Positions 1 through 64,000 of a DNA stretch of 64,000 nucleotides are shown here, piece after piece. How positions within the stretch are numbered: position 1 is the first letter of the stretch; each line of letters opens with the position of its first letter. Where the stretch lies: NCBI RefSeq assembly GCF_024700885.2, contig NZ_CP117016.1; one strand, 5' to 3'. The notes beneath the pieces were generated by a model. That model worked only from the letters and a program-made list of their open reading frames with translations, ran no database searches and had not been told where the DNA came from. The stretch is from Escherichia coli. GTDB lineage: Bacteria > Pseudomonadota > Gammaproteobacteria > Enterobacterales > Enterobacteriaceae. The translations under genes were made by a program, and so were the position numbers.

Positions 1-10433: not shown

Positions 10434-13156
10434 TGTTGTGCCTCCTTGAGATCCTCAAGATGCGCGCCAGCCAGCACCGGAGCAATGCCGGACATACCCA
10501 TCGGCAAGCCCACCTGCCCTGCCGTCAGCCCTTCGGCGATTTCAACCGGCAGAGTGACCGTGTTGCCATCGTAGCTAAAGGAGACGCGAGTGCCCGCGTT
10601 CACACCCAACTTCGCGGCATCCGCCGGGTTAAGTTTGATGTACGGCTGTGGCATACGGCTCTGGAAAACCGGAGCACGCTGTGACAATTCATCGCTGCCA
10701 AACAGGTGGTAGTACGGCGCGATACGCCATTTCCCGTCTTGCGGCTGGAAGCGTGCCGGTACGCTGGTGAAGTAATCCAGACCATTTTCGCTGGTTTCAA
10801 ACAGACGCACGCCTGGATCGCCAAAGCGCAGTTTGCCGCCCACTTCGTCCTGGAATTTGTTCCACGCCTGCGGGGAGTTCCAGCCCGGTGCCCAGGCAAA
10901 CGGCACTTGCGAACGGTGCGCGGTCGGCTGGTTGTTACCTTCCATCGAGAAGGTGAACATGGTGTCAATATCCTGCGGCTGACGCGGCTCATGAACGCTG
11001 ATGTTGGCGCGCATGGCGGTACGACCGCTGTAACGGTGCGGCTCACGGGCCAGTTTCTGCCCACGAATACGGAATGTCGCATCCGGCGCAGCATCTTTGA
11101 TACCTGCCAGTTCCGGGATTTTCGCCACAACAGCGTCAATCACGTGGTCGAGCTGCGTCCAGTCCACTTCACGGCTCAGCAGGGTGCTGTGCAGCGAGTG
11201 TAACCAGCGCCAGCTTTCCAGCATGACAGTTTTGCTGTCGTAATAAGCCGGATCGTAAACCTGGAAGAAACGTTGGGCGCGACCTTCATTATTAATTACC
11301 GTACCGTCGCTTTCAGCAAAGCTGGCGGCGGAAAGTACCAGATGGGCGTTTTCCATAATCGCTGTGCGTTGATGGTCAACCACCATCACCAGCGGCGCTT
11401 TCGCCAGCGCAGCATTCACGCGGGTAGCGGAAGCGTGACGATGCAGATCGTTTTCCAGCACCACCACCGCGTCGGCGCGTCCGGTTTCCAGTTCGGTTAA
11501 CGCTTCTTCAAGCGATCCACCGCCCATAATGCCCAGCCCCATGCTGTTGACGGAACGGGCAATCATGGTGATACCGACGTCAGCGCCGCGACCTTTCAGG
11601 GCTTTTGCGACGTTAGCCGCCGCCTGAATAACTTCAGCGCTGCCGGCGTTCGTCCCGGAGATAATCAACGGTTTCTTCGCCCCCGCCAGAGCCTGCACGA
11701 TGACGTCGATTTTGCTTTGCAGCTCAGGTTCGATACCGTCAACCGCTGGTGCTGAGTTGTCCAACGCATGGGCGATGGCAAAACCTAAACGCGCCTGATC
11801 TTCAACCGGTGCGCGGTAAGTCCACGCCGCGATATCATCCAGACGGGTGTCATCAACGTTGGTAACAAACAGCGGATGCTTCGCTCGTTGGCCAATATTG
11901 AGGATTGCCGCAATCTGCCAGTCAGCCACTTTCTGTGCTGCCGCCATTTCGCGCGCTTTACCTTTCACCGCCTGACGCACTGCCAGCGCGACACGCGCCC
12001 CGGTCTGGGTAACGTCTTCGCCCAGCACCAGTACCGCATCGTAAGATTCGATTTCGCGCAGTGCCGGCGTATAAATACCACCTTCACGCAGCACTTTCAG
12101 CGCCAGCTGCAGACGCTCCTGCTCACCGTGAGCGATACCGGTGTAGAAGTTTTCTTCGCCCACCAGCTCACGCAGCGCAAAGTTGCTTTCCACGCTGGCA
12201 CGCGGAGAACCAATGCCGATCACTTTCTTCGACTGACGCAGAATATCTGCCGCGCCCTGCATTGCCTGTTCGGCGTTGAGGGTAATGAAATCATCGCCAC
12301 GACGCTGTACTGGCTGACGCGGACGATCTTTCAGGTTGACGTAACCGTAACCGAAACGACCACGGTCGCAGAGGAAGTAGTGGTTTACTGTACCGTTGTA
12401 ACGGTTTTCGATTCGACGCAGTTCGCCATAACGCTCGCCGGGGCTGATGTTACAGCCGATGGAACATTGCTGGCAGATGCTCGGCGCAAACTGCATATCC
12501 CATTTACGGTTGTAACGCTCGGAGTGCGTTTTGTCGGTGAATACGCCGGTCGGGCAAATCTCGACCAGATTACCGGAAAATTCGCTTTCCAGCGTGCCGT
12601 CTTCCGGGCGACCGAAGTAGACGTTGTCGTGCGCACCGTAAACGCCCAGGTCCGTGCCGTCAGCGTAATCTTTGTAGTAACGCACGCAGCGGTAACAGGC
12701 GATGCAGCGGTTCATTTCGTGAGAGATGAATGGCCCCAAATCCTGATTACGGTGGGTACGTTTGGTGAAACGGTAGCGACGGAAGCTGTGTCCGGTCATC
12801 ACGGTCATATCCTGAAGATGGCAGTTACCGCCTTCTTCACATACCGGACAGTCGTGCGGGTGGTTGGTCATTAACCACTCGACCACACTTTCACGGAACT
12901 GTTTCGCTTCTTCATCGTCAATGGAAATAAAGGTGCCATCGGAAGCCGGTGTCATACAGGACATCACCAGGCGACCACGCGTGTCTTCCGCGTTTTGGTA
13001 TTGCTTCACCGCACACTGGCGGCAAGCACCGACGCTTCCCAGCGCCGGATGCCAGCAAAAGTAAGGAATATCAAGGCCCAGAGACAGACAAGCTTCCAGC
13101 AAGTTGTCCGCTCCGTTGACCTCGTATTCTTTGCCGTCTACATGAATTGTAGCCAT
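10430..13156 (-). CDS. nuoG: NADH-quinone oxidoreductase subunit G (Fe-S, molybdopterin-oxidoreductase fold)
   Basis: ORF 10430..13162; N-terminal 2Fe-2S and 4Fe-4S Cys clusters; start set at the MATIHVDG Met (13156) rather than the ORF's first Met. Confidence 0.93.
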
Positions 13157-13208
13157 TAGCATGCTTCCAGTTTTCTCAGTCAGAGACTGAGCGTTAATCG
13201 AAATTCGG

Positions 13209-14546
13209 TTACCAGCGCTCTTTCAGCAGGTTCGGCTGAATCCCATTAATCAAATGGGTATTGCTGAACGGCTGTTTGATTCCCGCCTCAAATTCTTCGC
13301 GGAAATATTTGATGGCGCTCTGTAACGGCTCCACTGCACCAGGTGCGTGGGCACAGAAAGTTTTACCCGGGCCTAAGAATCGACACAGTTGCTCAAGTGT
13401 TTCGATATCGCCCGGCTGACCTTCGCCACGCTCCAGCGCACGCAGAATTTTCACGCTCCACGGCAGACCGTCGCGGCACGGCGTACACCAGCCGCAGGAC
13501 TCACGGGCGAAAAACTCTTCCAGGTTACGCACCAGCGACACCATGTTGATCTCATGGTCAACCGCCATCGCCAGCGCCGTACCCAGACGGCTTCCCGCTT
13601 TACCGATACTTTCGAATTCCATCGGCAGATCAAGGTGCGCTTCGGTCAGGAAGTCGGTACCCGCGCCGCCTGGCTGCCAGGCTTTGAATTTCAGACCGTC
13701 ACGCATACCACCGGCGTAATCTTCGAGGATCTCGCGTGCGGTGGTGCCGAATGGCAGTTCCCACAGGCCCGGATTTTTCACCCGACCGGAGAAGCCCATC
13801 AGCTTGGTGCCAGCATCTTTACTTTTCGAGATGTTCTGATACCACTCCACGCCGTTAGCGAGGATCGCCGGAACGTTACACAGGGTTTCGACGTTATTGA
13901 CACAGGTCGGTTTGCCCCATGCACCGGAGGTTGCCGGGAATGGTGGCTTCGAGCGCGGGTTAGCGCGACGCCCTTCCAGGGAGTTGATTAACGCTGTTTC
14001 TTCCCCGCAGATGTAGCGCCCTGCCCCGGTATGGACGAACAGTTCGAAATCGAAACCTGTTCCCATAATGTTTTTGCCAAGCAGGCCTGCTTCGGTGGCT
14101 TCGGCAATGGCACGGCGCAGATTCACTGCCGCTTCGATATATTCGCCGCGCAGGAAGATGTAGCCACGGTACGCTTTCAGCGCAAACGCGGAGATGAGCA
14201 TACCTTCCACCAGCAGGTGCGGCAGTTGTTCCATCAGCAGGCGGTCTTTATAGGTGCCCGGCTCCATTTCATCCGCGTTACACAGCAGGTAACGGATGTT
14301 CATGGATTCGTCTTTCGGCATCAGGCTCCACTTCAGACCAGTCGAAAAGCCCGCGCCGCCGCGCCCTTTCAGACCAGCGTCTTTTACCTGATTAACGATT
14401 TCGTCCGGAGACAGCCCGGTCAGCGCCTTACGCGCGCCTTCGTAACCGTTTTTGCTGCGATATTCGTCCAGCCACACTGGCTGTTTGTCATCGCGCAGAC
14501 GCCAGGTCAGCGGATGCGTTTCGGGAGTTCGGATAATGTTTTTCAT
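13209..14546 (-). CDS. nuoF: NADH-quinone oxidoreductase subunit F (NADH/FMN binding)
   Basis: 445-aa ORF; GxGxxG-type and C-terminal Cys motifs. Confidence 0.95.
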
Positions 14547-15043
14547 TTATACCGCTCCAGCAGTTCAGGAATCGCTTCCGGGGTCAGATGCGCGTGAGTG
14601 TCCTCATCGATCATCATGTTTGGCCCTTTATCACAGTTCCCCAGGCAGCAAGTTGGCAGCAGCGTAAAGCGACCGTCAAATGTCGTTTGCCCTGGTTTGA
14701 TGTTCAGCTTTTTCTCGAGCGCCGCCTGAATACCCTGATAACCGTTGATATGACAGACCACGCTGTCGCAATAACGGATCACATGGCGACCAACCGGCTG
14801 GCGGAAGATCTGGCTATAAAACGTTGCCACACCTTCGACGTCGCTCGCCGGAATACCCAGCACATCGGCGATCGCGTGGATCGCGCCATCCGGCACCCAG
14901 CCACGCTGCTTCTGAACGATTTTCAGCGCTTCAATGGACGCCGCACGCGGGTCTTCGTAGTGGTGCATTTCGTGCTCAATCGCTTCACGCTCTGCCGCAC
15001 TCAGCTCAAAAGCCTCGGTTTGTGGTTGTTGATTCTCGTGCAT
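14543..15043 (-). CDS. nuoE: NADH-quinone oxidoreductase subunit E (2Fe-2S)
   Basis: 166-aa ORF; 4-bp overlap with nuoF. Confidence 0.95.
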
Positions 15044-15045
15044 AA

Positions 15046-16836
15046 TTAGCGGTCCACATCTGACATAACAAAATCGATACTGCCCAGATAAACAATCAGG
15101 TCAGACACCAGGCTGCCGCGGATCGCCGCCGGAATTTGCTGCAAATGCGCATAACTCGGCGTACGGATACGGGTGCGATAACTCATGGTGCTACCGTCGC
15201 TGGTCAGGTAGTAACTGTTGATCCCCTTGGTCGCCTCAATCATCTGGAAAGATTCATTGGCTGGCATCACCGGACCCCACGACACTTGCAGGAAGTGGGT
15301 GATCAGGGTTTCGATATGTTGCAGCGTGCGCTCTTTCGGCGGCGGCGTGGTCAGCGGGTGATCCGCTTTGAACGGGCCTTCCGGCATGTTGTTGAGGCAC
15401 TGCTCAAGAATGCGCAGACTCTGGCGCAGCTCTTCCACTTTCAGCATTACGCGGGTGTAGCAGTCAGAAACACCACCACCCACCGGGATTTCAAAGTCGA
15501 AGTTTTCATAGCCAGAATAAGGACGCGCCTTACGCACGTCGAAGTCGATCCCGGTGGCGCGCAGGCCCGCGCCAGTGGTGCCCCACTCCAGCGCCTCTTT
15601 CGCGCCATAGGCGGCAACGCCCTGGGAACGACCTTTCAGAATGGTGTTTTGCAGCGCCGCTTTCTCGTAAGACGCCAGACGTTTCGGCATCCAGTCGAGG
15701 AACTCACGCAGCAGGCGATCCCAGCCGCGCGGCAGGTCGTGCGCTACGCCGCCAATACGGAACCACGCCGGGTGCATACGAAAACCAGTGATTGCTTCCA
15801 CCAGATCGTAAATTTTCTGACGATCGGTAAAGGCGAAGAACACTGGCGTCATCGCGCCGACGTCCTGAATAAAGGTGGAGATATACAGCAGATGGCTGTT
15901 GATGCGGAACAGCTCAGAAAGCATTACGCGAATGACGTTAACGCGATCCGGCACGGTGATCCCGGCCAGTTTCTCTACAGCCAGCACGTAAGGCATTTCG
16001 TTAACGCAGCCGCCGAGGTATTCGATACGGTCGGTATACGGAATGTAGCTATGCCAGGACTGGCGCTCGCCCATTTTCTCCGCACCACGGTGGTGGTAGC
16101 CGATGTCTGGTACGCAGTCGACAATCTCTTCGCCATCGAGCTGCAAAACGATACGGAAAGCCCCGTGCGCCGACGGGTGGTTCGGGCCGAGGTTGAGGAA
16201 CATGAAGTCCTCGTTTTCGGTTCCGCGCTTCATCCCCCACTCTTCCGGTTTGAAGGTCAGGGCTTCCATCTCCAGATCCTGTTTGGCTTTGGTCAGCTCA
16301 AACGGCGAGAATTCGGTAGCGCGCGCCGGGTAATCTTTACGCAGCGGGTGACCTTTCCAGGTTTGCGGCATCATGATGCGGCGCAGGTTCGGGTGACCGT
16401 CGAAAGTAATGCCAAACAGATCCCAGGTCTCACGCTCATACCAGTTAGCGTTCGGGAACAGTTTGGTGAAGGTCGGTAAGTGCAGGTCGTTTTCTGCCAG
16501 CGCCACCTTCAGCATGATGTCGCGGTTACGATCGATAGAAATCAGATGGTAGAAAACGGAAAAATCCGCGGCAGGTAACCCTTCGCGGTGTGTGCGCAGA
16601 CGTTCGTCCATGCCGTGTAAGTCAAACAGCATGACGTAAGGTTTCGGCAGTTTCTTTAAGAAATCGCCAACTTCCAGTAATTGTTCACGCTTGATCCACA
16701 CAACGGGAACCCCGGTGCGAGTCGCCTGAACAGTAAAGGCATCCGGCCCAAAACGGTTGCGCAGTTCGCCAATCACCGGATCATCAAGATGATCGCGGGT
16801 CTGCCAGGCGGGTTCTTGCGCGGTTAAGTCGGTCAT
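15046..16836 (-). CDS. nuoC: NADH-quinone oxidoreductase fused subunit C/D
   Basis: ORF 15046..16848 (600 aa); fused 30-kDa/49-kDa subunit as in E. coli; start could be 16848 or the MTDLTAQ Met at 16836. Confidence 0.92.
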
Positions 16837-16941
16837 ATTGTTCACCATTGCAAATGGTCCGTGGTGACTGTCGGCGCAGTAAGCTTCGCGAAATAGATTT
16901 AGGAATAAGCGAAGAAAAATCCCTTTGCCGACAGGCGCAAA

Positions 16942-17604
16942 TTAAATCTCGTCAGGTGTACGCAGGTTGGTTACGGCAATGCGTTCACCGCGCTTGCGTT
17001 CGCGCTCTGATTGCATGTTGGCGCGATAAACGCCCTGATCGCCAACCACCCAGGAGAGCGGACGACGTTCTTTACCGATAGATTCCTGCAACAGCATCAG
17101 TGCCTGCATGTACGCTTCAGGACGCGGCGGGCAGCCCGGGATATACACATCAACCGGGATAAATTTATCGACGCCCTGCACAACGGAATAAATATCGTAC
17201 ATACCGCCGGAGTTGGCACAGGCCCCCATTGAGATAACCCATTTTGGTTCCAGCATCTGGTCATACAGACGCTGAATAACCGGTGCCATTTTGGTAAAGC
17301 AGGTTCCTGCAACGACCATCAGGTCAGCCTGACGCGGCGAAGCTCGCAATACTTCTGCGCCAAAACGCGCCACGTCATGCACCGCGGTAAACGAAGTCAC
17401 CATCTCAACGTAACAGCAGGAAAGACCGAAGTTATACGGCCAAATTGAGTTTTTACGACCCCAGTTAACCATGTCATTGAGCTTGCCCATAAACACGTTT
17501 TTGTTAACTTCTTGCTCCAGAGGGTCGGTTACGATCTCCTGCTTTTGCAGGGGGTAACGGTCGTTCTCACCGTTGGGATCTATGCGGGTGAGCGTATAAT
17601 CCAT
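16942..17604 (-). CDS. nuoB: NADH-quinone oxidoreductase subunit B (N2 cluster)
   Basis: 220-aa ORF with conserved CC...C...C(P) motif. Confidence 0.95.
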
Positions 17605-17619
17605 CTTAATGCCTCGCGG

Positions 17620-18063
17620 TTAGCGTTGACGATTAGCGATACTGTTCGTTTCCGGGTTCATACGCTCGCGGCGTGAACGCGCGGGCGTCCAGTCCAGCGC
17701 GCCAATACGCACCAGATAAACCAGACCTGCCAGTAACACAAAAATAAAAATTGCAGCTTCCACAAAGCCTACCCAGCCGCTTTCGCGGATAGAGGTTGAC
17801 CATGCGAACAGATACAGCGCTTCAACGTCGAAGATAACGAAGAACATGGCCACCAGATAAAACTTGGCGGACAGGCGTAAGCGGGCGGAGCCGACCGAGT
17901 CGATACCGGATTCAAACGGCACGTTTTTCGACCTCGCGCGTGCGCGACCGCCTAAAAACCAACCGCCTACCAGCATCAGGCAACACAGGCCAATGGCAAC
18001 GATAAGAAAGATAGCGAATGCCCAGTGATGAGCGATGACTTCAGTGGATGTTGACATACTCAT
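17620..18063 (-). CDS. nuoA: NADH-quinone oxidoreductase subunit A
   Basis: 147-aa membrane ORF; first gene of the operon. Confidence 0.95.
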
Positions 18064-18611
18064 TGCTTACTCATCAAAAGTAGCGCCAGATTCACTGCTC
18101 TTCACGGCAGATGGACGCCACATCGATTCATGGGGAGGAATAAAAAAAACCTTACAATCACTGTAGAAATTCTTTTATACAGCTAATTGATGTGGTCTTT
18201 TACTCCTTTCTATAACCTTTTGTCAACTTTAACAAAAGTTTCTTCACATTAGTTTACATAATATCAACACCATTAGCATTTAATGCCCTTTCACCCCAGA
18301 TCCTTGACGACTCCAGGATAATTAGATGTTGTTGAATCGTGTCCGTTGTGAAGCAATGGAAAAAATACGGGTCTATTTTGACAGGAATTTGTGTCGATTC
18401 CTCCCCCCAAAAGAGAGTATTTTCTTGATCTGTGACACGCTTTTGTCATTCCATAACAAAAACGCAGCAACAAATTTACGTATTTTTTAACATCATTGTA
18501 GCAGGTGATTTTTTTCAGGCGATTATTTGTGCGTTCGGGACGTGAATCTCTGGTGATTGAAAAATGAACAGTTTTGTACGTTCTGCACGATACGAGGAAG
18601 GCTTTTTACTA
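18064..18611 (-). promoter_or_regulatory. nuo operon promoter/leader region (AT-rich, about 550 bp)
   Basis: Long AT-rich non-coding region upstream of nuoA; from established knowledge the nuo promoter is complex; individual sites not resolved here. Confidence 0.45.
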
Positions 18612-18657
18612 AAAAAAAGCCGCTGGGGTTTAAAACACCCCCAGCGGCTCGTTTTTA
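18612..18657 (-). terminator. Rho-independent terminator downstream of lrhA (bidirectional-looking)
   Basis: Hairpin gccgctggggg...cccccagcggc flanked by an A-run (plus strand) and a T-run. Confidence 0.55.
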
Positions 18658-18692
18658 CACTATTGTCTCAGAAATTATCTATGGTCCGTCGA

Positions 18693-19634
<942 letters not shown>

Positions 19635-20543
19635 TTATCACTTACTGGCGGCTCATACTGAGCTGGTTAATGCTGTGCACACACAAACAAGCAATTCCAT
19701 TTGTAATGTGCCTCCCTGGCAGTTTCATCCGGAACCCGGACGAAAGTAAAAATGCATATGAGTTGCACTAAAAAAGCGACTCACATTGTTCCGTTATAAT
19801 GCCTGAAGTAGATCACAGAATATATCTTCAGGAATCGCATATCTATTAAGTTACTCACTCTTTTGTATTTATGACATGCGCGTGTTTGTATAAATGTAAA
19901 TGTGAGTCCTTGTTCCACTCTCGTGCAGCATCGCTGGTCATACGCGAACACGTACAAACAGCAATGGTGAGGCGGCATCAAGAGCAGGGATCCGTCATTT
20001 ATGCGAGCATTTTACCCCAAAAACCTTTTATTTATAAGGGTCATTGCGAATTATCTGATGCAAAGTTATGTTATGTTAGGCAAAGTAATCTTCTATTATT
20101 AATAAGCACAACAAAACCTTTTTGAATATTAAATAATTAGCATCATCCTCATTCATTAATCCCGCTTAACAATAGTTTCACACCTTGCACCCATTACGAC
20201 ACCTCGGAAATCATCACGCTGTTAAACTCTCCGTAATGCGGAAATATCATCATCACGATTCATTAGTGAATTCTTAAACGAGGCATTTTCAAACAATTAT
20301 CTTACAGATAAAAAAACCACACTCACAATTAAGAATCAGAACAATTCACTACATAACATTAATTACTAAGCATATACACCTCATTATTTTGCCATTATTA
20401 AGTTATTAACAGCACAATCGAGTCTTCCCCTCTGGCAAAATCTTATTCTGCAGACCTTCAAAACGCCGTCCTGGGGGAGTACATTGTTCTAAGCTGACTT
20501 CCACGGCAGGGAGTGGCGATAACAGCAAAAAAGGTCAAGATTC

Positions 20544-21761
20544 ATGTCCCCCATTGAAAAATCCAGCAAATTAGAGAATGTCTGTTACGACATCCGTGGT
20601 CCGGTGCTGAAAGAAGCAAAACGCCTGGAAGAAGAAGGTAACAAGGTACTGAAACTGAACATCGGCAACCCTGCCCCGTTCGGTTTTGACGCGCCAGATG
20701 AAATCCTCGTTGACGTGATTCGCAACCTGCCTACCGCTCAAGGGTATTGCGATTCCAAAGGGCTTTACTCCGCGCGTAAAGCCATCATGCAGCACTACCA
20801 GGCTCGTGGCATGCGTGATGTTACCGTGGAAGATATTTACATCGGCAATGGTGTATCGGAGCTTATCGTTCAGGCAATGCAGGCATTGCTGAACAGCGGC
20901 GACGAAATGTTGGTTCCTGCACCTGATTACCCACTATGGACCGCGGCGGTTTCGCTCTCCAGCGGTAAAGCGGTGCATTATCTTTGCGATGAATCCTCTG
21001 ACTGGTTCCCGGACCTTGATGATATTCGCGCTAAAATTACGCCTCGTACGCGTGGGATCGTTATTATCAACCCAAATAACCCAACTGGCGCGGTATATTC
21101 CAAAGAGCTTTTAATGGAGATAGTGGAGATTGCACGTCAGCATAATCTCATTATCTTCGCCGATGAAATTTATGACAAAATTCTCTACGACGACGCTGAG
21201 CATCACTCAATTGCGCCGCTGGCACCTGATCTGCTGACTATTACCTTTAACGGACTGTCGAAAACGTACCGCGTTGCTGGCTTCCGTCAGGGGTGGATGG
21301 TGTTGAACGGGCCGAAAAAACACGCCAAAGGTTACATCGAAGGTCTGGAAATGCTGGCCTCAATGCGCCTGTGTGCTAACGTTCCTGCGCAACACGCCAT
21401 TCAGACTGCACTAGGCGGTTATCAGAGCATCAGTGAATTTATTACTCCCGGCGGGCGTCTTTATGAGCAGCGTAACCGCGCGTGGGAATTGATCAACGAT
21501 ATTCCGGGCGTTTCCTGCGTGAAACCGCGCGGTGCGCTGTACATGTTCCCGAAAATCGACGCCAAACGCTTTAATATTCACGACGATCAGAAAATGGTGC
21601 TGGATTTCCTGTTGCAGGAAAAAGTTCTGTTGGTGCAAGGGACGGCATTCAACTGGCCGTGGCCGGATCACTTCCGCATTGTCACGCTACCGCGTGTCGA
21701 TGATATCGAGCTGTCTTTGAGTAAGTTCGCGCGTTTCCTTTCTGGTTATCATCAGCTGTAA
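20544..21761 (+). CDS. alaA: Glutamate-pyruvate aminotransferase (PLP-dependent, class I)
   Basis: 405-aa ORF; the lysine in the SKTY motif is the likely PLP-binding residue; matches AlaA/YfbQ. Confidence 0.93.
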   Translation: MSPIEKSSKLENVCYDIRGPVLKEAKRLEEEGNKVLKLNIGNPAPFGFDAPDEILVDVIRNLPTAQGYCDSKGLYSARKAIMQHYQARGMRDVTVEDIYIGNGVSELIVQAMQALLNSGDEMLVPAPDYPLWTAAVSLSSGKAVHYLCDESSDWFPDLDDIRAKITPRTRGIVIINPNNPTGAVYSKELLMEIVEIARQHNLIIFADEIYDKILYDDAEHHSIAPLAPDLLTITFNGLSKTYRVAGFRQGWMVLNGPKKHAKGYIEGLEMLASMRLCANVPAQHAIQTALGGYQSISEFITPGGRLYEQRNRAWELINDIPGVSCVKPRGALYMFPKIDAKRFNIHDDQKMVLDFLLQEKVLLVQGTAFNWPWPDHFRIVTLPRVDDIELSLSKFARFLSGYHQL

Positions 21762-21769
21762 TCTTAATT

Positions 21770-21796
21770 TCACTGCCGGAGATTGCATCCGGCAGT
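21770..21796 (+). terminator. Stem-loop downstream of alaA (10-bp stem), weak T-tract
   Basis: cactgccgga-gattgca-tccggcagtg. Confidence 0.4.
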
Positions 21797-21844
21797 GTTA
21801 TCCCGCCACAATGACCTGATGATGTCATCATACGTAAGGTCACT

Positions 21845-22444
21845 ATGAAACAGAGCCATTTTTTTGCCCATCTCTCCCGTCTGAAACTCATTAACCGCTG
21901 GCCGCTGATGCGCAACGTGCGGACTGAAAATGTGTCCGAACACAGTTTGCAGGTAGCGATGGTCGCCCATGCGCTGGCAGCTATCAAAAATCGGAAATTT
22001 GGCGGTAATGTCAACGCCGAACGTATCGCTTTACTGGCGATGTACCACGATGCCTCAGAAGTGCTTACCGGCGATCTCCCTACCCCGGTGAAATACTTCA
22101 ATTCGCAAATCGCTCAGGAATACAAGGCTATTGAAAAAATCGCTCAGCAAAAACTGGTCGATATGGTTCCGGAAGAGCTGCAGGATATTTTTGCGCCGTT
22201 AATTGACGAGCATGCATATAGCGATGAAGAAAAATCGCTGGTGAAACAGGCAGATGCACTGTGTGCATATCTGAAATGTCTGGAAGAACTCGCGGCGGGA
22301 AATAATGAATTCTTGCTGGCAAAAACGCGACTGGAAGCGACGCTTGAAGCGCGCCGCAGCCAGGAGATGGACTACTTCATGGAAGTCTTTGTTCCCAGCT
22401 TCCATCTTTCGCTCGATGAGATTAGCCAGGATTCACCGCTGTAA
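21845..22444 (+). CDS. yfbR: HD-domain 5'-deoxynucleotidase
   Basis: 199-aa ORF with HD motif (MYHDASE); matches YfbR. Confidence 0.92.
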
Positions 22445-22454
22445 GCAGCCGGAG

Positions 22455-22497
22455 TCTGCGTCGCATCAGGCAATAAGCGCCGGATGCGACATCAGGC
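22455..22497. repeat. REP / palindromic unit between yfbR and yfbS
   Basis: ctgcgtcgcatcaggc...gccggatgcgacatcaggc. Confidence 0.5.
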
Positions 22498-22502
22498 TCT
22501 TG

Positions 22503-24335
22503 TCAAAACGGAAACAGCATCGGGATCATCACCACACAAACCGCCATCACGATAATGGTGAACGGTACCCCCAACTTCACAAAGTCACTGAAGCTGTAAT
22601 TTCCCGGGCCTAAAACCAGTGTGTTTACCGGTGAAGAAACCGGTGTCATAAAGGCGGCGGATGCTGCCATCGCCACGACCATCGCAAATGGATAAGGCGA
22701 CACACCCATCGTTTTGGCAGCAGCCAGCGCAATCGGAGCCATCAACACCGCCGTTGCGGTATTAGAGATAAATAGCCCAATAACCGCCGACAAGACAAAC
22801 AAACAACCCAGCATCATATGTGGCCCGTAACCGCCGCCAATGTCCATCAGCCCTTTCACCGCCAGCGCGACACCTCCCGTTTTCTGTAATGCCACAGCAA
22901 ACGGCATCATCCCAACGATCAAAATAATGCTCGGCCAGTGAATGGATTTATAGGCGCTTTCAGCATCGATACAGCGGAATTTCCCCATCAGCAGGCAGGC
23001 GATGATAGCGGCAACAGGATTAGGGATTTCATCGGTCAGCATTAACGCCACCATTAGCACCAGACAGAAAATCGCATGGGGTGCCTGGCTGTGCGCGGGC
23101 GATGCTTCACTCACCTCTTCCGGTAAGTTCAGCGCAACGAAGTCGCGGCCCTGTTTGGCCAGCATACCGATCAGTTTCCAGTTACCCACAACCAGGATGA
23201 TATCGCCCAGCAGCAGAGGCTCATCCGCCAGCGAACCTTCCAGCGCCACGCCATTGCGCTTTAGCCCCACCACATTCAGTCCGTAGCGGGTACGAAAACC
23301 AATTTCGCGCACCGATTTACCAATCAGTTCTGACTCAGGAATTAATGAAATCTCTGCCATGCCCACATCAAGGGCCTGGTCAGAAAAATACTCGCCGCGC
23401 AGTACCATCGGCTCCAGCAATTGCTCACTACAAAATTGCCGGAGATCGACATCAGCCGCAGACATATCAATAAGCAAAACGTCACGCGCGCGAAATTCAG
23501 AAACCCCATTAACGTTCACGATAACGCGACGAAAACGCCGCCAGCGTTCTACACCGATGACGTTAGCGCCATAACGCTCACGTAATTTGAGATCGTCCAG
23601 CCGTTGACCAATCATTGGCGAACCGGGGCGAATAGCCAGACGACGCGCACGCCCGGTCAGTCGATATTCACGGATAAGATCGCGAAAGGTTCGACGCGTC
23701 CAGCCTTCGCGCTGTGGGGTCTGGGTATCCCCTTTCAGCATGAAACGCATCACTAACATATACAAAATACCCAGCACCAGCACGACCAGGCCAATAGGTG
23801 TTACGCTAAAGAAACTAAAACCATGATAGCCTTCACGCAGCAATTCACTGTTGACTACCAGGTTCGGCGGCGTCGCCACCAGCGTCATCATGCCGCTAAT
23901 CAGCCCGGCAAAACTTAACGGCATCATCAGGCGCGACGGCGACGTTTGCATACGCATGGCAACGCTTAACACCACGGGAATAAAGATAGCGACAACGCCG
24001 GTTGAACTCATAAACGCGCCAAGCCCCGCGACGGTCAGCATCAACAAAACCAACATTTTGATTTCACTGTTGCCCGCCACTTTGACCAGCCATGTCCCCA
24101 TTACAGTGGCAACACCGGTACGGACCAAACCATCGCCAATAATGAACAAGGCGGCAATCAGGACAACGTTAGGATCGGAAAAGCCGGAAAATACTTCGGG
24201 GACCGTCAGCGTTCCGCTTAATGCAAACGCGACAATAACAAACAAAGCGACCGCATCCATACGCACTCTGCCCGTCGCAAACAAGACGATGGCAACGGCC
24301 AGTAATGAAAGAACCCAAATCAATTCACCGTTCAC
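22503..24335 (-). CDS. yfbS: Putative anion transporter with a central cytoplasmic regulatory (TrkA-C-like) region
   Basis: 610-aa ORF; hydrophobic N- and C-terminal halves flank a hydrophilic central region; matches YfbS. Confidence 0.9.
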
Positions 24336-24380
24336 AACTTATCCTTGTTAATTGAGGGGGATGACTTGATTCTGCCATAA

Positions 24381-24410
24381 AAAAGCCCCGACGAGACGGG
24401 GCTAAATCAT
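24381..24410 (-). terminator. Rho-independent terminator downstream of yfbT
   Basis: Hairpin gccccg-acgaga-cggggc with adjacent A-run on the plus strand (T-run on the minus strand). Confidence 0.5.
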
Positions 24411-24421
24411 GATCAGGTGTT

Positions 24422-25072
24422 TCACTGAATAATAACATCGCCATTTGGCTGTTTGGTCACAGTAATTTGCTCCAGACTGTGGAGGACCAAATCGACCTCA
24501 TTCAGGCGCGGGGTATCTGCCGGAGCGTTAACCGCAATGACATGACAACCCGCCGCCAGGCCTGAAAGCACGCCAGCGGGAGCATCTTCCACCACCACAC
24601 ACTCCTGCGGCGCAAGCCCCAGCAGCTGCGCACCTAACAGATACGCATCAGGTTCTGGTTTTCCGCGCTTCACTCGCTCAGCGGTTACAAACACCTCTGG
24701 TGCGGGAAGCCCAGCTATTTTATGGCGCGCTCGCGCTACCGGCATGGAGCCAGAAGTCACAATGGCCCACGGAATACCTGCTTTATTCAAATGATTGAGT
24801 AAGGCGATTGCCCCCGGAAGCGCGGTAATACCTTCGGTTTCCGTGGCCTCGATGTGCTCCAGACGCGTAAACTCGGCGGCAATATCAGCCTCGGATTTGC
24901 CCGCCATAAAATGGCGCAGAGAGGTGATCGCCTGTTTACCGTGAATGAAAGCCAGCACCTCTTCCGGCGCTAACCCATGACGTCTGGCCCAGTTGCTCCA
25001 CGCCCGCTCTACCGCAGGCAGGGAATCCACCAGCGTTCCATCAAGATCAAACAGAAAACCTTTGCACCGCAC
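24422..25072 (-). CDS. yfbT: HAD-superfamily sugar phosphatase
   Basis: 216-aa ORF with the N-terminal DxDG HAD motif (FDLDGTLVDS); matches YfbT/HxpA. Confidence 0.92.
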   Translation of the reverse strand: MRCKGFLFDLDGTLVDSLPAVERAWSNWARRHGLAPEEVLAFIHGKQAITSLRHFMAGKSEADIAAEFTRLEHIEATETEGITALPGAIALLNHLNKAGIPWAIVTSGSMPVARARHKIAGLPAPEVFVTAERVKRGKPEPDAYLLGAQLLGLAPQECVVVEDAPAGVLSGLAAGCHVIAVNAPADTPRLNEVDLVLHSLEQITVTKQPNGDVIIQ

Positions 25073-25082
25073 GCGGACCTCC

Positions 25083-25658
<576 letters not shown>

Positions 25659-26114
25659 TTACAAATCATCAAGGAAAGTTTTATCCAGTTGTTTGAAGGC
25701 GCGCTTAAGCGTGTCAGCTAATGCCTGGTAATCAGGCTTGCCTTCAACGGGTGCCAACACCTGTCCAGACTCCTGCAATTTACCGCGAACTTCATAAAAC
25801 CAGTTAAGGATTGCAGGGGGTAATGGCGTTACAGAACGTTTGCCCAGCCACCACAATCCCTGCATGGGTAAACTTAAAGCGAACAGCGCAGTGGCAACTG
25901 CCGGCCCAAGCTGACCGCCCAGGGCAATCTGCCAGCAGAGAGTAAATACGGCGATCGGCGGCATAAAACGGATCGCATAACGCGTCATCTTGATAACGCG
26001 ATTTTCGACAAAGACCGGGGCAAGGCGTTTTTCCAGCGGCCACGTCTTTGAGTAATGCTGTCCCCGGCGAAACAAGCTAAAAAAATTAACAGAACGATTA
26101 TCCGGCGTTGACAT
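25659..26114 (-). CDS. yfbV: UPF0208 inner-membrane protein YfbV
   Basis: 151-aa ORF with two hydrophobic segments. Confidence 0.9.
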
Positions 26115-26451
26115 GCTTCACCTCAACTTCACATATAAAGATTCAAAAATTTGTGCAAATTCACAACTCAGCGGGACAACGTTCAAAACATTTTGTCTTC
26201 CATACCCACTATCAGGTATCCTTTAGCAGCCTGAAGGCCTAAGTAGTACATATTCATTGAGTCGTCAAATTCATATACATTATGCCATTGGCTGAAAATT
26301 ACGCAAAATGGCATAGACTCAAGATATTTCTTCCATCATGCAAAAAAAATTTGCAGTGCATGATGTTAATCATAAATGTCGGTGTCATCATGCGCTACGC
26401 TCTATGGCTCCCTGACGTTTTTTTAGCCACGTATCAATTATAGGTACTTCC

Positions 26452-27654
26452 ATGTCGAGTAAGTTAGTACTGGTTCTGAACTGCGGTAGTTCTTCACTGA
26501 AATTTGCCATCATCGATGCAGTAAATGGTGAAGAGTACCTTTCTGGTTTAGCCGAATGTTTCCACCTGCCCGAAGCACGTATCAAATGGAAAATGGACGG
26601 CAATAAACAGGAAGCGGCTTTAGGTGCAGGCGCCGCTCACAGCGAAGCGCTCAACTTTATCGTTAATACTATTCTGGCACAAAAACCAGAACTGTCTGCG
26701 CAGCTGACTGCTATCGGTCACCGTATCGTACACGGCGGCGAAAAGTATACCAGCTCCGTAGTGATCGATGAGTCTGTTATTCAGGGTATCAAAGATGCAG
26801 CTTCTTTTGCACCGCTGCACAACCCGGCTCACCTGATCGGTATCGAAGAAGCTCTGAAATCTTTCCCACAGCTGAAAGACAAAAACGTTGCTGTATTTGA
26901 CACCGCGTTCCACCAGACTATGCCGGAAGAGTCTTACCTCTACGCCCTGCCGTACAACCTGTACAAAGAGCACGGCATCCGTCGTTACGGCGCGCACGGC
27001 ACCAGCCACTTCTATGTAACCCAGGAAGCGGCAAAAATGCTGAACAAACCGGTAGAAGAACTGAACATCATCACCTGCCACCTGGGCAACGGTGGTTCCG
27101 TTTCTGCTATCCGCAACGGTAAATGCGTTGACACCTCTATGGGCCTGACCCCGCTGGAAGGTCTGGTCATGGGTACCCGTTCTGGTGATATCGATCCGGC
27201 GATCATCTTCCACCTGCACGACACCCTGGGCATGAGCGTTGACGCAATCAACAAACTGCTGACCAAAGAGTCTGGCCTGCTGGGTCTGACCGAAGTGACC
27301 AGCGACTGCCGCTATGTTGAAGACAACTACGCGACGAAAGAAGACGCGAAGCGCGCAATGGACGTTTACTGCCACCGCCTGGCGAAATACATCGGTGCCT
27401 ACACTGCGCTGATGGATGGTCGTCTGGACGCTGTTGTATTCACCGGTGGTATCGGTGAAAATGCCGCGATGGTTCGTGAACTGTCTCTGGGCAAACTGGG
27501 CGTGCTGGGCTTTGAAGTTGATCATGAACGCAACCTGGCTGCACGTTTCGGCAAATCTGGTTTCATCAACAAAGAAGGTACCCGTCCTGCGGTGGTTATC
27601 CCAACCAACGAAGAACTGGTTATCGCGCAAGACGCGAGCCGCCTGACTGCCTGA
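26452..27654 (+). CDS. ackA: Acetate kinase
   Basis: 400-aa ORF; matches AckA; followed by pta. Confidence 0.96.
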
Positions 27655-27728
27655 TTTCACACCGCCAGCTCAGCTGGCGGTGCTGTTTTGTAACCCGCCA
27701 AATCGGCGGTAACGAAAGAGGATAAACC

Positions 27729-29873
27729 GTGTCCCGTATTATTATGCTGATCCCTACCGGAACCAGCGTCGGTCTGACCAGCGTCAGCCTTGGCGTGATC
27801 CGTGCAATGGAACGCAAAGGCGTTCGTCTGAGCGTTTTCAAACCTATCGCTCAGCCGCGTACCGGTGGCGATGCGCCCGATCAGACTACGACTATCGTGC
27901 GTGCGAACTCTTCCACCACGACGGCCGCTGAACCGCTGAAAATGAGCTACGTTGAAGGTCTGCTTTCCAGCAATCAGAAAGATGTGCTGATGGAAGAGAT
28001 CGTCGCAAACTACCACGCTAACACCAAAGACGCTGAAGTCGTTCTGGTTGAAGGTCTGGTCCCGACACGTAAGCACCAGTTTGCCCAGTCTCTGAACTAC
28101 GAAATCGCTAAAACGCTGAATGCGGAAATCGTCTTCGTTATGTCTCAGGGCACTGACACCCCGGAACAGCTGAAAGAGCGTATCGAACTGACCCGCAACA
28201 GCTTCGGCGGTGCCAAAAACACCAACATCACCGGCGTTATCGTTAACAAACTGAACGCACCGGTTGATGAACAGGGTCGTACTCGCCCGGATCTGTCCGA
28301 GATTTTCGACGACTCTTCCAAAGCTAAAGTAAACAATGTTGATCCGGCGAAGCTGCAAGAATCCAGCCCGCTGCCGGTTCTCGGCGCGGTGCCGTGGAGC
28401 TTTGACCTGATCGCGACTCGTGCGATCGATATGGCTCGCCACCTGAATGCGACCATCATCAACGAAGGCGACATCAATACTCGCCGCGTTAAATCCGTCA
28501 CTTTCTGCGCACGCAGCATTCCACACATGCTGGAGCACTTCCGTGCCGGTTCTCTGCTGGTGACTTCCGCAGACCGTCCTGACGTGCTGGTTGCCGCTTG
28601 CCTGGCTGCCATGAACGGCGTAGAAATCGGTGCCCTGCTGCTGACTGGCGGCTACGAAATGGACGCGCGCATTTCTAAACTGTGCGAACGTGCTTTCGCT
28701 ACCGGCCTGCCGGTATTTATGGTGAACACCAACACCTGGCAGACTTCTCTGAGCCTGCAGAGCTTCAACCTGGAAGTTCCGGTTGACGATCACGAGCGTA
28801 TCGAGAAAGTTCAGGAATACGTTGCTAACTACATCAACGCTGACTGGATCGATTCTCTGACTGCCACTTCTGAGCGCAGCCGTCGTCTGTCTCCGCCAGC
28901 GTTCCGTTATCAGCTGACTGAACTTGCGCGCAAAGCGGGCAAACGTATCGTTCTGCCGGAAGGTGACGAACCGCGTACCGTTAAAGCAGCCGCTATCTGT
29001 GCTGAACGTGGTATCGCAACTTGCGTACTGCTGGGTAATCCGGCAGAGATCAACCGTGTTGCAGCGTCTCAGGGTGTAGAACTGGGTGCAGGCATTGAAA
29101 TCGTTGATCCAGAAGTGGTTCGCGAAAGCTATGTTGGTCGTCTGGTCGAGCTGCGTAAGAACAAAGGCATGACCGAAACCGTTGCCCGAGAACAGCTGGA
29201 AGACAACGTGGTTCTCGGTACGCTAATGCTGGAACAGGATGAAGTTGATGGTCTGGTTTCCGGTGCTGTTCACACTACCGCAAACACCATCCGTCCGCCG
29301 CTGCAGCTGATCAAAACGGCTCCGGGCAGCTCCCTGGTATCTTCCGTGTTCTTCATGCTGCTGCCGGAACAGGTTTACGTTTACGGTGACTGTGCGATCA
29401 ACCCGGATCCGACCGCAGAACAGCTGGCAGAAATCGCGATTCAATCCGCTGATTCCGCTGCGGCCTTCGGTATCGAACCGCGCGTTGCTATGCTCTCCTA
29501 CTCCACCGGGACTTCTGGTGCTGGTAGCGACGTAGAAAAAGTTCGCGAAGCAACTCGTCTGGCGCAGGAAAAACGTCCTGACCTGATGATCGACGGTCCG
29601 CTGCAGTACGACGCTGCGGTAATGGCTGACGTTGCGAAATCCAAAGCGCCGAACTCTCCGGTTGCTGGTCGCGCTACCGTGTTCATCTTCCCGGATCTGA
29701 ACACCGGTAACACCACCTACAAAGCGGTACAGCGTTCTGCCGACCTGATCTCCATCGGGCCGATGCTGCAAGGTATGCGCAAACCGGTTAACGACCTGTC
29801 CCGTGGCGCACTGGTTGACGATATCGTCTACACCATCGCGCTGACTGCGATTCAGTCTGCACAGCAGCAGTAA
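27729..29873 (+). CDS. pta: Phosphate acetyltransferase
   Basis: 714-aa ORF; GTG start preceded by SD agagga; matches Pta. Confidence 0.96.
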
Positions 29874-29913
29874 TCTCGTCATCATCCGCAGCTTTGCGCT
29901 GCGGATATCTGAA

Positions 29914-29945
29914 CCGGAAATAGTGACTATTTCCGGTTTTTTATT
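29914..29945 (+). terminator. Rho-independent terminator of ackA-pta (second of two hairpins)
   Basis: ccggaaatagtgactatttccgg followed by tttttt; an upstream hairpin atccgcagc...gctgcggat lies at 29883..29905. Confidence 0.65.
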
Positions 29946-30062
29946 CTCTTAATTTGCATTAATCCTTTCTGATTATCTTGCTTAACTGCGCTGCATCAAT
30001 GAATTACGCCATCTCAATTTGCATACTTACCACTTTGTTTTGTGCAAGGGAATATTTGCGCT

Positions 30063-31583
30063 ATGTCCGCAATCACTGAATCTAAACCAACAAGAAGATG
30101 GGCAATGCCCGATACGTTGGTGATTATCTTTTTTGTTGCTATTTTAACCAGCCTTGCCACCTGGGTAGTTCCGGTGGGGATGTTTGACAGTCAGGAAGTG
30201 CAGTATCAGGTTGATGGTCAAACAAAAACACGCAAAGTCGTAGATCCACACTCATTTCGCATTCTGACTAACGAAGCAGGCGAACCTGAGTATCACCGCG
30301 TACAGCTGTTCACGACGGGCGATGAACGCCCGGGCCTGATGAACTTCCCGTTTGAAGGGTTAACCTCAGGATCGAAATACGGGACAGCCGTTGGCATCAT
30401 CATGTTTATGCTGGTGATTGGCGGCGCGTTTGGCATTGTGATGCGTACAGGAACCATTGATAACGGTATCCTGGCGCTTATTCGCCATACCCGCGGGAAT
30501 GAAATTCTCTTTATTCCTGCGCTCTTTATTCTGTTTTCACTTGGCGGCGCGGTATTTGGTATGGGAGAAGAGGCCGTCGCCTTTGCCATTATCATCGCAC
30601 CGCTAATGGTCCGGCTGGGCTATGATAGTATTACCACCGTCCTGGTGACCTATATCGCCACGCAAATCGGTTTTGCCAGTTCGTGGATGAACCCGTTTTG
30701 TGTGGTCGTTGCTCAGGGGATTGCCGGCGTTCCGGTGCTTTCTGGCTCCGGGTTGCGCATCGTGGTGTGGGTTATCGCCACTCTGATTGGCCTGATCTTT
30801 ACCATGGTGTACGCCTCACGAGTGAAAAAGAATCCTCTTCTGTCACGCGTGCATGAGTCCGACCGCTTCTTTCGTGAAAAGCAGGCTGATGTTGAACAAC
30901 GTCCGTTTACCTTTGGTGACTGGCTGGTATTGATTGTCCTGACCGCCGTAATGGTCTGGGTGATTTGGGGCGTGATCGTTAATGCCTGGTTTATTCCTGA
31001 AATTGCCAGCCAGTTCTTCACCATGGGTCTGGTGATTGGCATCATCGGTGTTGTTTTCCGCCTTAACGGCATGACGGTTAATACCATGGCTTCATCCTTT
31101 ACCGAAGGGGCGCGAATGATGATCGCCCCTGCCCTGCTGGTGGGTTTCGCCAAAGGGATTTTGCTGCTGGTCGGTAATGGTGAAGCGGGTGATGCCAGCG
31201 TGTTAAATACCATCCTCAACAGCATTGCCAATGCCATTAGCGGTCTGGATAACGCGGTCGCGGCCTGGTTTATGTTGCTCTTCCAGGCGGTATTTAATTT
31301 CTTCGTGACGTCTGGTTCTGGTCAGGCGGCGTTAACCATGCCGTTACTGGCACCGCTTGGCGATCTGGTCGGTGTTAACCGTCAGGTTACCGTGCTGGCG
31401 TTCCAGTTTGGTGATGGCTTCAGCCACATCATTTACCCGACCTCAGCTTCGTTAATGGCAACGCTCGGTGTTTGCCGGGTGGACTTCCGTAACTGGCTGA
31501 AGGTGGGCGCGACACTGCTTGGACTGCTGTTTATTATGTCCAGCGTCGTGGTGATCGGCGCTCAGTTGATGGGCTACCACTAA
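30063..31583 (+). CDS. yfcC: Putative C4-dicarboxylate-anaerobic-carrier-like inner-membrane transporter
   Basis: ORF 30042..31583; start set at the ATG at 30063 (MSAITESK...); polytopic membrane protein. Confidence 0.9.
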   Translation: MSAITESKPTRRWAMPDTLVIIFFVAILTSLATWVVPVGMFDSQEVQYQVDGQTKTRKVVDPHSFRILTNEAGEPEYHRVQLFTTGDERPGLMNFPFEGLTSGSKYGTAVGIIMFMLVIGGAFGIVMRTGTIDNGILALIRHTRGNEILFIPALFILFSLGGAVFGMGEEAVAFAIIIAPLMVRLGYDSITTVLVTYIATQIGFASSWMNPFCVVVAQGIAGVPVLSGSGLRIVVWVIATLIGLIFTMVYASRVKKNPLLSRVHESDRFFREKQADVEQRPFTFGDWLVLIVLTAVMVWVIWGVIVNAWFIPEIASQFFTMGLVIGIIGVVFRLNGMTVNTMASSFTEGARMMIAPALLVGFAKGILLLVGNGEAGDASVLNTILNSIANAISGLDNAVAAWFMLLFQAVFNFFVTSGSGQAALTMPLLAPLGDLVGVNRQVTVLAFQFGDGFSHIIYPTSASLMATLGVCRVDFRNWLKVGATLLGLLFIMSSVVVIGAQLMGYH

Positions 31584-31591
31584 AAATGTTA

Positions 31592-31617
31592 AGAGCCGCA
31601 ATTGCGGCTCTTTTTTC
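31592..31617. terminator. Bidirectional terminator between yfcC and yfcD
   Basis: Hairpin gagccgcaattgcggctc followed by tttttt. Confidence 0.6.
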
Positions 31618-32158
31618 ATTCTGCCGTTTCAGTCTCTACGGCTTCATTTTTGGCATTGCGCTTCATCCACAACGCCAGCGCTTTCAGCGAGTCTGGAGTG
31701 AACTCATCGCAGCGTGCGGTGATTTCTTCCGGCGTCAGCCAGCAAACTTCACTGACTTCATCTTCCTGTAGAGCGAAGGGACCGTGAGAGACGCAACTGA
31801 ACAACGCGCCCCAGACTCGGCAATTTTTATCTTCGAAATAGAACTGCCCGTGCTCGGCAAAGGGGACACCGGCAATGCCCAACTCTTCTTCCGCTTCGCG
31901 ACGCGCGGATTCCAGCAGTTGCTCATCGGCCTGGACTACACCGCCTGCGGTCGCATCTAACATGCCGGGTAAAAAGTCTTTTGTCTCGGTACGACGCTGG
32001 ACCAGAATTTTGCCCATGCCATCATGCACGACGATGTAAGTTGCACGATGACGCAGACACTGTGCCCGCATTTGTTCCCGGCTGGCTTGTGCAATGACTT
32101 CGTTCTCTTCATTGACAATATCCACCCATTCAGTACTTGCCAAACGACGCTGTTCCAT
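31616..32158 (-). CDS. yfcD: NUDIX hydrolase
   Basis: 180-aa ORF with Nudix box (REAEEELGI). Confidence 0.92.
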
Positions 32159-32215
32159 TATCAGGAAACCTTCTTTTTCTGGCGCTCTTACGGCGCATTT
32201 TGAGTTGTGGGTAAA

Positions 32216-32770
32216 TTACGGATTAATCGCGACCTGCGCAATGATACTTTGATCATTGAGTGCGATTACACTAAGTACGTCATTATCCAGCATGCCATAA
32301 CTCGCCGGATGACCGCCTTTCGGAATACTCACCGAGCCGGGGTTAAAGTGGAAAATCTCCCCCCGCTGTTCTGCCACTGGCAAATGAGTATGACCGTACA
32401 CCAGCACATCGTTCTGGTTTAAAGCAGGTAGATTTTCCGGGCCAAAAAGATGACCATGCGTCAAAAACAGACGTTGTTTTTCCAGTAATACCTGTTGCCA
32501 CGGCGCGGTTATCGGGAAATGCAGCAGCATTTGATCCACTTCGCTGTCGCAGTTGCCGCGCACAGCGATAACCTTATGTGCCACTTCATTAAGCCGTTCA
32601 GCGACTTTGGCTGGCGCGTAACCCTCCGGTAAAGCATTACGCGGGCCGTGATTCAACACGTCGCCAAGGATCACCAGCCACTGGGCACCGCTTTGGACAA
32701 ACAACTCCAGAACACGTTCCGTCGCCGGTAACGACCCATGAATGTCCGATGCAAACATCAGTTTCATCAC
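32216..32770 (-). CDS. yfcE: Metallophosphoesterase (Mn-dependent phosphodiesterase)
   Basis: 184-aa ORF; DIHG ... GDVLNHG ... GHTH calcineurin-like motifs. Confidence 0.92.
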   Translation of the reverse strand: MMKLMFASDIHGSLPATERVLELFVQSGAQWLVILGDVLNHGPRNALPEGYAPAKVAERLNEVAHKVIAVRGNCDSEVDQMLLHFPITAPWQQVLLEKQRLFLTHGHLFGPENLPALNQNDVLVYGHTHLPVAEQRGEIFHFNPGSVSIPKGGHPASYGMLDNDVLSVIALNDQSIIAQVAINP

Positions 32771-32773
32771 TCA

Positions 32774-34250
<1,477 letters not shown>

Positions 34251-34306
34251 CAGAAACAGGTTCTCGTGTATTATTTCATCCTAAGTAAAACAACGGAGAA
34301 CCTGCA

Positions 34307-34669
34307 ATGGCACAACCTGCCGCTATTATTCGTATAAAGAACCTTCGTTTACGTACGTTTATCGGAATTAAGGAAGAAGAAATTAACAACCGTCAGGATA
34401 TTGTTATCAATGTGACTATCCACTATCCCGCCGATAAAGCGCGCACCAGCGAAGATATCAACGATGCGCTGAATTATCGCACCGTAACGAAAAACATTAT
34501 TCAGCATGTAGAGAATAACCGTTTCTCTTTGCTGGAAAAATTAACTCAGGATGTGCTCGATATCGCACGTGAACATCACTGGGTGACGTATGCTGAAGTG
34601 GAGATCGATAAACTGCACGCGCTGCGCTACGCCGATTCGGTATCCATGACCTTAAGCTGGCAGCGTTAA
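34307..34669 (+). CDS. folX: Dihydroneopterin triphosphate 2'-epimerase
   Basis: 120-aa ORF; matches FolX. Confidence 0.93.
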
Positions 34670-34689
34670 CCGCCATATCGGGAGGCTGC

Positions 34690-35583
34690 ATGAACATAGT
34701 GATCACCGGAGGGACGGGATTAATTGGTCGCCATTTGATTCCACGTTTGCTGGAGCTGGGCCATCAAATCACGGTAATGACGCGTAACCCGCAGAAAGCC
34801 AGTTCTGTTCTCGGCCCTCGGGTGACACTATGGCAAGGGCTTGCCGATCAAAGCAACCTCAACGGCGTTGATGCGGTAATCAACCTGGCCGGAGAACCGA
34901 TTGCTGATAAACGCTGGACTCACGAGCAAAAAGAGCGTCTCTGCCAAAGCCGCTGGAATATCACGCAAAAACTGGTCGATTTGATTAATGCCAGCGACAC
35001 GCCACCGTCGGTACTCATTTCCGGCTCGGCAACGGGCTTTTATGGCGACTTAGGTGAAGTGGTGGTTACCGAAGAGGAACCGCCGTATAACGAATTTACC
35101 CATAAACTCTGCGCCCGCTGGGAAGAAATTGCCTGTCGGGCACAAAGTGACAAAACGCGAGTGTGCCTGCTGCGTACCGGCGTAGTGCTGGCACCGGATG
35201 GCGGTATTCTCGGTAAAATGCTGCCGCCGTTTCGTCTTGGCTTGGGCGGGCCGATTGGTTCCGGTCGGCAGTATCTGGCCTGGATTCATATTGATGATAT
35301 GGTCAACGGCATTCTCTGGCTGCTGGATAACGAGCTGCGCGGGCCATTTAATATGGTTTCGCCCTACCCGGTACGCAATGAACAATTTGCCCATGCGCTC
35401 GGTCATGCGCTGCATCGCCCGGCCATTTTGCGCGTCCCTGTGACCGCCATTCGACTGTTAATGGGCGAATCTTCAGTACTAGTATTAGGTGGACAACGAG
35501 CATTGCCTAAACGGCTGGAAGAAGCGGGTTTTGCGTTTCGCTGGTACGATTTAGAAGAGGCGCTGGCGGATGTTGTTCGCTGA
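34690..35583 (+). CDS. yfcH: NAD-dependent epimerase/dehydratase-family protein
   Basis: 297-aa ORF with N-terminal GGTGxIG Rossmann motif. Confidence 0.92.
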
Positions 35584-35630
35584 TGTGGTTTACTGCAAAC
35601 ATCCGCCAGTTAACTCCTGGTGTTACAGAA

Positions 35631-36533
35631 TTAGTGGCTTTGCGCGATAAGATCGTCTGGTGAAAGTCGGGTCACCATCATAACTAACTCTCTGTCTAAA
35701 CCTCTCTCCAGCATCTCCTGAGCAATACGCAGGGCTTCTTCGCGTTTGCCCAGAATTAATCCATCATTCCGGCCTTCTTCACGTAATCTGTCAGCAATAG
35801 TCATCAGTTTCTCCTTTTCTTGTGGTGCGCGTTCCGCTATCTCACCAATAAATGCACGGAAACGCTGGGCATCCCCCGTTTGTAATACGTAATTAAACAG
35901 GGCTTTTAGCTGTCTGTCATTAGTGTTCCCTGTAACTAGCAGCGAAACAATTTGGTCGACTAATCCCAACAGATCGCGCTGACGAATATGTTTCTGAATT
36001 AACTCCAACAGCGCCATTTTGCGATGTTGCATAATCTCGTCATCTGGCACCACGGTAATATCCACCAGCGGAAAAGCCGATGAATAAATTTTGCGGGCAA
36101 TCGCAGGCTCGGCAAATTCATCAAGCCAGCAGAGTGAATATGGATAAGGGCTTCTGCAACCATGATAAAACAGCATCGGGATCACTAATGGAAGCTCTTT
36201 ATAGCCCGCATCAAGATGGTTTTGCATCGCCGCAATGGAATAGCGCATCATGCGAAAAGCCATTAATTCCTCTGGCTTACTTTGGTGCTCTATCACCACA
36301 TAAATATAACCCGCTCCCTCCTGCGTTTTCACAGACCACAAGAGGTCGGAATAATATTGCCGCAGGTCTTCATCAATAAAACTGTTTGGTTCCAGTTTAA
36401 GCGTTGTTAAATCACACAGTTTGCGCAGCGGCGCGGGAAGATGAATATCAATAAAATCCCGCGCGGTGTCTGGATGGCGTAAAAAAGATTTAAATACCGC
36501 GTCATGCGGCGTGGAAGTTGTCGATATTGTCAT
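35631..36533 (-). CDS. rpnB: Recombination-promoting nuclease RpnB (transposase_31 / PD-(D/E)XK family)
   Basis: 300-aa ORF; matches E. coli YfcI/RpnB from memory. Confidence 0.88.
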
Positions 36534-36729
36534 GGCGTTCCGTCACCCCTCAAATTTAAGATAACGCGACAATAACCACGATTAACCCCCAATGCAGCAG
36601 GCAGTTTTTATCTTTGGACAGCGAATTCAGAACTATTTTTAGCGGACTGCAACTTTTACATTTCAGCGGAAGCTGACTCGCAAATTCCCCTTGAAAATAC
36701 TCCGGCAGCGTTAGCCACCGGAGGGGGAA

Positions 36730-37503
36730 TTATTTCAGCGATCCCTTAAGGAACTGTTGCAGACGAGGACTTTGCGGGTTACCGAATAACTGTTCTGGCG
36801 CGCCCTCTTCTTCTATTTTCCCCTGATGGAGGAAAATGACGTGAGTAGAAACATGGCGAGCAAAGCCCATTTCGTGAGTCACTACCACCATGGTTTTCCC
36901 CTCTTCTGCCAGTTGCTGCATAATGCGCAGCACTTCGCCTACCAGTTCAGGATCGAGCGCCGAGGTAGGTTCATCAAACAGTAAAACTTCCGGTTCCATC
37001 GCCAGCGCCCTTGCGATGGAAACACGCTGTTGCTGACCGCCGGAAAGATGCACCGGATATTTCCCCTGCGCACGTTCGTCTATCCCGACTTTCGCCAGAT
37101 ACTTCACCGCCCGCTCGCGCGCTTCCTGCTTGCTCAGGCCCAACACCTGAATCGGCGCTTCCATGACATTTTCCAGCACCGTCATATGGCTCCAGAGATT
37201 GAAGTGCTGGAATACCATCGTCAGGCGTGTGCGCAGTAAGCGCAGCTGATTTTTATCGGCGACTTTGAGTTGACCATCTTTGTCGCGCACCAGATTGATC
37301 GTCTGGCCATTGACCACGATCGATCCTTCGCTCGGTTTTTCGAGGAAGTTAATGCAGCGCAGAAAGGTACTTTTCCCCGATCCCGACGATCCGATGATGC
37401 TTATGACATCTCCGGCATTCGCTTGCAGTGAGACCCCTTTCAGCACTTCGTGTTCGCCATAGCGTTTGTGCAAATCGATAACGTTTAATTTATTCTCGGA
37501 CAT
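36730..37503 (-). CDS. hisP: Histidine/lysine/arginine/ornithine ABC transporter, ATP-binding subunit
   Basis: 257-aa ORF; Walker [13 protein letters not shown] signature LSGGQQQR. Confidence 0.96.
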
Positions 37504-37510
37504 CGTATTC

Positions 37511-38227
37511 TCAGTGCGTTGAAGAAGGTTTCACATGCTGCAACCAGCGTTTTTCCGCTCTGCGAAAGAGGCTGATCAGGACATAAGAGATGATTAAATA
37601 GAGCACCGCGGCAATGCCGAAGGCGGTAAAAGGTTGATACGTGGCGGCGTTAATATCGCGGGCTATTTTCAGCAGATCCGGCACTGTAGCGGTGAAAGCC
37701 AGCGCAGTAGAGTGCAGCATCAGGATCACTTCGTTGCTGTAGGCCGGTAACGCAATACGCAGCGCCGATGGCAAAATAATGCAGCGATACATTTTAAAGG
37801 TCGAGAAGCCATAGGCTCTGGCGGCTTCAATTTCCCCATGCGGCACTGAACGGATTGCCCCGGCAAAAATCTCGGTAGTGTAAGCGCAGGTGTTGAGCGT
37901 CAGCGCCAGCACGGTACAGTTCAGGCCACTGCGAAAAAAGGCGTTAAGGAACTCGGTTCCCTTAACAATTTCCAGCGTGTACATGCCGGAATAGAACACC
38001 AGCAACTGAACATACAGCGGCGTACCGCGAAAAATATAGGTAAATAACCAGATTGGAAACTGGATGTATTTATTACTTGAGACGCGACCAATCGCCAGAA
38101 ACAGCGCCAGGACTCCGCCTATCACTACCGACAAAATCAGCAGCCACAGGGTGATCGCCACGCCAGTAAAGCGATAACCGTCAGTCCACAGCAGCGGTTT
38201 CCAGTATTCATGTAAGATTTCGATCAC
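37511..38227 (-). CDS. hisM: Histidine ABC transporter permease
   Basis: 238-aa membrane ORF. Confidence 0.95.
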
Positions 38228-38910
38228 AGGTCAGCCCTCTTCACACCCACGGAGTAGCGGCGCTCAAGGAACAGCAGCACACCATTGGAAACGGTGGTGA
38301 AAACCAGGTAAATCACGCCACAAACGATGGCGAAATAGAACGGTTCCCAGGTACTTTTGCCTGCCAGCTGCGTGGCTTTGACCACATCTTCCAGGCCAAG
38401 TAACGAAACCAGTGCGGTAGATTTAAGGATCACCTGCCAGTTGTTGCCAATGCCTGGCAGGGCGTAACGCATCATCGCCGGAAACATGATCCGCCGAAAC
38501 ACTTGCCCACGAGTAAAACCGAACGCCGTCGCCGCTTCTATATGTCCTTTCGGCACAGCCATAAACGCGCCACGGAACGTTTCGGTAAAGTAAGCACCGT
38601 AGATAAAACCAAGAGTGATAATACCTGCGACCATCGGATCAATATCAATCTGCCCGACGCCCATCGCCTCCGTCACCGTGTTTAGTGCAATCTGCAAACC
38701 GTAGAAAATCAGCAGCATCAACACCAAGTCCGGCACGCCACGAATCAGCGTGGTGTAGCCTTCGAAAATAAGGCCCGAAAGCCGATTTTGCGAGAGCTTA
38801 CCGCCAGCGCCAATTAAACCGATGATTACGGCGAGCACTACAGAGCTGATAGCCAGCTCCAGCGTGACGAGCGCACCCTGTAAAATAACACCTGAAAACC
38901 CATACAACAT
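38224..38910 (-). CDS. hisQ: Histidine ABC transporter permease
   Basis: 228-aa membrane ORF; 4-bp overlap with hisM. Confidence 0.95.
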   Translation of the reverse strand: MLYGFSGVILQGALVTLELAISSVVLAVIIGLIGAGGKLSQNRLSGLIFEGYTTLIRGVPDLVLMLLIFYGLQIALNTVTEAMGVGQIDIDPMVAGIITLGFIYGAYFTETFRGAFMAVPKGHIEAATAFGFTRGQVFRRIMFPAMMRYALPGIGNNWQVILKSTALVSLLGLEDVVKATQLAGKSTWEPFYFAIVCGVIYLVFTTVSNGVLLFLERRYSVGVKRADL

Positions 38911-38951
38911 GCAGCCTGTCCTGTCGTGTGTGGTGAATTACCGCCTCTTGT

Positions 38952-38975
38952 CTCCCTCCGGTTACCCGAAGGGAG
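38952..38975 (-). promoter_or_regulatory. Intercistronic stem-loop between hisJ and hisQ
   Basis: ctccctccgg-ttac-ccgaagggag, 10-bp stem with one G-U-type mismatch. Confidence 0.45.
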
Positions 38976-38999
38976 CGGGCTTTCTTTCACCGATGGCGA

Positions 39000-39782
39000 T
39001 TAACCACCATAAACATCAAAATCGAAGTACTTTTTCGCTAATTTCTCGTAAGTACCGTCAGCGCGCATTTCGGCAAAGGCTTTGTTCAGTGCCTCGCGCA
39101 GTTCGTTATCTTCTTTACGCAGGCCCATGCCGGTCCCTACGCCAAACAGTTTTTCATCTTTAACAGACGGGCCACCGAATTTGTAATCTTTACCGACTGG
39201 CTGCTTGAGGAAACCTTCGCTGGCAGCGACCTCATCCTGGAACGCGGCATCAATACGTCCGGCAGTCAGGTCAGAATAAATGTTGTCCTGCCCCTGATAC
39301 GAGACGATTTCAATGCCTTTTGGTGCCCAGTGTTCATTACCGAACGTCTCCTGGGTGGTGCCCTGCAATACGCCTACCCGCTTGCCTTTCAGCGACTCGA
39401 CTGTCGGCTGAATGTCGGAATTTTTCGCCACCACCAGACGAGAATCGGCAGCGTACAGTTTGTCGGTGAAGGCTATTTCTTGCTGACGTTTTTCCGTAAT
39501 GGAAAGCGATGACATGATGGCGTCAATCTTCTTCGCTTTTAAGGACGGGATTAACGCATCCAGTGGGTTTTCGACAAACGTACATTGCGTATTGATGCGT
39601 TTGCACAACTCCTTTGCCAGATCGATATCGAAGCCAACCAGTTCACCTTGTGAATTTTTTGATTCAAATGGCGCATAGGTCGGATCGGTACCGATGCGGA
39701 TGTTTTGCGGAATCGCAGCAAACGCCGCAGTTGCGCTGGAGAAGGCCAGAACCAGAGAGAGCGATAGCACCAGTTTTTTCAT
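39000..39782 (-). CDS. hisJ: Histidine-binding periplasmic protein
   Basis: 260-aa ORF with signal peptide; matches HisJ. Confidence 0.96.
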
Positions 39783-40002
39783 AATGTCCTCAACTGACAG
39801 TCTTTTTATAGGGAATATTTACAGGTTTGTTACACTTATCGTGCCATAAAATTGACCATCAAGGCAAAATATCCCGCCCCGTTAGACGTATTATTTTTCA
39901 TTAAAAATGCTTAAGTATGCATTTCAATGCACCACGATAGTGCAACAAACCTGGCGTGCACCATGATGATCATTCCATCAGGTACAGCTTCCCTGCGACG
40001 TA

Positions 40003-40785
40003 TCAGTCACCGTAGACATTAAAGTCAAAATACTTTTTCGCCATCTTGTCGTAGGTGCCGTCCTGACGCAGCTCGCCAAGCGCCTTATTGAAGGCAGCCG
40101 TCAGTTCCGCATCATCTTTACGTAGCCCTACACCGGTGCCGTCACCGAAGTATTTTTTGTCTTTCACTGATGAGCCAGCAAAGGCGAAATCTTTACCAGC
40201 AGGTTGCTTGAGGAATCCTTCGCTGGCAGCAACTTCATCTTGTAACGCAGCATCCAGACGTCCTGCAGCCAGATCGGAATAGACCAAATCCTGGTTGGCA
40301 TAGGCCACCACATCCACGCCTTTGCTACGCCAGGTCTCGTTAGCGTAAGCTTCCTGGGTTGATCCCTGCAGCACACCCACATGTTTACCTTTCAGTGAAT
40401 CCAGCGTTGGCTGAATCGGCGAACCTTTGGCGGCAATCAAACGAGAATCTGCGGCGTACAACTTGTCGGAGAAAGCAATCTCCTGCTGACGTTTATCGGT
40501 AATGGAGAGCGACGAAATAATGGCGTCGATTTTTTTCGCTTTCAGTGAGGGGATCAGCGCGTCAAAGTCACTGGCAACCCAGGTACATTTCACCTGCATC
40601 CGTTTGCACATCTCGTTACCGAGATCGATATCAAAGCCAACAAAGTCACCTTTGGCATCTTTCGATGAGAACGGCGCATAGGTGGTATCGGTTCCGATAC
40701 GTACCGTCTCCGGTAGCGCCGCATAGCTGGAAGCCGCTGCAGAGAGACCGACTAACAAAGACAGAGCGAGAATCGACTTCTTCAT
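40003..40785 (-). CDS. argT: Lysine/arginine/ornithine-binding periplasmic protein
   Basis: 260-aa ORF with signal peptide; paralog of hisJ; matches ArgT. Confidence 0.96.
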
Positions 40786-40853
40786 ACATAACCCTCAAGT
40801 GAAAATGGCTTTTTTATGTTGTGTATTGTGTTGTGTGTTTGCAGGCTCTTTCA

Positions 40854-40869
40854 TGCAGGTCTTATGCCA
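40854..40869 (-). promoter_or_regulatory. Sigma54 (-24/-12) promoter for argT
   Basis: Minus-strand sequence TGGCATAAGACCTGCA versus consensus TGGCAC-N5-TTGCA; about 70 bp upstream of the argT ATG. Confidence 0.55.
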
Positions 40870-41050
40870 TCTTTACGACAACAGTAACATTCAACGTTAA
40901 ATATGTTAATAAGACGTTGCATTATTGTCCTAAAGTTGAAGATAGCAGGTATGGCGGTTGAATCGCAGCGTTTCGATTCATCGAAAGGAACAAAATGTCG
41001 AGGATTTGATCGCGGTTGCAAAATTGCCCTGAAACAGGGCAACAATGAGG

Positions 41051-41620
41051 TTATGCGCCCTGCCAGCGGGCAAAGAGATCTTCAGGAAGCGTTATGGCGA
41101 ATTGATCGAGTACACGGTTAACCGTCTGATTTATCACATCATCAAGGGATTGCGGGCGATGATAAAACGCCGGAACGGGAGGCATAATCACCGCACCGAT
41201 TTCTGCCGCCTGGGTCATTAAACGCAGATGGCCTAAGTGCAATGGTGTTTCACGCACGCAGAGCACCAGCGGGCGACGCTCTTTCAGCACAACATCTGCC
41301 GCACGGGTCAGTAAGCCATCAGTATAGCTATGGACAATGCCGGACAGGGTTTTGATTGAACAGGGTAAAATCACCATCCCCAGTGTCTGGAAAGAACCGG
41401 AAGAAATGCTGGCAGCAATATCGCGCGCATCGTGCGTCACATCGGCTAATGCCTGCACTTCGCGCAGGGAAAAATCCGTTTCGAGGGATAAGGTCTGGCG
41501 CGCGGCCTGGCTCATCACCAGATGCGTTTCAACATCTGCGACATCGCGCAGAACCTGTAATAAGCGCACGCCATAAATCGCGCCGCTGGCACCGCTGATG
41601 CCTACAATGAGTCGTTTCAT
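41051..41620 (-). CDS. ubiX: Flavin prenyltransferase UbiX
   Basis: 189-aa ORF; matches UbiX. Confidence 0.95.
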   Translation of the reverse strand: MKRLIVGISGASGAIYGVRLLQVLRDVADVETHLVMSQAARQTLSLETDFSLREVQALADVTHDARDIAASISSGSFQTLGMVILPCSIKTLSGIVHSYTDGLLTRAADVVLKERRPLVLCVRETPLHLGHLRLMTQAAEIGAVIMPPVPAFYHRPQSLDDVINQTVNRVLDQFAITLPEDLFARWQGA

Positions 41621-41714
41621 AAATAGTTGCCCTGTCAGACTTGCAGGCAGACTTTGCAGGATTTCGGCGGGAGTTGCAAGTCAGGGTGCCAGACCGGCAC
41701 CCTGAGCGAAGGCA

Positions 41715-43232
41715 TCATCCTTCGTTATGCATTTCGAGATTTTCCACTTCGTTCTGACGTTGCACTGCTTTGGCGTCGTCATTACGTAAAGTATCGAGGA
41801 AATCGAGGTAGCCCTGATCAACATCTTTGGTGACGTAAACGCCGTTGAACACCGAACACTCAAACTGCTGAATATCCGGGTTTTCAGCGCGAACGGCTTC
41901 GATCAGATCGTTCAGATCCTGGAAAATCAACCCGTCAGCACCGATGATCTGGCGAATTTCATCTACTTCGCGACCGTGAGCGATCAGTTCCGTGGCGCTC
42001 GGCATATCAATACCATAAACGTTCGGGAAGCGAATTTCCGGTGCCGCAGAAGCGAGATACACTTTCTTCGCTCCGGCTTCGCGTGCCATCTCGATAATCT
42101 GCTCAGAAGTGGTGCCACGGACGATGGAGTCGTCGACCAGCAGGACGTTTTTATCGCGGAACTCGGCGCGGTTGGCGTTCAGTTTACGGCGCACGGACTT
42201 ACGACGCAGCTGCTGGCCCGGCATGATAAAGGTGCGGCCAACATAGCGGTTTTTAACGAAGCCCTGGCGGTACGGCTTGCCCAGAATACGAGCAATTTCC
42301 AGCGCGATATCACACGAGGTTTCCGGGATCGGGATCACCACGTCGATATCCAGATCTTCCCATTCGCGGGCAATTTTCTCGCCCAGTTTCGTACCCATAT
42401 TCACACGCGCGCTGTAAACGGAAATTTTGTCGATGAACGAGTCCGGGCGAGCAAAGTATACATACTCAAACAGGCACGGATTGCTGACCGGATTGTCAGC
42501 ACATTGACGGGTAAACAACTGCCCTTCTTCAGTGATGTAAATCGCTTCGCCCGGCGCGACGTCACGCAGGAAATCAAAGCCCAGCGTATCGAGCGCTACG
42601 CTTTCGGAAGCGACCATATATTCTGTACGGTTCTCGTCAATATCACGTTTTCCCAGTACCAGCGGACGAATCCCGTTTGGATCGCGGAAAGCAACCATAC
42701 CATGGCCGATAATCATCGCCACGCAGGCATACGCGCCGCGGATTAAGCGGTTTGTGGCAGCAATGGCAGCGAAAATATTGTCGGCTTCCAGCGGGTAGTG
42801 GCGGAAGTTGTCCAACTCGCTGGCGAAGATATTAAGCAGAATTTCCGAGTCGGAAGTGGTGTTGATGTGGCGGCGTTTTTCTTCAAACAGTTTTTTACGT
42901 AACTCATGCGCGTTGGTCAGATTGCCGTTGTGGGCAAGCGTAATGCCATACGGAGAGTTAACGTAAAACGGCTGCGCTTCAGAGGCGCTGGAGCTGCCAG
43001 CCGTAGGGTAACGCACATGACCAATGCCCATATTGCCCTGCAAACGCTGCATATGGCGAGCTTCAAATACATCGCTCACCAGCCCGTTCGCTTTACGCAA
43101 ACGGAAGCAGTTATTGGCATCTATGGTGATGATGCCGGCGGCATCCTGACCGCGATGCTGAAGCACCGTTAAGGCATCATAAATCGACTGGTTAACCGGC
43201 ATAACACCGGCGATACCGACAATACCGCACAT
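41715..43232 (-). CDS. purF: Amidophosphoribosyltransferase
   Basis: 505-aa ORF with N-terminal MCGIVG Ntn-amidotransferase motif. Confidence 0.96.
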
Positions 43233-43268
43233 ACGTCTTTTTCCTCGTTAAGCCACATCTCAGAGCAC

Positions 43269-43757
43269 TTACGCTCTGGGCAAGAAACTTGACGAGCTTT
43301 GCAGATAATCAAAAAACCATCTGATGATAAAACTGAACTGCGGGATCAGCTGTGATTTGCTCCAGTCTTCGCTTTTCGACACCCCGGTAAAGGAGTCGAG
43401 AAAGAAGAGAATGGCGGCAACAATCAACACACCGCGCAACGCACCGAAACAGACGCCCAGCACCCGATCGGTGCCTGACAACCCCGTTTTCTCCACCAAC
43501 TGGCCTATCACGAAGTTCACGATAGCACCAACGATCAGGGTAGCGATAAACAGTACCGCGATGGCAATCCCATTTCGAACCAGTTCGTCTTCAAAGCCCG
43601 TAAACCAGACTGACAGGTAAGTGTAGTAATGACTGGCAACAAAGAAAGCACAACCCCATGTCACCAGCGATAACGCTTCACGAACAAAGCCGCGGATCAG
43701 GCTAACCAGAGAGGAAAAAGCAATCACCGCGATTATGGCGTAATCAATCCAGACCAT
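43269..43757 (-). CDS. cvpA: Colicin V production membrane protein
   Basis: 162-aa membrane ORF. Confidence 0.94.
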   Translation of the reverse strand: MVWIDYAIIAVIAFSSLVSLIRGFVREALSLVTWGCAFFVASHYYTYLSVWFTGFEDELVRNGIAIAVLFIATLIVGAIVNFVIGQLVEKTGLSGTDRVLGVCFGALRGVLIVAAILFFLDSFTGVSKSEDWSKSQLIPQFSFIIRWFFDYLQSSSSFLPRA

Positions 43758-43815
43758 ATGTGTCCCACGATTTTACGCCCTGTCATCCTGTTCGGGGCGC
43801 ATTCTAACAGAAAAA

Positions 43816-43831
43816 GAAAACGTTTGCGTAG
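43816..43831 (-). promoter_or_regulatory. PurR operator (PUR box) of the cvpA-purF-ubiX operon
   Basis: Minus strand reads ACGCAAACGTTTTCTT, matching the PurR box consensus; located 60-75 bp upstream of cvpA. Confidence 0.65.
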
Positions 43832-43920
43832 GGATTTCCTTCCCGCGCATCAATAAAAATGGCGCTGAAAAAATATTCAACGCCATCGACTTTTTATGCC
43901 TTTGCGGCATCGGACAATGC

Positions 43921-44008
43921 GTGTCGGATGCGGCGTAAACGCCTTATCCGACCTACGGCTCTACCCCTGCGCAGGCCTGATAAGACGCGCCAGCGTCGCA
44001 TCAGGCAA
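43921..44008. repeat. BIME with two REP palindromic units between cvpA and dedD
   Basis: gtgtcggatgcggcgtaaacgccttatccgacctac and gcctgataagacgcgccagcgtcgcatcaggc. Confidence 0.6.
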
Positions 44009-44015
44009 GACCGTA

Positions 44016-44666
44016 TTAATTCGGCGTATAGCCCATTACCACGCCACTTAAGCCAGAAAGTTGCTTCAACTCACCCAGCGAACCTTTCAGCTTATCTTTC
44101 GAGGCATCTGGCCCAACCAGAATACGGGTAATTTTGCCCTGCACTGGCGTGGATGGCGACGTATAAACCCGATAACCGGCACCGCGCAGCTTACCGACAA
44201 TCTCATTCACTTTATCGGCATTTTTCAGTGCGCCCAGTTGTACAACATAGGCTTTACCCGTTGGCGCTGCTTTTTCTTCCACGACCGGCTTCGGCGCAGG
44301 TGGTGCTTCAACCTTCGGTTTAGGCGACTCCACCGGTTTCGGCTTCGGTGGGGCGACCGGTGCAGGTTCCGGTTCAAACTCGGTGTTATTGGCTGCAATA
44401 GTGGCCGGATCGAGCGACGGTGCTGCGGCATCACCTGCCCGCACCTCTTCCGCTGCGCCTTCCGGCGGCTGCGTCGGCAACGCCTGGGTGGCGGCTGGCA
44501 TCATATCAGGCTCATCGCGATCGCCAGCTTTCGGCACCAGCGGGATAGCCGCGAACTCATCCTGATAATGTTTTTTCTGCCCGTCCAGCAGCCCTGGAAG
44601 TACAATCACCCCCAGCGCCACCAGCACGATCGTGCCCACTAACCGATTCTGAAACTTACTTGCCAC
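44016..44666 (-). CDS. dedD: Cell-division protein DedD (SPOR domain, Pro/Ala-rich linker)
   Basis: ORF 44016..44684; probable GTG start at 44666 (VASKFQNRL...); overlaps the folC stop. Confidence 0.88.
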   Translation of the reverse strand: MASKFQNRLVGTIVLVALGVIVLPGLLDGQKKHYQDEFAAIPLVPKAGDRDEPDMMPAATQALPTQPPEGAAEEVRAGDAAAPSLDPATIAANNTEFEPEPAPVAPPKPKPVESPKPKVEAPPAPKPVVEEKAAPTGKAYVVQLGALKNADKVNEIVGKLRGAGYRVYTSPSTPVQGKITRILVGPDASKDKLKGSLGELKQLSGLSGVVMGYTPN

Positions 44667-45924
44667 CGCTTCTCCTCGCGTCAATCACTTCCATGACATG
44701 TGCGACCGTGTGGAACGAACCACACACCAGCACGGTATCTTCCGCTTTAGCGTCCGCCATTGCGGCATCCCATGCCTGCGCCACGCTATCAAATGATTTG
44801 CCGTTACCCAAATGCTCAAGCAGTTGTTCTGCCGTGGCACCGCGCGGCCCTTCCAGTGGCGCACAATACCAGTCATCAACCACGCTTTTCAACCAGGCCA
44901 GAGTTCCGGCAATATCTTTATCATGTAGCATACCGATAACCGCCAGTACGCGCCCGTTTTTCGGTAGCGCTTTCATACGCCCGGTGAGATATTCCGCCGC
45001 ATGTGGATTATGCGCGACATCAAAAATAACGCGTGGTGACTCGCTCACAATCTGGAAACGTCCCGGCAAAATTGCGCTGGCAATCCCGTCGCGAATGGCA
45101 TTTTCACTGACCTCCAGCCCGCTGGCACGCAGTGCCGCCAGCGCCGTTGCGGCATTCGGTTGCGGGACAAGCGGCAACGGCAGATTTTCCAGCGTGCCGT
45201 GAGCATCGCTAAACGCCCAGTCATGATCGGTGACGGAATAGTTCCACTCAACGCCCCGACGTTGTAACAGTGCACTTTTTTCCTGCGCCACATCAGCAAT
45301 GGTAGAAGGCATTTCCGGCTCACCAACAATTGCCGGTTTTTCGCTGCGGAAGATGCCTGCTTTCTCGCGACCAATGCTTTCGCGATCTGGCCCCAGCCAG
45401 TCGGTATGATCCAGCGCAATGCTGGTTACTACCGCAACATCGGCATCGACAATATTGGTTGCGTCCAGACGACCGCCCAGCCCTACTTCCAGAATCACCA
45501 CGTCAAGTTGTGCCTGTTTGAACAGCCACAACGCCGACAGCGTACCGTACTCGAAATAGGTCAGGGAAATATCACCGCGTGCCGATTCAATCTCCGCAAA
45601 AGAGGCGGTGTGGGCCGATTCCGGCAATTCCTGGCCCTGCACACGTACGCGCTCGGTATAACGCACCAGATGCGGCGAACTGTAGACGCCCACTTTGTAC
45701 CCTGCCGCCATCAGAATCGACTCCAGCGTACGGCAGGTGGTGCCTTTGCCATTCGTACCCGCAACGGTAAACACAAATGGCGCTGGTTTCAGAATGCCAA
45801 GACGCGCCGCGACCTGGCTCACGCGCTCAAGGCCGAGATCGATAGTTTTACTGTGCAGGTTTTCCAGATAAGAAAGCCACGAAGCCAGAGGCGACGCGGC
45901 TTGAGGAGTGCGTTTGATAATCAT
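44656..45924 (-). CDS. folC: Dihydrofolate synthase / folylpolyglutamate synthase
   Basis: 422-aa ORF; matches FolC. Confidence 0.95.
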   Translation of the reverse strand: MIIKRTPQAASPLASWLSYLENLHSKTIDLGLERVSQVAARLGILKPAPFVFTVAGTNGKGTTCRTLESILMAAGYKVGVYSSPHLVRYTERVRVQGQELPESAHTASFAEIESARGDISLTYFEYGTLSALWLFKQAQLDVVILEVGLGGRLDATNIVDADVAVVTSIALDHTDWLGPDRESIGREKAGIFRSEKPAIVGEPEMPSTIADVAQEKSALLQRRGVEWNYSVTDHDWAFSDAHGTLENLPLPLVPQPNAATALAALRASGLEVSENAIRDGIASAILPGRFQIVSESPRVIFDVAHNPHAAEYLTGRMKALPKNGRVLAVIGMLHDKDIAGTLAWLKSVVDDWYCAPLEGPRGATAEQLLEHLGNGKSFDSVAQAWDAAMADAKAEDTVLVCGSFHTVAHVMEVIDARRSGGK

Positions 45925-45993
45925 GGTATCCGCTGATTCGTTACGGTGAGAATAGCAAAAGGGCAGAGCCAGTGGCCCTGCCCTTATCAGTTA

Positions 45994-46908
45994 TCAGGCC
46001 TCAGGTTCCTGATCTGGTACCGGTGGCACCACTACGCCTTCACGCGGCGCTTCAGGATTCGGCGCTGGCAGATTCATCAACTTCGCCAGAATACTCGCCA
46101 GTTTCAGGCGCATTTCCGGACGACGGACGATCATGTCGATCGCGCCCTTCTCGATCAGGAATTCACTGCGCTGGAATCCTGGCGGCAGTTTTTCGCGAAC
46201 GGTCTGTTCGATAACACGCGGACCGGCAAAGCCGATTAACGCTTTCGGTTCAGCGATGTTGAGATCGCCCAGCATGGCGAAACTTGCAGAAACACCACCC
46301 ATGGTCGGGTCGGTCAGCACGGAGATGTACGGCAAGCCGCGCTCCTGCATTTTTGCCAGCGCCGCAGAGGTTTTCGCCATCTGCATCAGCGACATCAGTG
46401 CTTCCTGCATACGTGCGCCACCAGAGGCGGAGAAGCAGATCAGTGGGCAGTTATCTTCCAGCGCCTGCTCAACGGCACGCACGAAACGTGCACCTACCAC
46501 AGACCCCATGGAACCGCCCATAAAGGCGAACTCGAATGCCGCAGCGACAACTGGCATTCCATACAGGGTGCCTTTCATCACCACCAGCGCATCTTTTTCG
46601 CCGGTTTCTTTCTGCGCAGATGCCAGACGGTCTTTATACTTCTTGGAGTCACGAAACTTCAGCACATCTTTCGGCTCAAGCTCGCTACCCAGCTCCACAA
46701 GGCTTCCTTCATCTAACAGGCTATGCAGGCGATTACGCGCTGTCATACGCATGTGATGGTCACACTTCGGACAGACCTCAAGATTACGTTCCAGCTCAGC
46801 GCGGTATAAAACCTGACCGCAGCTATCACACTTAGTCCACACCCCTTCAGGAATGCTCGCCTTGCGGGTGGGAGTAATGTTGCTTTTAATTCGTTCAATC
46901 CAGCTCAT
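45994..46908 (-). CDS. accD: Acetyl-CoA carboxylase carboxyltransferase beta subunit
   Basis: ORF 45994..46992 trimmed to the MSWIERIK start (304 aa); N-terminal Cys4 zinc finger CDSCG...CPKC. Confidence 0.94.
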
Positions 46909-47063
46909 TAGGGACCTTTCTGTCTGAACCTGGTTCGATGCCAGTTTTATCTTTGGGGACGCATAATGCCATTTTTGCCCCCAACAGACCATGAATGTTG
47001 CACATTAAAACATAACAGCCCGAAACTTTGGATAAAAAAGTGGTCGAACCGCGGAGTTACTTT

Positions 47064-47723
47064 TTATTTTGCGGCGCGTGCCGCAGCGCGTTTGTGGCGA
47101 ATAAATTCGAAAACACCTGGCAATATTGAAACAAAAATAATGCCAACAATCATCAGTTTAAGGTTGCTCTGAATGAAGGGGAGCGTTCCGAAGAAATAAC
47201 CCGCGTAGGTAAAAATCAGTACCCATAGCAACGCGCCGATGACGTTAAAAGCGGCGAAATGACGATACGACATGTGGCCCATTCCCGCAACGAACGGCGC
47301 GAACGTTCTGACGATCGGCACAAAACGGGCGAGAATAATCGTTTTGCCGCCATGTTTCTCATAAAACTGATGAGTCTTATCAAGATAACTGCGACGAAAG
47401 ATTTTCGAATCCGGATTACTGAACAGTTTGTCACCAAATAACCGTCCAATGGTGTAGTTCACCGCGTCACCCACAATCGCGGCGATCAGCATCAGCACCA
47501 CCATCATATGGACGTTGAGATCGTTGGTTTCCAGTGATGCCAACGCACCGGCAACAAACAGCAATGAATCACCCGGTAAAAACGGCGTTACCACCAGACC
47601 GGTTTCACAGAACAAAATTAAGAACAAAATGGCATAAACCCAGACGCCATACTCCGCGACCAGTTCTGCCAGATGCACGTCAATGTGCAGGATAAAATCG
47701 ATGAGGAAATAAATCAGGTCCAT
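47064..47723 (-). CDS. dedA: DedA-family inner-membrane protein
   Basis: 219-aa membrane ORF. Confidence 0.94.
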
Positions 47724-47805
47724 ATTAGCCTATGCCTTGTACTCGTCATCTTTCAGGCTGTAACTACGTTGGCTACAGCCTGAAATGTTCCGAGCATTAT
47801 TCTTG

Positions 47806-48618
47806 TTAGTCCGCCAGAAATAGCGGGCCCATTGGCGGTTTTGGAAGATCATACCGGTCAGGGTAATCCACCGCGACCAGATACAGCCCTTCCGCTTTTG
47901 CCGTTGCTGCCGCCAGCGTTCTGTCCTTTGCCGCCAGCAACTCTGCTATCCAGCTCTCCGGCTGGTTGTGGGCACCGACTTCCATCAGGCTGCCGACAAT
48001 ATTCCTGACCATATGATGTACAAAGGCATTCGCTTTGATATCTACCACCACATAAGGACCGTGACGCGTGACATTAATATGCATAACGTTGCGCCACGGG
48101 GTTCGGGACTGGCACTGCACCGCACGGAACGAGGTGAAATCATTCTCGCCCAGCAAGCATTGCGCAGCCCGATGCATCCGTTCAGCGTCCAGCGGTTCGT
48201 AAAAATGGGTTACCCCTTTACTCAGTACCGCCGGGCGCAGCCGATGATTGTAGATGATGTAGCGATAACGGCGAGCCGTGGCGCTAAATCGGGCATGAAA
48301 ATCATCAGGTACAGCTTTAACCCAACGCACGGCGATGTCACCAGGTAAATTCGCATTTACGCCCAACGTCCACGCAGCGTCTTTGCGCTGCGCGGTCGTT
48401 TCGAAATGCACAACCTGCCCGGTGCCGTGTACACCTGCGTCAGTACGCCCGGCGCAGAAGACGGTGATCGGTTCGTTCGCCACCTGGGAGAGCGCCTTTT
48501 CCAGCTTCTCCTGCACACTGCGGACTTCGTTCTGCCGTTGCCAGCCGTAATACTTACTGCCGTCGTACTCAATGCCCAGCGCAATTTTATAAACTGGCGG
48601 TTGTTGCTGGTCGGACAT
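47806..48618 (-). CDS. truA: tRNA pseudouridine(38-40) synthase
   Basis: 270-aa ORF; matches TruA. Confidence 0.95.
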
Positions 48619-49631
48619 TAGTACAGATACTCCTGCACCAGTTTCTCGGCGATTTTTACTGCCATCAGCGCGCCGCCAAAGCGAACGTTATCGGCCACCG
48701 ACCAGAACTGAACTTGCTCCGGCATACCGTAGTCATTACGCACGCAGCCAACAGAAAGATGCGGCGTACCAGAAGCATCCCCCACCTGAGTCGGGAATTC
48801 GTTCTCTTCAGAGAGCACAATATCTTCGCCCTGAGCAAACGCATCACGCGCTTCTTCTGCCGCCAGCGGACGCAGAGCTTCAAAGTTGACCATCTGGGCG
48901 TGGCCGTAGAATACCGGTGCCTGGACGACGCTTGCCGAAATCATCAGCCCTTCGTCCTGCAGGATTTTGCGTACTTCGTCAACGATACGACGTTCTTCAC
49001 GCACGCTACCTTCGCTATCCGGCAGTAACGGCAGCATGTTGAACGCCAGCTGACGCCCGAAGAAATCTTCTTCATCAATCGGAATGCCGTTGAGCAATTT
49101 CGCACTCTGCCCCGCTAACGCATCGACCGCTTTTTTGCCCTGGGCGGAGGCTGAAATCAGGCTGGTAACGCTGATACGCGACAAACCGCCCTGATCGATT
49201 AACGGTTTCAGTGCCGCCAGCAGTTGGCTGGTCAGACTGTCCGGTACGGCGATGACATTCCGGTTGCGGTAATCGGTCAGTACAAACGGGTTTACTTCCG
49301 GCACCACCAGCGGTACGTCAGGTTCGAGAGCAAACAATCCGCTGCTATCGATCACCAGGCAACCTGAGTTGGTCGCTTCTTCAACCCAGGCAGCGGTAGC
49401 TTCTTTGCCTGCGACAAAAAACGCCAGCTGCGCCTGCGTCCAGTCGAATTCAGCGGCATCCTGCACGGTGATTGTCTTACCACCAAAGCGCAGTTGTTCG
49501 CCTGCGCTTTCGTTACGTGCCAGTGCATAAATTTCCCCAACCGGGAACTGACGTTCAGCCAGCGTTTCAAGCAGGGCTTCGCCCACAGCGCCAGTTGCGC
49601 CCAGGACGGCAATGTTCCAGCCTTCAGACAT
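48618..49631 (-). CDS. usg: Aspartate-semialdehyde-dehydrogenase-like protein Usg
   Basis: 337-aa ORF; N-terminal GATGAVG Rossmann motif; 1-nt overlap with truA. Confidence 0.93.
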
Positions 49632-49696
49632 GGTGGTTTACTCCAGAAATAGCAAAGCTCCCTGCCAATATTACAGCAGAGAGCATGAAGAAGAGA

Positions 49697-64000: not shown

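Follow-up and report, generated by a model that had tools for sequence, protein, structure and literature searches.

Complex I, the product of the nuo operon, is where enterobacteria mainly couple aerobic respiration to energy conservation. In the window analyzed here, a stretch of 64,000 nt from an Escherichia coli contig (NZ_CP117016.1), a long non-coding region separates the first nuo gene, nuoA, from the neighboring gene lrhA, and the question arises what this DNA does. A first-pass annotation had taken its length to suggest a long leader; regulatory DNA acting on the promoter, or a gene that escaped annotation, are further answers that we weighed against each other.

Layout of the gap and the end of lrhA

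The nuoA reading frame occupies 17620..18063 and that of lrhA 18693..19631, both on the minus strand, and the intergenic region between them (18064..18692) measures exactly 629 bp, as first annotated. The description of the gap as AT-rich and as lying upstream of a 13-gene nuo operon was accurate as well: its G+C content of 38.8% is lower than that of the window (52.1%), of nuoA (53.4%) and of lrhA (49.6%), and 13 nuo reading frames follow head to tail on the minus strand from 18063 down to 3039. The interval 17950..18800 matches E. coli chromosomes at 100%, with nuoA and lrhA as the sole annotations among the matches listed, and 5421 genomes carry the gap stretch. The locus is the same as the K-12 nuoA-N promoter region studied before (Bongaerts 1995; Wackwitz 1999; Park 2013; Kim 2012, 2018; Chareyre 2019); the two have the promoter, the pair of ArcA sites and the target of RyhB in common, except that the -10 element reads TAAAAA in K-12 and TAAAAG here. 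In MG1655 the arrangement is the same with a gap of 630 bp, and the window differs from it by eight substitutions and one indel, five of these nine differences falling into a spacer at 18494..18610 and three more into the adjoining lrhA 3' UTR and terminator. Taken together, the 629 bp are the already known multi-regulator control region of nuoA-N, the complex I operon, to which the terminator of lrhA and a structured leader of moderate length are added. The gap is ordinary, but very tightly conserved, and its ~500 bp outside the leader consist of the lrhA 3' UTR with the terminator, a spacer of ~117 bp and ~300 bp of regulatory DNA. The gap on the other side of lrhA, between lrhA and alaA (19632..20543), is longer still (912 bp, 38.5% G+C); it contains the word TGAATCG at 20256..20262 on the minus strand, and the lrhA transcription start site (TSS) with a 371-nt 5' UTR (11 reads) in Kim 2012 lies near window position 20002.

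The lrhA-proximal end of the gap (18611..18692, minus strand) holds the 3' UTR of lrhA and its intrinsic terminator, which we identified by folding, as inverted repeat I1, and by comparative folding. The G+C-rich stem of 12 bp, nine of them G-C pairs, is formed by 18650..18639 with 18628..18617 around a loop of 10 nt; it starts 42 nt past the lrhA stop codon and is directly followed by a run of six to eight U residues that ends at 18611. A context of 106 nt around it folds at -34.7 kcal/mol (z = -3.95). Hairpins followed by a U-run, with differing stem sequence, were found in all 21 intergenic regions that were folded (20 other loci and the window), and the terminator first annotated at 18612..18657 is thus real. 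A search for perfect stems recovered 13 of 81 terminators, and folding with RNAfold revealed that the hairpins exist, with mismatches. Given an A-run at 18656..18652 ahead of the stem, the terminator looks bidirectional. Our automated terminator scan missed it because the loop of 10 nt exceeds the limit of 8 nt, and the sigma-70 scan likewise missed the nuoA promoter described below, so we did not count the scan results against either element.

Two further observations concern this end of the gap. A conserved word, GGUAACAAAAUGUAAGUG, lies ~20-45 nt past the lrhA stop codon and before the terminator hairpin in most non-Escherichia genera (L004, L018, L037, L043, L052, L060, L078 and others among our loci) and is degenerate in E. 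coli. On the plus strand, a reading frame of 152 codons (18557..19015) overlaps the terminator and the 3' end of lrhA in antisense orientation; it is most likely spurious. Between the terminator and the conserved DNA lies the fast-evolving spacer (18494..18610, ~117 bp), where mean identity to the E. coli base is 0.32 and 3% of the alignment columns are at least 90% conserved. Gaps of 937, 748 and 747 bp were observed in Intestinirhabdus alba, Kosakonia oryziphila and one Buttiauxella assembly (L013, L059 and L073), lengths that imply insertions of 120-310 bp in the spacer part.

Promoter and conserved upstream DNA

For comparison we used the best 80 NuoA loci, one per species, from 22 named genera of Enterobacteriaceae, a set without Yersiniaceae, Erwiniaceae and Pectobacteriaceae. 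In all 80 of these loci lrhA lies upstream of nuoA, and the gap between them measures 619-634 bp in 63 of the 80, so its length is more than chance. We aligned 78 gaps with MAFFT and measured identity to the E. coli base; this conservation analysis, a kind of check proposed with the first-pass annotation, revealed strongly blocked conservation. As a baseline, codon positions 1, 2 and 3 of nuoA reach identities of 0.94, 0.98 and 0.69, with 25% of the third-position columns at 90% or more. The best-conserved segment of the gap is -50..-1 relative to the mapped nuoA start (identity 0.95, with 88% of columns at 90% or more), and upstream of it we distinguish block C (18270..18290, mean identity 0.81), block B (18328..18346, mean identity 0.95) and block A (18363..18493, mean identity 0.76, with 56% of columns at 90% or more). 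The sequence between the conserved blocks is 37-44% identical. One locus in the collection (L056, CACSKA010000019.1) is titled Chryseobacterium sp. 18061, yet its lrhA-nuoA locus is enterobacterial and nearly matches the one in Citrobacter sp. 18056 (L057) from the same study; the assembly is probably mislabelled or contaminated.

The distances between the conserved elements vary little upstream of the promoter. Within the best 80 loci the internal spacing of block A is 24 bp in all 80 species and a further distance between conserved words upstream of the promoter is 63±1 bp in 79 of 80. Block B and the -35 element are 117±1 bp apart in 78 of 81. Downstream, the distance from the -35 element to a conserved CCUCCCC word in the transcript ranges from 82 to 93 bp, a variation of 11 bp. 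The rigidity upstream is what protein-binding DNA would give and the flexibility within the transcript what RNA loops would give, and the constancy to ±1 bp across 80 species points to a fixed nucleoprotein architecture on the upstream DNA.

The core promoter (18192..18241, minus strand) was assigned from the mapped start, from listed hexamers and from conservation. It combines a perfect -35 element (TTGACA, 18226..18221, 6/6), a spacer of 18 bp and the -10 element TAAAAG (18202..18197, 4/6). In Table S1 of Kim et al. 2012, who sequenced 5' RACE products enriched for 5'-triphosphate ends from MG1655 in a single condition, mid-exponential growth, the nuoA TSS is placed at 2403222 with 4218 reads and a 5' UTR of 128 nt, and a minor TSS at 2403219 with 1744 reads and 125 nt (U00096.2 coordinates). 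These correspond to window positions 18191 and 18188, and the 51-nt upstream sequence printed with the major start ends at 18191. The major start is 6 nt past the -10 element, and both this distance and the spacer length are those of a sigma-70 promoter (spacing of 16-19 bp, start 5-9 nt downstream). In genomic SELEX the nuoA promoter, TTGACA-18-TAAAAA, is listed among those bound by RNA polymerase with sigma-70 alone. The automated sigma-70 scan, which is stricter, reported no site in the gap because the -10 element is without the final T. The last base of this element, 18197, is the sole difference from MG1655 within the conserved part of the gap: TAAAAG is shared by the window, E. albertii and one other E. 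coli, whereas K-12 and all other genera have TAAAAA. The -35 element is located inside a palindrome of 13+13 bp (AAACTTTTGTTAA-AG-TTGACAAAAGGTT, 18241..18214, inverted repeat I5), and a third copy of the half-site, TGACAAAAG, is found 223 bp upstream. In the same TSS table a minor start with 40 reads (U00096.2 2403076, window 18045) lies 18 nt inside the nuoA coding sequence and is assigned to nuoB.

With the start mapped 128 nt away, the promoter is indeed not immediately upstream of nuoA. The long leader deduced from the length of the gap held in part: at 128 or 125 nt the leader is three to six times as long as the preferred 5' UTR length of 20-40 nt, but it accounts for just 20% of the gap.

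Two other 5' ends appear in the literature. The PBAD-nuoA-lacZ fusion of Chareyre et al. 2019 starts at TCTAATTATCC, and by mapping the oligonucleotide we found its +1 at window position 18326, which gives a leader of 263 nt; the ArcA positions in Park et al. 2013 refer to two TSSs, which by calculation lie at 18326 and 18153. Neither 18326 nor 18153 has reads in the Kim 2012 table, which goes down to 2 reads, and this table holds no other minus-strand TSS between 18191/18188 and the lrhA TSS. Position 18153 lies 2 nt beyond the 3' foot of hairpin H1 of the leader (see below), and it is plausible that this end reflects a reverse-transcriptase stop or a processing site. The end at 18326 would matter more: if the functional transcript started there or further upstream, as it might if the lrhA terminator were read through, the conserved DNA would be a structured leader of at least 263 nt. 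The position was used both for a functional RyhB-regulated fusion and as the reference TSS of Park 2013, block B lies at exactly -2..-20 of this start, and a 293-nt RNA from 18326 folds better than 200 of 200 shuffled sequences (z = -3.14), although so low a folding energy can also stem from palindromes in the DNA. However, besides the missing reads, conservation is lacking where the -35 region of this promoter would lie (identity of 0.44 between blocks A and B), the strongest conservation falls on the -35 and -10 elements of the downstream promoter, and spacing is rigid to ±1 bp upstream of 18226 and flexible in the transcribed part, as expected of DNA sites. A possible RNA contact fares no better: a 10-nt inverted match connects block A (GGGGAGGAAT, 18406..18397) with the UUCCUCCCC stretch of the leader (AUUCCUCCCC, 18141..18132), ~0.2 such 10-mers being expected by chance, but one-sided changes in it are uncompensated, and we rejected this long-range pairing. 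We therefore regard an upstream start of the functional transcript as unlikely. As the TSS data come from mid-exponential growth alone, there may be a condition-specific upstream promoter. Overall, our comparison of the three 5' ends argues that the TTGACA promoter with its 128-nt leader is the conserved one.

Which proteins occupy the upstream blocks? Block A (18363..18493, minus strand, -172..-302 from the TSS) carries the invariant words GCGTGTCNCAGATCAAGAAAATAC, GGGGGAGGAAT and CCTGTCAAAATA and holds the distal ArcA-P site. In Tables S1-S4 Park et al. 2013 give two ArcA ChIP-seq sites with their sequences, nuoA1 and nuoA2, and both sequences were found by exact match on the minus strand of the window: the proximal site nuoA1 at 18270..18240 (-79..-49) and the distal site nuoA2 at 18492..18450 (-301..-259), where TGTTAA direct repeats extend to 18504. 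Two or more TGTTAA-like direct repeats with 11-bp phasing, as in ArcA-P operators, are present, the in vivo occupancy being that reported by Park 2013, and TGTTAA-like words recur across the conserved blocks in other genera. ArcA is the sole regulator that can be placed confidently in the gap.

Fis, IHF, NarL and FNR are reported regulators of nuo, and Cra binds upstream of nuo in published ChIP-exo data and activates nuo on acetate. We scanned the gap for motifs of global regulators, as had been proposed earlier, which yielded Cra-like, CpxR-like and Fis-like matches, but all of these are weak consensus matches; scans with the consensus sequences of FNR, CRP, NarL, IHF, Fis, PdhR, Fur and IscR gave weak or no matches in the gap. 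Block B (ACGGACACGATTCAACAAC, 18328..18346, -137..-155), which adjoins the older +1 at 18326, contains a candidate Cra half-site: 18331..18346 matches 12 of the 16 positions of the consensus GCTGAAWCGWTTCAGC, with an exact TGAATCG at 18333..18339 on the plus strand, and is 99% conserved. Sixteen equally good matches occur in the 64-kb window and 0.16 are expected in the gap by chance, and we treat block B as a candidate Cra site and a lead only. Block C together with the proximal ArcA-P site (18240..18290, minus strand, the latter from ChIP-seq) contains the palindrome GCATTAAATGC and the Fis-like match. Overlapping the proximal ArcA site is a CpxR-like box (GTAAACTAATGTGAA, GTAAA-N5-GTGAA, 18257..18243), which has one mismatch to GTAAA-N5-GTAAA and is 88% conserved; published work states, without coordinates, that CpxR binds the nuo promoter directly. 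The assignment of factors to blocks A, B and C is tentative, the consensus matches being weak.

Conserved DNA of this kind could also hide an unannotated gene, for a small protein or a small RNA, in block A. A reading frame of 28 codons with a TTG start (18459..18373) lies inside the block and is recognizable in 50 of 78 species, and the block contains the strong Shine-Dalgarno-like sequence GGGGGAGGA. However, the recognizability of the frame follows simply from the conservation of the nucleotides: variation affects whole codons and first and second positions rather than third positions, conservation does not extend to the start region, and GGAGGA is not followed by a properly spaced start codon. 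Nor did we find a TSS mapped in block A by Kim 2012, an Rfam match in it, or an annotation of it in the E. coli matches listed, even though 5421 genomes carry the stretch. An overlooked gene in block A is thus very improbable, and we return to regulatory DNA as its preferred explanation. The small reading frames in the gap had been called spurious at first annotation, and this was borne out: the frame at 18291..18473 (60 aa, TTG start) has a recognizable counterpart in just 3 of 78 other species, and a conserved start, a ribosome-binding site and codon-like substitutions, as expected of a small protein gene, were not found together in this frame, in that of block A or in the upstream frames of the leader. 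Candidate upstream frames of 9 and 18 codons in the leader were also rejected, as other genera lose the start or gain an immediate stop.

Structure of the nuoA leader

The 5' UTR of nuoA (18064..18191, minus strand; 128 nt from the major and 125 nt from the minor start) was folded and compared across genera. Hairpin H1 (18155..18189), which corresponds to +3..+37 of the mRNA, is predicted in both the minimum free energy and the centroid structures, and in most genera a hairpin is predicted at this place with differing sequence. Next comes a U-run with the near-invariant UUCCUCCCC (18132..18150), a single-stranded, G-free stretch resembling an anti-Shine-Dalgarno sequence. The stem-loop SL2 (18080..18121) was obtained as the RNAalifold consensus of 81 leaders; its outer stem pairs GUGGCGUC (18121..18114) with GGCGCUAC (18087..18080), its inner hairpin pairs CUGCC (18110..18106) with G.GCAG (18100..18095), and a U-tract directly follows it.

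Both structures show compensatory changes, as expected of a conserved cis-acting RNA structure. For H1, 73.8% of the cells are paired, compared to 28-43% with slid partners, and 69 cells are changed on both sides, compared to 36±4 in shuffles (reached by 0 of 500), with 9 of 11 pairs showing changes on both sides. For SL2, 98.8% of the cells are paired (16-51% with slid partners) and 49 are changed on both sides (8±4 in shuffles, again reached by 0 of 500); 3 of the 8 outer pairs are changed on both sides, and switches from G-C to A-U and from C-G to U-A were seen in Enterobacter, Leclercia, Lelliottia, Siccibacter and Trabulsiella. These statistics ignore shared ancestry, and the MAFFT alignment behind them is not structure-aware. 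The folding energy of a 158-nt leader RNA is ordinary (z = +0.2). An Rfam 15 scan of 17800..20700 with E up to 1 returned no family at the gathering threshold, the sole match being a chance-level one of AaHKsRNA41 on the terminator (score 19.6 bits, threshold 97, E = 0.16). We also discarded repeat I6, in which the 5' end of the mRNA would pair with 18128..18118, since, judged by eye, changes in Enterobacter break it.

Between SL2 and the invariant UAAGCAAUG lies a U-rich stretch, and the ribosome-binding region with the start codon (18055..18079, minus strand), which includes UAAGCAAUG, is the published pairing site of the small RNA RyhB. Under iron limitation RyhB represses translation at the nuoA start region, and pairing at the ribosome-binding site and start codon was demonstrated with compensatory mutations (Chareyre et al. 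2019). RyhB contains CAUUGCUU. Our own RNAduplex calculation of RyhB against the leader was not discriminating for the core (p ~0.09) and meaningless for the full small RNA, for which reason we place the site by the published genetics. As regards the start codon itself, the annotated ATG of nuoA (18063) is TTG in some Kluyvera species, and a second ATG two codons downstream (18057) is invariant together with the next codons; the true start codon may deserve a check.

Could the leader stop some transcripts before they reach nuoA, as a transcription attenuator or as an element that senses a ligand or protein? SL2 covaries and in all genera runs directly into a U-tract (UUUU), the U8 run comes after H1 and after a small hairpin that could form instead, and the G-free, C/U-rich stretch of the leader resembles a Rho loading site. 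The details fit such a role poorly, however: the hairpin of SL2 is long and interrupted, with just 4-6 U in the tract after it, a distance of 4-7 nt separates the U8 run from the foot of H1, neither structure was flagged by the terminator scan, and the leader had no Rfam match at E up to 1, the chance-level match elsewhere aside. In addition, the main text of Adams 2021 does not name nuoA among the genes with 3' ends inside the 5' UTR. We consider attenuation or sensing in the leader quite improbable, and favor a leader that would shape stability and translation of the mRNA within a gap that acts mainly at the DNA level.

A probable composite control region for complex I

As a whole, the gap is most likely a composite control region of nuoA-N that acts mainly at the level of DNA, which in our judgment explains it best. 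Transcripts of lrhA would end at the canonical intrinsic terminator (18650..18611), and ~117 bp of unconstrained spacer come next. The following ~300 bp (18493..18228) would bind several global regulators at fixed distances from each other and from the promoter; binding of ArcA-P at two places has been shown, and Cra, CpxR, Fis, IHF, NarL and FNR are added from the literature. On this DNA a stereospecific nucleoprotein complex may assemble and tune initiation at the one strong sigma-70 promoter, TTGACA-18-TAAAAG, in response to oxygen and nitrate, to the carbon source, to the phase of growth and to stress on the envelope. Transcription from 18191 or 18188 would then produce the leader of 128 or 125 nt, in which H1 probably guards the 15-kb mRNA against decay that depends on the 5' end. 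SL2 is located just ahead of the weak Shine-Dalgarno sequence and probably leaves the U-rich start region with its invariant UAAGCAAUG accessible, which would serve ribosomes as well as the Hfq-dependent RyhB.

Several known systems resemble parts of this arrangement. Like cydAB, cyoABCDE, sdhCDAB and pdhR-aceEF, nuo has several separated ArcA-P direct-repeat sites in a long AT-rich upstream region, and in Park 2013 nuo, cyo and pdhR serve as examples where ArcA has two or three binding regions. In contrast to the other ArcA-P respiratory operons, one nuo site lies 260-300 bp upstream of the TSS and the other ends at -49, so simple occlusion of the -35 and -10 elements is not evident. The leader resembles those of sodB and sdhC, where RyhB with Hfq is likewise an sRNA pairing at the ribosome-binding site and start codon, and a U-rich stretch beside a hairpin precedes a weak Shine-Dalgarno sequence; the nuoA leader, however, is longer (128 nt) and has an extra conserved 5' hairpin and the CCUCCCC word. 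The ompA 5' UTR is an example of a leader with a 5'-terminal stabilizer hairpin. By analogy, H1 may have a putative stabilizing role, as it also starts within 2-3 nt of the 5' end and keeps its structure and not its sequence.

What appears modestly new is the upstream spacing, kept to ±1 bp across the family, together with the covarying helices of the leader; in the nuo literature, the two founding papers aside, we found no mention of either. A more far-reaching interpretation, which we hold only tentatively and regard as doubtful, is that the leader carries an undescribed, Enterobacteriaceae-wide cis-regulatory RNA module that does more than present the RyhB site (as attenuator, as a switch for Rho loading and anti-termination, or as a dock for small RNAs or proteins), alongside an enhanceosome-like complex upstream. 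If this were true, the module of H1, the U-run with UUCCUCCCC, and SL2 would set the synthesis of complex I after transcription, and the spacing to ±1 bp over 270 bp upstream would mark a complex unusually rigid for a bacterial promoter. Expression of nuo affects the proton-motive force and the uptake of aminoglycosides. The accepted picture of nuo control is unchanged by our findings, which add that its upstream 270 bp are constrained in spacing as well as in sequence and that two leader helices with compensatory changes are candidate determinants of mRNA stability and of control by small RNAs.

Follow-up and report, generated by a model that had tools for sequence, protein, structure and literature searches.

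The yfbS gene and its locus

The window analyzed here, a stretch of 64,000 nucleotides from an Escherichia coli genome (assembly GCF_024700885.2, contig NZ_CP117016.1), contains an open reading frame for a 610-aa protein on the minus strand at positions 22503-24335, with a GTG start at 24335 and a stop codon at 22503-22505. In RefSeq these positions are annotated as yfbS, coding for an 'SLC13 family permease', and the two proteins are 100% identical. Upstream of yfbS and on the same strand lie yfbV, yfbU, and hxpA; yfbR and alaA are convergent, and ackA-pta is located farther out. The start codon is preceded by a ribosome-binding site that is kept as CAAGGA in enterobacterial orthologous loci, and an Rfam scan of positions 22300-26500 gave no match above noise. 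Of the 5426 complete E. coli genomes, 5425 have a yfbS match, in each case as one chromosomal copy, and yfbS is a core gene of this species that codes for an uncharacterized membrane protein of the anion-transporter type. The features of the gene, in window positions, are:

22503..24335, minus strand: yfbS coding sequence, 610 aa plus stop, GTG start (open reading frame and RefSeq identity)
24342..24346, minus strand: Shine-Dalgarno sequence AAGGA, 6 nt before the GTG (read from the sequence)

Two membrane halves form the inverted repeats of an anion-carrier scaffold

A first-pass annotation made from the sequence had described YfbS as an anion-transporter scaffold of two hydrophobic, multi-helix halves with about 200 hydrophilic residues between them, and both parts of this description are borne out. 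The GRAVY values (Kyte-Doolittle) are +1.22 for aa 1-205, -0.21 for aa 206-420, and +1.27 for aa 421-610; the central stretch is about 215 aa long, and 28% of its residues are D, E, K, or R. Over its whole length YfbS matches the CitMHS profile (PF03600) with 326.5 bits (E 2.3e-97), well above the gathering cut-off of 31.9 bits, and the profile is split round the insert, its positions 1-181 aligning with aa 16-196 and its positions 200-322 with aa 421-547. The Na_sulph_symp profile (PF00939) also matches the whole protein, with 74.9 bits (E 8.8e-21; gathering cut-off 27 bits), and matches the C-terminal half alone with E 5.8e-13. When the halves were scanned apart against CitMHS, the N-terminal half matched with E 1.3e-45 and the C-terminal half with E 2.7e-38. 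Because the halves and the TrkA_C domains of the insert (described below) all match when scanned separately, the layout of two halves and an insert is, as judged by sequence, not a chance pattern. The two halves are also homologous to each other (26% identity, blastp E 3e-6), and sequence matches of YfbS include VcINDY (8e-21), SLC13A5, SLC13A1, and Pho90. The TIGR00785 model for sodium-coupled anion symporters matches YfbS with 144.1 bits (E 5.1e-42), which is below its curated cut-off of 198.6 bits. The membrane halves and the helices predicted in them are as follows:

23721..24335, minus strand: N-terminal membrane half, aa 1-205, inverted repeat 1 (CitMHS, GRAVY, AlphaFold2 pLDDT about 90-98)
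Predicted helices of repeat 1, in residues: 3-21, 26-40, 55-87, hairpin 91-106/111-128, broken helix 133-147/156-167, 179-196 (AlphaFold2)
22506..23075, minus strand: C-terminal membrane half, aa 421-610, inverted repeat 2 (CitMHS, Na_sulph_symp, VcINDY alignment, AlphaFold2)
Predicted helices of repeat 2, in residues: 415-434, 439-452, 467-503, hairpin 505-520/525-543, broken helix 547-559/569-578, 582-607 (AlphaFold2)

The helices were read from an AlphaFold2 model of the YfbS monomer, built from 98 relatives with 32-54% identity, that reaches a pLDDT of 91.2 and a pTM of 0.86 and in which only residues 207-209 are unreliable. In the model each half is built of five helices plus a hairpin, in one and the same order: a pair of helices comes first, then a long broken helix and the hairpin, and after these another broken helix and the closing helix. 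The DASS/IT elevator fold is characterized by a repeat that occurs twice in inverted orientation and contains a broken helix and a re-entrant hairpin, and the model has these features in both halves. A Foldseek search of the PDB with this model matched VcINDY (E 4e-13), NaS1, NaCT, NaDC3, INDY, LaINDY, Pho90, the plant DiT, and ArsB, with E values from 4e-13 to 4e-8 overall and of about 1e-12 to 1e-13 for VcINDY, NaS1, and NaCT. The target TM-scores are 0.55-0.76 for VcINDY, NaS1, NaCT, NaDC3, and INDY, and the matches to LaINDY, Pho90, DiT, and ArsB are weaker.

The predicted transport site

Four short motifs at the hairpin tips and in the unwound helices of YfbS correspond to the substrate/cation site of DASS carriers: SST at residues 110-112, SNT at 524-526, TPPN at 155-158, and SPVN at 568-571. 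Their places in the window are:

24000..24008, minus strand: predicted tip of hairpin 1, S110-S111-T112, counterpart of the DASS 'SNT' substrate/cation motif (helix break 91-106/111-128 in the model)
23862..23873, minus strand: T155-P-P-N158, predicted unwound part of the repeat-1 broken helix (helix break 148-155 in the model)
22758..22766, minus strand: predicted tip of hairpin 2, S524-N525-T526, an 'SNT' motif (alignment to both VcINDY SNT motifs)
22614..22664, minus strand: aa 558-574, match to the sodium:sulfate symporter signature, including S568-P-V-N571 of the repeat-2 unwound helix (regular expression)

In HMMER alignments the region of aa 524-526 pairs with both of the Ser-Asn-Thr regions of VcINDY, and hairpin 1 corresponds to this YfbS region by way of the internal repeat. 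The columns of the hairpin-tip and unwound-helix motifs belong to the best conserved ones in the family, as represented by the 98 relatives with 32-54% identity to YfbS. The family frequencies among these relatives are S 82, S 65 (N 27), and T 82 at the hairpin-1 tip and S 88, N 92, and T 78 at the hairpin-2 tip, and N158 is invariant. Residues 558-574 fit the sodium:sulfate symporter pattern PS01271 of PROSITE in the form [STACP]-S-x(2)-F-x(2)-P-[LIVM]-[GSA]-x(3)-N-x-[LIVM]-V. In Pho90, the position of N525 in hairpin 2 is occupied by a His (PMC13381914), and because YfbS keeps the Asn, Pho90-like phosphate binding is less likely for it.

With the DASS/SLC13 carriers of solved structure (VcINDY, human NaS1, NaCT, NaDC1/3, Drosophila INDY, and LaINDY), YfbS shares the fold, the inverted repeats, the hairpins, a Ser-Asn-Thr tip in hairpin 2, and unwound helices of the Pro-Pro-Asn type, and the elevator movement and the dimer of these carriers are presumed for it. 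It differs from them in its far better score with CitMHS, in its TIGR00785 score (144 versus the 198.6 bits of the cut-off), and in the SST of hairpin 1; VcINDY has, moreover, an N-terminal helix that is extra relative to YfbS, and the linker between the DASS/SLC13 repeats is without RCK_C domains, unlike that of YfbS. We consider YfbS best filed as a CitMHS/SLC13-like permease of the IT superfamily and as a homologue of DASS that falls outside the strict DASS family, because it misses the TIGR00785 cut-off and has SST at hairpin 1. With SST in place of SNT and a TIGR00785 score below the cut-off, Na+ coupling of the DASS type can therefore not be assumed for YfbS.

A tandem pair of RCK_C domains links the repeats

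The first-pass annotation had placed one probable TrkA-C-like domain in the hydrophilic middle of YfbS. The TrkA-C identity stands, both in Pfam and in the predicted RCK_C fold, but the insert (aa 206-420, about 215 hydrophilic residues) holds two such domains in tandem and not a single one. A domain search finding none in the central region would have refuted the annotation, and the Pfam scan gave the opposite: with the insert halves scanned alone, PF02080 (TrkA_C) matches twice, with 40.6 bits (E 2.5e-10) at aa 233-298 and with 48.1 bits (E 1.1e-12) at aa 326-394, both above the gathering cut-off of 27 bits. The two domains, which are homologous to each other (E 6e-7), are located at:

23403..23648, minus strand: TrkA_C/RCK_C domain 1, aa 230-311, Pfam 233-298 (PF02080, beta-rich model, Foldseek)
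23124..23402, minus strand: TrkA_C/RCK_C domain 2, aa 312-404, Pfam 326-394 (PF02080, sequence match to KtrC 6i8v, conservation)

In the full YfbS model, the insert forms a beta-rich module (aa 230-403) between the repeats. Modelled alone, it reaches a pLDDT of 88.9 and a pTM of 0.82, and the predicted fold matches solved RCK_C domains, with Foldseek finding the RCK_C lobes of GsuK, MthK, KtrA/KtrC, KhtT, and BusR. Domain 2 is better conserved than domain 1, the conserved residues being E328, P333, S335, G339, R360, G377, D378, L381, and G384. An Arg-rich stretch opens the insert. The linker that joins the repeats of YfbS is, in short, expanded into a tandem TrkA_C (RCK_C) pair.

ArsB (10tp) and Pho90 (8r33-35) resemble YfbS as predicted in their 5+5 inverted repeats, their cytoplasmic linker, and their hairpin-loop substrate sites. 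Pho90 is regulated through an N-terminal SPX domain, whereas the insert of YfbS lies between the repeats, and in ArsB, where both termini are periplasmic, the cytoplasmic inter-repeat linker of the 5+5 topology is just 23 residues long, as against about 215 aa for the YfbS insert (PMC13381914). The YfbS insert replaces exactly this ArsB-type linker and begins Arg-rich, and a cytoplasmic location is thus a well-founded expectation, drawn from the topologies of ArsB and AspT and from the Arg-rich flank. In AspT, too, the repeats are connected through a soluble domain on the cytoplasmic side, which consists of the sub-domains S-1 and S-2 (PMC12462496).

AspT and the aspartate:alanine exchanger (AAE) family have the plan predicted for YfbS, with two inverted membrane repeats that have hairpins and a cytoplasmic linker of two sub-domains (PMC12462496), and the YfbS insert superposes as a tandem on the AspT soluble domain (9oqy) over 182 aligned columns. 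The AspT membrane domain, however, belongs to another transporter family, with a whole-protein TM-score of about 0.19-0.21 against YfbS, and the AspT/AAE substrates are amino or organic acids. The same domain pair appears to have been inserted independently in the two cases. The AAE family includes the E. coli proteins YidE and YbjL.

The RCK_C domains of KtrA/KtrC, MthK, GsuK, KhtT, and BusR have the same fold and belong to the same Pfam family as the YfbS insert. In those systems they are the lobes that bind ligand, and they control K+ channels, K+ transporters, and, in BusR, a repressor; they occur as separate subunits or C-terminal appendages, usually after an RCK_N Rossmann lobe, whereas YfbS has no RCK_N and carries two RCK_C domains in tandem inside the transporter polypeptide. 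From these roles of RCK_C elsewhere we infer that the YfbS insert may be regulatory. c-di-AMP, the best documented RCK_C ligand, is unlikely to act on YfbS, because c-di-AMP production is not known from E. coli.

Distribution, gene neighborhoods, and algal relatives

When 1.84 billion representatives were searched exhaustively with phmmer, 15,891 clusters matched at E <= 1e-3, of which 2,495 reached E <= 1e-30, and the best 150 matches align end to end over about 600 aa as a rule. CitMHS and TrkA_C are both present in 64/64 of the diverse YfbS relatives scanned, and one bacterial branch of the family, with proteins of about 785 aa, has four TrkA_C domains. Gene neighborhoods were compared at 80 loci from one genome-contig scan, which are distributed among Proteobacteria, Bacteroidota, Verrucomicrobiota, Planctomycetota, Actinomycetota, Bacillota, Chloroflexota, and Gemmatimonadota. 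All-against-all clustering of the flanking open reading frames at these 80 loci identified lineage-specific neighbors only. At the 70 non-enterobacterial loci, a Pfam census of the nearest flanking open reading frames found no family in more than 3/63 or more than 2/60, and no sulfur, phosphate, or carboxylate pathway partner recurs beside the YfbS homologues. By its behavior yfbS is a stand-alone unit, and its gene context does not reveal the substrate.

The HAD phosphatase gene hxpA adjoins yfbS in Enterobacterales only, and we dropped a pairing of phosphatase and phosphate carrier (hxpA/yfbS) as a candidate because the adjacency is confined to that order.

The architecture of YfbS is already known: the gene, its scaffold, and its TrkA_C domains are covered by RefSeq and by the Pfam annotation of every orthologue, and the same design has been discussed for the algal SAC1 and SLT proteins. 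SAC1 has an SLC13-like membrane domain, the sodium:sulfate symporter signature named in the same report, and an intracellular loop with two TrkA-C domains, of which the SLTs have three to four (PMC8780407). SLT1-3 are reported to be Na+/sulfate transporters, SAC1 is a putative sulfur sensor, and bacterial homologues exist, although the role of TrkA-C in SAC1 and the SLTs 'is not completely understood' (PMC8780407; PMC3355512). YfbS shares with these proteins of Chlamydomonas and other algae the two-part SLC13-like membrane domain, the signature, and the TrkA-C loop; its two TrkA-C domains are as in SAC1, and the four of the ~785-aa bacterial branch are within the SLT range. This relationship rests on published descriptions and shared Pfam architecture, and SLT1-3 differ in that sulfate transport is reported for them, whereas YfbS is known here from its sequence and a model. 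The layout is common to thousands of bacterial and algal proteins.

A putative anion carrier, possibly controlled by its own linker

The reading that we favor, and hold to be reasonably probable, is that YfbS is an inner-membrane secondary anion transporter of the IT superfamily (CitMHS/DASS-like) in which the cytoplasmic RCK_C pair controls transport. YfbS would function as a dimer, by an elevator mechanism, and would carry a small anion, probably a divalent one, along with Na+ or H+. Our leading guess for the substrate would be sulfate or a similar oxyanion, because of the relationship to SAC1 and the SLTs, the signature at aa 558-574, and the hairpin-2 Asn, which is as in NaS1 and is not the His of Pho90; a di- or tricarboxylate would come second. 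Such guesses draw on distant homology, and with this one scaffold the various DASS/IT relatives transport carboxylates, sulfate, phosphate, or arsenite. On the cytoplasmic face, the two RCK_C domains are predicted to pack together as an intramolecular pseudo-dimer and may bind a cytoplasmic ligand. Short tethers at aa 206-229 and 405-420 would link the pair to the two adjoining helices, the last one of repeat 1 and the first one of repeat 2, and through these tethers the pair could restrain or release the elevator movement, such that transport would track the internal state of the cell.

Transport could also run outward, with YfbS acting as an exporter or exchanger (by anion efflux, or by anion:anion or H+ antiport) that the RCK_C pair opens when a cytoplasmic anion or signal is high, an alternative that we doubt but regard as a serious contender. 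E. coli already has dedicated uptake systems for sulfate, phosphate, and dicarboxylates, which speaks for an exporter, as do the missing Asn of a canonical SNT at hairpin 1 and the TIGR00785 score below the cut-off. Moreover, the structural matches include ArsB, in which the same fold serves for H+ antiport and efflux, as well as LaINDY, DiT, and AspT, in which it supports exchange (PMC13381914). However, the direction of transport is not readable from the YfbS sequence, and the C-terminal sodium:sulfate symporter signature is intact.

Alternatively, the tandem TrkA_C domains might be structural, serving without ligand control as a cytoplasmic dimerization or stabilizing module that holds the scaffold domains or the repeats, which we think unlikely. 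AspT, the only solved transporter of the same layout, counts toward this alternative and against a regulatory one: its soluble domain is described as part of the dimer contact, where it contributes an interface between protomers, and the excerpts of the AspT report that were searched mention neither a ligand nor a regulatory role. The insert is also less conserved than the membrane halves, with a mean information per column of 1.55 bits in TrkA_C-1 and 1.83 bits in TrkA_C-2 as against 2.5 bits in the halves, and no ligand can be named for the RCK_C pair of YfbS. A purely structural module is harder to reconcile with domain 2, where G339, R360, G377, D378, L381, and G384 are nearly invariant and include the Gly/Asp turn typical of RCK_C, and with the matched RCK structures, which were deposited with ligands (Ca2+ in MthK, NAD in GsuK, ATP/ADP in KtrA/KtrC, and c-di-AMP in KhtT and BusR). 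A branch of the family has, in addition, doubled the pair to four TrkA_C domains, which a mere tether would hardly need.

We consider it very unlikely that YfbS is mainly a sensor, a 'transceptor' like SAC1 of Chlamydomonas, with the RCK_C pair as its output or interaction module. SAC1 does provide a precedent, with its two TrkA-C domains, its sodium:sulfate signature, and closest relatives that are bacterial, but its sensor role is itself termed putative (PMC8780407; PMC3355512). No kinase or regulator gene is conserved beside the yfbS homologues, and all of the transport-site motifs are intact and conserved in YfbS, both of which argue against a sensor. Transport of K+, which the TrkA domain name suggests, TrkA_C being best known from K+ systems (among them the matched KtrA/C, MthK, GsuK, and KhtT), and which fits a 'cation transmembrane transporter activity' annotation repeated for YfbS in PMC8605246, is rejected because the scaffold contradicts it: the membrane part resembles neither TrkH/KtrB nor K+ channel pores, all of its sequence and fold matches are anion or metalloid carriers of the IT superfamily, and TrkA_C also occurs in carriers of substrates other than K+, such as AspT.

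Returning to the anion carrier under RCK_C control, we suggest tentatively, and as a bolder proposal, that the YfbS type might be the first elevator DASS-like anion carrier to be gated allosterically by a built-in RCK_C pair, with a cytoplasmic metabolite or ion other than c-di-AMP as the ligand. If so, E. coli would have a path for sulfate or some other divalent anion that is under feedback control and that genetics has missed through redundancy. The family comprises about 16,000 clusters (at 50% identity), its studied members are algal only, and with the ligand and substrate in hand, thousands of genes could be annotated at once. A targeted experiment on YfbS is now easy to design, given a confident model, conserved residues at the site, and AspT as a precedent. 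The sequence observation itself adds nothing new; its value is as a reminder of a transporter that is universally conserved in E. coli and belongs to a very large, multi-phylum family.

YfbS in published expression data

The first-pass annotation had left the substrate unassigned, and the literature agrees: in the papers searched we found no transport, binding, or phenotype study of YfbS (b2292), which is mentioned in expression tables only. In Dickeya and Pectobacterium, yfbS is up under O2 limitation and is labelled a 'sulfate transporter' without evidence. In other tables yfbS is down in the intracellular communities of UPEC and under lignocellulose inhibitors, and it is 2.7-fold up in a table of the Psp regulon.

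Transcription of yfbS

Directly 3′ of the hxpA stop, and ~49 nt upstream of the yfbS start, lies a strong hairpin resembling an intrinsic terminator, the stem of which is kept through compensatory changes at the E. albertii, Enterobacter, and Erwinia loci.

24384-24403, minus strand: intrinsic-terminator-like hairpin, AGCCCCGTCTCGTCGGGGC then TTTTTTAT

Because there is no sigma-70-like site between this hairpin (24384-24403) and the yfbS start codon, transcription of yfbS seems either to depend on read-through or to arise from a promoter within hxpA. The gap on the other side of yfbS carries a palindromic element.

22458-22490: REP-type palindrome between the convergent yfbS and yfbR genes, GTCGCATCAGGC / GCCGGATGCGAC

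A 14-mer of this palindrome, GCCTGATGCGACGC, has further copies within the window at 43993 and 63624; the chance expectation for the 14-mer in the window is 0.03 matches.

The yfbU start codon

Upstream, the mechanically called yfbU open reading frame abuts the yfbV stop.

25083-25658, minus strand: mechanical yfbU ORF, 191 aa, TTG start at 25658
25659-26114, minus strand: yfbV

The RefSeq yfbU is shorter (495 nt, 164 aa), and this shorter annotated start is probably the correct one.

Variation in the YfbS family

One branch of the YfbS family has four TrkA_C domains, not two, flanked by the same membrane halves, an arrangement paralleled by that reported for the algal SAC1-like SLT transporters (PMC8780407).

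P0171, P0180, and P0236: YfbS relatives with four TrkA_C domains, about 785-813 aa
L004, 1245-3605: locus of the four-TrkA_C branch

Within E. coli, 5425 genomes were compared, and since only 101 of them carry yfbS alleles ≥99% identical to that of the window (the remaining 5324 are 95-99% identical), the window belongs to a lineage of the species that has been sequenced less often. Among the strains whose yfbS matches exactly are the canine strain 1190 and strain SW4848 from lake water.

Follow-up and report, generated by a model that had tools for sequence, protein, structure and literature searches.

Escherichia coli rpnB, located between yfcH and hisP, probably encodes a nuclease toxin together with a nested in-frame antitoxin that carries hypervariable four-residue units

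The open reading frame at 35631..36533 on the minus strand of the window, by which we mean the whole 64-kb stretch of Escherichia coli DNA that was analyzed, is intact from its ATG start to its TAA stop and encodes a protein of 300 amino acids. It is separated by 47 bp from the end of the convergent yfcH and by 196 bp from the end of hisP (Table 1). The first-pass annotation, which had placed the gene as wedged between yfcH and the his transport operon with a region of 196 bp toward hisP, was apt in the first respect and exact in the second. A tblastn search of the 64-kb window found no second Rpn-like sequence besides this one. The region 35400..37000 is 100% identical to E. coli strain 1190 (NZ_CP023386.1) and was matched in 5,425 out of 5,426 complete E. 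coli genomes. Open reading frames lying antisense within the gene, e.g., 36080..36379 (plus strand, 99 aa), were taken as chance open reading frames.

Table 1. Features at and around rpnB; positions refer to the window.
Feature	Position	Strand	Basis
yfcH (TIGR01777 oxidoreductase), left neighbor, convergent with rpnB	34690..35583	+	
Perfect 12-bp inverted repeat CTGGCGGATGTT / AACATCCGCCAG across the yfcH stop codon, in the 47-bp convergent gap	35563..35609	.	
rpnB full-length CDS (RpnB_L, 300 aa + stop)	35631..36533	-	ORF list, PF04754, TIGR01784, RefSeq name
rpnB_S, nested in-frame gene (57 aa, Met244-His300 + stop), probable antitoxin/oligomerization domain	35631..35804	-	
Hypervariable four-residue-unit segment, codons 255-264	35742..35771	-	protein and DNA alignments
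Internal start ATG (Met244)	35804..35802	-	sequence
Shine-Dalgarno AAGGAG of the internal start	35811..35816	-	6 nt before ATG 35804..35802
Transposase_31/YhgA-like domain (aa 8-209)	35907..36512	-	Pfam envelope
PDDE motif codons	36036-36047	-	
Interior rpnB segment surviving as relic in rpnB-less E. coli	36060..36089	+	blastn-short
Codons of RpnA-critical residues D11; D63; E82; Q84; R94	36501-36503; 36345-36347; 36288-36290; 36282-36284; 36252-36254	-	
hisP-rpnB intergenic spacer, 196 bp	36534..36729	-	hisP terminator; rpnB_L promoter and 5' UTR presumed
hisP intrinsic-terminator-like hairpin (10-bp stem, 4-nt loop TAAC, tail TATTTTC)	36700..36723	-	terminator scan
hisP, closing the hisJQMP transport operon and preceding rpnB on the same strand	36730..37503	-	

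Profile searches assigned the protein to the Rpn/YhgA-like family (PF04754, TIGR01784, COG5464). It matched PF04754 (Transposase_31/YhgA-like) with an E-value of 2.2e-91 over profile positions 1-202 of 203 and scored 189.4 bits against TIGR01784 (Rpn family nuclease/putative transposase), for which the cut-off is 52.1. Scores for the RpnA and PRK09956 equivalog models of NCBIfam were 465-466 bits and thus below the respective cut-offs of 583 bits. An NCBIfam sister model is still named 'ISNCY family transposase.' A family search at E ≤ 0.001 yielded 8,450 representative clusters. Since the profile searches detected the family similarity that the first-pass annotation had asserted and yielded nothing against it, the open reading frame is the chromosomal rpnB of E. 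coli. The RefSeq gene name at this position is rpnB as well, and whole-protein identity to K-12 RpnB/YfcI (b2305) amounts to 98%. The nuclease domain is nearer to K-12 RpnB (99.2% identity) than to any of the K-12 paralogs RpnA (70.4%), RpnC (56.8%), RpnD (68.3%), and RpnE (68.7%), and the five K-12 rpn genes are scattered round the chromosome, as had been stated in the first-pass annotation. The locus, the family, the nested antitoxin, and the hypervariable repeats of rpnB are all known from previous publications. Additions made here are the RpnB_S allele frequencies across 5,426 genomes, a chromosomal slot in which, of the genera sampled, Escherichia alone was found to have rpnB, and the deletion origin of rpnB-less strains.

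Residues critical for the family have been defined in RpnA, where the mutations D11A, D63A, E82A, and Q84K abolished all phenotypes, R94A altered phenotypes, and D63A killed the DNase activity in vitro (Kingston et al., PMC5350276). All five residues as well as the PDDE motif are found in window RpnB at the same positions as in RpnA, and they are present in all K-12 paralogs. Among 73 diverse homologs, comprising sequences 34-75% identical, D11 is conserved in 73, D63 in 72, E82 in 70, Q84 in 62, and R94 in 63 (86-100%). An AlphaFold model of full-length RpnB was mediocre (pLDDT 70.9), and a fold search with it was swamped by helical-repeat proteins owing to the helical C-terminal half. Therefore, residues 1-165 were re-modeled with a deeper alignment. 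The resulting AF2 model, built from the 73 diverse homologs, reached a pLDDT of 92.4 and shows an alpha-beta-beta-beta-alpha-beta core, i.e., a helix, three antiparallel strands, a helix, and a strand; strand 2 contains D63, and strand 3 contains E82-H83-Q84. This predicted layout of strands and residues is consistent with a canonical PD-(D/E)XK fold, but not decisive for it. Sequence searches of the PDB returned designer pentatricopeptide repeat proteins as top matches (E-values down to 8.5e-15), which were rejected as an artefact since each single repeat fits residues 257-289 only at E ~30-65 and the score sums 10 identical repeats. Mg-dependent DNA endonuclease activity has been shown in vitro for RpnA alone (PMC5350276), and toxicity and SOS induction have been published for K-12 RpnB (PMC10400941, PMC5350276). 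The conserved residues suggest that the RpnB allele of the window might be an active nuclease, too.

According to Zhong 2023 (PMC10400941), every E. coli rpn gene is a gene within a gene, in which an in-frame internal start gives rise to a small protein, RpnS, serving as the antitoxin that counteracts full-length, toxic RpnL. In line with this, window rpnB contains an in-frame internal start at the head of its C-terminal domain, Met244, together with a ribosome-binding site, whose AAGGAG is predicted to form a duplex of -8.7 kcal/mol with the 3' end of the 16S rRNA that ends 5 nt from the ATG. The primary start of rpnB has only a G-rich Shine-Dalgarno-like GAGGGG, located 12 nt before the ATG. 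Met244 is shared by all K-12 paralogs and by 61 of 72 diverse homologs. That RpnB_S starts at this residue follows from the published 'stop at D29 of RpnB_S' (PMC10400941), which corresponds to K-12 D272 only if Met244 is residue 1. Residues 244-299 align to residues 1-48 of chain A of the RpnA_S crystal structure 7TH0 (phmmer, E 0.034), and a Foldseek comparison of the modeled RpnB tail with 7th0 gave a probability of 0.99, a target TM-score of 0.74, and 39% identity, the pLDDT of the query region being 58-82. With the moderate confidence that this part of the model allows, RpnB probably ends in a three-helix domain like RpnA_S. Synonymous variation in rpnB is lowest at codons 226-250, which gives no more than a hint of an internal promoter or a separate short transcript.

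The nested gene is backed by experiments in K-12 (PMC10400941). An internal promoter supports RpnS production, an internal rpnB transcription start site was reported from dRNA-seq, and both RpnB_L and RpnB_S were detected from the chromosome by tagging. RpnB_L was more toxic without RpnB_S, RpnB-dependent SOS induction was blocked by RpnB_S and not by RpnA_S, and neutralization of the cognate long protein by the short one has been published for the K-12 RpnB allele. In RpnC, one added four-amino-acid repeat abolished cross-neutralization. A single annotated rpnB CDS stands for two proteins of opposing activity, and standard gene calling overlooks the smaller of them. The first-pass annotation, too, missed rpnB_S and its hypervariable four-residue units, and its functional framing is outdated and incomplete.

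These units were described as a four-amino-acid repeat variation in helix 1, 8-20 residues after the internal start (PMC10400941), and variation within the species was found in exactly this interval here. The window allele contains two xxxG units (RNDG-LILG) and the K-12 allele one (AMQG, within REEG-AMQG-KHEE), the K-12 segment (AMQG KH) being 12 nt or 4 aa shorter; the difference lies 11 residues after Met244, and the four additional residues begin at residue 12 of RpnB_S. Consequently, RpnB has 300 aa in the window vs. 296 aa in K-12, and E276 of the window replaces K-12 D272. The lengths of Rpn homologs step by 4 (296, 300, 304 ... 320), and homologs from Citrobacter, Salmonella, and Klebsiella contain 1-6 units (KQEG, LQQG, IHQG, KLEG).

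Complete E. coli genomes with any rpnB 3' end number 4,755 out of 5,426. Exact-word probes detected the window-type segment in 709 genomes (56-nt probe) and the K-12-type segment in 3,523 (44-nt probe). When the 200-nt 3' region was compared with that of the window, it was at least 99% identical in 59 genomes, 95-99% identical in 1,163, 90-95% identical in 2,625, and 80-90% identical in 908. At least three RpnB_S allele classes exist in E. coli. In the third, represented for instance by strain 155, AMQG occurs together with a helix 2-3 that diverges strongly (EKGFDHEVILTL), and the last 114 nt of its DNA are 82-86% identical to the other alleles, compared with 92-98% otherwise. The long form (RNDG-LILG) also occurs in E. 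whittamii, Escherichia sp. MOD1-EC7003, and E. marmotae, the short form (AMQG) in E. albertii and Escherichia sp. E1V33. The DNA of the nuclease domain clusters by species, whereas both tail-length alleles cross species, and strain 103605 (long allele) and strain 155 (short allele) are 99.0% identical in the nuclease domain. This indicates either that recombination has uncoupled the tail from the remainder of the gene or that the polymorphism is old.

The two parts of the gene were also compared between the window and K-12 codon by codon. Codons 1-243 differ by 18 synonymous and 2 non-synonymous changes (dN/dS 0.03, dS 0.12), codons 244-300 by 2 synonymous and 6 non-synonymous changes in addition to the 4-codon indel (dN/dS ~0.85, from small numbers). 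The gene is therefore functional, and its toxin part is constrained while the antitoxin or interface part changes fast. The flanking genes show dS values of 0.09 (yfcH), 0.13 (hisP), and 0.16 (hisM). As the dS of rpnB is the same as that of these housekeeping genes, rpnB has been inherited vertically with its neighbors within E. coli. It is possible, albeit rather doubtful, that the RpnB_S segment is subject to long-term balancing or diversifying selection, i.e., that it is an actively selected specificity locus with the nuclease domain recombining freely against its alleles. If this were true, chromosomal rpnB would be a set of matching types of short and long protein that resembles self-incompatibility instead of a quiet housekeeping paralog, and the clean deletion of the gene in one phylogroup-B2 lineage would represent an escape from the cost of rpnB. 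For every Rpn protein of E. coli, variation of the tail within the species is already on record (PMC10400941), so that novelty would be confined to the allele frequencies and to the sharing of alleles between species.

In 4,755 of the 5,426 complete E. coli genomes (88%), rpnB is situated between yfcH and hisP, with a median of one and at most two matching places per genome, none of the 5,504 places being on a plasmid. The order yfcH-rpnB-hisP was found in E. coli (window, 1190, K-12), Escherichia sp. MOD1-EC7003, E. whittamii, and Escherichia sp. E1V33; for E. albertii, the contig carries the hisP side of rpnB only. The position is thus conserved in representatives of five Escherichia species or clades. 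For other genera, the sequence adjoining yfcH was inspected. A gap of 51 bp without rpnB separates yfcH from hisP in the Salmonella locus examined, while the junction is occupied by a GNAT acetyltransferase gene in Citrobacter freundii and by two small ORFs and a GNAT gene in Klebsiella. Hence, synteny as proposed for a check across Enterobacteriaceae holds in Escherichia but not in the Salmonella, Citrobacter, and Klebsiella loci examined. The best Rpn matches from outside Escherichia were rejected as rpnB orthologs, being located elsewhere: at feoC-bioH, the rpnA locus, in Salmonella, at phr-dtpD in Citrobacter, and at yicS-eamA in Kluyvera. A search of genome contigs with the single RpnB protein yielded Escherichia-level relatives and one Erwinia MAG only. 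The comparison of neighbors shows the yfcH-hisP junction to be a variable slot, where among the sampled genera rpnB was found in Escherichia alone.

The gene is lacking in 670 E. coli genomes (12%), in which yfcH and hisP are 158 bp apart; one such strain, SK1144, belongs to phylogroup B2. The rpnB-less junction keeps the 21-nt sequence CGGAAACGCTGATGAATAAAT, which corresponds to window 36069..36089 (19/21). Together with the junction, the relic is identical to the window at 27 of 30 positions (blastn-short, E 5e-6), with order and strand preserved. The left deletion junction falls on ATCCGCCAG (35601..35609), which recurs imperfectly at 36060..36068 as ATCCACCAG, a direct repeat of 9 nt, and the right flank picks up again at 36624. 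Because a segment internal to rpnB persists in these strains, they have lost the gene by deletion and do not represent an unoccupied ancestral site.

Taken together, rpnB is very probably a toxin-antitoxin module that makes two products from one frame. RpnB_L would be a DNA endonuclease of the PD-(D/E)XK type with little sequence specificity that damages the cell's own DNA when unchecked. RpnB_S, translated from Met244 behind a strong Shine-Dalgarno sequence and transcribed from its own internal promoter, as suggested by the published dRNA-seq, would consist of the same three-helix C-terminal domain that RpnB_L bears, and this shared domain would let it bind RpnB_L and block the nuclease. Number and sequence of the xxxG units in helix 1 might set which short protein fits which long one, so that matching in RpnB may well be allele-specific. 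The likely role of such a module would be abortive or direct phage defense, triggered when the balance or the interaction between the two proteins is disturbed. An antiphage function of the chromosomal gene would be in line with that of its paralog RpnP2. A search of RpnB against the models of PADLOC-DB 2.0 gave no match, and its neighbors are housekeeping genes (yfcC-yfcH, folX, hisJQMP, argT, ubiX, and purF) with no defense genes among them. Thus, neither the catalogue nor the context marks rpnB as a member of a defense system.

Two other explanations have to be considered in some detail. The first-pass annotation regarded rpnB as a domesticated transposase. In this view, the gene would be the remnant of an ancient mobile element and would now serve to promote RecA-independent recombination and gene acquisition. 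Several points favor such an origin: the Pfam name Transposase_31 and the name of the NCBIfam sister model, the single-gene insertion found in Escherichia only with an empty junction in the Salmonella locus examined, the patchy distribution of rpn genes (PMC10400941), and the 19-fold increase in RecA-independent recombination upon overexpression of RpnB (PMC5350276), an activity that the annotation had correctly cited for the family. However, deletion of rpnA-D left basal recombination unchanged (PMC5350276). Neither terminal inverted repeats nor target-site duplications were found to bracket rpnB, the only repeats there being short and at chance level, and a comparison of the rpnB-less E. coli and Salmonella junctions revealed no duplicated target. 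There is one copy in the window, and neither multicopy spread nor presence on plasmids was seen. The equality of its dS with that of the flanking genes argues for vertical inheritance within E. coli, and autonomous transposases of the PD-(D/E)XK nuclease fold are not known. Zhong et al. argue that Rpn proteins are not transposases and saw no sign of transposition (PMC10400941). Moreover, this explanation would leave the internal antitoxin and the hypervariability unexplained. We therefore consider it very unlikely, and rpnB is better described as a toxin-antitoxin/defense gene than as a domesticated transposase. Labels such as 'Transposase_31/putative transposase' on Rpn genes mislead annotation. 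Domestication is not supported.

Alternatively, rpnB might be a regulated housekeeping nuclease that functions in DNA repair, degradation of foreign DNA, or DNA processing under stress, with RpnB_S being auto-inhibitory and no phage defense involved. Housekeeping roles were allowed for by Zhong et al. (PMC10400941), and the strong purifying selection on the nuclease domain, the retention of the gene at a fixed housekeeping locus in 88% of the complete E. coli genomes and in all sampled Escherichia species, and its surroundings free of defense genes would fit such a role. On the other hand, a housekeeping enzyme would not be expected to have at least three alleles as divergent in their last 114 nt as described above, or a length polymorphism that crosses species. 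The loss from 670 genomes shows that rpnB is dispensable, and its paralog RpnP2 defends against T-even phages (PMC10400941). Overall, there seems to be little to recommend this possibility. That the frame is an inert, decaying relic without function is practically negligible as an explanation since, despite its deletion in 670 genomes, the rpnD pseudogene of K-12, the annotation of RpnE as inactive, and the existence of truncated or partial RpnB clusters, the window retains an intact 300-aa frame with all catalytic residues and a dN/dS of 0.03 (243 codons, 18 synonymous changes), and both protein products were detected from the K-12 chromosome (PMC10400941).

As a toxin-antitoxin module, rpnB can be compared with several known systems. 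K-12 RpnB is its ortholog, with the same neighbors, the same 47-bp and 196-bp spacers, Met244, and the same Shine-Dalgarno sequence, and differs in length, in the hypervariable helix, and at D272. RpnA (YhgA), the family member characterized biochemically, shares the Pfam family, the numbering of D11, D63, E82, Q84, R94, and PDDE, the internal Met244, and the tail that aligns to 7TH0, but it has 70% of nuclease-domain residues and 49% of tail residues in common with RpnB, it is encoded at feoC-bioH, and RpnA_S has no neutralizing effect on RpnB (PMC10400941). RpnP2 from ECOR13 resembles rpnB, by description only, in its gene-within-gene organization of long and short form (PMC10400941). In contrast to the chromosomal rpnB, for which no phage phenotype has been reported, it is plasmid-borne and the only Rpn for which phage defense was demonstrated, protecting against T-even phages (PMC10400941). 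Like type II toxin-antitoxin systems, Rpn proteins comprise a toxic enzyme that is checked by a small, labile, helical binding protein in a cognate-specific manner (PMC10400941). The antitoxin of type II systems is, however, encoded by a separate gene, whereas the Rpn antitoxin is the toxin's own C-terminal domain, made from an in-frame internal start, and any change in the antitoxin therefore also alters the toxin. With TnsA-type transposition proteins rpnB probably has the PD-(D/E)XK nuclease fold class in common. The presence/absence pattern of a single gene between genera, as seen for rpnB, is likewise reminiscent of insertion sequences, but rpnB differs from them in having neither terminal repeats nor a target duplication, multicopy spread, or a partner transposase.

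Finally, the sequences bordering rpnB were analyzed. The spacer toward hisP is 93% conserved among 7 Escherichia sequences, with an invariant terminator stem. The hairpin expected there, previously placed at about 36691..36716, is real and overlaps that interval, but its position had to be shifted by 7-9 nt (Table 1). It folds with -28.9 kcal/mol (z -4.64; 0 of 200 shuffled sequences were as stable), and an outer helix lengthens it to about 36684..36731. The rpnB promoter, which had been assigned to the same spacer, found less support: when 35500..36800 was scanned for the sigma-70 consensus, no minus-strand site turned up in 36534..36729 or near Met244, and the number of hits did not exceed that in shuffled sequences; inspection of the rpnB region by eye revealed just 2-4 of 6 hexamer matches, so that none was assigned. 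A location of the rpnB_L promoter within the spacer is nevertheless plausible from the gene layout and a reasonable assumption, given the terminator upstream and the expression of RpnB from "its own promoter" (Zhong et al.). Read-through from hisP is an alternative source of the rpnB_L transcript. No Rfam family was matched within 35300..37000 at E ≤ 1. On the opposite side of rpnB, the inverted repeat at 35563..35609 has no T-run on either side, as read from the sequence, and possibly forms a hairpin shared by the 3' ends of yfcH and rpnB. In K-12, yfcH-rpnB is listed among the convergent overlapping transcripts termed 'excludons' (PMC12288877).

The convergent yfcH-hisP junction is a slot whose contents vary among Enterobacteriaceae. 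At the loci examined in other genera, it was empty in Salmonella, where it measures 51 bp, and was occupied in Citrobacter freundii by a GNAT acetyltransferase and in Klebsiella by a GNAT gene together with two small unannotated ORFs. Among all loci examined, rpnB was found at this junction in Escherichia only. The Salmonella enterica protein closest to RpnB (308 aa, 66% identical) is encoded between feoC and bioH, which corresponds to the rpnA position of E. coli, so that similarity by itself would mis-assign orthology among the Rpn paralogs.

Within E. coli, 670 of the 5,426 complete genomes lack rpnB and retain a 21-nt relic of the gene interior, with at least one such strain (SK1144) belonging to phylogroup B2. 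Comparison of the rpnB-less allele of E. coli TUM9975 with the window placed the left deletion junction at an imperfect direct repeat of 9 nt, ATCC(G/A)CCAG, and showed six nucleotides, ATAGAT, separating the relic from the right flank. The deletion's left boundary lies where the right arm of a 12-bp perfect inverted repeat ends. This inverted repeat covers the final codons and the stop codon of yfcH and lies 21 nt past the rpnB stop. No T-run was found next to this repeat on either strand. The yfcH-rpnB pair is classified as an ‘excludon’ in a K-12 listing (PMC12288877).

Coordinates of the features discussed (window positions unless a locus is named)
Feature	Location	Remarks
rpnB codons 226-250	35784-35858	
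RpnB helix-turn-helix, long allele	35667-35765	aa 257-289
12-bp inverted repeat	35563-35609	
rpnB-less allele, E. coli TUM9975	L002 3185-3342	compared with window 35601-35609, 36060-36089, 36624
yfcH-hisP junction loci in other genera	L021 4395-4445; L023 4455-4994; L025 4610-5999	
Closest Salmonella enterica protein to RpnB	L016 4001-4927	

Across nine Escherichia rpnB sequences, synonymous variation was lowest in codons 226-250, with 0.07-0.21 extra codons per site in the codon windows spanning this stretch compared to 0.3-0.9 in most of the gene, these being raw values from a small sample. Such a reduction would fit an overlapping constraint imposed by an internal ribosome-binding site or promoter.

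The helix-turn-helix of the long allele is so similar to the consensus pentatricopeptide (PPR) motif that designer PPR proteins headed a PDB sequence search with RpnB (E 8.5e-15). Since single repeats yielded E values of only about 30-65, this match was rejected as a summed-repeat artefact.

Four single-member metagenome proteins (P0013, P0014, P0019, and P0021) are chimeric, carrying the exact C-terminal half of RpnB after an N-terminal part that resembles RpnC, RpnA, RpnE or another Rpn protein, with the joints falling in conserved stretches. They could represent either cross-paralog assembly artefacts or genuine recombination between paralogs. An RpnB C-terminus (91% identity) on a 380-bp contig with a coverage of 0.9 in the Novosphingobium sp. 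BW1 assembly (L015) is very likely Escherichia contamination.

Follow-up and report, generated by a model that had tools for sequence, protein, structure and literature searches.

A stable hairpin in the hisJ–hisQ spacer of Escherichia coli as a probable 3′ protective stem-loop of the argT-hisJQMP mRNA

The window (the whole stretch of 64,000 nucleotides of E. coli DNA analysed in this work) is of chromosomal origin. Searched against 5,426 complete E. coli genomes, a 601-nt query around the hairpin between hisJ and hisQ found a match in 5,425, where hisJ and hisQ are annotated at the matching site, and the identity reaches 100% in strains such as 1190 and PCN033. According to the list of open reading frames, with which the RefSeq annotation concurs, the argT-hisJQMP operon is located on the minus strand and consists of argT (40003–40785), hisJ (39000..39782), hisQ (38224..38910), hisM (37511–38227) and hisP (36730–37503), while purF (41715–43232) and ubiX (41051–41620) are found on the same strand at higher coordinates. 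The gene hisJ codes for the periplasmic histidine-binding protein and hisQ for a permease, and published decay data characterize the former as the stabilised upstream cistron and the latter as the less stable downstream one. The gene arrangement is the same in K-12 MG1655, where no repeat feature is annotated in the hisJ–hisQ spacer.

The spacer between argT and hisJ (39830-39960, minus) contains the sequence TGGCACGATAAGTGT, which resembles a sigma-54 promoter, and, upstream of it, TGCAC…GTGCA repeats resembling NtrC sites. The hisJQMP genes are under nitrogen control, and both kinds of motif fit this.

The hisJ–hisQ spacer occupies 89 nt (38911–38999) between the hisJ stop codon (39002–39000, minus) and the hisQ AUG (38910–38908, minus) and reads UCGCCAUCGGUGAAAGAAAGCCCG-CUCCCUUCGG-GUAA-CCGGAGGGAG-ACAAGAGGCGGUAAUUCACCACACACGACAGGACAGGCUGC on the transcribed strand. 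The K-12 spacer (MG1655/BW25113) differs from it by 1 nt (T→A) located two bases before the hisQ AUG and outside the hairpin. Two mechanically called open reading frames overlapping the spacer (38838–38990, minus, and 38822–39163, plus) are unsupported and were disregarded.

The core hairpin (38952..38975, minus) is formed by the 5′ arm CUCCCUUCGG (38975–38966), the GNRA-type loop GUAA (38965–38962) and the 3′ arm CCGGAGGGAG (38961–38952), which together make up a 10-bp stem with a 4-nt loop, the same fold as given in Table S6 of Dar & Sorek. The ten pairs include a U·G wobble (38969·38958), which turns into a C/A mismatch when the plus strand is folded instead; a stem of 10 bp therefore exists only in the transcribed RNA. 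The hairpin has a ΔG of −18.6 kcal/mol and a z-score of −4.23, with none of 200 dinucleotide shuffles being as stable, and its pairs have a probability above 0.99 within a 200-nt context; for the whole 89-nt spacer the corresponding values are −34.7 kcal/mol and −4.15. An earlier note on this DNA had placed a 10-bp stem and a 4-nt loop at exactly these positions, between the binding-protein gene and the permease genes, and had proposed RNA folding as a check; the folding returned the stable structure, and the open reading frames and the RefSeq annotation agree with the placement. Since its coordinates were confirmed and its stability is beyond chance expectation, the hairpin is real.

In the minimum free energy structure of the spacer, the stem is extended by two further helices involving the 5′ flank GGUGAAAGAAAGCCCG (38976..38991, minus). 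The inner one pairs GCC (38980–38978) with GGC (38945–38943), and the outer one pairs GGUGAA (38991–38986) with UUCACC (38937–38932), the latter having a probability of only about 0.15 in the 200-nt context. The tail directly 3′ of the stem is ACAAGAGGCG, the first part of which, ACAAGA (38946..38951, minus), is single-stranded, and the 8-nt stretch ACAAGAGG contains no U.

A survey of hairpins with an energy of −18 kcal/mol or lower on both strands of the 64-kb window gave 23 hits at about a dozen distinct sites, compared with 0–2 in mononucleotide shuffles. Of the perfect hairpins in the window, the three with the highest stability are located at 1021-1056, 63542-63570 and 45959-45985 (minus), with 16, 13 and 12 bp and energies from −26 to −22 kcal/mol, the last of them being followed by a U-rich tail. 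Another perfect palindromic hairpin, UCAGGGUGCC…GGCACCCUGA, with about −19.5 kcal/mol on both strands and no U tract, lies in the purF–ubiX spacer (41681-41705) and may be another intercistronic protective stem-loop.

As to known element classes, an Rfam covariance scan of 36500–41200 with an E-value threshold of 10 returned a single match, weak and irrelevant, at 39918–39936. REP sequences are imperfect palindromes of 30–40 nt with a conserved GTAG at the foot, present in hundreds of copies per genome (PMC3333891). In the hisJ–hisQ spacer, there is neither GTAG nor CTAC anywhere in 38911–38999, and the hairpin is a 24-nt element fully paired in RNA, unlike the imperfect palindromes of the y, z1 and z2 types. 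The 24-mer matches the window at only one place when up to 3 mismatches are allowed, and blastn with a word size of 11 and E ≤ 10 locates it at a single site in each of 5,425 E. coli genomes, out of 5,426 complete ones, and never on plasmids. A REP/BIME assignment was rejected on these grounds (no GTAG/CTAC, a 24-nt fully paired stem, a single copy per genome), which bears out the earlier description of the structure as a simple hairpin rather than a canonical REP. A canonical z1-type REP, GGATGCGACGCTGGCGCGTCTTATCCGACCTAC followed by a second foot CCGGCCTAC, is present at 53327-53361 (plus) and serves as a positive contrast, as the hairpin bears no resemblance either to it or to the REPs of Salmonella and Citrobacter.

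Regarding intrinsic terminators, the GC-rich hairpin is present while the U-rich tract directly 3′ of it is absent, and a terminator consensus scan of the minus strand did not call the hisJ–hisQ hairpin, so this assignment was rejected as well. The same scan did call a hairpin with a U tract after hisP (36723–36700). This structure (36700-36723, minus) consists of a 10-bp hairpin followed by UAUUUU directly after the hisP stop codon, its U tract contrasting with the hisJ–hisQ hairpin, and is likely to be the intrinsic terminator of the operon. No promoter for hisQ was found within the spacer by a consensus scan.

For comparison across the Enterobacteriaceae, 80 loci were collected via HisQ and their hisJ–hisQ spacers, ranging from 57 to 289 nt, were extracted. 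A strong hairpin is found at the same position in almost every spacer of the 80 loci and in all spacers of up to 100 nt. The latter contain a single dominant GC-rich hairpin starting about 23 nt past the hisJ stop codon, with energies of about −12 to −28 kcal/mol and a median of −18 kcal/mol among the 60 scored, of which 59 were extracted correctly and one (L060) had its hairpin seen from the fold. The tails in the relatives are A-rich and never U-rich (0–3 U in 8 nt, mostly 0).

Although the position is kept, at least nine unrelated stem sequences occupy it across genera. They include CUCCCUUCGG/CCGGAGGGAG in Escherichia, CUCCCUCCUGC/GCGGGAGGGAG in some Citrobacter, CCCCUCCC/GGGAGGGG in Enterobacter, Lelliottia, Leclercia and Kosakonia, CCAUCGCGCGC/GCGCGCGAUGG in Klebsiella and Raoultella, and CCCAUCG…/…CGAUGGG in Kluyvera, with further distinct stem types in Pseudocitrobacter, Pluralibacter, Atlantibacter and Superficieibacter. 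The loop varies even within Escherichia alone (GUAA, GCUA or a 6-nt loop), which makes the hairpin a generic stable stem rather than a specific loop motif.

Covariation was assessed in a MAFFT alignment of 40 sequences restricted to alignable stem types. In this alignment, 90.6% of cells are paired, versus at most 64% when the partners are slid by 1–3 columns, and six pairs have changes in both partners. With 0.292, the covariation score exceeds that of the slid controls (at most 0.170), and none of 500 column shuffles reaches it. Two pairs of the inner 3-bp helix change in a compensatory way between genera (UA 27/CG 9 and GC 29/CG 10), with U-A/G-C in the Enterobacter type replaced by C-G/C-G in the Escherichia/Citrobacter type. 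The 5′ arm of Escherichia is one column out of register relative to the Enterobacter type and was not refitted to the structure in order to avoid circularity, so the main-stem pair counts for the Escherichia and Citrobacter rows are underestimates. In many spacers of the Enterobacter type the whole-spacer z-score is weak, since their runs of C and of G let even shuffled versions fold well, and such scores were kept out of the main evidence. Taken across the Enterobacteriaceae, the compared spacers indicate that selection is on the structure rather than on the sequence.

The AAGA motif 3′ of the hairpin (38946-38949, minus) is invariant in the 40 aligned spacers from many genera and is also kept after the REP pair in Salmonella and Citrobacter, and its last A is the published RNA 3′ end. 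Its conservation might reflect the footprint of a stalled exonuclease, an RNase E site or an A-R-N motif for Hfq.

Within E. coli, 4,513 of the 5,425 genomes are identical over 57 nt and 912 are at 95–99% identity. Both sampled genomes of the latter kind that deviate by a single base (L082 and L084) carry GCCCG→GUCCG at 38979 (minus), which lies outside the hairpin and preserves the helix pairing as a U·G wobble. In a single genome out of 5,426, that of E. coli TUM14697 (NZ_CP128888.1; L083:905-2565), the IS4-like element ISEc13 is inserted inside the hairpin loop with a target duplication of approximately TCGGGTAACC, parting the arms by about 1.5 kb and thus representing a natural hairpin knockout.

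Longer spacers, of 181–190 nt, are found in Salmonella (L017, L020) and most Citrobacter, where about 115 nt are occupied by two inverted REPs (…GGCCTAC…GTAGGCC…). The flanks of this REP pair, …AAAGCCC and AAAGAGGC…CACCACACAC…, are those bracketing the E. coli hairpin, and the resulting layout is …GATAAAGCCC-insert-AAAAGAGGCTTCTTACTTCACCACACACGACAGGACAGGC. The earlier note had held that Salmonella carries a REP at the equivalent position and had suggested an alignment of the two spacers as a check; with the REP pair falling between the same conserved flanks, this equivalence is correct at nucleotide resolution. The Salmonella typhimurium REP pair is reportedly the subject of classical work by Higgins (1982) and by Stern, Prossnitz and Ames (1988). 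A different architecture was observed in Citrobacter freundii M-21 (L056:1212-1500) as well as in L046 and L049 (Atlantibacter), which possess another hairpin, GCGCCCCGG…CCGGGGCGU, and another hisQ leader, …CACAGGATAAGCACC, the spacer of the former containing an additional highly structured insert of about 200 nt.

Simple C-rich/G-rich hairpins occur in Escherichia, in some Citrobacter and in the Enterobacter group, which suggests that the REP pair came later and took the place of an ancestral simple hairpin. Salmonella and Citrobacter may have exchanged this private hairpin for two mobile REPs at the very same place with no loss of function. If this is true, the replacement would offer a clear example from nature of a selfish repeat adopting an existing regulatory role.

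The presence of REP pairs at the identical site in these genera and of an IS element in the hairpin loop of one E. coli strain would also be expected if the hairpin itself were a degenerate or novel mobile palindrome, a REP-like or MITE-like remnant with no selected function. We find this hardly credible, as the hairpin occurs in a single copy per genome, has no GTAG/CTAC and is unlike the z1 REP of the window, the compensatory changes across genera keep its structure, and a functional 3′ end has been mapped to it.

The 3′ part of the spacer contains a CA-rich element, CACCACACACGACA (38922..38935, minus), which lies outside the hairpin as an adjacent module and is a predicted pairing site for the G/U-rich R1 seed of the sRNA GcvB, and next to it the hisQ ribosome-binding region AGGACAGG with the AUG (38908..38922, minus), conserved in Escherichia, Salmonella and Citrobacter. 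The duplex was predicted with the R1 segment alone of the MG1655 gcvB sequence, the full-length GcvB giving a meaningless whole-molecule duplex, and involves 38942–38911 with an energy of −23.5 kcal/mol, its core CACCACACACGACA being located just upstream of the Shine-Dalgarno sequence AGGACAGG. The Hfq-dependent GcvB was shown in reporter assays to repress an intra-operonic hisJ–hisQ fusion via its R1 seed (Miyakoshi 2021; PMC9299463), and hisQ is a verified E. coli GcvB target (PMC9299463). The spacer is therefore bipartite, with the putative protective hairpin for hisJ in the 5′ half and the GcvB target together with the hisQ ribosome-binding site in the 3′ half, and the mapped 3′ end at 38946 falls between the two.

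As an alternative, the hairpin could be the core of a larger spacer structure with the main role of keeping hisQ translation low, the helices at its base masking the GcvB site or the ribosome-binding site, or the structure insulating hisQ against re-initiation by ribosomes. The stem is indeed extended by GCC/GGC and GGUGAA/UUCACC, the latter overlapping the start of the CA-rich site, the inner helix covaries, the GGUG…CACC ends in Salmonella and Citrobacter close a long stem around the REP pair, and GcvB regulates hisQ via the spacer. However, the Shine-Dalgarno sequence and the AUG are outside the hairpin, the outer helix is rarely formed in the 200-nt context with the CA-rich and Shine-Dalgarno regions only partly paired, and the spacers of Klebsiella and Kluyvera (64–66 nt) possess the hairpin but not the outer helix. 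Such control would, moreover, leave the mapped 3′ end unexplained, and we regard it as very unlikely to be the main role of the hairpin.

A hairpin directly followed by a validated GcvB site suggests that sRNA control could be coupled to selective mRNA protection. The hairpin and the GcvB site would then act as one unit, in which GcvB with Hfq, bound at 38942–38911, recruits RNase E, the mRNA is cut 3′ of the hairpin and hisJ is preserved. We consider this coupling doubtful; if it exists, the sRNA would shut off the shared permease hisQMP while sparing the message for the binding protein.

The 3′ ends and the decay of E. coli transcripts were determined by Dar & Sorek (2018) with Term-seq and RNA decay measurements (PLoS Genet 14:e1007354; PMC5927463), and their Table S6 lists a hisJ|hisQ 3′ end at position 2419431 of BW25113 with the upstream sequence GGCTAATCGCCATCGGTGAAAGAAAGCCCGCTCCCTTCGGGTAACCGGAGGGAGACAAGA, a 10-bp/4-nt fold of −19.9 kcal/mol and the gene pair entered as upstream stabilised. 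The 60-nt sequence given there ends with …GGAGGGAGACAAGA (…CTCCCTTCGGGTAACCGGAGGGAGACAAGA), which places the 3′ end at 38946 of the window, the last base of ACAAGA and 6 nt past the stem. Their Table S3 enters hisJ|hisQ among the pairs with differential decay and gives a half-life ratio of 3.72, a single estimate with no standard deviation, and a steady-state mRNA ratio of 5.83 ± 2.81, and it also gives the half-life ratio from Moffitt 2016, which is only 1.39 (PMC5927463). The pair is differentially expressed in Salmonella SL1344 too, with a hisJ/hisQ ratio of 4.77, and the 3′ end there lies at the foot of the REP structure (Table S5; PMC5927463). Following the malE–malF model, the authors read such hairpins as barriers that stop 3′→5′ exonucleases once an endonuclease has cut the mRNA, and state for the class as a whole, rather than for hisJ–hisQ individually, that U tracts are absent and that bicyclomycin revealed no detectable Rho-dependent termination (PMC5927463). 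The pair hisJ–hisQ is absent from Table S4, which lists pairs conserved in E. aerogenes (PMC5927463). As for other sources, no mutational test of the hairpin was found in the literature, no hisJ entry was found in the available, possibly incomplete, supplement text of Adams 2021 on 3′ ends, and hisJ is not mentioned in the RepRanger paper.

The stabilisation of hisJ mRNA and the differential expression that the earlier note mentions for the equivalent position in Salmonella are thus supported for this sequence by the published 3′ end, the half-life ratio of 3.72 and the steady-state ratio of 5.83, with a causal role of the hairpin proposed by analogy. At the same time, a single half-life estimate and the value of 1.39 from Moffitt mean that differential decay may account for no more than a part of the approximately 6-fold difference in mRNA.

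The same numbers leave some room for a partial transcription stop, with the hairpin acting as an attenuator alone or together with Rho or NusA/NusG and the mRNA step being set in synthesis. As the steady-state ratio exceeds both half-life ratios, something beyond decay may contribute; transcriptional attenuation has been reported for REP/BIME structures in similar positions (Espeli 2001; PMC3333891), and a terminator would likewise give a 3′ end just past a GC-rich hairpin. Nevertheless, the tail ACAAGAGG lacks U and is A-rich in all relatives, the terminator scan passes over the site while calling the hisP-distal hairpin, and no detectable Rho-dependent termination was seen at such sites as a class (PMC5927463). 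Besides, transcription of hisQMP must cross the hairpin, since there is no promoter-like site in the spacer. Attenuation is, on balance, improbable, although less so than translational control of hisQ.

We hold it probable that the hairpin works as a 3′ protective stem-loop in the polycistronic argT-hisJQMP mRNA, blocking the progress of 3′→5′ exonucleases. The locus has the traits of malE–malF-type elements, namely a stable hairpin with no U tract where a stable upstream cistron meets an unstable downstream one, and a structure conserved rather than a sequence (at least nine stems and six double-changed pairs).

According to this protective reading, RNA polymerase would transcribe through the hairpin, which is expected as there is no U tract, and the full-length mRNA would then be cut downstream by an endonuclease, presumably RNase E, which could plausibly act at the single-stranded GGUAAUU (38942–38936) directly 3′ of the hairpin. 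Degrading the RNA back from the cut, PNPase and RNase II would stall a few nt past the very stable stem, so that a hisJ mRNA with its 3′ end near 38946 persists and can be translated, whereas the hisQMP portion is lost to decay. The outcome would be more hisJ mRNA than permease and ATPase mRNA and hence an excess of the binding protein, with the GcvB/Hfq target and the hisQ ribosome-binding site, as a separate module, lowering hisQMP expression further. By analogy with malE–malF, both the hairpin and the 3′→5′ exonucleases would be required for the stabilisation. The structure, its conservation and the missing U tract are shown, as are, by published data, the in-vivo 3′ end and the differences in half-life and abundance; we infer the identity of the initiating endonuclease and the position of its cut, the stalling exonucleases and the causal need for the hairpin.

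The hisJ–hisQ hairpin, its 3′ end and its role are already known, as all three are present in the literature (Dar & Sorek 2018, Tables S3, S5 and S6). The mechanism is of a textbook type, providing unequal subunit levels from one operon with more periplasmic binding protein than membrane permease. What is added here is the genus-by-genus turnover of the stem, the nucleotide-level match with the Salmonella REP slot, the invariant AAGA and the adjacency of the GcvB site.

Compared with known systems, the closest is the hisJ|hisQ entry of Dar & Sorek, which concerns the same element with an identical hairpin sequence, the same fold and the same proposed role, but is a table row only, with no mutagenesis, cross-genus comparison or link to the GcvB site. 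Intrinsic terminators likewise combine a GC-rich stem and short loop with an RNA 3′ end a few nt downstream, whereas their defining U tract is missing in hisJ–hisQ, where the downstream genes need read-through. The Salmonella typhimurium REP pair has the orthologous position and the same flanks and leads to the same result, the mRNA ratio being 4.77 and the 3′ end lying at the structure's foot, but it is an insert of about 115 nt with two inverted REPs (GTAGGCC/GGCCTAC feet) which has no sequence homology with the 24-nt hairpin of E. coli. SroC in gltI–gltJ and other GcvB-linked spacers are likewise located between binding-protein and permease genes and belong to the GcvB network; SroC, however, is a stable sRNA sponge released from the gltI–gltJ spacer, while hisJ–hisQ has a GcvB target site following the hairpin, with no sign found of an sRNA being released from the spacer. 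Finally, the malE–malF REP stem-loops (Newbury et al. 1987, as described in PMC5927463) also belong to an ABC-transporter operon with the binding-protein gene first, and there the structure in the spacer stops 3′→5′ exonucleases after an endonucleolytic cut, leaving the binding-protein mRNA in excess; the difference is that malE–malF relies on REP repeats, whereas hisJ–hisQ of E. coli has a unique, non-repetitive 24-nt hairpin.

Follow-up and report, generated by a model that had tools for sequence, protein, structure and literature searches.

The window analysed here is a stretch of 64,000 nucleotides of Escherichia coli, in which the 801 bases round the element under study are 100% identical to several E. 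coli chromosomes annotated as argT and hisJ in this region. On the minus strand, argT (40785..40003) lies directly upstream of hisJ (39000..39782), which is the first gene of hisJQMP according to the open reading frame list and the RefSeq annotation, and is followed by hisQ, hisM and hisP. The spacer between argT and hisJ comprises 220 bp. Within it, 48 nt upstream of the hisJ ATG, there is a sigma54-like sequence, TGGCACGATAAGTGTAA, at 39846..39830 of the minus strand (the hisJ box); as an 18-mer it reads TGGCACGATAAGTGTAAC (39829..39846), in the context TTTTA TGGCAC GATAA GTGTA AC. The initial annotation had described at 39828..39846 a perfect -24 element, TGGCACG, and GT instead of GC at -12, and both statements were confirmed in the minus-strand sequence: TGGCACG occupies 39846..39840, with the GG doublet at 39845/39844, and the -13/-12 dinucleotide at 39833/39832 is GT. 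The GC doublet expected 10 bp past GG (TTGCW) is replaced by GTGTA, with a C-to-T change at 39832. From this box, a sigma54 start would be predicted near 39820. The 61-nt core promoter of hisJ, GT included, occurs without any change in 5401 of the 5421 complete E. coli genomes compared.

The strength of the box was evaluated with a sigma54 matrix derived from 26 Salmonella sites, validated or accepted, in the list of Samuels et al. 2013, with hisJ left out. The E. coli hisJ box reaches 11.4 bits, below all 26 validated sites (leave-one-out range 14.1-23.1 bits), and restoring GC at -12 would lift it only to 14.1 bits; with the same matrix the neighbouring argT sigma54 promoter, TGGCATAAGACCTGCATG (40852..40869, minus strand), taken as internal control, scores 16.3 bits. 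The hisJ box ranks fourth in the window; for a sequence of 64 kb with matched composition, about 3.9 matches as good or better would be expected. The pattern TGGCAC-N6-TGY is present three times in the window against 1.7 expected. As a bare motif, the box does not exceed chance. These figures would agree with a pure coincidence, in which the box is unrelated to sigma54 in both evolution and function: around four matches as good as this one are to be expected in 64 kb, and similar scores are reached by three other sites of the window. In its context, however, the box does exceed chance, because the sole strong NtrC site of the 64 kb is located upstream of it and TGGCAY is conserved in position, being kept in 75 of 79 orthologous spacers. 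The initial annotation had offered a degenerate or alternative promoter, or a chance match. The first term stands, since the box is orthologous to canonical, high-scoring sigma54 promoters of hisJ in other genera; the last is contradicted by this orthology and by the retention of the upstream NtrC sites. Pure chance is therefore effectively excluded, and we regard it as very improbable. The remaining matches in the window were found at 18052..18069 (plus strand, 12.7 bits), at 33008..33025 (minus strand, 12.4 bits) and, inside ubiX, at 41587..41604 (plus strand, 9.8 bits); these three are probably intragenic or chance sites of the kind common in E. coli.

The same bases belong to the sigma70 promoter of hisJ, PhisJ. 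It has been reported that hisJQMP is transcribed from a sigma70 promoter repressed by ArgR, which binds 17 bp upstream of the -35 (PMC6640053, Charlier laboratory). The supplementary table of Kim et al. 2012, a start map made without nitrogen limitation, places the hisJ transcription start at MG1655 2424859 with a 49-nt leader, which is A39831 of the window (minus strand); the 51 nt printed there, running up to the hisJ start, match the window exactly, with A39831 as the last base, and the offset between MG1655 and the window was verified at the hisJ ATG and at the argT sigma54 site. Counting back from this start, the hexamer CACGAT (39843..39838) corresponds to positions -12 to -7 and TG (39846/39845) to -15/-14, with G at 39844, and this is how the extended -10 at 39838..39846 was assigned; A39831 is 7 nt after T39838, with 6 nt between them. 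The -35 is taken to be TTGCCT (39862..39867, minus strand), 18 bp upstream of the -10 hexamer, because the placement of the ARG boxes puts the point 17 bp downstream of ARG box 2 there. A -35-like hexamer, an 18-bp spacer, TGg, A(-11) and T(-7) are therefore all present, and the published data together with the sequence show that TGG-CACGAT is the TGn-extended -10 of PhisJ, with -35 TTGCCT and +1 at A39831. In other words, TGGCACGAT doubles as an extended -10 element, which was overlooked in the initial annotation, and the bases it had taken for a perfect -24 element are the TGn followed by the opening half of the -10 hexamer.

The shortening of a spacer from 18 to 17 bp is a classic sigma70 up-mutation. 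In an evolution experiment with E. coli and yeast, selection for histidine uptake fixed mutations in the hisJ promoter, including two independent 1-bp deletions at -78 (39860) and at -66 (in the T-run 39848..39851), both of which lie inside the 18-bp spacer and reduce it to 17 bp. The -78 deletion, the one measured, raised a GFP reporter from ~80 to ~815, about tenfold. The activity reported in the literature thus increases as the spacer moves toward 17 bp, and the sigma54 motif is untouched by the deletions. A sigma70-type hisJ start was one half of the outcome that the initial annotation had named as speaking against its proposal, and this half is provided by the published start map and the spacer-shortening up-mutations. 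In addition, the RpoD holoenzyme alone binds the argT-hisJ spacer in gSELEX (Shimada 2014). It should be noted that the Escherichia C-to-T change at the sigma54 -12 falls on the -1 position relative to the sigma70 start, which tolerates C as well as T.

Two other assignments were considered for PhisJ. GATAAG was rejected as the -10, since only 3 nt lie between it and the start. The pair TTGAAA-16-TTTAAT, printed for the hisJQMP gSELEX peak (Shimada 2014), was rejected as the main promoter because it fits neither the mapped start nor the up-mutations by spacer deletion. This pair, at 39900..39927 (minus strand), is a good sigma70-like one that overlaps the ARG boxes, and could be a second promoter occluded by ArgR. 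A rule-based consensus sigma70 scan of 39700..40100 returned no promoter; it missed PhisJ because this promoter is too weak for the rule used. The evolution experiment also gave two T-to-A substitutions (minus strand; -86 and -87 from the ATG, 39868..39869) just 5' of the -35, which create GATAAT or TATATT and are unexplained by the present -35/-10 model.

Upstream of PhisJ, the spacer carries an ArgR operator and NtrC sites. The predicted operator (39885..39923, minus strand) consists of ARG box 1, AATGCATACTTAAGCATT (39923..39906), a 3-bp gap and ARG box 2, AATGAAAAATAATACGTC (39902..39885), which leaves 17 bp to the -35. The boxes were located by sequence and match the architecture described in PMC6640053 (two 18-bp boxes, 3 bp apart), and the TGCATAnTTAAGCA block of the operator is conserved in the alignment of orthologues. 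According to the data of the evolution experiment, ArgR represses hisJ ~2.5-fold. NtrC site B, TGCACTATCGTGGTGCA (39928..39944, minus strand), is a 17-bp dyad with one mismatch to TGCACC-N5-GGTGCA; in the 64 kb, where 0.25 sites with at most one mismatch would be expected, there is no other. Site B is also conserved in other genera and lies 98 bp upstream of the hisJ box, with its centre at ~-116 from the predicted sigma54 start. The NtrC-like site A, ATGATCATCATGGTGCA (39957..39973, minus strand), is centred at ~-145 from that start; only its GGTGCA half is good, and this half is nearly invariant in the alignment. Site B and half-site A are thus placed as enhancer sites usually are, ~80-150 bp upstream of a sigma54 promoter.

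In nitrogen-starved E. coli, NtrC ChIP-seq gave a 23.7-fold peak for hisJQMP at 2424941-2425021 (Brown et al. 2014), which in the window is 39913..39993 and covers sites A and B. The argT peak of the same study was weaker, 5.4-fold, and called by eye. Under nitrogen starvation hisJQMP is reported to be up-regulated, with RNA polymerase at its promoter. A footprint of NtrC upstream of hisJ (dhuA) is credited to Ames and Nikaido 1985 by the citation in PMC3844500. Among the orthologous spacers, one to four NtrC sites within 3 mismatches were found in all but one locus. The features of an NtrC enhancer, a 17-bp dyad that is usually present in two or more copies and is bound in vivo, are therefore found at this locus. 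A search of 39600..41100 against Rfam gave no matches.

The comparison across Enterobacteriaceae comprised 80 orthologous loci (L001-L080) of ~30 genera, with 79 spacers compared, and argT is immediately upstream of hisJ in all loci covering the region. The conservation of the motif, which the initial annotation had suggested as a check, was borne out: TGGCAY occurs within 150 nt of the hisJ ATG in the 75 spacers mentioned before, 45-55 nt upstream of the ATG in most genera and further away in a few genera of what we call group B. The anchored alignment places in this group Buttiauxella, Shimwellia, Mangrovibacter, Dryocola and one 'Enterobacter' isolate. Their hisJ spacers present TGGCAT-N5-(A/C)TGCA, with scores of 14-20 bits and NtrC sites upstream, and are devoid of the sigma70-like -35 (TTGCC), while T(-7) is replaced by A. 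Group A is defined by 47 unique sequences carrying the -35 box, and includes Escherichia, Salmonella, Citrobacter, Klebsiella, Raoultella, Enterobacter, Leclercia, Lelliottia, Kosakonia, Kluyvera, Pseudocitrobacter, Pluralibacter and Atlantibacter, among others. Here an invariant TTTGCC stands at a fixed spacing from an invariant TGGCAC(G/A)(A/T)TA, and the TG, A(-11), T(-7), the -35 and the spacing are unchanged in 47/47 sequences.

At -12, group A presents TGCA, CGCA, AGCA, GGCA, GCCA, GACA, TGGC, TGTT and CATA, with TGTA in all Escherichia. A canonical TGCA upstream of hisJ is found in Buttiauxella, Mangrovibacter, Kluyvera and Pseudocitrobacter, and in the last two the -35 box and an 18-bit sigma54 site are present together. 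The -12 TGC is kept in 15 of 37 unique hisJ 18-mers, compared with 22 of 24 argT 18-mers (TGCA) from the same genomes. The bases that sigma70 would read as G(-13), C(-12) and C(-10), which are the GG-C-C of the sigma54 -24 box, are non-consensus for sigma70 and yet invariant over ~25 genera, like the NtrC sites. Sigma70 requirements alone do not explain this invariance, which is easier to explain if sigma54 still reads the -24. As regards the origin of the box, that of Dryocola hisJ, TGGCATAAAACCTGCA, differs by one base from that of E. coli argT, TGGCATAAGACCTGCA; this resemblance suggests, but does not prove, that a tandem argT/hisJ duplication carried the sigma54 promoter along.

Two side observations emerged from the alignment. 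In Cedecea and related isolates (L050, L051, L054, L058) the spacers measure 163-194 nt and have no TGGCAY upstream of hisJ, while an NtrC-like dyad is present. The Escherichia spacer, compared with L020, L013 and L068, does not have ~20-25 nt between NtrC site B and ARG box 1 (39924..39928); many genera have a third NtrC-like dyad in this stretch. In E. coli, site B consequently ends 4 bp from ARG box 1, and its distance to TGGCAC goes from ~118 to 98 bp in Escherichia, roughly two helical turns.

The reading that we favour, with moderate confidence, is that PhisJ, the sigma70 promoter, uses the hisJ box as its extended -10, and that this box overlies a decayed remnant of an ancestral NtrC/sigma54 promoter. 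PhisJ, weakly repressed by ArgR through the two ARG boxes, accounts for the transcription of hisJQMP in ordinary growth. From the comparative sequences, the box would derive from an earlier hisJ promoter that used sigma54 under NtrC activation and to which it contributed the -24 element; the canonical form of this promoter would persist in Buttiauxella, Shimwellia, Mangrovibacter, Dryocola, Kluyvera and Pseudocitrobacter. In the group of Escherichia, Salmonella, Citrobacter, Klebsiella and Enterobacter, a sigma70 promoter would have been laid over the box, after which the -12 would have been freed from constraint. In Escherichia, the C of the -12 would then have changed to T, a pyrimidine still suitable at the sigma70 -1, and the ~25 bp holding the third NtrC-like site would also have been lost. 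The GT is thus most likely a substitution of the Escherichia lineage in a -12 already released from constraint. The direction of the change, with sigma54 first, is inferred from the distribution among genera and the resemblance to argT, in a comparison confined to enterobacterial genera. In E. coli, the sigma54 reading would be largely vestigial, the closed complex with the sigma54 holoenzyme being presumably too weak for detection. Against a vestigial reading count the strong NtrC binding together with the induction of hisJQMP, the invariant -24 bases and the existence of natural promoters with T at -12. The explanation is also weakened because the start-site and sigma54-binding data all come from conditions without NtrC activation.

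The binding data agree with a vestigial sigma54 site. The sigma54 ChIP-seq of E. coli (Bonocora et al. 2015), carried out in cells without NtrC activation, shows no site near hisJ in either its stringent or its relaxed tables, and gSELEX with the RpoN holoenzyme, with or without NtrC, gave a peak only at the ubiX/argT spacer and none at hisJ; occupancy of hisJ by the sigma54 holoenzyme is thus undetected in these literature data, the cells being not starved for nitrogen. For the Salmonella orthologue, in which the -12 GC is intact, a footnote in Samuels et al. 2013 gives the promoter as predicted, with the remark 'not an active promoter', and in the main text of the Salmonella sigma54 study hisJ is absent from the 70 sigma54-enriched ORFs and from the operons induced by the promiscuous activator. 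Neither hisJ nor argT is named in the supplements on the sigma-factor network of Cho et al. 2014 or in the text of Zhao et al. 2010.

A working dual promoter is a possible but doubtful alternative to the decayed remnant. According to it, the box would also serve as a weak sigma54 promoter, with a strong -24 and a poor -12, that strictly requires NtrC and operates only while phosphorylated NtrC is plentiful; it would form too little closed complex for ChIP-seq or gSELEX and be driven by the high-affinity enhancer ~90-145 bp upstream. The near-perfect NtrC site with its half-site at a typical enhancer distance argues for it, as do the strong NtrC ChIP peak, the reports that in nitrogen-starved cells hisJQMP is up-regulated and its promoter carries RNA polymerase, and the invariance of TGGCAC and of the NtrC sites even where the -12 has decayed. 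To our knowledge, the only activation targets of NtrC are sigma54 promoters. Moreover, glnAp2 mutants in the -12 reportedly kept activated transcription, and natural sigma54 promoters with T at -12 are validated and do work: pspA (TTGTAT), pspG (TTGTAA) and hydN, whose TGGCACGATTCGTGTATA is strikingly similar to the hisJ box. On the other hand, sigma54 gave no signal at hisJ in two independent genome-wide assays, one of them with NtrC added; the score is under those of all validated sites; the better-scoring Salmonella orthologue was reported inactive; the -12 has been relaxed in evolution, unlike that of argT; and the induction can be explained by read-through from argT.

The argT promoter has a sigma54 ChIP-seq site at 2425886 (Bonocora et al. 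2015), apart from its RpoN gSELEX peak, and argT-hisJQMP has been treated as one unit in the literature. In E. coli no terminator-like hairpin with a U-run was found 3' of argT, where folding is not significant (z = -1.7), and the only terminator-like hairpin in 39700..40100, at 39888..39875, is poor. Since no intrinsic terminator follows argT, we infer that the induction of hisJQMP in nitrogen starvation would be mainly read-through from the strong argT sigma54 promoter. GC-rich hairpins (GGCCCGG...CCGGGCC) were observed within 40-70 nt past argT in Klebsiella and Raoultella (L067, L069, L073), Buttiauxella (L030-L037) and Franconibacter (L029), and they are absent in E. coli, Salmonella and Citrobacter; therefore, read-through from argT to hisJ may differ between genera.

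Another aspect to mention is the location of the NtrC sites with respect to argT. In the 300 nt upstream of argT (40786..41085) there is no NtrC site above background in Escherichia, Salmonella and most Citrobacter, the best match there, with 4/12 mismatches, being the ubiX terminator hairpin; sites with 0-2 mismatches are present upstream of argT in Enterobacter, Buttiauxella, Cedecea and Pseudocitrobacter. Consequently, the strongest NtrC site near E. coli argT is the one downstream of it, in the argT-hisJ spacer. This distribution bears on an explanation that we find improbable, in which the likeness to sigma54 is irrelevant in this clade and the NtrC sites act either in anti-repression against ArgR or as a downstream enhancer for argT, ~0.9 kb away. 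The first possibility is consistent with the 4 bp between site B and ARG box 1, with the third NtrC-like site that abuts the box in other genera and with the ~2.5-fold repression by ArgR; the second, with an argT upstream region that has no good NtrC site next to a spacer with the strongest site of the 64 kb and the stronger ChIP peak. However, we know of no case of NtrC as an anti-repressor at sigma70 promoters, and the invariance of TGGCAC is explained by neither idea. Furthermore, the argT promoter region placed at the lac locus, without the spacer, responds to NtrC status (glnK deletion), and on a plasmid, also without the spacer, the argT promoter is active with yeast extract as the sole nitrogen source. 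The idea of a downstream enhancer was downgraded because of this response to NtrC at an ectopic site.

A related reading, which we consider rather unlikely, is that the high-affinity NtrC enhancer cluster has been kept through the whole history of the Enterobacteriaceae beside a promoter with a decayed -12, at which transcription now begins from an extended -10 for sigma70 formed out of the former -24 box. If this were the case, NtrC could drive a '-24-only' sigma54 promoter that escapes ChIP, or act on the sigma70 promoter by an indirect route, such as the displacement of ArgR from the ARG box adjoining the NtrC sites; alternatively, the cluster could be a gene-downstream enhancer for argT, whose own promoter region shows no NtrC sites that can be recognised in Escherichia, Salmonella and most Citrobacter.

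The decayed remnant that we favour can be compared with known systems. The dhuA/PhisJ system of Salmonella and E. coli (Ames laboratory; Caldara et al. 2007, as cited in PMC6640053) is the same locus, with a sigma70 promoter, ArgR boxes upstream of the -35 and an NtrC site reportedly footprinted upstream, and a sigma54-like sequence was noted there in Salmonella and judged inactive. With respect to the Salmonella dhuA, the E. coli copy has GT for GC at -12 and a spacer ~20-25 bp shorter. The sigma54-like sequence of hisJ, the NtrC site and the sigma70 promoter are all in the literature already, and the system is known in outline; the comparative picture, in which a -24 box is re-used as a TGn-extended -10 and the -12 decays in a lineage-specific manner, is a modest addition. 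The argT promoter (argTr) is NtrC-dependent, uses sigma54 and drives the paralogous gene of the same cluster, and the hisJ boxes of group B are almost identical to it. TGCA has been retained at argT in nearly every genus, and sigma54 occupies this promoter in vivo; neither holds for the hisJ site. The loss of the canonical -12 is shared with pspA (TTGTAT), pspG (TTGTAA), hydN (GTGTAT) and glnHp2 (TTTCA), which have T at -12 or have lost GC and keep a perfect TGGCAC as hisJ does; these promoters, however, score at least 14 bits leave-one-out and are bound and activated, compared with 11.4 bits for hisJ.

For annotation, the E. coli hisJ site should not be labelled as a sigma54 promoter from the motif alone, given that its bases belong to a mapped sigma70 promoter. 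The box is a clear example of one DNA element for two sigma factors and of turnover of promoter type. It also exposes a small inconsistency in the nitrogen regulon of E. coli, where one of the stronger NtrC ChIP peaks fronts a promoter without detected sigma54 binding.

Sigma54 sequences overlying sigma70 promoters are also found in glmY and glmZ and in the class I/II sites of Schaefer et al. 2015 (argT, chaC, mdfA, patA), where the overlap allows competition or dual use. Sigma54 binding has been demonstrated at those sites, whereas it is undetected at hisJ, where the predicted sigma54 start (~39820) is distinct from the sigma70 start (39831). At argT, competition between sigma54 and sigma70 has been described (Schaefer et al. 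2015). A start of argT has also been mapped, without nitrogen limitation, at MG1655 2425959 (40931 of the window, minus strand; 146-nt leader); this start is upstream of 40852..40869, and therefore argT has a sigma70-type promoter too.

Follow-up and report, generated by a model that had tools for sequence, protein, structure and literature searches.

The analysed window, i.e., the whole stretch of 64,000 nucleotides (64 kb), derives from the E. coli chromosome: a query of 501 bp taken across the site studied here matches 5,425 of 5,426 complete E. coli genomes, in which it is annotated with ubiX and argT. The open reading frames around the site were named PurF, UbiX, ArgT, HisJ, HisQ, HisM, and HisP based on NCBIfam and all of them are encoded on the minus strand. 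The argT reading frame (40003..40785) was assigned as ArgT equivalog (NCBIfam, 583 bits). The product of argT is the lysine/arginine/ornithine-binding protein and the gene heads the argT-hisJQMP cluster. Positions 40786-41050 constitute exactly the ubiX-argT intergenic spacer of 265 bp. The window is collinear with K-12 without indels over 1.6 kb, and the spacer shows 13 differences between the window strain and K-12, none of which is located inside the sigma-54 motif described below. A palindrome, TTTCGAT-GA-ATCGAAA, is present at 40971-40988 (minus strand) in the least conserved portion of the spacer; as six differences between the window strain and K-12 fall into 40979-40988, the stretch varies already among E. 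coli strains. A search of 39700-41200 against Rfam at a permissive threshold gave no match, so that the conserved spacer does not belong to a curated RNA family. The features discussed in the following are compiled in Table 1.

Table 1. Regulatory features of the ubiX-argT-hisJ region, with positions given in window coordinates.
Feature	Position	Strand	Basis
sigma-54 -24/-12 element ATGGCATAAGACCTGCA (argTp)	40854..40870	-	sequence, PWM, ChIP match, conservation
Predicted sigma-54 start, 58-nt leader	40843	-	19 bp downstream of motif centre, Bonocora convention
Putative sigma-70 promoter: -35 TTAACA (40909-40904), 17-bp spacer, extended -10 TGtTACTGT (40889-40881)	40881..40909	-	hexamers inferred by eye
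C/A-rich 5' leader UGCAAACACACAACACAAUACACAACA, GcvB sRNA R1 seed target	40817..40843	-	published target, duplex, conservation
Shine-Dalgarno GAGGG (40796-40792) and argT ATG (40785-40783)	40783..40796	-	sequence, ORF list, conserved alignment columns
Hairpin GUUGCCCUG-UUU-CAGGGCAAU, then UUUG	41023..41043	-	RNA fold, 9-bp stem
Best NtrC dyad in the window, TGCACTATCGTGGTGCA (13/14)	39928..39944	-	consensus scan; argT-hisJ spacer
Second NtrC-like dyad, ATGATCATCATGGTGCA (10/14), 29 bp from the first	39957..39973	-	consensus scan; same ChIP-seq peak
Decayed sigma-54-like hisJ motif ATGGCACGATAAGTGTA, 48 nt before hisJ ATG	39831..39847	-	PWM, 12.8 bits

A -24/-12 promoter upstream of argT had been proposed from a 16-mer by an earlier, sequence-only reading of the window. 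This 16-mer, TGGCATAAGACCTGCA (40869->40854, within ...aaagATGGCATAAGACCTGCAtgaaa... on the minus strand), is correct to the base. The element reads TGGCAT-AAGAC-CTGCA and carries GG at 40868/40867 and GC at 40856/40855, i.e., the two doublets are ten bases apart as demanded by this promoter class. It is located in intergenic DNA shortly upstream of argT and in sense orientation to the gene, as both are encoded on the minus strand. The 3' end of the motif is 68 nt away from the argT ATG, in fair agreement with the distance of about 70 bp given before. The predicted sigma-54 start reproduces the published "distance 58" for argT (Bonocora et al., PMC4591121).

Over 64 kb, the motif match by itself does not reach significance. 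The pattern TGGCAY-N5-TTGCW with at most one mismatch has nine matches in the window versus 6.6 expected, and the pattern TGGC-N8-TGCA has three matches versus 4.2 expected. A sigma-54 position weight matrix (PWM) was derived from the intergenic-sense ChIP-seq sites of Bonocora et al. (PMC4591121), of which 41 were used after exclusion of argT. With this matrix argTp scores 14.95 bits and ranks second among ~128,000 window positions, where ~1.1 equally good matches are expected by chance per 64 kb; the score exceeds those of 13 of the 41 real sites and lies under their median (14.95 versus 16.2 bits). For the sense strand of the 265-bp spacer only, simple arithmetic from the window-wide null gives an expectation of ~0.002 for the same score. 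As the pattern counts and the PWM null are at chance level, the match alone was not relied on. The sole higher PWM match in the window, TTGGCATTATTTTTGTT at 47130-47146 (minus strand, 15.8 bits), is located inside dedA upstream of accD and was rejected as a strain-specific chance match. It is missing from K-12, which has TCGGGATTATTGTGGTT at the same position, and from the sigma-54 ChIP-seq tables. That the only higher scorer is missing from K-12 indicates that the PWM score alone means little here.

The element was compared between 80 argT loci, which represent about 25 genera of enterobacteria. In all 80 loci the best PWM match within the 300 nt upstream of the gene is the orthologous element, located 50-89 nt before the ATG. 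The core TGGCA-N7-TGC is invariant in 80/80 loci, and the alignment of 81 sequences shows 100% conservation over its eight columns. Variation is seen in the first base, in the spacer and in the base preceding TGC and gives rise to 22 different 17-mers. The variation is thereby confined to positions that sigma-54 tolerates, and the 15 columns just upstream of the element are mostly 0-60% conserved. The invariance in all loci, while the flanks drift, argues for the motif being more than a chance match.

Three further near-invariant blocks were observed in the spacer on the minus strand (41019-40991, 40970-40936, and 40924-40896; e.g., CGATCAAATCCTCGACATTT, CTGCTATCTTC, and TGCAACGTCTTATTAACATATTTAACG). 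Their conservation extends over about 25 genera and exceeds that of the end of ubiX, and the putative sigma-70 -35 falls into the block 40924-40896. For IHF (consensus WATCAANNNNTTR), the best match is GATCAAATCCTCG (41010-40998), which was judged by eye to agree in 7/9 positions and was rejected as too weak. A comparison by eye of the conserved blocks with the consensus sequences of ArcA, FNR, Lrp, and ArgR gave no convincing match. In addition, a 19-nt direct repeat is found on the plus strand (GTTGCATTATTGTCCTAAA at 40916-40934 and GTTGCAAAATTGCCCTGAA at 41015-41033), the copies of which are 79% identical and 99 bp apart. Both copies are placed inside conserved blocks and could represent a repeated protein-binding site or a chance similarity.

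Published data on binding and expression are available for the same element. In E. coli K-12, the identical 17-mer on the same strand is the sigma-54 ChIP-seq site OS22 (argT), with a FAT (fold-above-threshold) of 12 and a distance of 58 nt, so that the promoter of the window is without difference to that of K-12 (PMC4591121). In that study 13 other sites were validated by qPCR against an rpoN deletion, and at the time of its appearance the E. coli argT sigma-54 promoter had the EcoCyc status "predicted" only (PMC4591121). In vitro, gSELEX gave a peak of the RpoN holoenzyme at argT (61% and 55%; PMC8743547); in the portion of the Shimada supplement that was searched, argT occurs in the RpoN rows only. 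In Salmonella Typhimurium, the identical 18-mer TGGCATAAGACCTGCATG is a sigma-54 ChIP-chip site at argT (STM2355). There, argT is one of four operons for which sigma-54 regulation was established by experiment, NtrC is listed as the activator, and the expression ratio of wild type to rpoN deletion was 3.5-fold with a constitutive activator (PMC3844500). In nitrogen-starved E. coli, argT, which belongs to the NtrC regulon, is upregulated, with recruitment of RNA polymerase (RNAP) and with an NtrC ChIP-seq signal at the gene. The proposal of a sigma-54 promoter of argT under the control of NtrC is hence supported by OS22 and by the Salmonella ChIP-chip site with its NtrC listing. With a probability of roughly nine in ten, the site is argTp, the already known sigma-54-dependent and nitrogen-controlled promoter of argT, which was correctly spotted from the sequence and is not new. 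That the motif is instead a functionless chance match would fit with the pattern counts and the PWM score, both of which are within the expectation for 64 kb. This is refuted by the sigma-54 binding seen in vivo in two species, by the in vitro selection with the holoenzyme and by the conservation of the element, the core of which is invariant and at a fixed distance from the gene in 80/80 loci, and the probability of a chance match is negligible.

According to published data, the argTp element overlaps with a second promoter. It was reported that the sigma-54 motif extends from +6 to +22 relative to an active sigma-70 start (Table S3) and that the competition can be reproduced in vitro (PMC4551910); this position places the sigma-70 +1 at about 40875. 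The sigma-70 hexamers listed in Table 1 are an assignment inferred from the sequence, which fits the published start position. A simple sigma-70 scan of 39700-41150 returned no site, the putative hexamers scoring below threshold. Between genera the -35 block hardly varies, whereas conservation of the -10 is lacking. In nitrogen-replete cells, argT expression in the presence of rpoN was 23% of that in its absence, a ~four-fold reduction (Schumacher 2015, PMC4551910). The parked sigma-54 holoenzyme is a poised promoter and also a repressor. The same arrangement, a sigma-54 site within the footprint of sigma-70 RNAP that lowers transcription, was described for the Schumacher classes I/II (argT, chaC, mdfA, patA) and for glmY/glmZ in Salmonella. 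To classes I/II there is no difference, argT itself being a tested member. In the literature searched, a sigma-54 start of E. coli argT determined by experiment was not encountered; the sole mapped argT start reported there is that of sigma-70, ~5 nt before the motif. As sigma-54 represses the overlapping sigma-70 promoter, a 5' end mapped near 40875 would not speak against the sigma-54 promoter. The sequence-only reading had regarded a start inconsistent with the -12 element as decisive against its proposal; for a start at ~40875 this does not hold. It was moreover reported that argTp-gfp constructs are strongly active in rich medium, and this activity could originate from the overlapping sigma-70 promoter.

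The leader of the predicted sigma-54 transcript is a target of the small RNA GcvB. Together with nucleotides 63-92 (R1) of K-12 GcvB, it was predicted to form a 26-bp duplex with -36.8 kcal/mol, which none of 500 shuffled sequences reached, the pairing being restricted to R1. The duplex begins with nucleotide 1 of the predicted sigma-54 transcript and the leader is conserved across genera. This duplex agrees with the documented GcvB regulation of argT, which is classified as a verified or conserved GcvB R1 target (PMC9299463).

NtrC sites were searched by counting matches to the published consensus TGCACCAnnnTGGTGCA (14 positions) with a window-wide null. It had been remarked from the sequence that no clear NtrC dyad is visible upstream of argTp, and the scan bears this out, the best site in 40786-41050 reaching 8/14. 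The best dyad of the window is located downstream of argT: it is the sole 13/14 match in 64 kb, is the same in K-12 and follows the predicted argTp start at a distance of 907 bp. Dyads of at least 11/14 are present in the argT-hisJ spacer in 73 of the 80 loci. For comparison with ChIP-seq data, which are given in U00096.2 coordinates, an offset (U00096.2 minus window) of 2,385,028 was applied, obtained from the argT gene-start and motif-centre coordinates of Bonocora et al. The strong NtrC ChIP-seq peak "hisJQMP" (23.7-fold, 2424941-2425021; PMC4066584) thereby maps to window 39913-39993, over both downstream dyads. The "argT" peak, which is the weakest in its table (5.4-fold; PMC4066584), maps to window 40833-40913, on the promoter itself; it was added by eye, as the peak caller had missed it (PMC4066584).

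The comparison of the 80 loci showed NtrC-like dyads of at least 10/14 at -221 of the predicted argTp start in 45 loci, at -190 in 14 loci and at either position in 51 loci, at a background rate for such dyads of 2.3e-4 per position. These fixed dyads (alignment columns 74-105, e.g., loci L033, L025, and L066) sit outside Escherichia, Salmonella, and Citrobacter; examples are found in Klebsiella pneumoniae (12/14 and 11/14), in Pseudocitrobacter (13/14), and in Enterobacter sp. 10-1 (13/14). Neither the six Escherichia loci nor the window have a dyad of at least 10/14 at -221 or -190, and in the alignment a segment of ~30 bp bearing the -221 dyad is missing in Escherichia. In Salmonella and in most Citrobacter only degenerate remnants of the two dyads are seen. 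In Escherichia, the -190 position is taken by a G+C hairpin, listed for the window in Table 1, which is aligned with dyads such as TGCGCCACGATGGTGCA elsewhere and itself matches the NtrC consensus in just 8/14 positions. The hairpin is, judged from its fold, a probable weak terminator of ubiX; a terminator scan of 39700-41150 missed it because of its short T run.

Next to the downstream dyads, a sigma-54-like motif precedes hisJ. In E. coli, the -12 part of this motif is decayed and the strong dyads are kept at -116 and -145 of the predicted start. In Citrobacter, Franconibacter, Pseudocitrobacter, and others, the orthologous motif is found 47-50 nt before the ATG with scores of up to 18.5 bits (ATGGCACGATAACTGCA), and dyads are located at about -114/-136/-166. 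This suggests that an ancestral sigma-54 promoter of hisJ has decayed in E. coli. The E. coli motif was absent from those parts of the sigma-54 ChIP-seq tables that were searched, and in the literature searched the hisJ promoter is described as sigma-70-dependent and repressed by ArgR. As the dyads at -116/-145 have the classical spacing, they are most simply assigned to hisJ; they may serve argTp too.

These observations can be combined into a scheme for the control of argT. Sigma-54 RNA polymerase occupies TGGCAT-N6-TGCA in vivo as a closed complex, as published, and under nitrogen-replete conditions the parked holoenzyme lowers the output of the overlapping sigma-70 promoter, for which published evidence exists as well. 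Phosphorylated NtrC may then remodel the closed complex so that transcription would start near 40843, and GcvB would pair with the 58-nt C/A-rich leader and thereby repress translation. As candidate routes by which NtrC might act on argTp, weak local binding, action from solution with NtrC at high levels in starved cells, and looping from ~900 bp downstream were considered.

An alternative view of the scheme would be that in E. coli the site acts mainly by "parking" of sigma-54, which represses the sigma-70 promoter, and that it became unproductive since Escherichia lost the upstream NtrC dyads. In favour of this are the location of the motif, +6 to +22 relative to the sigma-70 start, the reduction to 23% and the in vitro competition (PMC4551910), the distribution of the -221/-190 dyads (51/80 loci, 0/6 Escherichia loci and none in the window), the weakest and hand-added NtrC peak at argT and the "predicted" status in EcoCyc. 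However, argT is among the NtrC-regulon units that are upregulated in nitrogen-starved E. coli and to which RNAP is recruited, and Salmonella is likewise without the -221/-190 dyads, yet its argT expression is sigma-54-dependent (PMC3844500). Repression by parking and activation by NtrC are compatible and the best explanation covers both, so that an exclusively or mainly repressive role appears improbable. For a productive argTp, one possibility is that NtrC fires the promoter without a strong site, either by weak non-consensus binding in the conserved blocks or from solution, which would make argTp a low-affinity and late-responding Ntr promoter; we consider this plausible, at somewhat below even odds. 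At high concentration, NtrC can activate sigma-54 promoters that lack NtrC sites. The NtrC ChIP signal at the promoter is weak but visible (PMC4066584), and several near-invariant blocks are present upstream of the promoter; on the other hand, no block is above 8/14, the best IHF-like match reaches 7/9 by eye, and the blocks may bind other factors.

NtrC bound to the two downstream dyads might also loop over ~880-910 bp and activate argTp from downstream, the cluster then having one enhancer; this is possible, but we regard it as rather doubtful. Speaking for it, the dyads are the best in 64 kb (13/14 and 10/14), they are located under the 23.7-fold NtrC peak and are conserved family-wide, and neither E. 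coli nor Salmonella has anything similar upstream of argTp. Weak NtrC signal on the promoter (40833-40913) is, moreover, what cross-linking through a loop might be expected to give. Reitzer and Magasanik reportedly found in 1986 that NtrC sites work from kilobases away and also downstream of glnAp2. However, the geometry at -116/-145 of the hisJ motif is that of a classical enhancer, with hisJ as the simplest target. Transcription through argT would cross the dyads as well. With the argTp dyads lost and the hisJ promoter decayed while its dyads were kept, the cluster would combine a good promoter without enhancer and a good enhancer without promoter. From this, a more specific and unlikely scenario can be drawn, according to which Escherichia, and less completely Salmonella and Citrobacter, lost the -221/-190 dyads and the activation of argTp has passed to the enhancer ~900 bp downstream, which lies within the unit transcribed from argTp itself. 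If true, this would represent a natural use of a downstream, long-range enhancer in bacteria that arose via enhancer loss and rewiring. The loss of the dyads in Escherichia and the mismatch of enhancer and promoter between argT and hisJ were not found stated in the literature searched; older primary papers may cover these modest comparative observations.

In analogy to glnAp2, argTp possesses the -24/-12 architecture with a closed complex awaiting NtrC and responds to the signal of nitrogen limitation. For glnAp2, two strong NtrC dyads are located at about -108/-140. Upstream of E. coli argTp, in contrast, no dyad exceeds 8/14, and the NtrC ChIP peak is 71-fold for glnAp2 versus 5.4-fold for E. 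coli argTp (PMC4066584). Another close counterpart is the argT promoter of Salmonella Typhimurium, which besides the same 18-mer, the binding of sigma-54 and NtrC as activator also shares the lack of a dyad of at least 10/14 at -221/-190. In the two Salmonella loci a strong dyad is found just after argT (12/14 and 14/14). Salmonella keeps a degenerate remnant of the -221 segment, whereas Escherichia has deleted the segment.

The promoter is textbook material, and its rediscovery shows only that -24/-12 elements can be spotted by eye. That most genera have dyads at fixed positions, that Escherichia lost these, and that strong dyads were kept beside a decayed hisJ motif is of modest interest for the evolution of sigma-54 regulons. 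In metabolic engineering, argTp was used as a strong nitrogen-responsive promoter (PMC7045595), and its users should heed the overlap with the sigma-70 promoter and the GcvB target in the leader. As a separate observation in the window, the gSELEX paper contains a weak peak of the RpoN holoenzyme (31-32%) upstream of cvpA-purF-ubiX with the poor motif TCGGTGACGTTTTTCT, located at about window 44044 in the dedD-cvpA region (K-12 U00096.2 2429072).

Follow-up and report, generated by a model that had tools for sequence, protein, structure and literature searches.

Gene organization of the cvpA-purF-ubiX locus

According to the RefSeq annotation of identical DNA, the window, by which we mean the whole stretch of Escherichia coli DNA analyzed (64,000 nt, or 64 kb), contains the genes usg-truA-dedA-accD-folC-dedD, cvpA-purF-ubiX and argT-hisJQM in that order, each on the minus strand. 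Both the open reading frame list and the annotation place cvpA (43269..43757, minus strand, 162 aa) as the first gene of its unit. It is followed after 36 nt by purF (41715..43232, minus strand, 505 aa), which encodes amidophosphoribosyltransferase, and purF is followed after 94 nt by ubiX (41051..41620, minus strand, 189 aa). PurF carries out the first and committed step of de novo purine synthesis. The three genes share a strand and are closely spaced, with a promoter and operator before cvpA and a terminator-like hairpin after ubiX, and a scan of the window found no terminator or promoter between cvpA and purF.

Upstream of the cvpA promoter, the terminator scan identified an intrinsic terminator of the folC-dedD transcript at 43848..43887 on the minus strand (hairpin 43887..43858), consisting of a 12-bp stem and a T run. 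The hairpin has a folding energy of -18 kcal/mol (z = -3.8), and other genera retain it although the sequence has changed. This terminator insulates the cvpA promoter from the transcript of the preceding genes.

The PurR operator upstream of cvpA

The 16-mer ACGCAAACGTTTTCTT occurs exactly once in the window by string search, on the minus strand at 43814..43829, with its central CG at 43821-43822. This is the PUR box through which PurR acts on the cvpA-purF promoter, classically named the “purF operator”, and it spans positions -72 to -57 with respect to the A of the cvpA ATG (43757), leaving 56 nt in between. The original prediction had placed a consensus PUR box at 43816..43831, 60-75 bp upstream of cvpA. 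A real 16-mer is indeed present within the interval considered (43758..43860), but the true site is offset by 2 nt from those coordinates and begins 57 nt, not 60, before the start codon, reaching to 72 nt upstream of the ATG. A documented regulatory site was in this way recognized from sequence alone, with a 2-nt slip in its coordinates.

When compared with the palindromic consensus ACGCAAACGTTTGCGT, the box agrees at 14 of 16 positions, and the central CG is present. The left half-site is perfect, while the right half, GTTTTCTT, carries two mismatches, so that the word consensus slightly overstated what is nevertheless a very good site.

The strength of the match was assessed with a weight matrix based on Table 1 of Cho et al. 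2011 (PMC3159470), for which the cvpA site itself was left out and the 27 remaining PurR motifs were used. With this leave-one-out matrix the cvpA-purF box scores 21.75 bits, which is the top score in the window by 8 bits and places the box at rank 11 among the 28 ChIP-defined PurR sites. The exact P value for this score is 1.9e-8 per position, corresponding to 0.0024 sites expected in the 128,000 positions of the window and to about 0.17 chance sites in an entire E. coli genome. Of 500 windows simulated with a Markov model, only 2 reached the same score. A search with the 12-mer core GCAAACGTTTGC allowing 3 mismatches was uninformative, giving 39 matches where 45 were expected, and was set aside in favor of the full-length matrix; because the core search performs at chance level, the signal must reside in the full 16 bp.

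Two weaker matches in the window deserve mention. The runner-up, ACGAACGCCTTTGCGT (27812..27827, minus strand), scores 13.5 bits and is absent from the ChIP-chip list; it is probably a chance match, as the mean maximum of the simulated random windows is 15.7 bits. The sequence ACCAAAGCGATGGCAT (54180..54195, minus strand) is the weak motif under the fabB-mnmC PurR ChIP-chip peak (Cho et al. 2011, PMC3159470). It scores just 12.96 bits despite being part of the matrix and is a marginal site.

PurR binding and regulation in published work

By ChIP-chip, Cho et al. 2011 observed a PurR peak for “cvpA-purF-ubiX” with the motif AAGAAAACGTTTGCGT, which was seen only with adenine, and they class this peak among the previously characterized PurR regions (PMC3159470). 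AAGAAAACGTTTGCGT is the reverse complement of the 16-mer in the window, and in both cases the motif starts 57 nt from cvpA. The E. coli purF operator of that study (PMC3159470) and the box described here are therefore identical with respect to the 16 bp, the distance to cvpA, the gene neighborhood and the organism, and no difference was found between them. Purified PurR binds the cvpA-purF regulatory fragment from -171 to +56 in an EMSA (PMC5829826). On the side of expression, Cho et al. 2011 count purF among the genes of the IMP pathway that PurR-hypoxanthine represses (PMC3159470), and in the Pur-1 iModulon cvpA and purF co-vary with other PurR targets (PMC8376909).

The motif, its position in the control region and its conservation among orthologues were thus all found by sequence analysis, and binding and expression are provided by published work. 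The claim that a PurR operator lies upstream of cvpA-purF is confirmed, since the site is the same as that of the ChIP-chip motif (PMC3159470) and lies in the fragment bound by EMSA (PMC5829826); when its position was compared with the mapped operator, the documented operator proved to be this very site (PMC3159470). Purine repression of cvpA-purF is established, and nothing found contradicts the operator assignment. It is with very high confidence that we regard 43814..43829 on the minus strand as the operator by which PurR controls the E. coli cvpA-purF(-ubiX) promoter, shutting off the first step of the pathway when purines are plentiful.

The box is the “purF operator” for which several papers cite Rolfes and Zalkin 1988 and the crystal structures of PurR bound to DNA. 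The operator is already known and long documented as the archetypal PurR operator, and there is no new biology in the operator itself. Its importance lies in that it controls purF, and with it the committed step of the pathway, and in that it is the reference operator defining PurR-DNA recognition.

Conservation of the operator and promoter block

Conservation was surveyed in one genome per species (GTDB set), using a degenerate DNA pattern that represents the N-terminal end of CvpA, so that the search was blind to the operator. The scan gave 120 loci, 115 of them encoding CvpA, and in 106 of these 115 purF follows cvpA, in genomes ranging from Enterobacterales to Shewanella and methanotroph symbionts. 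A set of 70 Enterobacterales species loci was defined by a CvpA at least 75% identical to that of E. coli and at least 120 nt of upstream DNA. Each of the 70 contains a PUR box of at least 17 bits, located 41-179 nt (mostly 53-69) from the cvpA ATG, and the 607 kb of these loci hold no further site of that strength. Conservation in related genomes, which the original prediction had offered as a check on itself, therefore holds throughout this set.

In most of the Enterobacterales loci the 16-mer of the box is the same as in E. coli. Photorhabdus, Proteus, Providencia, Morganella, Moellerella and Arsenophonus have ACGCAAACGTTTTCGT instead, which scores 24.7 bits; this orthologous site of the Morganellaceae and Photorhabdus is nearer to the consensus than is the E. 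coli box. Conservation extends past the box. In an alignment of 24 genera, the 32-nt block TACGCAAACGTTTTCTTTTTCTGTTAGAATGC (43799..43830, minus strand), comprising box, spacer and -10 element, stands out as a phylogenetic footprint that is near-invariant, while both flanks diverge. Within it the sequence TTAGAAT is invariant or nearly so across the 24 Enterobacterales genera. The strain from which the window derives is not necessarily K-12; still, of 5426 complete E. coli genomes, 5401 carry a match of at least 99% identity to a 42-nt query over the block, as a single chromosomal copy, and the 1.5-kb stretch around the box recurs with 100% identity in many complete genomes of the species.

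Outside the 70-locus set the picture varies. In Enterovibrio the same dyad is present but flipped, and six Aeromonas loci carry a diverged box, GCGCAATCGTTTTTGT or CCGCAATCGTTTTTGT, located 36 nt from the ATG. No box was found upstream of cvpA in Shewanella, Idiomarina, Zophobihabitans or reduced endosymbionts when the surveyed loci were scanned with the weight matrix. The flipped box in Enterovibrio and the relocated box in Aeromonas argue, at the level of sequence comparison, that the PurR dyad itself is under selection and not merely the promoter hexamer. These comparative data, namely the invariance throughout the Enterobacterales, the flip in Enterovibrio and the absence in Shewanella and Idiomarina, may be of aid in annotation.

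Promoter architecture and the proposed mode of repression

The promoter elements can be placed from the sequence with respect to the box. An apparent extended -10 element, TGTTAGAAT, lies at 43801..43809 on the minus strand (TG at 43809-43808, TAGAAT at 43806-43801), 7 nt downstream of the box. The candidate -35 element is weak: TACGCA at 43825..43830 on the minus strand, with an 18-nt spacer, matches at 3 of 6 positions and falls almost wholly inside the PUR box, within the near-invariant 32-nt block. The alternative candidate ACGCAA, with a 17-nt spacer, is also weak and also within the box, and there are no other -35 candidates. The cvpA promoter was not called in a generic sigma-70 consensus scan of the window, because its -35 element is weak, and the footprint across 24 genera was used in place of that scan. 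With these hexamers, transcription would start near 43794. Makaroff and Zalkin in 1985 and Rolfes and Zalkin in 1988 reportedly mapped the purF transcription start and promoter elements.

PurR belongs to the LacI/GalR family, and the order of events would be as follows. When hypoxanthine or guanine accumulates, the PurR dimer would bind the imperfect palindrome, where it would lie over the -35 position and over two thirds of the spacer in a promoter dependent on its extended -10 element. Bound PurR would keep RNA polymerase off the promoter and so lower transcription of cvpA and purF. As the box lies over the -35 position and 7 nt from the -10 element, blocking of RNA polymerase is the likely mechanism, and we infer that PurR acts at the cvpA-purF promoter by steric occlusion.

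Two readings of the locus that would deprive the box of this role can be weighed together. That the 16-mer resembles a PUR box by chance and has no regulatory role might be suggested by the many near-matches that the loose core search returned from the window at a chance level (39 against 45 expected). The full-length score, however, is expected only 0.0024 times per window, the 16-mer is listed as a ChIP-chip PurR motif (PMC3159470), the cvpA-purF fragment is bound in EMSA (PMC5829826), and the box is kept in 70 of 70 related species loci, where these are the sole strong sites in 607 kb. Published binding data and conservation have already refuted chance resemblance, and we assign it a vanishingly small probability.

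The other reading is that the block is conserved as a core promoter, with PurR having an incidental or minor part and purF being controlled mainly by ppGpp acting through the discriminator or by feedback inhibition of the enzyme. It draws on the overlap of the box with the -35 position in a block that is invariant from box to -10 element, an overlap which makes promoter and operator constraint inseparable within the Enterobacterales, and on the GC-rich GCGCCCC directly after the -10 element. GC-rich discriminators of this kind are typical of ppGpp-sensitive promoters. Yet the near-palindrome fits a matrix made from unrelated PurR sites, the dyad of Enterovibrio is found in the opposite orientation and the PUR-like dyad of Aeromonas at a different distance. 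In addition, occupancy in vivo is adenine-dependent (PMC3159470), and cvpA-purF co-vary with PurR targets in the Pur-1 iModulon (PMC8376909). Added control by ppGpp could operate alongside control by PurR and does not compete with it as an explanation. We therefore consider it very improbable that PurR is incidental here, and repression by PurR at the promoter is the reading adopted in what follows.

Relation to other PurR sites

According to Cho et al. 2011, PurR generally binds in the interval from -35 to -10 and affects initiation; the exceptions are purB and purR, where it forms a roadblock (PMC3159470). The boxes of purT, purHD, purL, purMN, purEK and purC likewise are 16-bp dyads with a central CG, placed in the -35/-10 region and acting on initiation, and their weight matrix scores are comparable, at 18.7-24.8 bits. 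The cvpA-purF box differs from others of the PurR regulon in its degenerate right half, which reads TTTTCTT where they have TTTGCGT.

The purB and purR roadblock sites (He and Zalkin 1992, as cited in PMC3159470) share with the cvpA-purF box the repressor, the motif family and the corepressor logic. However, they are located inside transcribed or coding DNA and block elongation, whereas the cvpA-purF box is upstream of the -10 element and should block initiation. A further comparison is offered by the distal PUR box of carAB P1, centered at -128.5, which is also 16 bp long, is bound by liganded PurR and is bent to a degree comparable to the purF operator (PMC6245113). From that site, which is far upstream, PurR cannot repress on its own (PMC6245113), while the cvpA-purF box overlaps the core promoter.

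Transcription of ubiX

The one point able to change the annotation is whether ubiX shares the purine repression of the genes before it, and its transcriptional independence is the minor question of novelty that the locus retains. The original prediction regarded cvpA-purF-ubiX as one purine-repressible unit. For cvpA-purF this is borne out by the PurR site and the Pur-1 iModulon; for ubiX co-repression is unproven and the data are mixed, and the operator box by itself cannot show it.

In the literature the unit is named cvpA-purF-ubiX (PMC3159470, PMC3141248). In vitro run-off arrays gave sigma70/sigmaS ratios of 1.85 for cvpA, 2.12 for purF and 1.90 for ubiX (PMC3141248). The Pur-1 iModulon lists cvpA-purF without ubiX (PMC8376909), and in a multi-stress meta-analysis ubiX is up-regulated, with cvpA and purF as down-regulated hubs (PMC9501238). 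Our searches of the literature for a ubiX promoter found none.

The purF-ubiX spacer contains two features. Just after the purF stop, at 41682..41704 on the minus strand, there is a stable hairpin (CAGGGTGCC-ggtct-GGCACCCTG; -20.2 kcal/mol, z = -4.4), which in E. coli has no U tract. Equivalent hairpins after purF are followed by T runs, and so are intrinsic terminators, in Erwinia, Pantoea, Tatumella, Rahnella, Rouxiella and Yersinia, and a terminator-like site is found in 20 of 42 purF-ubiX spacers. Next to the hairpin is a candidate internal ubiX promoter (41651..41679, minus strand), composed of TTGCAA at 41679-41674, a 17-nt spacer and CAAAGT at 41656-41651. Its pattern TTGCWW-N17-CAMAGT is present in 21 of 42 spacers and in 0 of 8400 shuffled spacers, although the count is inflated by shared ancestry, and in Yersinia and Rouxiella it lies downstream of the terminator. 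Loci with the spacer hairpin or motif include L021, L037, L040, L046, L059, L070, L076, L080, L082, L091, L111 and L121 of our survey. A sigma-54 reading of the purF-ubiX motif, prompted by its GGCA/TGCA strings, was rejected on inspection by eye, as the spacing misfits TGGCAC-N5-TTGCA and other genera lack the second element.

Downstream of ubiX, a terminator-like hairpin (GUUGCCCUG-uuu-CAGGGCAAU, then UUU) is located at 41020..41043 on the minus strand and is the likely 3′ end of the unit. It has a folding energy of -14.1 kcal/mol (z = -3.8) and falls below the T-run rule of a simple terminator scan. Among Enterobacterales loci with enough DNA, ubiX follows purF in 32 of 40.

The hairpin after purF and the conserved promoter-like motif together suggest that ubiX is partly transcribed on its own. 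The strong form of this idea is that the operator controls cvpA-purF, and that most ubiX expression comes from the internal promoter, downstream of a hairpin that stops or processes part of the purF transcript. Speaking for it are the -20.2 kcal/mol hairpin directly behind the purF stop, with full terminator equivalents in Erwiniaceae, Rahnella, Rouxiella and Yersinia and a terminator-like site in 20 of the 42 spacers, as well as the occurrence of the motif in 21 of 42 spacers against none of 8400 shuffles. The same is true of the looser gene association, ubiX being found after purF in just 32 of 40 Enterobacterales loci while the adjacency of cvpA and purF extends to Shewanella and beyond, and of the expression data, in which ubiX is absent from the Pur-1 iModulon (PMC8376909) and moves opposite to cvpA and purF under stress (PMC9501238). 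Against these stand the published name of the unit and the similar run-off ratios of the three genes (PMC3141248), the missing U tract, on account of which read-through into ubiX is expected in E. coli, and the quality of the motif, which agrees with the consensus at 7 of 12 positions and owes part of its conservation to shared ancestry. We regard a mainly independent ubiX as quite possible, if slightly the less probable outcome.

Under the reading that we retain for E. coli, transcription is likely to continue from purF into ubiX, and ubiX would probably have a weak promoter of its own besides. Purine repression of ubiX through read-through is then plausible, and it is probably diluted by the internal promoter. 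The further proposal that “cvpA-purF-ubiX” is in fact two overlapping units, a PurR-controlled cvpA-purF transcript partly ending or processed at the hairpin and a PurR-independent ubiX transcript from the weak conserved promoter TTGCAA-N17-CAAAGT, is a tentative one, which we hold at somewhat below an even chance. If it were true, ubiquinone cofactor synthesis would be largely uncoupled from purine repression.

Leader and upstream spacer of cvpA

The cvpA leader occupies 43758..43800 on the minus strand. It begins with the GCGCCCC that follows the -10 element, and a Shine-Dalgarno-like GGGA is located about 8 nt before the ATG. A possible 5′ leader hairpin (minus strand) would pair GCGCCC at 43800-43795 with GGGCGU at 43780-43775. 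In pair counts over 48 sequences, 81.5% of cells were paired against at most 49% for slid partners, a value reached by 0 of 500 shuffles, and some compensatory changes were seen. RNAalifold found no consensus structure, and the single-sequence fold (z = -0.1) was no better than shuffles. With the pair counts alone being suggestive, the hairpin is not claimed as a feature. A minor possibility is that the conserved GC-rich start of the leader provides a further level of control, either by forming a 5′ hairpin or by serving as a discriminator sensitive to ppGpp. An Rfam scan of 41000..44100 gave no known RNA family in the cvpA leader or the purF-ubiX spacer, the naRNA4 hits described below being sub-threshold only.

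The dedD-cvpA spacer contains REP-type repeats, with sub-threshold Rfam naRNA4 hits at 43919..44042, which together with the terminator separate the promoter from dedD. Two published in vitro signals fall in this spacer, at about 43758..44044 of the window. One is a sigma70-preferring run-off transcript upstream of cvpA in the opposite direction (probe IG2428784_2429041-f; PMC3141248), and the second, obtained by gSELEX with the RpoN holoenzyme, is a weak peak at MG1655 position 2,429,072 (PMC8743547). Inspection by eye of the same interval revealed no convincing plus-strand promoter.

In Erwinia (L037, L046 and L090) and Rouxiella (L111) the leader between the promoter block and the ATG is expanded to 99-179 nt. 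The expanded leaders contain long inverted repeats, for example CAGGTCGCCTCCCTCTG...CAGAGGGATACGACC, with the operator and the -10 block remaining intact, and they could reflect the insertion of a small repeat element or a leader that folds into a structure.

What the first reader, a model, noticed from the sequence alone, without database searches (positions are those of the whole stretch)
43921..44008. Multiple BIME/REP clusters, one identical in type to the IS target
REP units occur at about 6121, 22455, 43921, 53296, 56781 and 62099. The second unit of the cvpA-dedD BIME (43974..44008) is the same type as the unit split by the IS at 62187/63620. These are therefore additional potential targets if the IS is PU-specific.
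Basis: partly seen in the sequence, partly recalled or inferred. Interest (0 to 1): 0.25.

Follow-up and report, generated by a model that had tools for sequence, protein, structure and literature searches.

The report
REP hairpins, known IS1397 landing sites
The flagged sequence is an ordinary pair of E. coli repetitive extragenic palindromes (a BIME) between dedD and cvpA, and the insertion sequence elsewhere in the window is IS1397, already known to jump specifically into the loops of such palindromes, so the idea is right but not new.

Summary
The window is the E. coli strain 1190 chromosome. Positions 43921-44008 hold a y-type and a long Z-type (z2) palindromic unit, tail to tail, between dedD and cvpA. 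This is a normal BIME that K-12 also has.

Six intact units and one IS-split unit exist. The 22455 site is only two arm remnants, and 53296 is a remnant plus one intact hybrid unit.

The element at 62188-63619 is IS1397: 1432 bp, IS3 family, with a 4-bp duplication GTCA. It sits in the loop of a z2 unit that differs from the cvpA-dedD unit by one loop base.

Of 49 distinct IS1397 left junctions from genomes and metagenomes, 44 lie in a palindromic-unit loop: 29 y-type and 15 z2-type. Five lie elsewhere.

The prediction was confirmed directly. In strain JNE25-003, IS1397 sits in the identical z2 unit of the cvpA-dedD BIME. The mnmC-yfcL unit is occupied in five other genomes.

One correction: y units are targets as often as z2 units, so "same type" is not required.

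All of this is published biology (Clément 1999; Wilde 2001, 2003). Interest is low.

The parts
43923..43956 (+). y-type palindromic unit (REP) of the cvpA-dedD BIME, with its CTAC tail. The outer arms carry the GTCGGAT/ATCCGAC variant.
   Evidence: Read. Motif hits. Palindrome scan. Hairpin -10.0 kcal/mol, z -3.5.
43957..43970 (.). Short tail-to-tail linker between the two units (ggctctacccct...).
   Evidence: Read. The same linker recurs in every repeat of the amplified array in JNE25-003.
43971..44006 (-). Long Z-type (z2) palindromic unit: GCAG + GCCTGATAAGACGCGCCAGCGTCGCATCAGGC. Loop GCCA at 43989-43992. The stem starts 9 nt after the dedD stop codon (44016-44018).
   Evidence: Hairpin -12.9 kcal/mol, z -4.6. 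Length class z2. The identical unit is occupied by IS1397 in L012, L010 and L059.
43858..43887 (-). Terminator-like hairpin plus T-run downstream of dedD and the BIME, ahead of the cvpA promoter region.
   Evidence: It is a single consensus match, not above the shuffle expectation.
6122..6157 (+). Intact y-like unit with CTAC tail, in the nuoL-nuoM intergenic region.
22459..22498 (.). Two unit arm remnants, head to head (GCGTCGCATCAGGC ... GCCGGATGCGAC), between yfbS and yfbR. It has no unit loop.
   Evidence: The whole-unit scan does not find it.
53298..53370 (+). Composite downstream of fabB: a non-folding unit fragment (53298-53320), then an intact hybrid unit at 53325-53356 (y-like outer arms, z2-like upper stem) with a duplicated CTAC tail.
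56781..56810 (+). Intact y-type unit between the convergent genes mnmC and yfcL. This locus is occupied by IS1397 in at least 5 other genomes.
   Evidence: Occupied copies H51, H52, H54-H56. Junctions in L013 and L014.
62100..62126 (+). y-type unit with a shortened loop, 15 nt after the smrB stop codon. It is the first unit of the smrB-yfcO BIME.
62127..62165 (.). Long A+T-rich linker of the smrB-yfcO BIME. It holds one 1-mismatch match to the IHF consensus at 62142-62154.
   Evidence: Such matches are not rarer than chance in the window (64 seen, 49 expected).
62166..62187 (-). Left half of the z2 unit split by the IS (TAAG+GCCTGATAAGACGC), with the GTCA duplication at 62184-62187.
   Evidence: Empty-site reconstruction matches 395 of 395 bases in two genomes.
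62188..63619 (+). IS1397: 1432 bp, TG...CA ends, and near-identical 16-nt terminal inverted repeats (15/16). orfA runs 62239-62760. orfB is in the -1 frame and ends at 63587.
   Evidence: PGAP label 'IS3-like element IS1397 family transposase' with programmed frameshift. ORFs. Pfam HTH_28 and rve on the products.
63620..63637 (-). Right half of the split z2 unit: the second GTCA copy (63620-63623), then GCGTCGCATCAGGC.

Best explanation
Positions 43921-44008 are a standard E. coli BIME. One y-type and one long Z-type (z2) repetitive extragenic palindrome lie tail to tail across a short linker. They sit in the transcribed 3' region of dedD, upstream of the cvpA-purF promoter.

Like other REPs, the units are non-coding hairpin-forming repeats, present at about 600 copies per genome. 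By published work on the family (not tested here), they can protect upstream mRNA from 3' exonucleases, attenuate transcription, bind gyrase, Pol I or HU, and affect translation termination when they lie within 15 nt of a stop codon. This one lies 9 nt from the dedD stop.

The units are also the preferred landing pads of IS1397, the IS3-family element at 62188-63619. Its transposase integrates at the apex of the hairpin and duplicates the 3-4 loop bases. Every intact unit in the window is therefore a potential IS1397 site. The cvpA-dedD z2 unit and the mnmC-yfcL unit are seen occupied in other strains.

Shown here: the identity of the repeats and of the IS, the precise insertion and its duplication, the loop preference across 49 sites, and occupancy of the predicted site.

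Inferred from the literature: that the transposase itself reads the target, and all RNA and DNA roles of the BIME.
For: - The window equals the strain 1190 chromosome, and the locus is dedD-cvpA intergenic.
- REP arm motifs are far above chance, and the units fold as hairpins.
- K-12 has the same BIME with 3 SNPs.
- The only Rfam signal is a sub-threshold match to naRNA4, an RNA family I recall (from memory) as REP-derived.
- The IS is annotated IS1397 and matches at 100% identity in many genomes.
- Removing the IS and one GTCA copy gives a sequence found uninterrupted, 395 of 395 bases, in two genomes.
- All 10 distinct genomic contexts of the orfA protein are in unit loops.
- With the metagenome scan added, 44 of 49 distinct left junctions are in unit loops, in both orientations. 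Of these, 29 are y-type and 15 z2-type, and duplications are mostly 3-4 bp.
- IS1397 sits in the identical z2 unit of the cvpA-dedD BIME in JNE25-003, and in the mnmC-yfcL units in 5 genomes.
Against: - Five of 49 junctions are not in canonical units (L025, L049, L054, L056, L066), so the specificity is not absolute.
- Only one genome of 5426 has the cvpA-dedD site occupied, and there the BIME is amplified to five pairs. This shows the single-pair form in this window is a possible target rather than a frequent one.
- The primary IS1397 papers could not be read. Only their titles and secondary statements support the mechanism.
- No functional data exist for this particular BIME.
Confidence: 0.95

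Rival explanations
1. Only the Z-type unit matching the one split in this window is a target, and y-type units are not. This is the narrow reading of the finding.
For: The copy in the window and the copy in JNE25-003 are both in long-Z units of near-identical sequence.
Against: 29 of the 44 unit-borne junctions are in y-type units. These include the y unit homologous to window 56781-56810 (L013).
Confidence: 0.02
2. The IS landed in a palindromic unit by chance, and IS1397 has no real target preference.
For: A single copy in one window cannot show specificity. Five non-unit junctions exist.
Against: 44 of 49 distinct junctions lie within 2-6 nt of a unit arm. By my own rough estimate, unit loops make up about 0.1% of the genome. 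The literature also reports specificity.
Confidence: 0.01
3. IS1397 recognises hairpin geometry, a stem of a given height with a 3-4-nt apex, rather than the REP sequence. Units would then be hit because they are the most abundant such hairpins. Short z1 units would be avoided, and unrelated hairpins occasionally used.
For: - Two exceptions with both flanks restore to strong non-REP hairpins, with the duplication at the apex (L054, L066).
- Insertion occurs in either orientation.
- No junction lies in the short z1 class, although z1 units occur in the sampled DNA.
- One published title reports unit-independent transposition in Yersinia pestis.
Against: - The arms next to 44 junctions are strongly conserved in sequence, so sequence and shape cannot be separated with these data.
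- L025 and L056 show no evident hairpin on the one flank seen.
- The z1 sample is small and biased.
- A published title says IS1397 and ISKpn1 transposases discriminate between two unit types, which argues for sequence reading.
Confidence: 0.2
4. The palindromes at 43921-44008 are simply the intrinsic terminator of dedD, not members of a repeat family.
For: They lie right after the dedD stop codon and form stable hairpins.
Against: - Neither hairpin is followed by a T-run. The terminator-like site is separate, at 43887-43858.
- Both units match the genome-wide y and z2 consensus over about 30 nt.
- The pair is tandemly amplified in another strain.
Confidence: 0.01

Closest known systems
BIME-2 (composite BIME of y and z2 palindromic units) of E. 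coli
   Same: The cvpA-dedD element has y and z2 units in alternating orientation with a short tail-to-tail linker. The locus is present in all strains checked but varies in copy number: one pair in K-12 and strain 1190, five pairs in JNE25-003. This matches the behaviour described for BIME-2.
   Different: This window holds only a single y-z2 pair. The z2 unit carries GCAG instead of the conserved GTAG. Both y arms carry the GTCGGAT variant.
BIME-1 (y - long linker L with IHF site - z1; also called RIP/RIB)
   Same: The smrB-yfcO element is a single y + Z pair separated by a 39-nt A+T-rich linker with an IHF-consensus-like match. It is present in some strains and absent in others, including K-12, as described for BIME-1.
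   Different: Its Z unit has the long z2 length (32 nt stem to stem), not the 25-nt z1 form. By the published definitions it counts as an atypical BIME. The IHF match is no better than chance.
IS1397 (IS3 family), the REP/PU-specific insertion sequence of natural E. coli isolates
   Same: The 1432-bp element is annotated IS1397. It has orfA/orfB with a programmed -1 frameshift, a 3-4-bp duplication, and insertion in the loop of palindromic units.
   Different: Nothing of note. This copy is 100% identical to copies in many other genomes.
Other REP-targeting insertion sequences: ISKpn1 (IS3 family, Klebsiella), IS621 (IS110 family, E. coli), ISPpu9/ISPpu10 and ISPsy8 (Pseudomonas)
   Same: These are insertion sequences whose copies lie in repetitive extragenic palindromes.
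   Different: They differ in host repeats, in some cases in transposase family, and in insertion position within the repeat. None was tested here.

Membership tests
REP / palindromic unit (PU) of E. coli | Match to the REP consensus (GCCGGATGCGGCGTGAACGCCTTATCCGGCCTAC for y; the GCCTGAT... arms for Z) | tested here: met
   Consensus quoted. Arm motifs give 8 matches against 0.69 expected, and 5 against 0.01 expected. Whole units are listed.
REP / palindromic unit (PU) of E. coli | Imperfect palindrome that can form a stem-loop with an internal mismatch | tested here: met
   -10.0 and -12.9 kcal/mol, z -3.5 and -4.6, each with the internal AA/GC-type bulge.
REP / palindromic unit (PU) of E. coli | Extragenic location | tested here: met
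   All seven units lie between annotated genes.
REP / palindromic unit (PU) of E. coli | Conserved GTAG tetranucleotide 5' of the palindrome | tested here: inconclusive
   The y unit has GTAG (CTAC on the + strand, 43953-43956). The z2 unit has GCAG in this strain and GTAG in K-12.
BIME-2 | Built from y and z2 units in alternating orientation with short linkers | tested here: met
   Unit lengths of 30 and 32 nt stem to stem fit y (35) and z2 (37) once GTAG is included. The linker is 14 nt.
BIME-2 | Multiple tandem copies (two to twelve units) and length polymorphism between strains | tested here: met
   This window has two units. JNE25-003 has ten units (five pairs) at the same locus.
BIME-2 | Gyrase binding and cleavage | not testable with these tools
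   This is a biochemical property (Espeli and Boccard 1997, cited).
BIME-1 (for the smrB-yfcO element) | One y and one z1 unit | tested here: not met
   The Z unit is the 32-nt z2-length form, not the 25-nt z1 form.
BIME-1 (for the smrB-yfcO element) | Long conserved linker L, often with an IHF site | tested here: inconclusive
   The linker is 39 nt with a 1-mismatch IHF consensus match at 62142-62154. Such matches occur at chance frequency. The L consensus was not available for comparison.
IS1397 (IS3 family) | Near-identity to the reference element and the IS3-family layout (orfA, orfB in the -1 frame, DDE/rve domain, TG...CA ends) | tested here: met
   Annotation and 100% identity to copies labelled IS1397. 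Programmed frameshift note. ORFs. Pfam HTH_28 and rve. Ends read. The ISfinder reference sequence itself was not compared.
IS1397 (IS3 family) | Insertion in the central loop of palindromic units, with a 3-4-bp duplication | tested here: met
   Window copy: GTCA duplication, verified against an empty site. 44 of 49 other junctions are in unit loops.

The most novel reading that the evidence does not exclude
[quoted passage not shown] It uses y and long z2 units in either orientation, avoids the short z1 class (0 of 49 junctions), and occasionally takes unrelated hairpins of similar geometry, including ones inside rhs coding repeats. If so, the z1 class would be a protected subset of REPs. The recognised feature would be structural rather than the REP sequence. 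This may already be described in the primary IS1397 papers, which I could not read.
Probability: 0.25. Interest if true: 0.2.

Novelty: already known. Interest (0 to 1): 0.08.

Why it matters
It matters little beyond annotation. REP/BIME elements and the preference of IS1397 for them have been known since the late 1990s.

The practical value is threefold:
- The intergenic palindromes here should be annotated as REPs, not as terminators or novel RNA motifs.
- The 1.4-kb element should be annotated as IS1397 with its 4-bp duplication.
- Strain-to-strain length differences at cvpA-dedD, mnmC-yfcL and smrB-yfcO are explained by BIME copy-number change, BIME presence or absence, and IS1397 insertion.

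The junction census made here (49 sites; 29 y, 15 z2, 0 z1, 5 non-REP) is a small modern confirmation of the published specificity.

Tried and rejected
- **Primary IS1397 papers** (PMC94167, PMC169884, PMC95333, PMC135288): none is held. Only titles and secondary citations were usable.
- **K-12 RefSeq annotation:** it was fetched to see whether REPs are annotated at these loci, but the table lists no repeat features there. K-12 was used only for sequence comparison.
- **Rfam:** nothing reaches the gathering score at the finding. There are only sub-threshold naRNA4 matches. The whole window gives just the nuoG RNA.
- **IHF consensus scan of the long linker:** one match, but such matches occur at chance frequency, so it was not used as evidence.
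- **Promoter scan of the cvpA-dedD spacer:** found nothing.
- **My first assignment of the Z units as z1**, made from memory and from the BIME-1-like layout at smrB, was rejected. One search gave the unit lengths (z1 29 nt, z2 37 nt), and both Z units are z2.
- **Occupied copies of the nuoL-nuoM, yfbS-yfbR and fabB-yfcJ sites:** none was found among 5426 genomes. Ten records hit the piece limit, so this is not an absolute negative.
- **Enumerating all 7 IS1397 places in strain 1190:** not possible, because the search reports one place per record.

Full report
**Source and setting**

The window matches the chromosome of E. coli strain 1190 (NZ_CP023386.1, reverse complement) at 100% identity. 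The finding lies in the 258-bp spacer between dedD (44016-44666, - strand) and cvpA (43269-43757, - strand). It is therefore just downstream of dedD and upstream of the cvpA-purF-ubiX genes.

**What is at 43921-44008**

Reading the sequence and a whole-palindrome scan give three parts:
- a y-type unit, GTCGGATGCGGCGTAAACGCCTTATCCGAC, followed by CTAC (43923-43956);
- a 14-nt linker;
- an inverted long-Z unit, GCAG-GCCTGATAAGACGCGCCAGCGTCGCATCAGGC (43971-44006).

The two units are tail to tail. Both fold into the expected bulged hairpins (-10.0 and -12.9 kcal/mol; z -3.5 and -4.6 against shuffles).

REP arm motifs are far above chance in the window. GCCKGATGCGRCG with at most 1 mismatch occurs 8 times against 0.69 expected. 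CTTATCMGRCCTAC occurs 5 times against 0.01 expected. The published y consensus is GCCGGATGCGGCGTGAACGCCTTATCCGGCCTAC.

The published unit lengths, including GTAG, are y 35, z1 29 and z2 37 nt (PMC8266576). The Z unit here is 32 nt stem to stem. It is therefore z2, not the 25-nt z1 form, which also occurs in the DNA I sampled.

K-12 MG1655 has the same two units with three SNPs. One SNP turns K-12's GTAG into GCAG in this strain. Rfam gives only sub-threshold matches to naRNA4, which I recall (from memory) as a REP-derived RNA family.

A terminator-like hairpin with a T-run lies further downstream on the dedD strand (43887-43858). The units themselves have no T-run.

| Site | Location | Status |
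|---|---|---|
| 6122-6153 | nuoL-nuoM | intact unit |
| 56781-56810 | between convergent mnmC and yfcL | intact unit |
| 62100-62126 | 15 nt after smrB | intact unit with a short loop |
| 53325-53356 | after fabB | intact hybrid unit, preceded by a fragment that does not fold |
| 22459-22498 | yfbS/yfbR | two unit arms head to head, no unit loop, so not a unit |

My scans found no additional unit.

Seven units in 62.6 kb of chromosome is the ordinary density. K-12 has 584 REPs in 4.64 Mb, which predicts about 7.9.

**The insertion sequence**

The element is 62188-63619: 1432 bp with TG...CA ends. Its terminal repeats are TGAACTGCACCCCAAA and TGAACTGAACCCCAAA. It has an orfA and an orfB in the -1 frame.

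RefSeq annotates the identical sequence in many genomes as 'IS3-like element IS1397 family transposase, programmed frameshift'. Its products carry HTH_28 and rve domains.

The element is flanked by GTCA on both sides. I removed the IS and one GTCA copy. The result is a 395-nt sequence that occurs uninterrupted, 395 of 395 bases, in two other E. coli genomes. The insertion is therefore precise, and the target was an intact unit, GCCTGATAAGACGCGTCAGCGTCGCATCAGGC.

This target differs from the cvpA-dedD z2 unit by one loop base, T versus C. 'Same type' is correct; 'identical' is not quite.

The host element is y + 39-nt A+T-rich linker + z2. That is a BIME-1-like layout, but with z2 instead of z1. 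By the published definitions it is an atypical BIME. It is absent from K-12. Twenty-five of 5426 complete genomes carry IS1397 at this site in this orientation.

**Is the IS specific for palindromic units?**

The literature says yes: Clément et al. 1999; Wilde et al. 2001, 2003. I could read only their titles and secondary statements (failed look-ups). I therefore tested it in two steps.

1. A look-up of the exact orfA protein returned ten different genomic contexts. All ten left junctions and all nine visible right junctions lie in the loop of a unit.

2. An exact-match scan of metagenome contigs for the left 30 nt of the IS added 61 loci.

Pooled with the window and three further genomes, there are 49 distinct left junctions:
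- 44 have a unit arm ending 2-6 nt (mostly 5) before the IS. Of these, 29 are y-type and 15 long-Z, in both orientations.
- Where both flanks are seen, the 3-4 loop bases are usually duplicated.
- 5 are not canonical units. Two lie in rhs-like coding repeats (L054, L056), one in another coding sequence (L025), one in the loop of an unrelated hairpin (L066) and one is unclear (L049).

None of the 49 is in a short z1 unit. By my own rough estimate, unit loops make up about 0.1% of the genome, so the preference is very strong but not absolute.

**Direct test of the prediction**

I built one query from the unique left flanks of the five unoccupied REP sites plus both IS ends. I searched it against 5426 complete E. 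coli genomes. Only genomes with the IS next to a flank can join two parts of the query. Six genomes did.

- **cvpA-dedD.** In strain JNE25-003 the BIME is amplified to five y-z2 pairs. IS1397 sits in the third z2 unit...gcaggcctgataagacgcGCCA|IS|GCCAgcgtcgcatcaggc... This is the same unit sequence as window 43975-44006, with the loop GCCA duplicated. The same core is also hit at two unrelated loci (L010, L059).
- **mnmC-yfcL.** Five genomes carry the IS here. In L013 it is in the y unit that corresponds to window 56781-56810. In L014, where that strain has a y + z2 pair, it is in the z2 unit.
- **nuoL-nuoM, yfbS-yfbR and fabB-yfcJ.** No occupied copy was seen.

**Interpretation**

Both describe textbook features of E. 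coli genomes.

The one substantive correction is that y units are hit at least as often as z2 units. The 'same type' argument is therefore unnecessary. Every intact unit in the window is a candidate site. The arm remnants at 22459-22498, which lack a loop, probably are not.

How the BIME acts on dedD or cvpA expression was not tested. From the literature, REPs stabilise upstream mRNA, attenuate transcription and bind gyrase or HU. REPs within 15 nt of a stop codon may affect translation termination. The z2 stem here begins 9 nt after the dedD stop codon.

**Verdict**

Interest is low. The only mildly open point is whether IS1397 avoids z1 units and reads hairpin shape rather than sequence. My sample hints at this but cannot settle it, and the unread primary papers may already answer it.

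Noticed in passing
L003:2450-5252 and L004:2450-3455: Two IS1397 copies in one genome (GCA_900149875.1) each adjoin an IS110-family transposase gene (DEDD_Tnp_IS110). In L003 a 1374-bp insert containing that gene splits IS1397 at position 1115/1116. In L004 IS1397 similarity stops at about position 1006, the same gene family lies downstream, and no right end was seen in the locus.
   Followed up: partly
L054:~1103 (- strand), L056, L066:1475, L025, L049: Five IS1397 junctions are not in canonical REPs. Two are inside rhs-like coding repeats and one is in another coding sequence. One is in the loop of an unrelated hairpin (agcccctccGGAGaggggct, duplication GAG). One is unclear. L054 and L066 restore to strong hairpins with the duplication at the apex.
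   Followed up: partly
L026, L027, L074 (also L053, L063, L070): In several metagenome contigs the left and right flanks of IS1397 belong to different units. Three contigs share one right flank but have three different left flanks. This indicates either recombination between IS copies or assembly chimeras across the repeat.
   Followed up: no
NZ_AP045053.1 (JNE25-003; L012) and NZ_AP046539.1 (SK0189): These strains show 39 and at least 40 matching places for the flank + IS-end query, against a median of 6. This suggests an expansion of IS1397 copies. JNE25-003 also has the cvpA-dedD BIME amplified from one to five y-z2 pairs.
   Followed up: partly
window 43818-43835: gaaaacgtttgcgt is a PurR-operator-like palindrome upstream of cvpA-purF. 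I recognised it from memory only.
   Followed up: no
window 13164-13206 (-): Rfam nuoG RNA cis-regulatory element (RF01748), 50.3 bits against a gathering score of 33. It is the only Rfam family above threshold in the window.
   Followed up: no
window 43971-43974: The tetranucleotide next to the z2 unit is GCAG in this strain and GTAG in K-12. Published work says the REP-associated transposase TnpA-REP needs GTAG for binding, so this unit may no longer be a substrate for it.
   Followed up: no
window 62085-62187 / 63624-63659 versus L015:21150-21235: K-12 has a different smrB 3' end and a 70-bp smrB-yfcO spacer without any BIME. The downstream gene also differs: a StfH/YfcO-family adhesin at about 86% identity in many strains. 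The whole junction is a polymorphic spot.
   Followed up: partly
E. coli genome collection: 3485 of 5426 complete genomes have some match to IS1397, but only 1707 have a place covering at least 80% of it. Many genomes therefore carry only fragments.
   Followed up: no
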